Part shown: piece by piece, positions 1 through 20,000 of the stretch
How positions within the stretch are numbered: position 1 is the stretch's first letter
Layout: the number at the start of each line of letters is the position of its first letter
Source of the DNA: an uncultured virus (IMG/VR IMGVR_UViG_3300044837_000188)
Taxonomy: Duplodnaviria > Heunggongvirae > Uroviricota > Caudoviricetes
DNA length: 20,000 nt
Reading direction: 5' to 3' (one strand)
Virus record (IMG/VR): IMGVR_UViG_3300044837_000188
Program-made: the position numbers and the translations under genes
Notes under the pieces: model-generated
The model's input: only the letters and a program-made list of their open reading frames with translations
The model's database searches: none
What the model was told of the DNA's origin: nothing

Positions 1-942
1 GTCGAGATCGACACCCTCCTCGCCCCCATCTGGGAGCGCGAGATGAAGATCCGGGCGACGATCTCGAACTACAAGCGCCGCGAGTCCGAGATCTTCACGA
101 CGATCGAGAAGATCAAGAAGGGCGTGAGGGTCTCCCAGGTCACCACCGCCCTGGACGGCATCGAGGTCATGGAGGACCTGGCTCGCCTCGGCCGCTTCAT
201 CGTCGCCGAGGGGAACAAGCTGGCCGCCGTTGAGGCCGAAGCCGCCCCCTACGAGGCCGAGTACACCCGCCGGGGCGGCTGGAACCGGGTCTTCCTGGCC
301 ACCAGCACCGGCGGTCACGCTCACAACGGCACCGAGTGCTCCACCTGCCACAACGGCGTCTACCGGACCGGCTTCTCCTGGCTGATCCAGTACTCCGGCA
401 AGACGGAGGGCGAGATCGTGGCCGACGCCGGAGAGCGTGCCTGCACCGCCTGCTACCCCTCCGCCCCGGTCAACGCCAAGGGCACGAAGATGTTCACGCC
501 GGACGAGGAGGAGGCCGCCAAGGCCCGCCAGGCCCGAGAGGAGGCCAAGGCGGCCAAGGCCCGCGAGGCGGCCGACAAGAGCATCACCACCCCCGAGGGC
601 GAGACGCTCTACGCCGACGCGGACAACTCCTCCTACAACAAGATCAAGAACATTCGCACCGCCGAGATCGCCGCGACGGACGCCCTCCTTGACCTGATGA
701 CCATCCAGCACCAGGCCAAGGACCCCGAGTTCGAGTGGTACTTCCAGAACGGCCGCACCGAGGCCAAGCGCACCATGGAGGCCGCGCGTCACGCCTGGTG
801 CCTGATCCGCTCGATCGCCGCCAAGAAGGGCCAGACCTTCGAGGAGACCTTCCGGGTCCACGAGAAGAAGGCCCAGGCGAAGTTCCGCAAGAACGCCCGC
901 GAGTGGGCGAAGGCCCCGCAGAACCCGAACCGCACCAAGTAG
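1..942 (+). CDS. Phage hypothetical protein with His/Cys metal-binding motifs, probably 5'-truncated by the window edge
   Basis: Frame is open from base 1 (VEIDTLLAPIWEREM...). Motifs GHAHNGTECSTC and ACTACYPSAP; coding-like GC3; stop TAG at 940-942. Confidence 0.8.
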   Translation, partial: VEIDTLLAPIWEREMKIRATISNYKRRESEIFTTIEKIKKGVRVSQVTTALDGIEVMEDLARLGRFIVAEGNKLAAVEAEAAPYEAEYTRRGGWNRVFLATSTGGHAHNGTECSTCHNGVYRTGFSWLIQYSGKTEGEIVADAGERACTACYPSAPVNAKGTKMFTPDEEEAAKARQAREEAKAAKAREAADKSITTPEGETLYADADNSSYNKIKNIRTAEIAATDALLDLMTIQHQAKDPEFEWYFQNGRTEAKRTMEAARHAWCLIRSIAAKKGQTFEETFRVHEKKAQAKFRKNAREWAKAPQNPNRTK

Positions 943-953
943 TCCCGATCACC

Positions 954-977
954 GCAGGGGCCCGAGAGGGCCCCTGC
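954..977 (+). terminator. GC-rich stem-loop (terminator or processing hairpin)
   Basis: GCAGGGGCCC-GAGA-GGGCCCCTGC: perfect 10-bp stem with a GNRA loop just after a stop codon; no U tail. Confidence 0.55.
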
Positions 978-996
978 CTCGTCCCTGGGAGGCCCC

Positions 997-1236
997 GTGG
1001 CGAAGAAGACTCCCCGCCCTGTCCCCGAGCTGTGCGAGAGCACCAAGGACCACTCCAAGCACCTCTGGAAGCCCTCCTGGGCCACCAACTGGCCCGAGGG
1101 GGCCATGTACCACTGCCGGGGCCGCGACAACGCGGAGGTCCACGAGGGCTGGAAGGCCACCTGCCGGGCGATCAAGAGGGCCAACAAGACCGGCCCCCGC
1201 AAGAAGGTCACCCGTCGGATGTCCTGGAAGGCTTGA
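997..1236 (+). CDS. Small basic hypothetical protein with Cys/His residues
   Basis: GGAGG at 988-992, GTG start; the stop TGA lies inside the -35 box of the next promoter. Confidence 0.7.
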   Translation: MAKKTPRPVPELCESTKDHSKHLWKPSWATNWPEGAMYHCRGRDNAEVHEGWKATCRAIKRANKTGPRKKVTRRMSWKA

Positions 1237-1298
1237 CGCCCCAGGAATTCCTGGAGTACCCTGACGGAGTCAAGACCATGACTCCTCAGGAGGCCACC
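1233..1298 (+). promoter_or_regulatory. Repeated promoter cassette copy 1
   Basis: TTGACG 1233-1238; 18-bp spacer containing the palindrome CCAGGAATTCCTGG; TACCCT 1257-1262; TGACGGAGTCA; GACTCCTCAGGAGG 1280-1293. Confidence 0.85.
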
Positions 1299-1517
1299 AT
1301 GAGCTACCTCTCCTCGAACCCCACCACGATCGCCGTCGCCGCAGAGCTGACGGCCCGGAACTTCAGCACCGCCGGGGATTTCGAGGACGAGGCCGAGTGC
1401 GAGACCTGCGACTACGCGGGTCTGATGGAGTTCTACGAGAACGGCGTCGAGGAGGCCGTGGCGGAGTGCCCCAAGTGCGGTGACCGGGTCGAGAAGTACA
1501 CCGGCCCGGATGCCTGA
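1299..1517 (+). CDS. Small acidic zinc-ribbon protein
   Basis: AGGAGG RBS then ATG 1299 (MSYLSSNPTT...); CETC and CPKC pairs. Confidence 0.8.
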   Translation: MSYLSSNPTTIAVAAELTARNFSTAGDFEDEAECETCDYAGLMEFYENGVEEAVAECPKCGDRVEKYTGPDA

Positions 1518-1545
1518 TTTTAAAAACCGACCCCTGGAGAGGCCT

Positions 1546-1932
1546 ATGACCGACTACCGCCGCGCATGGATCGATCTTGCCGAGAACATCAGGACGTTCG
1601 GGACCTCGGAAGAGGACCTGAGGAAGATCCTGGTGGGGATCCTGAACCTGCCTCTCGACAAAGAGCTGGTGCACGCGGCTCTGGACACCGTGGCCGACGC
1701 CCTCCTGGATGTGGTGTATCAGCCCGGGAGTGCTCGGGAGAACTGGGCCCGCCGGATCGCTCTGATCCTGGAAGGTCTTCCCGACTTCGACGTCCCCCGC
1801 TTCATGCACCACGCCACCTCGGACGACCCGGAGGGCAAGTGGTCGTTCCAGGTGGCCAACCCCGAGGGGGAGTGGTCCAGGGACCCTGATAACCCCGAGG
1901 ACTGCCTCAAGATCGATGTCGAGACCGAGTGA
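1546..1932 (+). CDS. Hypothetical protein
   Basis: GGAGAGG before ATG 1546 (alternative start 1510); coding-like composition. Confidence 0.75.
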   Translation: MTDYRRAWIDLAENIRTFGTSEEDLRKILVGILNLPLDKELVHAALDTVADALLDVVYQPGSARENWARRIALILEGLPDFDVPRFMHHATSDDPEGKWSFQVANPEGEWSRDPDNPEDCLKIDVETE

Positions 1933-1950
1933 GCTTCCCCTCACGCTGTC

Positions 1951-1980
1951 AGGGCCCGTACTCTCACCGGTACGGGCCTT
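1951..1980 (+). terminator. Stem-loop, putative intrinsic terminator
   Basis: AGGGCCCGTAC-TCTCACCG-GTACGGGCCTT, intergenic. Confidence 0.55.
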
Positions 1981-2002
1981 GTGCCGTTTCATGAGGAGGA
2001 CC

Positions 2003-2224
2003 ATGCAGATCCAGAAGGCCGTCTGGCCGGAGCGCTCGTGCCGTGAGCCCGTGTGGGGCCGGTACATGTCGTACGCCTGTGAGCTGCCGGACCTCCACCG
2101 GGGTCCGTGCGTGTCCCTCTCCGTCCAGGACTCGGTACAGCGCCGGGAGGTCTGGGAAGACCAGGAGAACCCGCAGGAGGCCCCCAGCGGGCCTGAGACG
2201 CCCCAGGAGGCAACAGCACCATGA
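2003..2224 (+). CDS. Small protein with a C...CxLxxxHxGxC motif
   Basis: GAGGAGG RBS then ATG 2003; ATGA overlap with the next gene. Confidence 0.7.
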   Translation: MQIQKAVWPERSCREPVWGRYMSYACELPDLHRGPCVSLSVQDSVQRREVWEDQENPQEAPSGPETPQEATAP

Positions 2225-2580
2225 CGACCACCGCAGACGGCTCCCAGGTGCCTACACAGGTCACCAGCGGCTACGTACAGGACACCTCGGAGGAGGTGCC
2301 GACCCAGCCGCACGGAGCGCCCATCTCCGACCCGGGTGAGGCGATCCGCAACCCGTTCGCCGGGGAAGTGAACAAGCTCAACAACTTCCTGATGACGGCG
2401 TTCCCCAACGAGATGAACCGATCGAACCTCACTACGCCGGAGACGCCGGTCGACGTGGCGATCCGGCTCCTCAAGGGGCTCAGCGTGGTCGGCGGGGGCA
2501 CCCGGTGCCCCGTGGAGTACTGCAACCTGCCGGTCAACCACGACGGCGACCACGGCTTCATCTCCTACACGCCCCGGTAG
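2221..2580 (+). CDS. Hypothetical protein with a C-terminal CxxxxCxLxxxHxGxH motif
   Basis: AGGAGG RBS; ends ...RCPVEYCNLPVNHDGDHG... Confidence 0.8.
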   Translation: MTTTADGSQVPTQVTSGYVQDTSEEVPTQPHGAPISDPGEAIRNPFAGEVNKLNNFLMTAFPNEMNRSNLTTPETPVDVAIRLLKGLSVVGGGTRCPVEYCNLPVNHDGDHGFISYTPR

Positions 2581-2593
2581 TCCAGGGGTACTG

Positions 2594-2627
2594 TGCGAGC
2601 CCCCGGCGCCTGCTGGGGGCTTTCGCA
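2594..2627 (+). terminator. Stem-loop, putative intrinsic terminator
   Basis: AGCCCCCGGC-GCCT-GCTGGGGGCT followed by TT, intergenic. Confidence 0.55.
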
Positions 2628-2638
2628 TTGGAGGAACC

Positions 2639-2995
2639 ATGGTGGTCCGCGTGAACCAGGATGGCCTGCTCGAAGCCGACTTCTTTGGCCTGAAGGCCAG
2701 GACCACCCGGCAGGGCGCCCTGCGAGGATTCGCCGTGGAAGAGGGCGACTTCGACTACCCGGCGGCCGAGGGCGAACCCCGCATGTGGACCGCGCTGGTC
2801 TTCGACGACACGGAGACGGCCCTTCTGCGCAAGGCGGCCCTGGCGGCCACGGCGCTGGCCGAGGACCAGGACACCGTGAACCTCGCGATCAAGCTCGTGG
2901 AGTTCCTCGACACCCTGGAGAATTACGCTCCTCCGGCTGAGGGCAAGGCTCTCACCGAGGACGACATTCGGGAGTTGTCGGCCGCTGGGTCTTGA
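2639..2995 (+). CDS. Hypothetical protein
   Basis: GGAGG RBS; stop TGA lies within the -35 of promoter copy 2. Confidence 0.8.
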   Translation: MVVRVNQDGLLEADFFGLKARTTRQGALRGFAVEEGDFDYPAAEGEPRMWTALVFDDTETALLRKAALAATALAEDQDTVNLAIKLVEFLDTLENYAPPAEGKALTEDDIRELSAAGS

Positions 2996-3060
2996 CGCCC
3001 CAACAATCGTTGGAGTACTTTCAGTGACGTTCCGCCAGAGACAGTCACCGGAGGTGCTCT
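2992..3060 (+). promoter_or_regulatory. Repeated promoter cassette copy 2
   Basis: TTGACG 2992-2997; 18-bp spacer with CCAAC-AATC-GTTGG; TACTTT 3016-3021; CCGCCAG box 3032-3038; GGAGG RBS. Confidence 0.85.
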
Positions 3061-3423
3061 ATGACCGCTCGATACGGTCTGCCCGACCGCCTGTTCAACC
3101 CGATCGCGTTCGCCGTACGCATCGCGTGGGAGACCTCATCGCCCAACGAGGCGTTCTACAACGGCACCGACGTACAGACCATCACGGCCCTGTGGAAGAT
3201 CCGCGTCAGCAAGGACCGCCACACGGACCTGCTGGCCCCCTGGGAGGCCGGAGAGTTGCTCCGGGTCGTCCAGGACGGCATCGAGGCCAACGCCGCCTGG
3301 CTGTCCGTGGGGGACCGGTACTTCGAGGACGACTTCCAGGATGCCCTGGACCTTGAGCTGTACGGCGAGGAGATCGTGGCGTCCCTGACCGAGATCACCG
3401 TTTCCGAGAGTCTGGTCGTATGA
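3061..3423 (+). CDS. Hypothetical protein
   Basis: First gene after the promoter; GGAGG RBS; ATGA overlap with the next gene. Confidence 0.8.
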   Translation: MTARYGLPDRLFNPIAFAVRIAWETSSPNEAFYNGTDVQTITALWKIRVSKDRHTDLLAPWEAGELLRVVQDGIEANAAWLSVGDRYFEDDFQDALDLELYGEEIVASLTEITVSESLVV

Positions 3424-3638
3424 GGATCCGTATCCGCCGGTGGCGCCAGGAGCGCCGGGACCGGAAGAAGAACGCCGCGTACAACCGTCTCCACGGCGTG
3501 GGGGCCGTCGCTCCGGCCCGGCGCAGCAGCGGGGGTTCCACGTTCGACGGGGACGACGTCGGCGAGCTGATCGTGGACGTGGCCCTGTTGATTCCCCGTG
3601 GGGTCGCGTGGGTGATCGGCCAGATCTTCAGCGACTGA
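3420..3638 (+). CDS. Small protein with a basic N-terminus and hydrophobic C-terminus (possibly membrane-associated)
   Basis: ATGA overlap; C-terminal LIVDVALLIPRGVAWVIGQIF. Confidence 0.65.
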   Translation: MRIRIRRWRQERRDRKKNAAYNRLHGVGAVAPARRSSGGSTFDGDDVGELIVDVALLIPRGVAWVIGQIFSD

Positions 3639-3641
3639 GGG

Positions 3642-3709
3642 TTGACGCCCCAGGAATCCTTGTAGTAGCCTTGACGACGTCAAGGTCAACCGACTCCCCA
3701 GGAGGACCC
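3642..3709 (+). promoter_or_regulatory. Repeated promoter cassette copy 3
   Basis: TTGACG 3642-3647; 18-bp spacer CCCCAGGAATCCTTGTAG; TAGCCT 3666-3671; palindrome CCTTGACG-A-CGTCAAGG 3669-3685; GACTCCCCAGGAGG 3692-3705. Confidence 0.87.
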
Positions 3710-4474
3710 ATGAAGCTCACCGAACTCGCCGACAAGGCCATGTACGCGTACCGGCCCAGCACGTCCGACAACCGGGCGACGCCCGCCCAGGTCGTGGAGG
3801 CCAGGCTGTGGCGCCGGGACGAGAAGTGGGACACCTGGGACGGGGAGCCGAAGCGGACGAAGCAGACGGTCGTCCACCGCGCCGTCAAGGGTGACCGCGC
3901 GGGCCGTTCGGACGGCTGGAGCGCGACCTCGTGGGCCATCGGAGTGCCGGTCCTCGTGCTGGACGCCAGGGACTACATGTGGACCACGGCTCAGGTGAAG
4001 ATCGCGGAGCTTCCGTACTTGATCTTCGCCAAGGCCTGGCACCAGATGAACCCCGACCGGCTGGTGGAGGAGGGTCACGACGGCCGCTTCACCCAGGAGT
4101 TCCCGGCCAGGACCGACGCCGAGGTCCGGATGAGCGATGGCAGCACGCAGACCTTCGCCGTGTGGCTGGAGTTCGTCCGCCCGCAGACGCTGATCCAGGA
4201 GTGGAACTCCTACATGGCGGACAAGAAGACCGCCATCGAGCGCAGTGCCGCCTTCGAGGCCGAGCGGGCCGAGAAGCAGCGGAGGGAGAACCTCAGGGCG
4301 TCCATGATCCGCAACCAGGTCGACGCCCTCCTGGGGGCGCCGGACAGCTACGACGAGAACGTTGAGCGTCCCGACCTGCACCGCAAGAGCGGTTCCACCG
4401 GTAACACCTATGAGGTCAGCGAGGAGACGCTCCGGCGGCTCATCGCGCTGGCCGAGAAGGGCAGTAGCCAGTGA
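3710..4474 (+). CDS. Hypothetical protein
   Basis: RBS then ATG 3710 (MKLTELADK...); GTGA overlap with the next gene. Confidence 0.85.
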   Translation: MKLTELADKAMYAYRPSTSDNRATPAQVVEARLWRRDEKWDTWDGEPKRTKQTVVHRAVKGDRAGRSDGWSATSWAIGVPVLVLDARDYMWTTAQVKIAELPYLIFAKAWHQMNPDRLVEEGHDGRFTQEFPARTDAEVRMSDGSTQTFAVWLEFVRPQTLIQEWNSYMADKKTAIERSAAFEAERAEKQRRENLRASMIRNQVDALLGAPDSYDENVERPDLHRKSGSTGNTYEVSEETLRRLIALAEKGSSQ

Positions 4475-5196
4475 CGACAGCTATTTCGCGAGCCTCGGTC
4501 CCTGTGACCGGGGCTCGCCCCGTGAAGGGCCCCTCCCGCGCGGAGCGGGCCAAGGCGAGGTCCCAGAACGCCTTCCGGAAGATCGGCTCCTACGTCCGCG
4601 TACGGATGGAGTCCGTCCAGGAGGGCGACATCATCTCCACTCCGGAGGGCACCTTCTGCATCGTGCGGAAGGAGCACTCCTTCCGGGGCTCGATGATGTC
4701 CGTTCGCGACGTGGTCAGCCGCAACGTCCACCGCATGCGCTTCGAGCCCAAGGGATGGGCCCTGCGCGTCAAGATCGAGGACGTCAAGGACCAGGGGCGC
4801 AATTGGACGATCTCTCCCGGGGACGTCGTGATGCTCATGGCCGACCGGCCCAAGAACGCGATCATCCTGATCCGGCACACGAGGGTCTGGATGCCCAGCA
4901 AGGCGCCCTGGCTCCCTATGGGGGACGCGGAAGTCCTCCTGGAGCTGAGGGAGGGCCGTGCGAGGGTCCTGCGCAACTCCTGGCACCCGCCCGAGCCCAA
5001 GGTGCCCGAGAGCCTGCCTCTGGGCACCGTGGTGGCCACGAAGGACCGCAAGGACCGCGAGCCCTCGGTGTACCTGCATTCCGGACCTGACCTGTGGGTC
5101 AGTAATTCCCGGGGCGCCAACCTCTCCACCGCCATGATCCGTTACGGACTGGCCCGCCGGACCTACGAGGTCCTCAAGTCTCCGGAGATTGGATGA
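4471..5196 (+). CDS. Basic hypothetical protein
   Basis: GTGA and ATGA overlaps at the two ends; coding-like GC3. Confidence 0.8.
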   Translation: MTTAISRASVPVTGARPVKGPSRAERAKARSQNAFRKIGSYVRVRMESVQEGDIISTPEGTFCIVRKEHSFRGSMMSVRDVVSRNVHRMRFEPKGWALRVKIEDVKDQGRNWTISPGDVVMLMADRPKNAIILIRHTRVWMPSKAPWLPMGDAEVLLELREGRARVLRNSWHPPEPKVPESLPLGTVVATKDRKDREPSVYLHSGPDLWVSNSRGANLSTAMIRYGLARRTYEVLKSPEIG

Positions 5197-5720
5197 GCTA
5201 CTACACCAAGCAGGGGGAGAGGGAGAACCGACTCCCTCACCTCCTGGTGGCGACGATCGACACCCACTGGAACTCCGGCATCAAGTGGGTGATCCAGTGC
5301 CCCTACGAGGCCGACGGCAAGGCCGAGGGGTGCGGGATCGTCGAGGAGTGCAACGGCACCCCGGACGACGTGGTCAAGTGGGACTGCCTGCTCTTCCCGG
5401 AGTCGCCGAGCGACCGGGCCGCCTTCGCCGGGCTGAGCGACGAGGACCGCGCGGCGGCCTGGTCGGAGTTCGAGGCCAAGCGCGAGGTCTGGGACGAGGT
5501 CCACGACTGGAACCGCTGGCACCGCACCACCAAGTGCTGGTACGCCCACGTCGCCATTCCGAACTCCGACTTCGATCCGGAGTACTTCCTCGCGGACATC
5601 CCGCGAGACACACCGATCAACGGACCGCTGAAGGTCCTGGTCGGCTACGAGGGGTCCGACGAGGACACCGAGCCCAAGTTCCGACTGTGGGAGGAGCCCG
5701 ATGGCGCCCAGACGAGTTGA
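5193..5720 (+). CDS. Acidic hypothetical protein with several Cys
   Basis: GGAG RBS and ATGA overlap. Confidence 0.8.
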   Translation: MSYYTKQGERENRLPHLLVATIDTHWNSGIKWVIQCPYEADGKAEGCGIVEECNGTPDDVVKWDCLLFPESPSDRAAFAGLSDEDRAAAWSEFEAKREVWDEVHDWNRWHRTTKCWYAHVAIPNSDFDPEYFLADIPRDTPINGPLKVLVGYEGSDEDTEPKFRLWEEPDGAQTS

Positions 5721-6018
5721 ACCGCACCTGTACTCCGACACCCCCGTCTTCCGGGCGATGCTCTACGAGCGGGATGGCCGCTACCCGGGCACCCCTGAGG
5801 GCGAGGAGGAGCTTCCGGAGGTCATCCTGACCCAGGAGGTCCCCGAGGACGTCCAGGACGTCCAGGCGCCCGCTGAGGGCCTTCTGAACCGCGTGGTCCC
5901 CGTGGCCCTGATGAACCTCCCGGCGGTCATGCCGGTCTTCCCCGAGCCCGAGCGGTCCGCCGAGAAGACCCAGGCCATGCCGCTTCCGCTCTTCGTCGAC
6001 CACGACGACGAGGCCTAG
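5701..6018 (+). CDS. Acidic Pro-rich hypothetical protein
   Basis: GGAGGAG upstream of ATG 5701. Confidence 0.7.
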   Translation: MAPRRVEPHLYSDTPVFRAMLYERDGRYPGTPEGEEELPEVILTQEVPEDVQDVQAPAEGLLNRVVPVALMNLPAVMPVFPEPERSAEKTQAMPLPLFVDHDDEA

Positions 6019-6035
6019 GCACCCTGTAGTACAGG

Positions 6036-6440
6036 GTGCTACAGTCCAGAGAGATCCCGCCGACCTCGGAGTTTCCCGTGTTCGACCTGAACTCGTACGA
6101 GAAGAACATCGCTCAGTTCTCGTTCCCCTTCATCAACACGGAGCATGAATACCGGGACATCAAGGTGGTCCGGCGGGGACGGCTCAGCGACGACTCCTGG
6201 GCGATCGTGGACGAGCCCTGGTGTTACCAGCCCAGGGGCCGCAGGTGGGCCTACGAGCGGCTCCCGAGCAGCCGGACGGACAAGTTCCTGAAGGCTTCCC
6301 GGATGCCGCTCGCCGAGGCCCTCCCGCTGGCCGAGAAGCTCGCCAGGAGCAAGGCCCGCCAGTGGGAGAAGCGCCTTGTCCGGATGATCGCCCGCCAGGA
6401 GGCCGTAGCCGCTGCGAAGGCCAAGGAGGCCAGCGAGTGA
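6036..6440 (+). CDS. Hypothetical protein
   Basis: GTG start uncertain; motif WAYERLPSSRTDKF; GTGA overlap with the next gene. Confidence 0.75.
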   Translation: MLQSREIPPTSEFPVFDLNSYEKNIAQFSFPFINTEHEYRDIKVVRRGRLSDDSWAIVDEPWCYQPRGRRWAYERLPSSRTDKFLKASRMPLAEALPLAEKLARSKARQWEKRLVRMIARQEAVAAAKAKEASE

Positions 6441-7123
6441 ACGAAGTGCTGTTGAAGGGGATCGTGGGGAGCACCGCCTACGGTCTCGCCCATGAGGGGT
6501 CCGACGTGGATTACCTGGGCGTGTTCGCGGCTCCCACGCGAGAGGTTCTTGGTCTGCATCCCGGCAAGGAGTCGGTGGTCCACAAGGACCCGGACACGAC
6601 CCTCCACGAGGCGAAGAAGTTCGTCCAGCTCGTCCTGAACGGCAACCCCTCGGTCTCCGAGCTGCTGTGGCTGGACACCTACGAGCAGCGCACGTACCTG
6701 GGCGCCCATCTGGTCGAAATCCGCAAGGCGTTCCTGTCGGCCCCGCGTGTGCGGGATGCCTACATGGGCTACGCCACGTCCCAGTTCGGCCGCCTGATCG
6801 CGCGGGGAGACGGATCCTTCTCCGCCGACACCAGGAAGCGCACCGAGAAGCACGCGCGGCACCTGGTGCGACTGGTGGAGCAGGGCTTCCACCTGTACAT
6901 CTCGGGTGAACTACTGGTGAACGTGACCGGCTTCCTGGAGCCCGAGTGGGTCTTCCAGATGGGCCGCAACATCGCCGACGACCCCAAGAGGGGCGCCGAG
7001 TACATGGTGAATGCCCAGCAGAAGTTCGATGGCGCGCGGAGCTGTCTGCCGGGGTATCCCGACGAGGAGCCCGTCGAGAAGTGGCTCATGGAGGTCCGGG
7101 AGAAGTACTGGACCGCGAAGTAA
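6437..7123 (+). CDS. DNA polymerase beta superfamily nucleotidyltransferase (RlaP/YcgL-like)
   Basis: AAGGAGG RBS, GTG 6437. GSxAYG...SDxD motif (GSTAYGLAHEGSDVDYLGVF), GNPSVSELLW and KHARHLVRL are typical of this family. Confidence 0.85.
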   Translation: MNEVLLKGIVGSTAYGLAHEGSDVDYLGVFAAPTREVLGLHPGKESVVHKDPDTTLHEAKKFVQLVLNGNPSVSELLWLDTYEQRTYLGAHLVEIRKAFLSAPRVRDAYMGYATSQFGRLIARGDGSFSADTRKRTEKHARHLVRLVEQGFHLYISGELLVNVTGFLEPEWVFQMGRNIADDPKRGAEYMVNAQQKFDGARSCLPGYPDEEPVEKWLMEVREKYWTAK

Positions 7124-7155
7124 AGATCATCCCGCCAGAGATCAAGGAGGCCGCA

Positions 7156-7452
7156 ATGGCCGAAGCACTGACCGACCTGGAGCGCCGGGTCTTCTCCCGG
7201 TTCGCCAACTTCCGGCGGGCCAGCGGAGAGCCGATCGACCAGCAGGACCTGATCGATCTCGCCAAGCTGGCCGTGGACACCCTCACGACCGGCTCCGCGT
7301 CCGGCCGCCGTCTGCGGGCCATGGACCGCCGCGAGCGGTCCCCGGGCTGCACGCCGGACAAGATTCGGTTGCTCGCCCGTACGATCGAGGACACCTTCAC
7401 GGACATGCCGAACGGCTGGGTCCGGGCGGAGCCGGGGAAGACGTATGACTGA
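7156..7452 (+). CDS. Hypothetical protein
   Basis: AAGGAGG then ATG 7156 (MAEALTDLERR...). Confidence 0.75.
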   Translation: MAEALTDLERRVFSRFANFRRASGEPIDQQDLIDLAKLAVDTLTTGSASGRRLRAMDRRERSPGCTPDKIRLLARTIEDTFTDMPNGWVRAEPGKTYD

Positions 7453-7975
7453 GCTGCGGAAGCCCATCACGTGGCCGGAGATCCCTCGTGACGGGCAGAC
7501 CTCGGGGATCCTGGGATGGCCGACGCTCTACCGGGATCTCGCCGTGATGCGGGAGGACCGGTGGACCAAGTGGTGCCGCCAGTACGAGGCCGACCCCGAG
7601 GACTTCTACGTCGCCTGGTACTGGGTCGAGCACCACCCCGTCTTCTGGTACCACGGCCGTCACGGTCCGCACGAGTCCACCCTCTGTTCCGACCGAGGAG
7701 TGGACGAGGGGCTGGAGTTCCGTCCGGCCAAGGTCAATCCGAAGAATCTGAAGATCTCGAAAACAAAGGCGAAGAACACCCTGCTCCAGATCTGGGTCGA
7801 GGTGTTTCCCACGTCCATGAGTCCGGGATCGCTGAACACGAACCGGCTCCACGACATCGACTGCGACACCGGCGCCGGTACGTACGAAGAGGCCGTCATC
7901 GCGGTCGCCAAGGAGATCTACGAGCACCACGGGAACGACCGTGTGGCCCTGGAGGCGAAGTGGAAGAGCGCGTAG
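7445..7975 (+). CDS. Trp/His-rich hypothetical protein
   Basis: 8-bp overlap with the upstream gene; coding-like composition. Confidence 0.8.
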   Translation: MTELRKPITWPEIPRDGQTSGILGWPTLYRDLAVMREDRWTKWCRQYEADPEDFYVAWYWVEHHPVFWYHGRHGPHESTLCSDRGVDEGLEFRPAKVNPKNLKISKTKAKNTLLQIWVEVFPTSMSPGSLNTNRLHDIDCDTGAGTYEEAVIAVAKEIYEHHGNDRVALEAKWKSA

Positions 7976-8271
7976 GGGAAGGGCCTCCGGAGGCGTGGCC
8001 CGATTACGCCAAGGTGGCCTGGGACCTCGGCTACAACCAGGGCCACAAAGAGGCTGAGCTGGCTGTCCCGCCCGTCATCCTGCGCCGGTTGTTCTGGTGG
8101 TCCAAGGACTCTCTGTCGTTCCCCTGGAAGCCCGTGTACTGGAGCTTCGACGAGTACTGCAATCGCGTTCTGGGCCTGAGGGTCTGGAACGGTGTCCTCT
8201 TCGTTCGAACCGGCCGCCGCGTTCGGCTCCTGCCCCATTCCGCCTGTGAGACCTGCAAGGAGTCGCGATGA
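7960..8271 (+). CDS. Hypothetical protein with a C-terminal CxxC
   Basis: GGAGG 7951-7955 then GTG 7960; ATGA overlap with the next gene. Confidence 0.65.
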   Translation: MEERVGEGPPEAWPDYAKVAWDLGYNQGHKEAELAVPPVILRRLFWWSKDSLSFPWKPVYWSFDEYCNRVLGLRVWNGVLFVRTGRRVRLLPHSACETCKESR

Positions 8272-8552
8272 CCAACCGCGTCAGCATCGAACTGTCCCTG
8301 GACCAGCTCGCCGAGGAACTGGCCGACTGGTCCATGGACGACCTGATGGAGCTGCTCAAGACGGTCGACGAGAAGAAGTCCGAGTGGGACTTCGTCGTGA
8401 AGATCAAGGGCTGGGCCGACATCGAGCACAAGAAGATGGCGGCCGAGGAGCTGGAGGACAAGGCCCTCCGCGAAGAGCGGTGCCAGACCTCCGCCGAATA
8501 CCCTGATCTCCACTTCCACGTGGACCCGCACCGGAACTGCATTCTGCGGTGA
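8268..8552 (+). CDS. Acidic helical protein with a C-terminal C...HxxPHxxC motif
   Basis: AAGGAG RBS; overlaps at both ends. Confidence 0.8.
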   Translation: MTNRVSIELSLDQLAEELADWSMDDLMELLKTVDEKKSEWDFVVKIKGWADIEHKKMAAEELEDKALREERCQTSAEYPDLHFHVDPHRNCILR

Positions 8553-8902
8553 CCTACCTGCCCGCCCCGACAGCCCGTCCCTTCCTGGGGCGGGCCTTCG
8601 GCCGTCTCCTGAGAGGGAACTTCATGAGCACCGTCGATGACCGCCACGTCATCACTCCCGCCGGACGGACGGAGGAGACCCTCGCCTGGCTGGAGGGGAG
8701 AGGGTACAGAGCAGGGCTCATCGGGCCCTCGTACGAGGCTGCCGAGTACTCCATGACCGGGAGCCCCCAGGGTCCGTTCATGGGCGGCACGAAGCTCGTG
8801 GGGAAGGCCGGGGTCGTCTTCGGCAGGAAGAACGAGCCGATGATCATTGCCCAGATCGGTGACGTGTTGATCTACGACGGCGTGGATGTGGAGATCGAAT
8901 GA
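8549..8902 (+). CDS. Hypothetical protein, paralog of the next gene
   Basis: GTGA overlap (alternative start 8624); shares WLxxRGYR and GxVFxRKNEP...GDxLxYDG with 8899-9120. Confidence 0.8.
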   Translation: MTYLPAPTARPFLGRAFGRLLRGNFMSTVDDRHVITPAGRTEETLAWLEGRGYRAGLIGPSYEAAEYSMTGSPQGPFMGGTKLVGKAGVVFGRKNEPMIIAQIGDVLIYDGVDVEIE

Positions 8903-9120
8903 ACATCTCTCCCGACCGCCACCACATCAGCCTGGACTCCCACATCCACCAGACCACCGAGTGGCTCAGGTCGCGTGGGTACCGGGGTGCTCCCGCCATG
9001 GCTGCGGGCTCCGGCGTGCAGGGCGGCATCGTCTTCTGCCGGAAGAACGAGCCCGTCACGCTGGCCCTGCCGGGGGACACCCTGCGCTACGACGGCAGCA
9101 ACATCACGATCGAGGAGTAG
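8899..9120 (+). CDS. Hypothetical protein, paralog of the previous gene
   Basis: GGAG RBS, ATGA overlap, shared motifs. Confidence 0.8.
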   Translation: MNISPDRHHISLDSHIHQTTEWLRSRGYRGAPAMAAGSGVQGGIVFCRKNEPVTLALPGDTLRYDGSNITIEE

Positions 9121-9123
9121 GCC

Positions 9124-9696
9124 ATGCCGTCCCAGAACGTCAGCTTCAGGACCAGCCCCGAGTTGCTGGAGAAGATCCGCCGACGCGATCCCGACGCCAG
9201 CAAGTACCCCGGTGCCACCGCCAAGAGGGAGGTGGAGCGCTGGTACGCGATGCTGGAGGACCACCTCGCGGACCTGGAGAAGTTCTCTCCGGACGAGTGC
9301 GTGGTGCTGATCTACTACGTCGGCACGTACGGTGGCCGACCGAGCCACGAGGCCGTCCTGCGGGCCGGAGACGTTCTACAGGGGTCGGCCGTCGGATTCC
9401 TGGACGAGTTCTACGACCGCGCACAGATCAGCGTGGGGGCCAAACTCCGACTCATGAACCCCATGAGCCGCTACGCCCTCTGGGACGCCGCAGAGCGCTA
9501 CGAGGCCCTTGCTCTGACCCGCGCCAAGGACGGGGACACCACCCTCACGTTCGGTATGGCGCTGCACGAGATCGGCCTGCACACCTACGACCTGCCGAGC
9601 CACATCCTCCAGCGGGTGGAGGCGACCAGGGCAGTGGAGTCCGATCTCCTGCCCGGCGCCTACCTGCGAGCAGCGAAGGAGCACCCCTTTGAGTAG
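9124..9696 (+). CDS. Putative DNA-binding protein with an N-terminal ribbon-helix-helix-like segment
   Basis: GAGGAG RBS; N-terminal NVSFRTSPELLEKI fits the RHH beta-strand-then-helix pattern. ORF is solid, function is tentative. Confidence 0.6.
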   Translation: MPSQNVSFRTSPELLEKIRRRDPDASKYPGATAKREVERWYAMLEDHLADLEKFSPDECVVLIYYVGTYGGRPSHEAVLRAGDVLQGSAVGFLDEFYDRAQISVGAKLRLMNPMSRYALWDAAERYEALALTRAKDGDTTLTFGMALHEIGLHTYDLPSHILQRVEATRAVESDLLPGAYLRAAKEHPFE

Positions 9697-10495
9697 GCAC
9701 GAGTACGACTACGAAGACGAGCTGGACGATGGTCTCGGTATCGCCAGCCGGACCCATATCAGCAAGAAGGCCTGGATCGACTCCATGGAGCGCGAGACGG
9801 AGCGGAAGAAGAATCAAATGATCACGCGAGACCTCTTCTCCGGTATCCGCAAGTACATCTGGCGGGCTTCGTTGCCCGGGGGAGCGGCGGTCGAGGGCCA
9901 GATCATGATCCCGGAGACCGGGTCCCACGCCGACGTGGTCACCATGAAGGCCTTCGACATCGTCTTCAGCGCGGTCAAGTTGCAGTACGAGGGCCTGGGC
10001 CAGTTCGAGGCCACGATCGAGGGCCGTCTCCTGGGCCGTTTCCGGGTGCCGGAGCCGCGTATCGAGGTGGACGCTTTCGGCCGTCCGAGGAGGTACTACG
10101 GGGACCGGGTGATCGAGAAGGAGGGGATGGACTGGCTCCGCAACAACATGGAGTTCCGCCTCTCTGACGGCAGGGAGACGTTCCCTCCGTACGAGCCCGC
10201 GCTCCCGGGGAAGTCGAAGGGCGTGCCGGTCACCCAGGCCGCTCAGAACTGGTCCCAGAAGCTGGCCACGGCGAAGCCCAAGGTCAAGCCCGAGGACGTC
10301 TGGACGCCCCTCAACGAGGGGCAGAACATGGCCGCGATCGGCGTGAACCTCTCGGCGACCTCTGGGAGCGGTGCGACCAACCTGGCCTTCGCCACCCAGT
10401 TGGAGCAGACCCGCAGCGCCGGTCAGAGCGCCACCGCGAAGGACAGGGCGGCCAAGGTCGTGCAGATGCACCTGGAGGGGAAGGTCATCGGGTGA
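9689..10495 (+). CDS. Hypothetical protein
   Basis: AAGGAG RBS, TTG start, GTGA overlap at the 3' end. Confidence 0.8.
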   Translation: MSRHEYDYEDELDDGLGIASRTHISKKAWIDSMERETERKKNQMITRDLFSGIRKYIWRASLPGGAAVEGQIMIPETGSHADVVTMKAFDIVFSAVKLQYEGLGQFEATIEGRLLGRFRVPEPRIEVDAFGRPRRYYGDRVIEKEGMDWLRNNMEFRLSDGRETFPPYEPALPGKSKGVPVTQAAQNWSQKLATAKPKVKPEDVWTPLNEGQNMAAIGVNLSATSGSGATNLAFATQLEQTRSAGQSATAKDRAAKVVQMHLEGKVIG

Positions 10496-10689
10496 GCCCC
10501 GAGGAGATCGAGGCCATGATGCGGGACGCCCAGCACAAGAACCCGGTGATCATCAGGAGCTTCACGGCCGACTATGAGTCCGCCTGCTCCTGCGGGGAGG
10601 TGATCCTGCCCGGCGACGAGGCTGGATACATCGACGGGGACACCGTGGCATCCTGCTCGGACTGCTGTGACGACGCGGTAAGTACTTGA
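10492..10689 (+). CDS. Small zinc-finger-like protein (CxC...CxxC)
   Basis: SACSCGEVILPGD...SCSDCC; GTGA overlap. Confidence 0.75.
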   Translation: MSPEEIEAMMRDAQHKNPVIIRSFTADYESACSCGEVILPGDEAGYIDGDTVASCSDCCDDAVST

Positions 10690-10700
10690 TCTGCACAAAC

Positions 10701-10732
10701 AGAGCCCCTCCAGGATTCCTTGGAGGGGCTCT
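10701..10732 (+). terminator. Stem-loop ending a ~7-kb operon
   Basis: AGAGCCCCTCCA-GGATTCCT-TGGAGGGGCTCT, 12-bp stem directly before a promoter. Confidence 0.65.
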
Positions 10733-10799
10733 TGCGCTCCAACAATCCTGTGTGTAACCTTGACGTTGTCAGGGCAACACAGACTCCACAGGAGGCGCC
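10732..10799 (+). promoter_or_regulatory. Repeated promoter cassette copy 4
   Basis: TTGCGC 10732-10737; 17-bp spacer TCCAACAATCCTGTGTG; TAACCT 10755-10760; TGACGTTGTCA 10761-10771; GACTCCACAGGAGG 10782-10795. Confidence 0.8.
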
Positions 10800-11708
10800 A
10801 TGCGACCGAACATCTCCGCCGCAGCGATCAGCCGGATCATCTCCGCGAACAGCAACGTGGCGAAGGCGTCCACCCGCAACATCTGGAGCCGTGGCTTCGT
10901 CGTCACCGGCTTCGGCCCCGAGGTCCACGTCACCTTCCAGGACACCGACCTCGGCTGTGCCGAGCGCAATCTCGACGCCATTGCCGAGCTGCTCAACGGC
11001 CGCAGCGACCGCAAGTACTACGCGGTGAAGATGCAGGACGAGAACGACAGCCTCTTCATCAAGGTCGAGGCCTTCATCGGCCAGTCGCCCGAGGACGAGA
11101 CGGCCGACGTGGAGGACATGGCGGCCGAGTCCGAGCACGCCGTCACCGTCGCGGAGGTCAACAAGGTCCTGGAGGGCCCCTGCTACCCCTACAGCGAGGG
11201 AGCGGCCGGATACGTCATCGAGCGCCTGGAGACCCCTCGCGCCGGGCTCGTACGGGTCTCGTACAAGGACCACCCCTTCACCGGTTACGCCATGGTGATC
11301 GGCGGCCGTGAGCAGTACGCCATCAAGGCCGTGGACCACTACGCGGACAGGCTCGTGACGGCCGGGTACTCCGCGTGGATCGACTACGCGGACACCGACG
11401 GCTGGAGCGTCCTCGTGGGTCCCGCCGGGCACTTCGCCCAGCAGGACAAGCCGGAGGACGTCAAGGAGGCCCTGACGGCCCTGCGTGAGGCTGTGGAGGC
11501 CAACGATCTCGGCTTCATGACCCGTAAGGCCGGAGACCACTCGATCTTCGTGTACTTCCTTGTCCCCTTCCGGGACAAGGTGCGGCGCGTGGAGATCTTC
11601 TGGGGCAACGGGAGCTACTCCTCCATCGGGAGCTTCGGGGGATCCCGCTCCGAGTTCCACAACACGGAGCTGACGGTCCAGTTCATCCGCTCCGAGATCG
11701 TCGAATAG
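10800..11708 (+). CDS. Hypothetical protein, probably multidomain
   Basis: First gene after the promoter; strong RBS; 302 aa. Confidence 0.85.
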   Translation: MRPNISAAAISRIISANSNVAKASTRNIWSRGFVVTGFGPEVHVTFQDTDLGCAERNLDAIAELLNGRSDRKYYAVKMQDENDSLFIKVEAFIGQSPEDETADVEDMAAESEHAVTVAEVNKVLEGPCYPYSEGAAGYVIERLETPRAGLVRVSYKDHPFTGYAMVIGGREQYAIKAVDHYADRLVTAGYSAWIDYADTDGWSVLVGPAGHFAQQDKPEDVKEALTALREAVEANDLGFMTRKAGDHSIFVYFLVPFRDKVRRVEIFWGNGSYSSIGSFGGSRSEFHNTELTVQFIRSEIVE

Positions 11709-11720
11709 GAATTGTCCGAC

Positions 11721-11746
11721 GGGCCGCCCTTACCAGGGCGGCCCTT
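11721..11746 (+). terminator. Stem-loop, putative terminator
   Basis: GGGCCGCCCT-TACC-AGGGCGGCCC-TT, perfect 10-bp stem. Confidence 0.6.
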
Positions 11747-11763
11747 GGCCCGAGGAGGGCGAC

Positions 11764-12105
11764 ATGACCGCGATCCCCAAGGGGTTCAACTACGAGATTC
11801 ATCGGCCGTCTTCCCACCTGGCTCTCCAGGTGTTCTCCACAGCCCTGCTGCCGGACCGCGAGAAGGAGGCCTTCGTGCGCTCCATGGAGCGTGCCGGGAG
11901 CCGTACGGGCGGTCCGCTCATGAAGGACGGCGGGGTCTCGTGCGCCACGGCCGATGACCTGGAGGAGGCCTACTGGTCTTCCCTCAAGAAGGGCGTTGAT
12001 CCCTGCTACGTCGACCGCCGCGACGGCTACGTCTACCTCGGCGAGTACGTGTTCGTACCGAGCAAGATCCCGATCCTGGTGAGGCCGGAAGATGTTGAGG
12101 GATAG
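11764..12105 (+). CDS. Hypothetical protein
   Basis: GAGGAGG RBS. Confidence 0.75.
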   Translation: MTAIPKGFNYEIHRPSSHLALQVFSTALLPDREKEAFVRSMERAGSRTGGPLMKDGGVSCATADDLEEAYWSSLKKGVDPCYVDRRDGYVYLGEYVFVPSKIPILVRPEDVEG

Positions 12106-12108
12106 CGC

Positions 12109-12178
12109 TTGACGCCCCAACAATTCTTGTAGTACCTTCAAGACGTCCGCCAGAGAAACAGACTCCCCAGGAGGCGCT
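12109..12178 (+). promoter_or_regulatory. Repeated promoter cassette copy 5
   Basis: TTGACG 12109-12114; 18-bp spacer CCCCAACAATTCTTGTAG; TACCTT 12133-12138; CCGCCAG 12147-12153; GACTCCCCAGGAGG 12161-12174. Confidence 0.87.
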
Positions 12179-13156
12179 ATGCCCGAGTCCACCGCACCCC
12201 GCAGTTTCGTCCTCGAAGACGGCCAGGAGATCACCCTCCTCCAGAACGAGCTGGTGATCCTGGAGCGCATGCGCGACCAGGCCGACGGCACCGAGTACGA
12301 CATGATCTTCAAGGGTCCGGCGTGCGAGGGGGACCAGCAGCGCCTGGCGCCCCGCGACCAGGTCCACGGCCTGTACATCAAGGGCCTGGTGACCTACCTC
12401 GTCGGCACGAGCGCCGAGGGTGAGTACGGCGCGGTCCTCTCCGGCGCCGGACGCTTCGTCCTGGACCAGATCGCGCCGGTGCTCAAGACCGTCGACCAGA
12501 AGGCCGCTCAGTACGCCGAGCTGACCGAGGACGAGCTGATCGACCTGCTGGCCGAGCACGCGGCCATCTACAGCGAGCACCTGACCGGCATCCCGCTGGA
12601 GATGGCCGGGATCGCGAAGGCCCTGAAGGCCCGCCGGGACGGCTCGAAGGAGAACCGCGACCGCATCGCGGAGTACCTGCGGCACGTCAAGATCAAGCAG
12701 GACAAGTACGACGAGGACAAGGCCTCCACCTCGACCTACACCCAGAAGAACGCCCGCCCGGTGAACAACGTCATCGACTCCGTCCGCGAGGACCAGTGGA
12801 CCGGGGGAGCGAACCTGCTCCTGACCGACATCCAGCGCCTGGTGACTCCTGTCGTACGGGACACCAAGACCGAGTACTTCGAGCAACAGGCCGCCTGGCT
12901 GGCGGAGTGGAAGACCCGTGCCGAGTACCAGAAGCTCCCGGACAAGCAGAAGGCCATTCTGGAGAGCGCGGCGCTCGGTCAGGTGACCGAGTCGTACTCG
13001 GGGTGGAGGGACGGTCAGGACCGTATCCACCAGGGCACGATGAACTCCTTGCTGGGCAAGAAGATCTTCACGGGAACGCGTTCTCGTGCAGGAGCCAGCA
13101 TCCACCGCAGCAGCTTCCTGACCATCGCGCGACCCACGTACGTGCGCAACGGATGA
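12179..13156 (+). CDS. Hypothetical protein with possible winged-helix-like segments
   Basis: Strong RBS; segments LLQNELVILERM...LYIKGLV...LSGAGR and LPDKQKAIL...TMNSLLGKKI. Confidence 0.8.
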   Translation: MPESTAPRSFVLEDGQEITLLQNELVILERMRDQADGTEYDMIFKGPACEGDQQRLAPRDQVHGLYIKGLVTYLVGTSAEGEYGAVLSGAGRFVLDQIAPVLKTVDQKAAQYAELTEDELIDLLAEHAAIYSEHLTGIPLEMAGIAKALKARRDGSKENRDRIAEYLRHVKIKQDKYDEDKASTSTYTQKNARPVNNVIDSVREDQWTGGANLLLTDIQRLVTPVVRDTKTEYFEQQAAWLAEWKTRAEYQKLPDKQKAILESAALGQVTESYSGWRDGQDRIHQGTMNSLLGKKIFTGTRSRAGASIHRSSFLTIARPTYVRNG

Positions 13157-13319
13157 GCCCTGACGAGAAGGTCGCGGAGGCCCTGGTGGGTCTCCGCTGG
13201 CTCATGCGAGACCCCTCTCCCGAGCGTGCAGAGGCCCTGTGGCCGACTGGACGCCCGAGGAGATGTACGACACCCGTGGCGCCGCCTGGCGCCGCCCGAC
13301 GCCCCCGGAGGGCACATGA
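13153..13319 (+). pseudogene. Small gene interrupted by a 1-nt frameshift (or a sequence error)
   Basis: ATGA-coupled start at 13153 and ATGA-coupled stop at 13317-13319 are in different frames; joined reading MSPDEKVAEAL...PERAEAL/VADWTPEEMYDT...PEGT*. Confidence 0.55.
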
Positions 13320-13888
13320 GCATCGATTACGGCAAGACCGCCCCCGAGAAGCGGTTCTTCCTCCTCTTCGGCGAGGAGGGCGCCTGGCAGGAGGTCAGCA
13401 TGAACACCTACCTGTCCGCCCAGATCGCGAACGGGATCAAGGGCATCACCCCGATGGACCACTTCGAGGTGGAGAACCTCCAGGGAACCGTCACCGAGGA
13501 CGGCTCCCGTCCGAAGGACGTGAAGAAGCCGGTCGTGGCGGAGCCCATGGTCCGCCGGACCTCGGTCGAGCCCGACGCCTCGTACCGTCTGATCTTCCCG
13601 ACGGGCTCCTACGGCAACGCCAGCATCGACGACGACACGGGCACGGCGACCATCATCCTGAGCCCCACGCAGTACGAGGCTCTCAGCAAGGCCCAGGGGC
13701 CCGTACTGCTGGACCGCTGGGCCCAGCGTCTGGACGGACAGACCAAGGACGCGGGTCCCGTCAAGGAGGCCCTGATCGGCGGTCTCGCCGACACCCTGCG
13801 CAGCGTGGCGACCGACATGCGTGACGGCAAGCCGACCAAGCCCAAGCGCCCGACGATCCAGGACCTCAAGGACCTGCTCAAGGGCTGA
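13316..13888 (+). CDS. Hypothetical protein
   Basis: GGAGG then ATG 13316 (MSIDYGKTAPEK...). Confidence 0.8.
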   Translation: MSIDYGKTAPEKRFFLLFGEEGAWQEVSMNTYLSAQIANGIKGITPMDHFEVENLQGTVTEDGSRPKDVKKPVVAEPMVRRTSVEPDASYRLIFPTGSYGNASIDDDTGTATIILSPTQYEALSKAQGPVLLDRWAQRLDGQTKDAGPVKEALIGGLADTLRSVATDMRDGKPTKPKRPTIQDLKDLLKG

Positions 13889-13905
13889 ATCCCCGGGAGG
13901 GACCC

Positions 13906-14214
13906 ATGGCGTTGACCAAGGACGAGTTCATGGCCGCACTGCTCGCGGGCTACGAGGCGCACCTCGTAGCAGTCCTGGAGGGCCGCGAGGAGCCGTACAG
14001 CTACCTCAAGGCCGAGGGCGTGGACTACGGCGACTACCTGGAGCACCGCCACGGCTGGCCGGTGATCGAGGACGGTCTGTGCGGCCCCTCGTCGGTCGCG
14101 GATGGGTGCTGTGACGAGCACAACCAGGTCTACGAGGTCGAATTCGACGAGTGCCCGACGTGTCTCGCCCTGATCCGGATGTACGAGGCCAAGGAGGCCC
14201 CGAGTGAGCAGTGA
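13906..14214 (+). CDS. Acidic protein with C-terminal CxxH...CxxC
   Basis: GGGAGG RBS; DGCCDEHNQ...ECPTC. Confidence 0.8.
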   Translation: MALTKDEFMAALLAGYEAHLVAVLEGREEPYSYLKAEGVDYGDYLEHRHGWPVIEDGLCGPSSVADGCCDEHNQVYEVEFDECPTCLALIRMYEAKEAPSEQ

Positions 14215-14506
14215 TATCCCCCTGGACCTCCAGAAGCTGCTGGAAGAGCACCGTCGCAACACCCGGTACTTCCTGGCGCCCGCCACCACGAACCCCGTGT
14301 GGCAGGAGGTTACCGAGCAGGAGTTTGTGAACGCGGAGCGCGGAGCGGGCTTCCGCCCGAAGCCCGGCTGCGGGCCGGTGGCCACTGGAGCCTTCTCCGC
14401 CGGAGGCCAGCGGGGGACCACCGTGGCTCTGGCGGAGCACATGTCCAAGCTGGGCCGGTACATCGACCTGGACGGCACCCTGCACACCCCGGAGGCAACG
14501 AAGTGA
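14204..14506 (+). CDS. Hypothetical protein
   Basis: AAGGAGG RBS, GTG start; motif WQEVTEQEFVNAERGAGFRPK...ATGAFS. Confidence 0.8.
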   Translation: MSSDIPLDLQKLLEEHRRNTRYFLAPATTNPVWQEVTEQEFVNAERGAGFRPKPGCGPVATGAFSAGGQRGTTVALAEHMSKLGRYIDLDGTLHTPEATK

Positions 14507-15102
14507 GCGACTTGGGAGAGCCCGGAGACGTCGGCCTGACCTGGATCACCGGCTGGACCGGCTTCTGGGTCTCGCTCGGCCAGTGGATCGCCGGGGACGG
14601 CGGCCGGTGGCCGTGGAGCCGGATCCGCATGGCCAAGAAGATCATCCGGATCCAGAGCGGGAAGAAGGTCAAGTTCCCCCGGGGCTTCCCCACCCACGCC
14701 TTCACGTTCCTGCCGGACGGCATGATCTTCGAGGCGCAGCCCGGCGGAGCCGTTATCAGCCCCATTGCCCGTTATGCCGACAAGCCGATCCTGGTCGCTC
14801 GTCTGCCGCTGACCGACGAGCAGCGGGGCCGCGTACTGCCCGTGGCCATCAGCCTCCTGGGGACTCCGTACAGCTTCCTGGACTACGTCTATCTGGGGCT
14901 GTGGCGCCTGGGGCTTCGGCCGGACTGGCTGAAGGAGGCCGTCCGGCGGTCGGGTCACATGATCTGTTCCCAGAGCGTCGACAAGGTGGAGGAGTTGATC
15001 GATTTCCATCTCTTCACCGACGAGCGCCTGAACCAGGATGTCACCCCGGGAGACCTGTTCGAGCTGTTCGAGGCGAAGGGCTGGTGGGATGTCGCAGCCT
15101 GA
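14503..15102 (+). CDS. Permuted papain-like amidase (YaeF/YiiX-type, NlpC/P60 superfamily)
   Basis: GGAGG, GTG 14503. PGD near the N-terminus, THAF (His), EAQPGG, LLGTPYSFLDY, MICSQ (Cys), VTPGDL: His-before-Cys permuted order. Confidence 0.8.
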   Translation: MSDLGEPGDVGLTWITGWTGFWVSLGQWIAGDGGRWPWSRIRMAKKIIRIQSGKKVKFPRGFPTHAFTFLPDGMIFEAQPGGAVISPIARYADKPILVARLPLTDEQRGRVLPVAISLLGTPYSFLDYVYLGLWRLGLRPDWLKEAVRRSGHMICSQSVDKVEELIDFHLFTDERLNQDVTPGDLFELFEAKGWWDVAA

Positions 15103-15607
15103 GGGGGTGCCGACCGACCTGAGCGAGATGCTCGACCTGGACGTGTGGTACCGGGACTCGGCCGGTAGCTGGTGGCGGGTGTCCGAGATGGGCAAGCACC
15201 TCAAGGAGGCCTCCGCCAAGCGACTGCTCCAGTTCGCCCTGCCCTTCGCCAAGAACGTCTTCCGCGACGTGTATGCCTACGGGACGCCGTCCGGCGAGCA
15301 GGCCCAGATCGACCTGGAGCGCGGAGAGGCCGAGATCGAGGTGATCTTGGAGTCCGAGGCCAACGCGCGGGACTGGATACGCGGAACAGCTCTGTACCAG
15401 GCTCTGACGGGCGAGAAGGCCTGGGAGGCCTGGGACCCGCCTGAGACGCCGGAGACGGCCAGCCAGACCCCGTACGAGGCCAAGGAGCAGGCATCCAGGG
15501 AAAGCCTCGCCGAGCTGGAGATGGAGATCCTCCGGCTGGAGCAGGCAGAGAATCAGATCGGCATCGCCCTGACGGCCTTGCGCGTCATCCGCAACCGGAT
15601 GCTCTGA
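15089..15607 (+). CDS. Hypothetical protein with a C-terminal coiled coil
   Basis: ATG 15089 overlapping the upstream gene; followed by a terminator. Confidence 0.75.
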   Translation: MSQPEGVPTDLSEMLDLDVWYRDSAGSWWRVSEMGKHLKEASAKRLLQFALPFAKNVFRDVYAYGTPSGEQAQIDLERGEAEIEVILESEANARDWIRGTALYQALTGEKAWEAWDPPETPETASQTPYEAKEQASRESLAELEMEILRLEQAENQIGIALTALRVIRNRML

Positions 15608-15610
15608 GCC

Positions 15611-15651
15611 GACGAAGCCCCCGACCACCATTCGGGGGCTTCGTCATTTTT
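15611..15651 (+). terminator. Intrinsic terminator
   Basis: GACGAAGCCCCCGA-CCACCAT-TCGGGGGCTTCGTC then ATTTTT. Confidence 0.85.
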
Positions 15652-15662
15652 AAAATCGGGGA

Positions 15663-15731
15663 TTGACTCCCCAGGAATCCTTGTAGTAGTCTTCACTTTG
15701 TCAGGACCACACGACTCCTCAGGAGGCCGAT
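15663..15731 (+). promoter_or_regulatory. Repeated promoter cassette copy 6
   Basis: TTGACT 15663-15668; 18-bp spacer CCCCAGGAATCCTTGTAG (identical to copy 3); TAGTCT 15687-15692; TCACTTTGTCA; GACTCCTCAGGAGG 15713-15726. Confidence 0.87.
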
Positions 15732-16400
15732 ATGGCGACCACCGCTCAGCTCCGCAAGGCTCTCGCCGACGGCGCGAAGATCGTCACCACCGACACGGGC
15801 TACGACAAGGGCAGCGAGGTCGAGTACGACCCGCAGTACAAGGGCGACCGGCAGCCCTGGAGGGTCAAGGGCCTGACCGGTGTCGACCGGGTGCGCACCA
15901 GCACCTGTGAGGTCCAGTGGGGCCCCAACGGCGCCCCGGTGAAGCTTACGGAGACGCAGGAGGCCTTCATGCGCGCCTGCATCAGCCACAAGGAGTGGGC
16001 GAACAGCGGGGGCTGGATGTGGGCCAACCGCTCCACCTCGCTGCGGATGGCCGAGGCGCTGGAGCGCAAGGGCCTCCTGATCTGCGTGAGCAGCAAGCCC
16101 TACCGTGAGCGCTACGTGCCGAGCGACCTGGGCCACCGGCTGTACGACCCGAAGCTCCCGCGTCCCACGAAGGCCGTGACGGACCTGGTGCTGGTGATGC
16201 TCGCCGAGCAGAACTGGGAGTGGAAGCCGGGCTGCGGCTGGTACTACCACAACGAGGGCGTCACCAAGCTGGCTCTGGAGGCCCTGGTGGGCGACGGCTA
16301 CGTGGTCCGCTCCGGCGACGGCTACGGCATGGTCACCGCCGGGTACGACAAGGCCCTGGAGCTGGGCTACGACCCCAGCCTCTTCGACGACGAGGGCTGA
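15732..16400 (+). CDS. Hypothetical protein with two tandem winged-helix-like repeats
   Basis: EWANSGGWMWANRSTSLRMAEALERKGLL versus EWKPGCGWYYHNEGVTKLALEALVGDGYV. Confidence 0.8.
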   Translation: MATTAQLRKALADGAKIVTTDTGYDKGSEVEYDPQYKGDRQPWRVKGLTGVDRVRTSTCEVQWGPNGAPVKLTETQEAFMRACISHKEWANSGGWMWANRSTSLRMAEALERKGLLICVSSKPYRERYVPSDLGHRLYDPKLPRPTKAVTDLVLVMLAEQNWEWKPGCGWYYHNEGVTKLALEALVGDGYVVRSGDGYGMVTAGYDKALELGYDPSLFDDEG

Positions 16401-16405
16401 TCCTC

Positions 16406-16720
16406 ATGGTTAACGGACGACCGATGCGAGGTATCCAGGGCATGGGACACGTGCAGATGTACGTGCTCCGTGACCTGGTGGTCGAGGGGGAGTGGCGAGA
16501 GGCCGACAAGCTCCCCGGCACCGTACGAGCCCGCGCGATCATGCACCAGTTGCGCCGCCGGGGGCTGGCCTACAGGGAGTCCGGCAGCTTCGCCGGGGGC
16601 GACGCGGTCTTCTGTCCCATGGACGCGGCCGACCAGTGGTTCATCGAGTACGGCTACCTGCTCACCCGCTACGCCGAGACGCCCTTCGTGTATCTCCACA
16701 CCACGACGTACATCCCGTGA
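16406..16720 (+). CDS. Hypothetical protein, possibly winged-helix-like
   Basis: GAGG upstream of ATG 16406; RAIMHQLRRRGLA; ends just before a promoter. Confidence 0.7.
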   Translation: MVNGRPMRGIQGMGHVQMYVLRDLVVEGEWREADKLPGTVRARAIMHQLRRRGLAYRESGSFAGGDAVFCPMDAADQWFIEYGYLLTRYAETPFVYLHTTTYIP

Positions 16721-16724
16721 GGGG

Positions 16725-16798
16725 TTGACACTCCAAGGATTGTTGGAGAGACTCTTCACGAACACCCCGCCAGGAACCGACTCCTCAAGGAGGCCCAC
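16725..16798 (+). promoter_or_regulatory. Repeated promoter cassette copy 7 (spacer box inverted)
   Basis: TTGACA 16725-16730; CTCCAA-GGATTG-TTGGAG; weak -10 GAGACT; CCGCCAG 16767-16773; GACTCCTCAAGGAGG 16779-16793. Confidence 0.75.
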
Positions 16799-17671
16799 AT
16801 GGGCGAGTACCGCAGCTTCAGCACCGGCGAGATCCTCTCCGACAGTGAGCGCGCCAAGCTCAACGCGGACGACAAGAAGCGCTACGACCGCGAGCAGAAG
16901 GTGCGCTCGCTGATGGCTTTGATCGACAACCCGGCCACCGCCGAGGGTGAGCGCGACAACGCCATGCGGATGCTTTCGAACCTGATCGCCCGCCACCAGA
17001 TCGACGTCACCGCGCTCCGTCAGAAGGACAACACGGGCCCGGCGAAGATCGTGAGCTTCGAGGTCAAGCTCTCCAACCGCTTCAACCTCGGTGGCGTACG
17101 GGCCTCCGCCCTCACCTGGGCCGTGGCTCACCCTCTGGGCGGCACCACGATCAAGTGGTGGAGGTCCACGGACTCCACGAAGAAGGAGACGCGCTTCATG
17201 GTCTTCGTCTCCGAGGACGTCGTCGACTTCGCGAAGATGCTGGTCTCCTCGTTCACGATGCAGATGGAGACCGGTATGGCCGTGGCGGTCAAGGAGCACC
17301 GCCGTGAGCTGGAGAGGCAGTACCTGTACCCGGGCGAGATCAACAGGCTCGTCAAGGACTTCCGCAAGAGCTACGTCATCTCGTGGGGCACGGCGGTCGG
17401 TCGCCGTATGGAGGCCGGACGCAAGCAGGCCGCGACCGAGGCGAGCCGCGAGACCGGCAAGGAGATCGTGCTCGTGGATGACTCCAAGCGCACCAAGGCC
17501 GCTCAGCTCGCCTGGCACCAGGAGCAGTACGGCGCCAAGGCCAAGTTGCGGCCTGGTCGCAAGATCGTCATCACGTCCGACGACGGGGCCAGCGCGGGCC
17601 GCCGTGATGGTCTGAGGGCCCAGCTCGGTATCAACGAGGTCGGCGGACGCCGGAACGCTCTCAGCGCCTGA
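16799..17671 (+). CDS. DUF2786-domain protein
   Basis: KVRSLMALIDNPATAEGERDNAMRMLSNLIARHQID fits the DUF2786 helical pattern; C-terminal FRKSY...W and AGRRDG...AQL motifs. Confidence 0.75.
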   Translation: MGEYRSFSTGEILSDSERAKLNADDKKRYDREQKVRSLMALIDNPATAEGERDNAMRMLSNLIARHQIDVTALRQKDNTGPAKIVSFEVKLSNRFNLGGVRASALTWAVAHPLGGTTIKWWRSTDSTKKETRFMVFVSEDVVDFAKMLVSSFTMQMETGMAVAVKEHRRELERQYLYPGEINRLVKDFRKSYVISWGTAVGRRMEAGRKQAATEASRETGKEIVLVDDSKRTKAAQLAWHQEQYGAKAKLRPGRKIVITSDDGASAGRRDGLRAQLGINEVGGRRNALSA

Positions 17672-17681
17672 GAACCCCCGT

Positions 17682-17707
17682 GAGGGGCCGTCATGAGGCG
17701 GCCCCTC
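17682..17707 (+). terminator. Stem-loop
   Basis: GAGGGGCCGTC-ATGA-GGCGGCCCCTC, intergenic. Confidence 0.55.
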
Positions 17708-17731
17708 CCCTTCGACGCCCTGGGAGGGCTC

Positions 17732-18538
17732 ATGGACTTCGACAAGCTCAACCGCGCGACCTACTACGGGAGCATCGAGACGCACCACAGGCTCGGCCAG
17801 CGCGGGATGCTCACCGATGAACTCGGCCCGTTCGCGGGGGTCAATCCGCAGGAGATCGTCTACCTGCGGGAGAAGCTCGACGGCGCGAACAGCAAGATCG
17901 TGTTCTTCAACGGTACGGACTACGTGATCGGCTCGCGGGAGAAGCTGCTCTACGCGAAGGGCGACCGGCTGACCGAGCAGGTCATGCCGGAGCTGACCTC
18001 GATCGTGGAGACCCTCAAGCCGATCGCGGAGAACATGATCTCCACGTGGAAGGTGGAGAGCCGCGAGAGCGCGGAGTTCGGCTCCCACTCGATCATGGTT
18101 CTGTACTTCGAGACGTACGGGGGCAAGGTCGGCAAGGCGGCGTCCCAGTACAGCGGCGTCGGCAACCTGGGGGCGCGGCTCTTCGACTACGCGCTCGTGG
18201 AGCGCGAGGTCCTCGACATGTCCCGTGTGCAGATCGCGAACTGGCGGGACAACGGCCCGGGGCCGACCTTCGGGGACACGCAGGACCTGGCATCCGTGGC
18301 ACGGGACTACGGCTTGCCCGTGGTGCCCAACATCGGGGCTGTCCGCATGGAGGAGCTGCCGAAGGACCTGGGCGGCATGCTCGACTTCCTCCAGCGCAAC
18401 GTGGGTACGACCCACGCGCTCCTGGACGACGAGGGCAAGGGCGAGCCCGAGGGCATCGTGCTCCGCACGAACGACCGCTCGGTCATCTCCAAGGCACGCT
18501 TCCAGGACTACCGGCGCACGCTGCGGCAGCGCGGCTGA
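17732..18538 (+). CDS. ATP-dependent RNA ligase family protein (Rnl2-like adenylation domain)
   Basis: GGGAGG then ATG 17732. Motif I EKLDGAN, III YFETYG, IIIa LFDY, IV EGIVLR, V SKAR; no OB-fold-sized C-terminal extension. Confidence 0.8.
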   Translation: MDFDKLNRATYYGSIETHHRLGQRGMLTDELGPFAGVNPQEIVYLREKLDGANSKIVFFNGTDYVIGSREKLLYAKGDRLTEQVMPELTSIVETLKPIAENMISTWKVESRESAEFGSHSIMVLYFETYGGKVGKAASQYSGVGNLGARLFDYALVEREVLDMSRVQIANWRDNGPGPTFGDTQDLASVARDYGLPVVPNIGAVRMEELPKDLGGMLDFLQRNVGTTHALLDDEGKGEPEGIVLRTNDRSVISKARFQDYRRTLRQRG

Positions 18539-18729
18539 TGTTCTGGATCTTCCTGTGGATCTGGGTGGTCTACGCCTCCGGATGCTTCCTCACCTTCGTG
18601 TGGGGCTGTATCCGGAGGTGGGAGATCCAGATCCTGATACCGATCGCATTCGGCTTCTACGGCTCGCTCGTGTGGTGGGCCGTCTACCTGGTGGCCGACA
18701 AGATCGCTCAACACGTCAGCATTCACTGA
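18538..18729 (+). CDS. Small two-TM membrane protein
   Basis: TGATG coupling to the ligase; two hydrophobic segments separated by RRWE. Confidence 0.75.
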   Translation: MFWIFLWIWVVYASGCFLTFVWGCIRRWEIQILIPIAFGFYGSLVWWAVYLVADKIAQHVSIH

Positions 18730-18739
18730 GGGAGGGGCC

Positions 18740-19201
18740 ATGGGCGCCTGGGACACCGGGATCTTCGACAACGACAACGCGGCCGACTTTTCGGGCTCGA
18801 TGGAGGCCTGCACGGACGTGGAGGCCCGTCACGATCTCCTCATGGCCACCATGGGCGCGATCCTGGAGCGGGCCATCGAGCCGGACGAGATGACGCCGGA
18901 CTACGAGTTCGGCTACGAGGTGGAGCACGCGCTCGCCTCCGCCGCGTACGTGGCCGACGCCAAGAACGGCCGTCACGACTTCACGGACACCTCGTACGCC
19001 AAGATGCTGGTCCGCGAGGACGACTTCGAGGAGGAGGACGCCTGGGACTTCATCGACGTCGGCACCCCGTCTCCGAAGCTGGTGGAGCGGGCCGTCCTCC
19101 TGGTGGAGAAGGTCCTGATCAGCATGGTGGAGCGAGGTGTGGACGCCGAGTGGCGTGAGCCCTCGGAGAAGCTCCTCAAGGCGCTCCTGGAAAAGGCTTG
19201 A
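18740..19201 (+). CDS. DUF4259-like acidic protein
   Basis: GGAGG RBS; N-terminal MGAWDTGIFDNDNAADF signature; stop lies in the -35 of promoter copy 8. Confidence 0.8.
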   Translation: MGAWDTGIFDNDNAADFSGSMEACTDVEARHDLLMATMGAILERAIEPDEMTPDYEFGYEVEHALASAAYVADAKNGRHDFTDTSYAKMLVREDDFEEEDAWDFIDVGTPSPKLVERAVLLVEKVLISMVERGVDAEWREPSEKLLKALLEKA

Positions 19202-19241
19202 CGCTCCAACAATCCTGGGTGTAGCGTTGACAACGTCAAGG
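19198..19241 (+). promoter_or_regulatory. Repeated promoter cassette copy 8 (drives the ncRNA region)
   Basis: TTGACG 19198-19203; 18-bp spacer CTCCAACAATCCTGGGTG; TAGCGT 19222-19227; TTGAC-AAC-GTCAA 19227-19239. Confidence 0.85.
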
Positions 19242-19281
19242 CCGTACAAGGGCCGCCGGGGAGCCCCAATCCCCGGCACCA
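19241..19281 (+). other. Conserved hairpin/pseudoknot leader element, copy 1
   Basis: GCCGTACAAGGGCC-GCCGGGGA-GCCCCAA-TCCCCGGC-ACCA; homologous to 19861-19897. Confidence 0.6.
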
Positions 19282-19284
19282 CTC

Positions 19285-19418
19285 GGGGTGAGCGGAAGCG
19301 TAAGCACGGTTCAAATCCGTGGATCATCGGGCGATGTTGTGGGGTTCGATTCCCCTTCACTGATGGCAGCTAATAGGGCGGCGGCCCGCGCAGAGGGGTT
19401 CGAATCCCTTCCACCCCA
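19285..19418 (+). ncRNA. Putative structured tRNA-like ncRNA with three T-arm hairpins
   Basis: CACGG-TTCAAAT-CCGTG (19305-19321), GGGG-TTCGATT-CCCC (19341-19355), AGGGG-TTCGAAT-CCCTT (19394-19410); ends GGGGTG/CACCCC-A pair like an acceptor stem. Confidence 0.65.
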
Positions 19419-19452
19419 CTCAGTAAGACCGACGACTCCTCAGGAGGACACC

Positions 19453-19860
19453 ATGGCGAAGAAGATCATCGAGAGCGTGGCCACGCTGGTTCGCAAGGGC
19501 CAGGAGGCCAGCTTCGACGGCGGGGTCACGTGGGGCCGCGTGAAGTCTGTACAGGCCCTGGTGGTCATGGCGGACGGCACGAAGAAGACTGTCAGTCTGA
19601 GCAGCCTGGTACACATCCGCGAGGACGACCCCGAGCTGTGCCCCAACGGCCAGGACCTGGGGACCGAGTGCCGCGAGATCGACCCCTGCGAGTCCTGCCA
19701 GCAGGACATCGACGAGGAGGGCGACCGGATCGAGGCCTCCATGGGCCTGTGTGCGCCCGTTGTGGAGGATGACGACGAGGACGAGCCCGACCCGTACCGC
19801 AAGTGCCGGGGATGCTCGGGTGGCTGCTGCACCGGCGGCAGTGACCCCTGCACCTGCTAG
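19453..19860 (+). CDS. Cys-rich acidic protein lying between tRNA-like RNAs
   Basis: GACTCCTCAGGAGG 19434-19447 then ATG 19453; CPNG...CREIDPCESC and CRGCSGGCCTGGSDPCTC. Confidence 0.8.
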   Translation: MAKKIIESVATLVRKGQEASFDGGVTWGRVKSVQALVVMADGTKKTVSLSSLVHIREDDPELCPNGQDLGTECREIDPCESCQQDIDEEGDRIEASMGLCAPVVEDDDEDEPDPYRKCRGCSGGCCTGGSDPCTC

Positions 19861-19897
19861 ACCGTACGAGGGCCGGTGAGAGCCCTGATCTCACCAC
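19861..19897 (+). other. Conserved hairpin/pseudoknot leader element, copy 2
   Basis: ACCGTACGAGGGCC-GGTGAGA-GCCCTGA-TCTCACC-AC. Confidence 0.6.
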
Positions 19898-20000
19898 GGA
19901 GGGGTGCCCGAGTGGCCTATGGGTCCGGACGCAATCCGGATGACCTGGTCGGGTGCGCGGCCTAGGACAACGCGCACCGTCAGCCAGAGATCGTGGGTTC
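19898..20000 (+). ncRNA. Atypical tRNA-like RNA (Cys-like GCA in a 5-nt loop, oversized variable arm), 3'-truncated by the window edge
   Basis: GGAGGGG-TG; D arm CCC-GAGTGGCCTAT-GGG; anticodon arm CCGGA-CGCAA-TCCGG; ~50-nt arm with GGTGCGCG/CGCGCACC; T arm starts GTGGG-TTC at the edge. Confidence 0.65.

What the first reader, a model, noticed from the sequence alone, without database searches (positions are those of the whole stretch)
19241..19897. The same covarying hairpin-pseudoknot element precedes both tRNA-like RNAs
Seen: RCCGTACRAGGGCC-[stem]-GCCCYRA-[stem]-AC at 19241-19281 and 19861-19897. The stems differ in sequence (GCCGGGGA/TCCCCGGC versus GGTGAGA/TCTCACC) yet both pair perfectly around a 7-nt loop. 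The loop GCCC(T) is complementary to the conserved upstream (A)GGGC, giving a possible pseudoknot. Each copy lies within a few nt of the 5' end of a tRNA-like element, and each hairpin is followed by or ends in CCA. Inference: a dedicated processing signal, exonuclease block, antitermination site or small ribozyme for this RNA class.
Basis: partly seen in the sequence, partly recalled or inferred. Interest (0 to 1): 0.78.

Follow-up and report, generated by a model that had tools for sequence, protein, structure and literature searches.

The report
Phage-wide compact pseudoknot before tRNA-like genes
The two repeated hairpins are real and belong to a small RNA pseudoknot found in many phages but in no RNA-family library searched, placed just after a gene's stop codon and just before a tRNA, a tRNA-like RNA or the next gene, probably as a punctuation and protection mark.

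Summary
Observation confirmed. E1 (19250-19277) and E2 (19869-19895) are the only two copies in the window. Their stems differ at 4 of 7 pairs, always on both sides.

Relatives found in IMG/VR viral contigs and in Microbacterium phage Zooman show a 4-bp stem between an upstream xGGC and the loop's GCCx. All four Watson-Crick pairs occur at the variable position: 50 of 59 copies, against 22.3 in permutations.

Geometry is fixed. The upstream strand lies 9 nt before the loop in 49 of 51 copies. No U-tract follows.

The element typically starts 5-6 nt after an upstream ORF's stop codon. It ends 3-8 nt before a tRNA or tRNA-like RNA, or shortly before the next ribosome-binding site. So it is not specific to tRNA-like RNAs.

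No Rfam family reaches its gathering score; the nearest is M23 RNA (about 25 bits against 41.2). Only 1 of 12 chance core matches in 401 Actinomycetota genomes had the structure.

Function is inferred: an intercistronic barrier that caps the upstream mRNA after RNase P releases the tRNA(-like) RNA. Rivals are a ligand or protein sensor, an RNase P/Z mimic and recoding.

The parts
19198..19227 (+). Promoter-like repeat (TTGACG, 18 nt, TAGCGT), one of six copies in the window. E1 starts about 14 nt after its second hexamer, so E1 would lie near the 5' end of a transcript.
   Evidence: 6 matches of the repeat pattern against 0.00 expected; families D1 and D3. The generic sigma-70 scan did not call it, so promoter function is inferred.
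19241..19249 (+). E1 5' flank GCCGTACAA. It matches the E2 spacer. It is not part of the conserved family core.
   Evidence: Exact-pattern scans elsewhere found no copy with the hairpin.
19250..19253 (+). E1 pseudoknot stem S1, 5' strand (GGGC). C19254 is the 1-nt linker L1.
19255..19262 (+). E1 hairpin stem S2, 5' strand (GCCGGGGA).
19263..19269 (+). E1 loop GCCCCAA. GCCC (19263-19266) is the S1 3' strand; CAA is loop L3.
19270..19277 (+). E1 hairpin stem S2, 3' strand (TCCCCGGC). It is followed by the spacer ACCACTC (19278-19284).
19285..19420 (+). tRNA-like RNA 1. The acceptor-like stem is GGGGTGA/CCACCCC and the T arm is AGGGGTTCGAATCCCTT. ARAGORN does not call it.
   Evidence: Homologues in Satis and G002 show a G:C to C:G change at acceptor pair 4.
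19453..19860 (+). ORF of 135 aa with no Pfam family. Its TAG stop (19858-19860) lies 8 nt before E2's S1.
19861..19868 (+). E2 spacer ACCGTACG between the stop codon and the pseudoknot.
19869..19873 (+). E2 S1 5' strand (AGGGC). C19874 is the linker L1.
19875..19881 (+). E2 S2 5' strand (GGTGAGA).
19882..19888 (+). E2 loop GCCCTGA. GCCC(T) is the S1 3' strand; (T)GA is L3.
19889..19895 (+). E2 S2 3' strand (TCTCACC), followed by AC.
19898..20000 (+). tRNA-like RNA 2: a class-II-like D arm and a long insert. The window end cuts it, so its 3' end and exact 5' end are unknown.
   Evidence: read by eye; not called by any tool.

Best explanation
E1 and E2 are two copies of a compact H-type RNA pseudoknot that recurs in many phages.

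Shown:
- Stem S1 has 4 (sometimes 5) bp, formed between an upstream xGGC and the first bases of the hairpin loop (GCCx).
- Linker plus stem S2 always fills 9 nt (1-2 nt linker, 7-8 bp stem).
- A 3-nt loop crosses S1, and an unpaired base, mostly A, follows.
- The element sits in very short gaps inside operons. It usually starts 5-6 nt after the stop codon of the upstream ORF.
- It ends 3-8 nt before a tRNA or tRNA-like RNA, or shortly before the next gene's ribosome-binding site.

Inferred mechanism:
- It acts on the transcript as a punctuation and barrier module.
- A start 5-6 nt past the stop codon would place it just outside the footprint of a ribosome stopped there, so it could stay folded.
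- It would insulate the next functional unit (tRNA 5' end or ribosome-binding site) from pairing with coding sequence.
- Where a tRNA(-like) RNA follows, RNase P cleavage at its 5' end would leave the upstream mRNA ending in the pseudoknot plus about 2-7 nt.
- By recalled biochemistry, that overhang is too short for 3'-5' exonucleases to load.
- In this window E2 would cap the mRNA of ORF 19453-19860.
- E1 would form the structured 5' leader of the transcript from the promoter-like site at 19198.
For: Structure in the window:
- 4 of 7 stem pairs are changed on both sides between E1 and E2.

Structure across the family (alignment A8, 27 distinct copies):
- S2 is paired in 97.9% of cells, and 4 of 7 pairs show double changes.
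- The covariation score is 0.283 against 0.096 in shuffles (0 of 500 as high). Slid controls give at most 0.078.

Pseudoknot, scan with the variable loop base left free:
- 73 distinct copies were found.
- 51 of 73 have at least 4 bp of S1.
- 59 of 73 have an upstream GGC in range. In 50 of those 59 the fourth pair is Watson-Crick (permutation mean 22.3, maximum 35 of 10,000).
- All four pair types occur: loop G with C 30, loop T with A 9, loop A with T 6, loop C with G 5.
- Linker plus S2 equals 9 nt in 49 of 51.

Pseudoknot, earlier set:
- 18 of 26 hairpins with S2 of 6 bp or more have S1 of 4 bp or more.
- The control using the other class's loop gives 1 of 26. Shuffled upstream sequence gives a mean of 2.46 and a maximum of 8 in 2000.

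Position:
- 15 of 23 pseudoknot copies have an open frame of at least 50 codons ending 5-11 nt before S1: spacer 5 nt nine times, 6 twice, 7 twice, 8 once, 11 once.
- In the larger set, 19 of 37 copies with an upstream stop have a spacer of 5-6 nt.

tRNA adjacency:
- ARAGORN tRNAs start 3-8 nt after the hairpin in 5 of 32 loci scanned.
- Of 80 loci scanned, 8 have a downstream tRNA, 7 of them starting 3-8 nt after the stem.
- tRNA-like RNAs follow E1, E2, two copies in contig G002 and the copy in phage Zooman.

Not a terminator:
- 6 of 73 copies have at least 4 T in the next 8 nt.
- No terminator-like site is called at 18900-20000.

Rare in hosts:
- 12 core matches occur in 401 Actinomycetota genomes. 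Eleven have only 4-5 bp stems. One has 6 bp plus GGGC and looks coding.

A mechanistic precedent exists in MALAT1-mascRNA (PMC8457004, abstract in the search listing).
Against: - No expression or RNA-end data exist for this phage or its relatives.
- E1 has no ORF stop within 30 nt upstream, so the 'cap of an upstream mRNA' role cannot apply to E1 as it stands.
- Many family members are followed by a ribosome-binding site, where no known endonuclease site defines a 3' end.
- Strong sequence conservation of the core across phages of 39-70% GC is more than a plain barrier needs. It hints at specific recognition by a protein, ligand or enzyme.
- The family was fished with patterns that fix the top of S2 and part of the loop. 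Conservation there is by construction, and the counts are not an unbiased census.
- Phage Zooman's copy starts directly after the annotated stop (0-nt spacer). In the larger set 5 copies have a spacer of 0-4 nt.
- The Satis-type homologues of tRNA-like RNA 1 lack the element, so it is dispensable for that RNA.
Confidence: 0.4

Rival explanations
1. A regulatory aptamer. The pseudoknot would bind a small molecule or a conserved protein (for example a ribosomal protein) and tune expression or processing of what follows, like the candidate cis-regulatory M23 motif.
For: - The only Rfam family that scores at all on relatives is M23 RNA (24.8 and 25.8 bits).
- Its consensus, as printed there, has the same layout: a 5' CGGC, a hairpin with GCCG in the loop, then a purine-rich ribosome-binding-like stretch.
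- M23 is described as likely cis-regulatory, with possible binding of an unknown compound (PMC5737381, passages).
- Many family members sit 0-35 nt before a ribosome-binding site.
- The core sequence is conserved across very different phages.
Against: - The scores are far below M23's gathering score of 41.2. Only 2 of the 32 relative loci scanned matched it at E up to 1, and the window did not match it even at E up to 10.
- Loop positions 5 and 6 vary freely: 22 different loop sequences occur among 73 copies. That leaves few conserved unpaired bases for a binding pocket.
- The ribosome-binding site is not part of the fold.
- Downstream genes are unrelated, or are tRNAs.
Confidence: 0.2
2. A mimic of the tRNA acceptor/T-arm helix. 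The two stems stacked end to end would give about 12 bp followed by an unpaired A. RNase P or RNase Z would recognise and cut it, so the element itself would be the processing site, in a 'tRNA punctuation' arrangement.
For: - S1 plus S2 equals 12 bp in both window copies and in the 7 other GC-rich copies listed first.
- The base after S2 is A in 31 of 51 copies.
- E1 and the G004 copy are followed by ACCA.
- A small pseudoknot with a 3' RCCA is reported to be a bacterial RNase P substrate (PMC12710915, abstract in the search listing).
Against: - The sum is 10-11 bp in 8 of the 17 rows listed.
- ACCA is absent after E2 and after most family members.
- The loop is not T-loop-like.
- No tool could test cleavage.
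Confidence: 0.15
3. A transcription signal: a U-less terminator or attenuator, or a cis-acting antiterminator RNA.
For: - It sits right after stop codons.
- In contig G012 it follows the last plus-strand gene of a lysozyme-containing gene block.
- In contig G010 a promoter-like sequence follows it, read by eye.
Against: - No U-tract follows: 6 of 73 copies have at least 4 T in the next 8 nt. None is called in the window.
- tRNA(-like) genes start 2-8 nt downstream with no room for a promoter, so transcription must read through.
- E1 lies about 14 nt after a promoter-like site.
- The window's evident terminators are 12-14 bp stems, one with a T-run (15611-15645).
Confidence: 0.07
4. A recoding signal: a pseudoknot placed 5-8 nt after a stop codon to stimulate read-through.
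For: The spacing to the stop codon, with a mode of 5 nt, is what recoding pseudoknots have by recalled knowledge. E2's spacer is 8 nt.
Against: - In-frame extensions after the stop run from 0 to 143 codons with no pattern. The next stop is 0 or 1 codon away in two copies.
- Spacer lengths are not multiples of three, so no common peptide would result.
- Read-through would run into a tRNA gene.
Confidence: 0.05
5. A small self-cleaving ribozyme that frees the 5' end of the tRNA or mRNA, or a DNA-level site such as a mobile-element end.
For: - It is adjacent to tRNAs, as theta ribozymes are (PMC10879173, abstract and passages).
- The same core is spread over unrelated phages.
Against: - No ribozyme family matched in Rfam even at E up to 10.
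- Theta ribozymes are HDV-like and are reported as processing tRNA 3' ends (PMC10879173), whereas this element precedes the tRNA.
- 30 nt with two short stems has no precedent as a ribozyme, by recalled knowledge.
- Compensatory changes and strand-specific placement relative to genes favour RNA over DNA.
Confidence: 0.05

Closest known systems
Rfam RF03006, M23 RNA (Weinberg et al. 2017, PMC5737381)
   Same: As printed by cmscan: a 5' CGGC, a 2-nt linker, a GC-rich hairpin whose loop starts with GCCG, then a purine-rich stretch before a gene. Its function is unknown and it is thought to be cis-regulatory.
   Different: - Relatives score about 25 bits against a gathering score of 41.2, and the window copies do not match at all.
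- M23 is described upstream of M23 peptidase genes in bacteria. This family lies in phage intergenic gaps after stop codons, often before tRNAs.
- I could not see whether the published M23 consensus includes the pseudoknot, because figures are not held.
MALAT1 / MEN-beta 3' end: a protective RNA structure followed by the tRNA-like mascRNA, cut by RNase P (PMC8457004, abstract seen in the listing only)
   Same: The order is the same: a stable structure, then a few nt, then a tRNA-like RNA. The proposed logic is also the same: RNase P makes the 3' end and the structure protects it.
   Different: MALAT1 is eukaryotic and nuclear, and its structure is a triple helix with an A-rich tract. Here the structure is a 30-nt pseudoknot in phage operons. 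The processing step is not shown here.
Compact H-type pseudoknot in the gene 32 mRNA leader of T-even phages (recalled, no call)
   Same: A very compact H-type pseudoknot in a phage mRNA, with a single-nucleotide loop spanning a stem of about 7 bp.
   Different: That one is a nucleation site for autoregulation by one protein at one gene. This one is a portable module at many unrelated gene junctions.
Intercistronic stabiliser hairpins such as REP elements, and phage T7 RNase III sites (recalled, no call)
   Same: Structured elements placed between cistrons just after stop codons, which shape segmental mRNA stability.
   Different: Those are plain or long imperfect hairpins without a conserved pseudoknot, and REPs are host-genome repeats. 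This core was essentially absent from 401 Actinomycetota genomes.
Theta (HDV-like) ribozymes next to phage tRNAs (PMC10879173)
   Same: A small structured RNA placed within a few nt of phage tRNA genes.
   Different: Theta ribozymes are HDV-like and are reported as processing tRNA 3' ends (PMC10879173). This element is a simple 30-nt pseudoknot 5' of the tRNA, with no ribozyme match.

Membership tests
H-type RNA pseudoknot | Two helices with crossing topology, each supported by compensatory changes. | tested here: met
   - S2 shows double changes at 4 of 7 pairs.
- S1 pair col5-col21 is CG 10, GC 7, other 10 in a fixed register.
- With the register anchored on GGC, 50 of 59 copies are Watson-Crick with all four pair types, against a permutation mean of 22.3.
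H-type RNA pseudoknot | Loop lengths sterically able to span the stems. | not testable with these tools
   L1 is 1-2 nt over a 7-8 bp stem and L3 is 3 nt over a 4 bp stem. I judge this plausible from recalled rules. No 3D modelling of RNA was available.
Rfam M23 RNA (RF03006) | Score at or above Rfam's gathering threshold (41.2 bits). | tested here: not met
   The window gives no M23 match even at E up to 10. Of 32 relative loci scanned, 2 matched, at 24.8 and 25.8 bits.
Rfam M23 RNA (RF03006) | Location in the 5' UTR of M23 peptidase genes. | tested here: not met
   In the window the element is followed by tRNA-like RNAs. ORF 19453-19860 has no Pfam family. Downstream ORFs of relatives are diverse, but they were not scanned against Pfam.
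Intrinsic (rho-independent) terminator | GC-rich hairpin followed by a U-tract. | tested here: not met
   No terminator-like site is called at 18900-20000. 6 of 73 family copies have at least 4 T in the 8 nt after the stem.
HDV-like / theta ribozyme | Nested double pseudoknot with a catalytic C, with the cleavage site adjacent to the tRNA and a reported role in tRNA 3'-end processing. | tested here: not met
   No HDV-like or other ribozyme family matched in Rfam at E up to 10. The element lies 5' of the tRNA(-like) RNA. The paper's description was read in passages.
Stop-codon read-through pseudoknot | Pseudoknot 5-9 nt after the stop codon. | tested here: met
   The spacer is 8 nt for E2. The mode is 5 nt in the family. 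E1 has no stop codon in range.
Stop-codon read-through pseudoknot | A meaningful in-frame extension beyond the stop. | tested here: not met
   Extensions run from 0 to 143 codons with no pattern, and are 0 and 1 codon in two copies.
tRNA acceptor-arm mimic / RNase P model substrate | About 12 bp of stacked helix followed by a 3' RCCA. | tested here: inconclusive
   S1 plus S2 equals 12 bp for E1, E2 and 7 other rows, and 10-11 bp in 8 rows. ACCA follows E1 but not E2, where ACGG follows.
tRNA gene (the element itself) | Cloverleaf recognised by tRNA finders. | tested here: not met
   ARAGORN finds 0 genes in the window. Rfam gives no tRNA match on the element.

The most novel reading that the evidence does not exclude
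This is a previously undescribed class of ultra-compact pseudoknot, spread across many phages, that works as a true 'punctuation mark' for phage operons. Under this reading it is recognised, as a mimic of the tRNA acceptor helix or through a dedicated factor, by the host tRNA-processing machinery (RNase P/Z), or it blocks host exonucleases. Phages could then cut polycistronic transcripts into defined, stable mRNAs and tRNAs. That would be a viral, pseudoknot-based counterpart of mitochondrial tRNA punctuation and of MALAT1-mascRNA processing.
Probability: 0.25. Interest if true: 0.85.

Novelty: new variant of a known kind. Interest (0 to 1): 0.72.

Why it matters
If the reading holds, phages of very different hosts share a portable 30-nt RNA module that defines where one expression unit ends and the next begins.

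- It would explain how tRNA and tRNA-like genes can be embedded a few nucleotides behind protein genes.
- It would give a new handle on phage mRNA processing and stability.
- It would offer a very small, context-independent insulator or stabiliser for synthetic operons.

Even without a function, the motif is well supported by covariation and reaches no Rfam 15 family's threshold. It occurs in a cultured phage (Microbacterium phage Zooman), so it can be tested directly.

Tried and rejected
- Exact scans with the 14-mer plus loop gave 5 loci in viral contigs, 20 in metagenome contigs and 17 in genome contigs.
- None has the hairpin. Many are a recurring VPYKG-coding stretch (my translation by eye).
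- My rough estimate of the chance number for the genome scan is about 17, so these are chance matches.
- Three Streptomyces loci share the 13-mer in an intergenic region, but without the structure and with no tRNA nearby.

**Close relatives of the window**
- None was found in GenBank phages by DNA or protein.
- One 40%-identical RNA ligase locus in IMG/VR (L006) has no copy of the element.
- Satis, JustBecause and G001 have no copy by pattern or by model.

**Sequencing runs**
- No RNA holder was listed.
- Contigs of three soil-metagenome runs from three studies cover E1 and E2 at roughly 90% identity.
- No difference inside 19228-19282 or 19825-20000 is among the 40 rows shown, but 131 rows were hidden. 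I therefore draw no conclusion on conservation from this.

**Other**
- MAFFT could not align the two copies by structure. I used a model built from E1 alone instead.
- Terminator, recoding, ribozyme and M23 membership were considered and rejected; see the rivals and the membership rows.
- The alternative small hairpin GGCC/GGCC around GTACAAG forms in E1 but not in E2, and not outside this phage.
- The 10,006 candidate phage RNAs of PMC10690425: six contig names were searched in 6 supplementary files with no occurrence, but 3 files could not be searched. Prior listing there is not excluded.
- Literature searches found no description of this element.
Full report
**Setting.** The window is 66% G+C. 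By the ORF list its long frames run mostly on the + strand.
- It carries an RlaP-type nucleotidyltransferase (6221-7123), an RNA ligase (17693-18538) and a DUF4259 protein (18740-19201).
- No whole genome is held for it.
- It has no close relative among GenBank phages. The only DNA match is a 34-nt stretch of the tRNA-like RNA shared with Streptomyces phages Satis, Quantum, Kradal and EhyElimayoE. The best protein match is an RNA ligase at 38-39% identity.
- ARAGORN finds no tRNA in the window, and Rfam finds nothing at gathering scores.

- The 13-mer occurs 8 times with up to 2 mismatches, against 1.78 expected. Only the two exact copies carry the hairpin.
- A covariance model made from E1 alone recovers E2 at 28.1 bits (E 1.4e-5). 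Nothing else exceeds 11.1 bits.
- Between the copies, 4 of the 7 shared stem pairs are changed on both sides. The only other helix possible in both is GGGC with the loop's GCCC.
- By folding energy E1 stands out (z -3.24). E2 does not (z -0.46).

**Surroundings.**
- E1 lies about 14 nt after the second hexamer of a repeat (TTGACG, 18 nt, TAnnnT). That repeat occurs six times in the window against none expected.
- I read the repeat as this phage's promoter, although the generic sigma-70 scan does not call it.
- E1 ends 7 nt before a tRNA-like RNA (19285-19420). That RNA has an acceptor-like stem and a canonical T arm, and homologues in Satis and other contigs.
- E2 begins 8 nt after the TAG of ORF 19453-19860 and ends 2-5 nt before a second tRNA-like RNA, which the window end cuts.

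Exact scans with it returned only chance or coding matches.

**Finding relatives.**
- The promoter-like repeat led to three IMG/VR contigs.
- Models R1 and R3 then found three further true copies.
- Two are in a 156-kb contig (G002), each after a TGA stop and 4 nt before a tRNA-like RNA. One of those tRNA-like RNAs is the homologue of tRNA-like RNA 1.
- One is in a 160-kb contig (G004), 5 nt before a tRNA that ARAGORN calls Gly.
- In these copies the conserved part is only xGGC, a 1-2 nt linker, the stem, the loop GCCxxxA, the stem and then mostly A.
- The Satis-type homologues of the tRNA-like RNA have no such element.

**A wide family.**
- Scans of IMG/VR with two 15-base cores gave 25 and 58 loci, which is 58 distinct sequences. 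Of these, 26 have a stem of at least 6 bp. Of those 26, 18 have at least 4 bp of complementarity between the upstream strand and their own loop.
- The control with the other class's loop gives 1 of 26. Shuffled upstream sequence gives a mean of 2.46.
- A third scan left loop positions 4-6 free. It gave 81 loci and 73 distinct copies.
- The upstream base tracks loop position 4 through all four Watson-Crick pairs: 50 of 59 copies, against a permutation mean of 22.3 and a maximum of 35 in 10,000.
- The distance from the upstream strand to the loop is 9 nt in 49 of 51 copies.
- The pair-counting tool, run on an ungapped loop-anchored alignment of 27 distinct copies, agrees.
- Caveat: the scan patterns fix the top of the stem and part of the loop. 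Those positions are invariant by construction, and the family's true breadth is unknown.

**Host genomes.** The core is nearly absent from them. There are 12 exact matches in 401 Actinomycetota genomes, against 3 for the reversed control. Only 1 of the 12 has a stem of 6 bp or more with pseudoknot pairing, and that one looks coding.

**A cultured phage has it.** Microbacterium phage Zooman carries a copy in an unannotated gap. It lies directly after gene 124 and 2 nt before the first of three unannotated tRNA-like repeats, upstream of the phage's tRNA array.

**Placement.**
- Of 23 pseudoknot copies with 400-nt flanks, 15 follow an open frame of at least 50 codons. The stop lies 5 nt (nine copies), 6 (two), 7 (two), 8 (one) or 11 nt (one) before stem S1. 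Three of the nine are orthologues.
- In the third set, 37 of 51 copies have such a stop. The spacer is 5-6 nt in 19 of them, 0-4 nt in 5, and 10 nt or more in 6.
- Downstream, tRNAs begin 3-8 nt after the stem in 5 of 32 loci, and in 7 of 80 loci.
- Many other copies are followed within 0-35 nt by a ribosome-binding site and a start codon.
- T-runs after the stem are rare: 6 of 73.

**Interpretation.** What is shown is a conserved, compact H-type pseudoknot with fixed geometry. It is placed in the shortest possible gaps between an ORF and the next functional unit.

The function is inferred.
- A start 5-6 nt past the stop codon puts the fold just outside a terminating ribosome. This rests on the recalled size of the ribosome's mRNA channel.
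- A 2-7 nt gap to the tRNA 5' end means RNase P cleavage would leave a 3' overhang too short for PNPase or RNase R to load. Those enzyme requirements are also recalled.
- This supports a barrier or insulator that caps the upstream mRNA, as in MALAT1-mascRNA (PMC8457004, abstract in the listing).
- E1 does not fit the capping part, because it has no upstream ORF in range.
- In one soil-metagenome relative the stretch 19196-19246 is replaced by 560 other bases. The window's arrangement may therefore be derived.

**Rivals.**
- A ligand- or protein-binding regulator like the M23 motif.
- A mimic of the tRNA acceptor helix cut by RNase P or Z.
- A transcription signal, a recoding signal, or a ribozyme. 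These are less likely, for the reasons given under rival explanations.

**Novelty.** No Rfam 15 family reaches its threshold on the window or on the 32 relative loci scanned. My literature searches found no description. I could not fully search the supplements of the large phage RNA catalogue. I file it as a new variant of a known kind: small cis-acting pseudoknots, nearest to M23.

Noticed in passing
window 1233-1259, 2992-3018, 3642-3668, 12109-12135, 15663-15689, 19198-19224: There are six copies of a strongly conserved promoter-like repeat (TTGACG, 18 nt, TAnnnT), most followed by a shared leader ACGACTCCTCAGGAGG and a start codon. The same repeat occurs in three IMG/VR contigs (G002, G003, G004).
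   Followed up: partly
window 3668-3686 and 19226-19240: An inverted repeat (CCTTGACG A CGTCAAGG, and a weaker copy) sits right after the second promoter hexamer. It looks like an operator.
   Followed up: no
window 19285-19420; L007 3885-4035 (Satis); L084 about 1345-1501 minus strand (G002); L101 579-733: A conserved tRNA-like RNA of 135-160 nt that ARAGORN does not call. It has an acceptor-like stem with an A.C mismatch at the seventh pair, a covarying fourth pair, a 7-nt loop carrying CAA in the anticodon position, a very long variable region and a canonical T arm. Part of it scores 27.8 bits on tRNA-Sec, below the gathering score of 47.
   Followed up: partly
window 19898-20000: A second tRNA-like RNA with a class-II-type D arm, a 7-nt loop with C where U33 would be, and a long insert. 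The window end cuts it.
   Followed up: no
window 6221-7123 and 17693-18538; L028 3740-5404: RNA-repair-type genes (an RlaP nucleotidyltransferase and an RNA ligase) lie near the tRNA-like RNAs. In Streptomyces phage JustBecause the homologous ligase is followed by a Ro-like RNA-binding protein, which hints at a Y-RNA-like role for the tRNA-like RNAs.
   Followed up: no
window 15611-15645: A perfect 13-14 bp hairpin followed by ATTTTT lies just upstream of the promoter-like repeat at 15663. It is a classic terminator, unlike E1 and E2.
   Followed up: no
window 19195-19247 (run X2, record 8): A soil-metagenome relative about 90% identical has 560 other bases in place of the promoter-like site and the 5' flank of E1.
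   Followed up: no
L246 48-144 minus strand; L221, L222, L243, L247, L253: The tRNAs that directly follow the pseudoknot in other phages are unusually long, at 97-99 nt. Rfam's alignment shows a 33-nt insert in the anticodon region of one of them.
   Followed up: no
L007 1443-3195 (Satis tRNA array): Spacers of the Satis tRNA array fold into strong hairpins that end 2-6 nt before the next tRNA (before Trp, Pro and Thr). These are unrelated in sequence to the element studied.
   Followed up: partly
L222, L253, L247, L215, L258, L221, L220 and the G002 copy at L091 15515-15548 minus strand: In one subfamily the spacer between stop codon and pseudoknot is itself conserved (stop, then GCACG or CGCACG). 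E1, E2 and L147 share GTAC in the same place. I have no explanation for this.
   Followed up: no
L292 1530-1985 (Microbacterium phage Zooman, record about 85219-85674): Three tandem unannotated tRNA-like repeats, each ending in GGGTTTCGA(A/T)TACTCTGCTC, lie between the pseudoknot and the annotated tRNA array.
   Followed up: no
window 1950-1981: A perfect 12-13 bp hairpin lies inside ORF 1916-2224. Its arms contain GGGCCCGTAC, and its minus-strand loop contains GGTGAGA, the same 7-mer as E2's stem. This is probably chance.
   Followed up: no

Follow-up and report, generated by a model that had tools for sequence, protein, structure and literature searches.

A conserved tRNA-shaped RNA element with T-loop hairpins in an uncultured soil phage and its homologs in Streptomyces phages

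Background

Small stable RNAs that resemble tRNAs have been known from phages since T4 and T5. In T5, RNA2 and RNA1 (NC_005859, 32959-33083 and 30501-30644) are annotated as 'tRNA-like stable RNA with unknown functions'; they are 125-144 nt long, lie in the tRNA region of the phage and have an acceptor stem that closes onto a 3' T arm. In T4, rnaC (species 1 RNA, 139 nt) and rnaD (species 2 RNA) lie in the tRNA cluster and are recorded as 'small, stable RNA'; rnaC has a canonical T arm at its end, after which a short stretch pairs with the 5' end of the RNA in the manner of an acceptor. To our knowledge, the function of the T4 species 1 and species 2 RNAs is still unknown after decades.

Related designs are found in other non-coding RNAs. 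The Y RNAs YrlA and YrlB have a tRNA-like module with a T arm and are linked to RNA-repair genes; both carry T arms in the actinobacteria, and in M. smegmatis, where YrlA has an acceptor stem of 7 bp, RNase P cleaves it and CCA is added in vivo (PMC4201824). In the tRNA-like domain of tmRNA the acceptor is placed on a T arm, a single-stranded segment with GG substitutes for the D-loop and there is no anticodon. Cluster A mycobacteriophages (L5, D29 and StarStuff) produce an abundant, stable non-coding RNA, the Pleft RNA, at the right end of their genome (PMC5712189, in which the term 'tRNA-like' does not occur).

Here we describe a tRNA-shaped RNA element of around 134 nt (positions 19285-19418, + strand) in a stretch of 20,000 nt (the window) of an uncultured virus (IMG/VR IMGVR_UViG_3300044837_000188), the source genome being that of a large, high-GC, actinophage-like soil phage. 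The element is of the same kind as the T4 and T5 RNAs and constitutes a separate family. An initial annotation, made from the sequence alone, had described it as a tRNA-like non-coding RNA with three T arms; that it is genuine and selected is borne out by covariation, by homologs that lie beside unrelated flanking genes and by the absence of a codon-position bias in GC content. We are highly confident that it represents a real, conserved and structured RNA gene.

Architecture of the element

The T-loop motif GTTCRANTC occurs four times in the whole window, both strands included, against a mean of 1.07 in shuffled sequences, and three + strand copies, at 19309, 19344 and 19398, fall within 98 nt. 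The three hairpins to which the initial annotation had assigned these motifs are indeed present, with stems CACGG/CCGUG (19305-19321), GGGG/CCCC (19341-19355) and AGGGG/CCCUU (19394-19410). The last of these is the T arm, AGGGG-UUCGAAU-CCCUU, which is identical in all four aligned sequences (window, Satis, Quantum and contig L027; see the next section). It is directly abutted by the acceptor stem, in which GGGGUGA (19285-19291) pairs with CCACCCC (19411-19417) through six pairs and one A.C mismatch, just as had been proposed; the fourth pair, G:C in the window, is reversed to C:G in the Satis type. The 3' strand ends in a discriminator A (strand and discriminator together occupying 19411-19418), and CCA is not encoded, the next letters being CUC. 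The element thus shares with canonical tRNAs the 7/5 geometry of a 7-bp acceptor (here six pairs plus the A.C) on a 5-bp T stem, the GTTCRANTC loop and the discriminator base.

Where a tRNA has its D arm, a linker of only 13 nt separates the acceptor stem from the next hairpin, GCGGAAGCGUAAG (19292-19304), of which the Satis type keeps CGGA and GCGUA in the lineage alignments. The linker has no conserved stem, so that a D arm with a GG loop is absent, in agreement with the earlier remark that none could be drawn; its GG presumably acts as a D-loop substitute. Hairpin 1 (19305-19321), a 5-bp stem with the T-loop UUCAAAU, takes the position of the anticodon arm and is kept in 4/4 aligned sequences. 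Two of its pairs have changed on both sides and a single C.A mismatch is present in L027; among the homologs the loop reads UUCAAAU, UUCAACU, UUCAAUU or UUCGAAU. The claim that the RNA has no anticodon arm is a matter of interpretation, as hairpin 1 occupies the site of that arm and its loop can formally be read as an anticodon CAA.

Between hairpin 1 and the T arm the window RNA has a long insert with three more small hairpins, and this central part could not be aligned between the window and the Satis type. Hairpin a (CAUC-GGGC-GAUG, 19325-19336) is present in the MFE fold, and the Satis type has CCCC-GAGGUA-GGGG there. It competes with a helix between CATCGG (19325-19330) and CTGATG (19360-19365) in which the second T arm was originally thought to be nested. 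These strands are complementary (six pairs, one of them G.U), but the helix has no comparative support: in one soil relative 19329 G>T turns the G.U into U.U, the two sites of this region that vary there (19329 and 19332) both lie in the tetraloop of hairpin a, and the Satis-type homologs possess a local hairpin equivalent to 19325-19336 but nothing that corresponds to the nested helix.

The stem of hairpin 2 (GGGG-UUCGAUU-CCCC, 19341-19355) is found family-wide, with 16/16 cells paired in alignment columns 68-82, but its T-loop sequence is limited to the lineage of the window, the loop of the Satis type being YUGCGGC. The description of the RNA as triple and multivalent is thereby weakened, as the family conserves only two of the three T-loops. 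Hairpin 2 is followed by a single-stranded stretch, UUCACUGAUGGCAGCUAAUA (19356-19375), which has no alignable Satis-type counterpart, and by hairpin b (GGGC-GGCG-GCCC, 19376-19387), an extra hairpin that can be read from the sequence and had been recognized from the start. At the position of hairpin b the Satis type has a longer CCUGCR...YGCAGG hairpin, of which one pair has changed on both sides. GCGCAG (19388-19393), directly 5' of the T arm and identical in 4/4 aligned sequences, forms together with the end of hairpin b the block CCGCGCAG. This block, the acceptor stem, the 13-nt linker, hairpin 1 and the T arm are the conserved parts of the element.

MFE folding of the element was no better than that of shuffled sequences (z -1.56). 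The MFE structure in which hairpin 2 cross-pairs with the T arm was rejected, as it would be broken by 19404 A>C in 3/3 soil relatives, with no compensating change in hairpin 2 among the changes listed.

Homologs and conservation

A short-query blastn search (E<=10) yielded a 34-nt match (97% identity) in four Streptomyces phages of the BM cluster, namely Satis, Quantum, Kradal and EhyElimayoE. Two of these carry no annotated feature at the element and two a 'hypothetical protein' over it. A corrected sequence pattern, which fits both lineages (window and Satis type), uncovered a further homolog at around 1493-1642 of the IMG/VR contig L027, some 75 nt after a tRNA-Arg gene. In Satis the full element (2384-2533 of locus L007) lies around 690 nt beyond the tenth and last tRNA, and the next annotated gene begins 145 nt downstream. 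The homologs adjoin or sit inside tRNA arrays, and the proteins that flank the element in the window show no relationship to those that flank it in Satis (best E 0.36 and 0.14).

Furthermore, three soil-metagenome contigs (2.6, 21.5 and 11.6 kb) carry the element at around 90% overall identity, and a contig of 4.9 kb has a paralog-like copy. The T-loop changes among the differences listed for these relatives (at least 71 further substitutions and at least 16 further indels exist) are 19313 A>G and 19404 A>C, all at positions that are variable among tRNAs, and 19409 T>C turns a G.U of the T arm into G:C. One extra T is inserted behind 19393, and none of the listed differences falls within 19333-19392. 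A single 1-nt insertion in one of the relatives argues against coding, and the many listed changes and insertions just past the element (19420-19431) mark its 3' boundary.

No match was obtained by blastn of 19150-20000 against phages (E<=1e-5), with an exact 25-mer in viral contigs or with a conserved 27-mer in metagenome contigs, and a pattern for the 3' block matched the L027 contig only among the viral contigs. Two other matches of the corrected pattern (L025 and L026) were judged by eye to be chance occurrences, located before a T arm of tRNA type and one of tmRNA type. A search of the viral contigs for three close T-loops returned four loci (L003 having the same sequence as L004), none of them homologous, as all represent ordinary tRNA arrays that contain additional T-arm fragments. 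A covariance model, applied to five records, gave weak matches only (SheaKeira and phiScoe44 at 18 bits, and tandem tRNAs in G002). In JustBecause, like Satis a member of the BM cluster, the model found no homolog, the best match being the T arm of tRNA-Trp, which implies that some relatives can do without the RNA. The genome announcement of Satis and JustBecause (PMC6687918) gives 13 and 14 tRNAs, does not describe a tRNA-like RNA and has 'tmRNA' only in the title of a reference; a literature search likewise returned no description of the Satis-type/window RNA family.

The covariation analysis was based on the window, Satis, Quantum and L027, that is on n=4 from two deep lineages and thus on few events. 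Within this alignment 26 pairs could be followed, with 97 of the 98 pair cells paired and four pairs changed on both sides. The observed values were reached by 0-2 of 500 shuffles, and slid controls were 36-63% paired. Between Satis and L027 the element is 94% identical (141/150), as compared to 64/74 for the neighbouring tRNA-Gln, 58/75 for tRNA-Asn, 74-85% for the coding sequences and 69-73% for the spacers, which makes it the best-conserved segment of its neighbourhood (94% versus 69-87%).

A coding function was rejected, as the open reading frames that overlap the element (19137-19373 and 19288-19860) have no GC bias at third positions: the value over the element is 0.57 versus 0.91-0.93 in the flanking genes, which amounts to no codon-position bias. 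An origin from the 3' end of a host tRNA or from an attP site was rejected as well. Among 185,579 species genomes the only copy of the 23-mer that comprises the T arm plus acceptor is that of an archaeal MAG without relationship to the phage, and the 23-mer is therefore neither a copied host tRNA end nor an attachment site. On these comparative grounds the element is to be regarded as a conserved gene and not as debris.

Genomic setting

The element is placed between a promoter-like repeat that is present in six copies in the window and a ribosome-binding-site repeat that is present in three. The upstream copy (19195-19240, + strand), with TTGACG at 19198-19203 and GTAG further on, is the most divergent of the six and overlaps the stop codon of a DUF4259 gene. 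In the alignment of the six copies the other five are followed by a ribosome-binding site and an ATG around 45-50 nt later, and the repeat is a putative promoter; a sigma-70 scan found none. Downstream of the repeat CCGTACAAGGGCC precedes a leader hairpin, GCCGGGGA-GCCCCAA-UCCCCGGC (19255-19277), read from the sequence. In one soil relative 19196-19246 is swapped for 560 other letters, and the leader hairpin and the element are kept. On the 3' side the leader/RBS repeat ACGACTCCTCAGGAGG..ATG (19432-19455) serves an open reading frame (19453-19860, GC3 0.91) whose start lies 34 nt after the element.

The surroundings hold further RNA-related genes. From 19898 onward there is a second tRNA-like gene, whose D arm is of class II and whose extra arm is very long, preceded by a parallel leader that consists of CCGTACGAGGGCC and a hairpin at around 19876-19896; blastn of 19880-20000 against phages gave no match for it. 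Genes for an RlaP-family nucleotidyltransferase and for an RNA ligase are present in the window as well, the ligase gene ending 750 nt upstream of the element. When the ligase and the ORF135 proteins were searched for in viral contigs, one distant locus (L001) was recovered, which has no T-loop motif or tRNA, and the ligase has no relatives in the metagenome contigs.

Comparison with described RNAs

Phage stable RNAs of this kind are around 120-145 nt long, join their two ends in an acceptor stem beside a T arm on the 3' side, lack an anticodon that could be used, and lie in or beside a tRNA cluster on the same strand. The element, with its 134 nt, has the same constitution, and the same setting is seen in Satis, in L027 and in the window, where the second gene at 19898 is the neighbour. 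RNA2 of T5 contains two GTTCRANTC motifs, of which the interior one tips an anticodon-side arm in the MFE fold, the same idea as in hairpin 1. It differs in that it keeps a D-arm-like hairpin, stems from a phage of an enterobacterial host and has neither a third T-loop nor the insert set of small hairpins. T4 rnaC differs by its one T-loop, its long rod-like central hairpin and its short acceptor pairing, and shows no sequence similarity. T4 and T5 were absent from the best 40 of 65 blastn records (E<=10), and the organism tally did not include any Escherichia or Enterobacteria phage. The initial statement that no named family has this layout is correct for Rfam, in which no family scored above its cut-off in the window, but the kind itself is old, T4 rnaC and rnaD and T5 RNA1 and RNA2 having been annotated as such.

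The Pleft RNA, too, is a non-coding leader RNA of actinophages. In L5 we found a tRNA-like unit at around 51,134-51,226, with a 6-bp acceptor, a T arm UCGGG-UUCGAUU-CCCGA and a discriminator A, close to the zone 51,140-51,190 where the 3' end of the Pleft RNA was reported (PMC5712189). SheaKeira shares 28 nt (96%) with the window, spanning the T arm, the acceptor strand and an ACUCAG trailer, and its acceptor covaries with that of Pioneer. The Pleft unit differs from the element in that it is compact (around 75-93 nt), forms the end of a 500-nt transcript and has an internal 5' partner; the model score of 18 bits makes it doubtful whether the Pleft unit or SheaKeira is homologous outside the T arm and acceptor. 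Finally, the mascRNA/menRNA model (RF01684) scored 13.9 bits, against a cut-off of 42.5 bits.

Proposed function and alternatives

The element probably specifies a processed, stable tRNA-like RNA of the type of T4 rnaC and T5 RNA1/RNA2. There is a somewhat better than even chance that the gene, more specifically, yields a non-decoding, tRNA-shaped small RNA that is cut from its leader by tRNA-processing enzymes. Transcription would then proceed from the promoter-like repeat around 50-85 nt upstream, with the element as leader of an operon of small open reading frames and the tRNA-like gene. Host RNase P would free the 5' end at G19285, the 3' end would be trimmed after A19418, where CCA may be added, and the RNA would accumulate as a stable species, as do T4 rnaC and T5 RNA1/RNA2. 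The excision by tRNA-processing enzymes is plausible in view of the acceptor/T-arm stack, the discriminator A and the site between a promoter-like repeat and a ribosome-binding site or in tRNA arrays.

Once released, the RNA could have a trans-acting role in which it occupies proteins that recognize the acceptor end, the T arm or the elbow of tRNAs, such as host tRNA-directed nucleases or modifiers, or the phage RNA-repair enzymes encoded just upstream. We put forward this role as a decoy or scaffold tentatively, because the acceptor/T-arm face is kept, T-loops are added and decoding is impossible. More speculative still is the notion that the T-loop has replaced the decoding loop in order to present two to three T-arm/elbow faces and a chargeable-looking end with no anticodon to cut. 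Such a molecule might be a trap or docking scaffold for host tRNA-directed defence nucleases, for 3'-end-modifying toxins or for the repair set of phage ligase and nucleotidyltransferase.

Alternatively, the fold might act in cis, as 'tRNA punctuation' that only recruits RNase P and 3' enzymes so that the polycistronic message is cut and the 5' end of the mRNA of ORF 19453-19860 is set, the RNA itself being jobless. The location 34 nt 5' of the start of this frame, between the promoter-like and RBS repeats, fits such a signal, and in the actinophages phiScoe44 and SheaKeira small elements made up of an acceptor and a T arm precede genes by 35-40 nt. Nevertheless, an acceptor and a T arm are enough for RNase P, which leaves the conserved T-loop of hairpin 1 and the linker unexplained, and neither the exceptional conservation nor the 145 nt that separate the Satis element from the next gene is accounted for; we consider a purely cis-acting role rather unlikely. 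Considerably less probable is a non-canonical decoding tRNA, derived from a class II tRNA-Leu, in which hairpin 1 would be the anticodon arm (CAA), the 13-nt linker the D loop and the insert a giant variable region of 72 nt. The order of the arms is that of class II, the discriminator is an A, the window, the Satis type and L027 all have CAA, and the neighbour at 19898 combines a class II D arm with its very long extra arm. The best match within the tRNA clan of Rfam (CL00001) is moreover to tRNA-Sec, over 19288-19364, but at 27.8 bits it stays below the cut-off of 47 bits, ARAGORN detected 0 tRNA genes and no tmRNA in the window, and the D arm is missing. The loop also lacks the combination expected of an anticodon loop, with U33, purine 37 and an anticodon that is constant among close relatives. 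Position 37 is nearly always a purine in tRNAs, yet it would be A, C, U or A among the homologs, and soil relatives with around 90% identity would have switched from CAA to CGA. All variation in the loop of hairpin 1, on the other hand, suits the T-loop consensus (purine 57, invariant A58, free 59).

The nearby RNA-repair genes, 750 nt upstream, could point to an RNA that partners a phage Ro (Rsr) protein in the manner of a Y RNA, the more so as in JustBecause the ligase homolog has for neighbours a Ro-like gene and a YrlA match (36.3 bits, below threshold), a TROVE gene is present in Satis as well, and the YrlA and YrlB of actinobacteria have T arms (PMC4201824). The YrlA model (RF02553), for which the JustBecause match served as positive comparison, however matched neither the window nor the Satis element at E<=10, a TROVE domain was found in 0 of the 29 window ORFs scanned, so that no Ro gene is adjacent, and the TROVE gene of Satis (around 85.9 kb) lies 41 kb away from the element (around 127 kb). 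In YrlA the T and D arms are permuted and the ends form the Ro-binding stem, whereas here they form an acceptor stacked on the T arm and a D arm is absent; a Y RNA is thus improbable in the extreme. It is scarcely credible that the element is what two or three ordinary tRNA genes left behind, without function, in an array that is decaying. It is true that phage tRNA arrays hold T-arm fragments that ARAGORN skips (e.g. L005 1342-1694 and L021 1716-1782) and that the 5' strand of the element can also form 5-6 bp with UUCAC after hairpin 2. The homologs, rather than showing decayed fragments of three tRNAs, keep their halves linked and covarying across lineages with unrelated flanks, retain intact T-loops in every case and are more conserved than the neighbouring bona fide tRNAs, by which decay is largely refuted. 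Next to negligible, finally, is the chance of a rescue RNA built as a very small tmRNA, whose short tag frame would end in UAA UAG (19371-19376). The acceptor and T arm without a D stem do recall the tRNA-like domain of tmRNA, and the UAAUAG stretch has no change among those listed in the soil relatives. The charging of tmRNA with alanine requires an acceptor G.U, but the third acceptor pair is G:C in 4/4 sequences and not G3.U70. The best Rfam tmRNA score was 9.2 bits (beta_tmRNA, cut-off 84 bits, T arm only) and, as said, ARAGORN was negative. In addition, the tag frame is confined to the lineage of the window, the insert not being alignable to the Satis type, which has no equivalent frame or tandem stops, and 134 nt is too short for the usual pseudoknots.

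Conclusions

The RNA of the window and of Satis constitutes a new family within a kind of phage stable RNA that is as old as T4 and T5. We know of no phage tRNA-shaped stable RNA with a demonstrated function, and the family offers a practical test case, with cultured phages (Satis and relatives) and Streptomyces lividans as a standard host. Its merits for that purpose are that the RNA is the best-conserved segment of its locality and that the design is explicit, the acceptor and T arm being kept and the decoding loop turned into a T-loop. The four deposited genomes miss the RNA gene, and two of the four place a hypothetical protein there. If the replacement of the decoding loop indeed serves to trap or dock tRNA-directed enzymes, T5 RNA2 would represent an independent instance of the same trick, and T-loop-capped tRNA decoys would be a recurrent phage invention.

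Structure and conservation of the element

The element (19285-19418, + strand) is a bona fide conserved structured RNA gene of ~134 nt with a tRNA acceptor/T-arm core, found in a leader or within tRNA arrays. The three GTTCRANTC motifs on which the initial annotation based a 'triple T-arm' are present at 19309, 19344 and 19398, all on the + strand, and each forms a hairpin loop on a stem of 4-5 bp. The window holds one further match (5714, - strand) and shuffles yield 1.07 matches per window. As described, CCACCCC plus A directly follows the last hairpin and pairs with the 5' GGGGUGA (six pairs and one A.C), a small GGGC-GGCG-GCCC hairpin is found at 19376-19387, and the D arm is absent. A 13-nt linker takes the place of the D arm.

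A short-query blastn search recovered 34 nt (19386-19419) at 97% identity in the Streptomyces phages Satis, Quantum, Kradal and EhyElimayoE. The Satis and Quantum records have nothing annotated over the element; a hypothetical protein is annotated there in the records of Kradal (gene 206) and EhyElimayoE (gene 207), to which those of Satis and Quantum are near-identical, and this CDS call is probably spurious. In Satis the element measures 150 nt (2384-2533 of the Satis region, L007) and sits, downstream of an array of ten tRNAs, in a gap of 305 nt between proteins unrelated to those flanking it in the window. An IMG/VR search with a pattern of the conserved 5' part, which matches the window and Satis, gave one further homolog, located ~75 nt after a tRNA-Arg gene on a 30-kb contig (L027). 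In soil metagenomes, three runs yielded contigs that span the full region at ~90% identity.

Pairing was counted on an alignment of the window, Satis, Quantum and L027 for the acceptor stem, hairpin 1, hairpin 2, hairpin b (in the form of the Satis-like phages, the Satis type) and the T arm. In this small set (n=4 sequences, two deep lineages) 97 of the 98 cells were paired, the exception being a C.A mismatch in L027, and in four pairs both partners had changed: one in hairpin b, the fourth of the acceptor stem (G:C to C:G) and two in hairpin 1 (C:G / G:C / A:U and A:U / C:G). The observed measures were reached by 0-2 of 500 shuffles, and slid partners were 36-63% paired. Between Satis and L027 the element is identical at 141 of 150 positions, against 64/74 for the neighbouring tRNA-Gln, 58/75 for tRNA-Asn, 74-85% for CDSs and 69-73% for spacers.

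Kept across the lineages are the acceptor stem including its terminal A.C, the linker with CGGA and GCGUA, hairpin 1 with its T-loop, the small hairpin a, hairpin 2 (GGGG, 7-nt loop, CCCC), hairpin b directly before an invariant CCGCGCAG, the T arm and the discriminator A. A single-stranded stretch with UAAUAG is not conserved. The loops of hairpin 1 (UUCAAAU, UUCAACU, UUCAAUU, UUCGAAU) and of the T arm (UUCGAAU, UUCGACU) vary exclusively at positions that are variable in tRNA T-loops. The T-loop sequence of hairpin 2 is not conserved, reading YUGCGGC in the Satis type, and therefore two T-loop hairpins constitute the family trait and the third is specific to the window's lineage. The helix in which the second T-arm was thought to be nested is not conserved either: it is weakened by one soil relative and replaced by a local hairpin in the Satis type.

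The listed differences in the soil relatives, which are minimum counts, include within the element a deletion of 19305 and 19329 G>T (one run each), 19313 A>G and 19332 C>T (two runs each), and a T inserted behind 19393, 19404 A>C and 19409 T>C (three runs each). None of those listed falls within 19333-19392, and many of them, with insertions, fall within 19420-19431. The thermodynamic fold of the element is no better than that of shuffles (z -1.56) and cross-pairs hairpin 2 with the T arm. Separate hairpins are preferred, since 19404 A>C, found in all three soil relatives, would break the cross-pair and is neutral in a T-loop. A fourth soil contig (4.9 kb, different depth) matches 19372-19421, and because another T-loop motif precedes the match, it suggests that there are further copies.

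Genomic setting

The window has a G+C content of 66%, and all ORFs above 100 amino acids with coding-type GC3 lie on its + strand. Pfam names four of the 29 ORFs scanned: an RlaP-family nucleotidyltransferase (6221-7123, 65.8 bits), a match to DUF2786 that is weak and below threshold (16799-17671), an RNA ligase (17693-18538, 35.8 bits) and a DUF4259 protein (18740-19201); a PHROGs scan added further phage families. The nucleotidyltransferase, ligase and DUF4259 protein make up a set with a flavour of RNA repair upstream of the RNA genes. Given that the nearest relatives of the ligase are found in the Streptomyces phages JustBecause and Kela (38-39% identity), the source looks like an actinophage of large size that has yet to be sequenced. 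In JustBecause the homologous ligase adjoins a gene for a Ro-like protein.

The element lies within the 251-nt gap that separates the DUF4259 gene from the ORF at 19453-19860. Third-position GC is 0.57 in the element and 0.91-0.93 in the flanking genes, and the gap lacks a codon-position GC bias. Its upstream end is formed by copy six, the most divergent, of an intergenic repeat, cTTGACgCCCCA(gg/ac)AATcCTTGtAGTAc (1231, 2990, 3640, 12107, 15660 and 19195, +), and its downstream end by the window's standard leader/RBS repeat (family D14), so that the element and the preceding hairpin (19255-19277) look as if ~185 nt had been inserted into an ordinary leader. Each of the five remaining copies lies ~45-50 nt before a start codon, and the palindrome TTGACGNCGTCAA and the leader repeat GACTCC(C/T)CAGGAGG often follow; this is probably the phage's own promoter type. 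A sigma-70 consensus scan of 18700-20000, which includes the 19195 copy, found no promoter.

A second tRNA-like gene (19898-20000, cut by the window end) has the acceptor strand GGAGGGG, a D arm of class II type (CCCGAGUGGCCUAUGGG), a 5-bp arm with loop ACGCAAU (C at the expected U33, formal anticodon GCA), an extra arm of ~50 nt with an 8-bp GC-rich stem, and a T stem from ~19993. ARAGORN and Rfam did not report it, possibly owing to its truncation by the window end, and blastn against phages gave no match; the soil relatives keep it with few changes. Just upstream of both tRNA-like genes (19255-19277 and 19876-19896) lies a parallel leader module, in which CCGTACRAGGGCC precedes a hairpin of 7-8 bp whose 7-nt loop is GCCC-rich. 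The stems differ with complementarity kept, and they may be processing or stabilising hairpins. In one soil run (X2) 560 other letters replace the 51-nt promoter-like repeat (19195 to 19247) and both leader hairpin and element are retained, which suggests that these two travel together.

Possible identities

ARAGORN found 0 tRNA and 0 tmRNA in the whole window and Rfam at gathering thresholds had no match to the element. In E-value mode tRNA-Sec was the best-scoring Rfam family (27.8 bits versus a cut-off of 47, over 19288-19364); the matches ranked below it, to mascRNA (13.9 bits) and beta_tmRNA (9.2 bits), are noise. A standard tRNA is rejected on the absent D arm and on its acceptance by no finder or model. 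Reading hairpin 1 as an anticodon arm would give A, C or U at position 37, depending on the homolog, and an anticodon that switches from CAA to CGA between 90%-identical relatives. The acceptor stem might also suggest a tmRNA, but acceptor pair 3 is G:C, a tag frame common to the family is lacking and neither program gave a match. Nor is it a recognisable Y RNA: YrlA was not among the E-value-mode matches and a TROVE gene is absent from the window's scanned ORFs (in Satis one lies 41 kb from the element). The initial annotation had allowed for debris of three decayed tRNAs without stem covariation; the stems do covary, and this together with the conservation largely rules debris out. Finally, a search of 185,579 species genomes gave a single occurrence of the 23-mer spanning T arm and acceptor, located in an unrelated archaeal MAG, which excludes a copied host tRNA end or attachment site.

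Related phage RNAs and possible function

The family is uncatalogued, its kind already known. In the tRNA cluster of T4, rnaC (139 nt) terminates with a canonical T arm and, after it, a short stretch that pairs with the 5' end. T5 carries RNA1 (144 nt) and RNA2 (125 nt) in its tRNA region, where their annotation reads 'tRNA-like stable RNA with unknown functions'. The GTTCRANTC motif occurs twice in RNA2, and in the MFE fold the inner copy caps the anticodon-side arm, the same device as hairpin 1 without sequence similarity.

Other such units were encountered. JustBecause (L006, 5770-5840; record ~87.3 kb) has an unannotated YrlA-like match (36.3 bits, cut-off 69, E 5.7e-5) between tRNA-Cys and the RNA ligase/Ro-like gene pair, likely a phage Y RNA. 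The Pleft non-coding RNA region of cluster A mycobacteriophages (L5, SheaKeira, Pioneer) holds a compact unit with a 6-7 bp acceptor, T arm and discriminator A, at ~51,134-51,226 (minus strand) of the L5 record; two pairs of the acceptor stem differ between SheaKeira and Pioneer, in each case with compensation. The Pleft RNA is abundant and stable, with a transcript 3'-end zone at 51,140-51,190 close to the L5 unit (PMC5712189, where the term tRNA-like is not used). In phiScoe44 (L009, ~575-631) an unannotated mini element of ~55 nt, 35 nt upstream of a CDS, combines a 6-bp acceptor-like stem, a 17-nt loop, the T arm AGGGG-UUCGAGU-CCCCU and ACUCAG, a trailer it shares with the window element and the mycobacteriophage units. 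The tRNA array of a 171-kb IMG/VR contig (L005 1342-1694, L021 1716-1782) contains several acceptor-closed units with T arms that ARAGORN did not call, one of which (66 nt) has a D arm, a T arm and a stub in place of the anticodon arm.

RNase P cleaves YrlA of M. smegmatis, whose acceptor stem has 7 bp, and the RNA acquires CCA in vivo (PMC4201824), which shows that actinobacterial enzymes process such tRNA mimics as YrlA. Going by core geometry and these precedents, the element would be co-transcribed with its neighbours, cut by RNase P at G19285 and trimmed after A19418; a non-encoded CCA may be added, and the RNA would persist as a stable species. The main rival is a signal that acts only in cis, to have the downstream message cut; it leaves the conservation of hairpin 1 and the linker unexplained. 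A role in trans is speculative: the RNA might occupy proteins that read the acceptor end, T arm or elbow of tRNA. A decoding loop turned into a T-loop, as also seen in T5 RNA2, could suit an RNA that is bound like a tRNA and neither decoded nor cut at the anticodon. The best asset of the element is its presence in cultured phages that have a laboratory host, which makes the role of phage tRNA-shaped stable RNAs directly testable.
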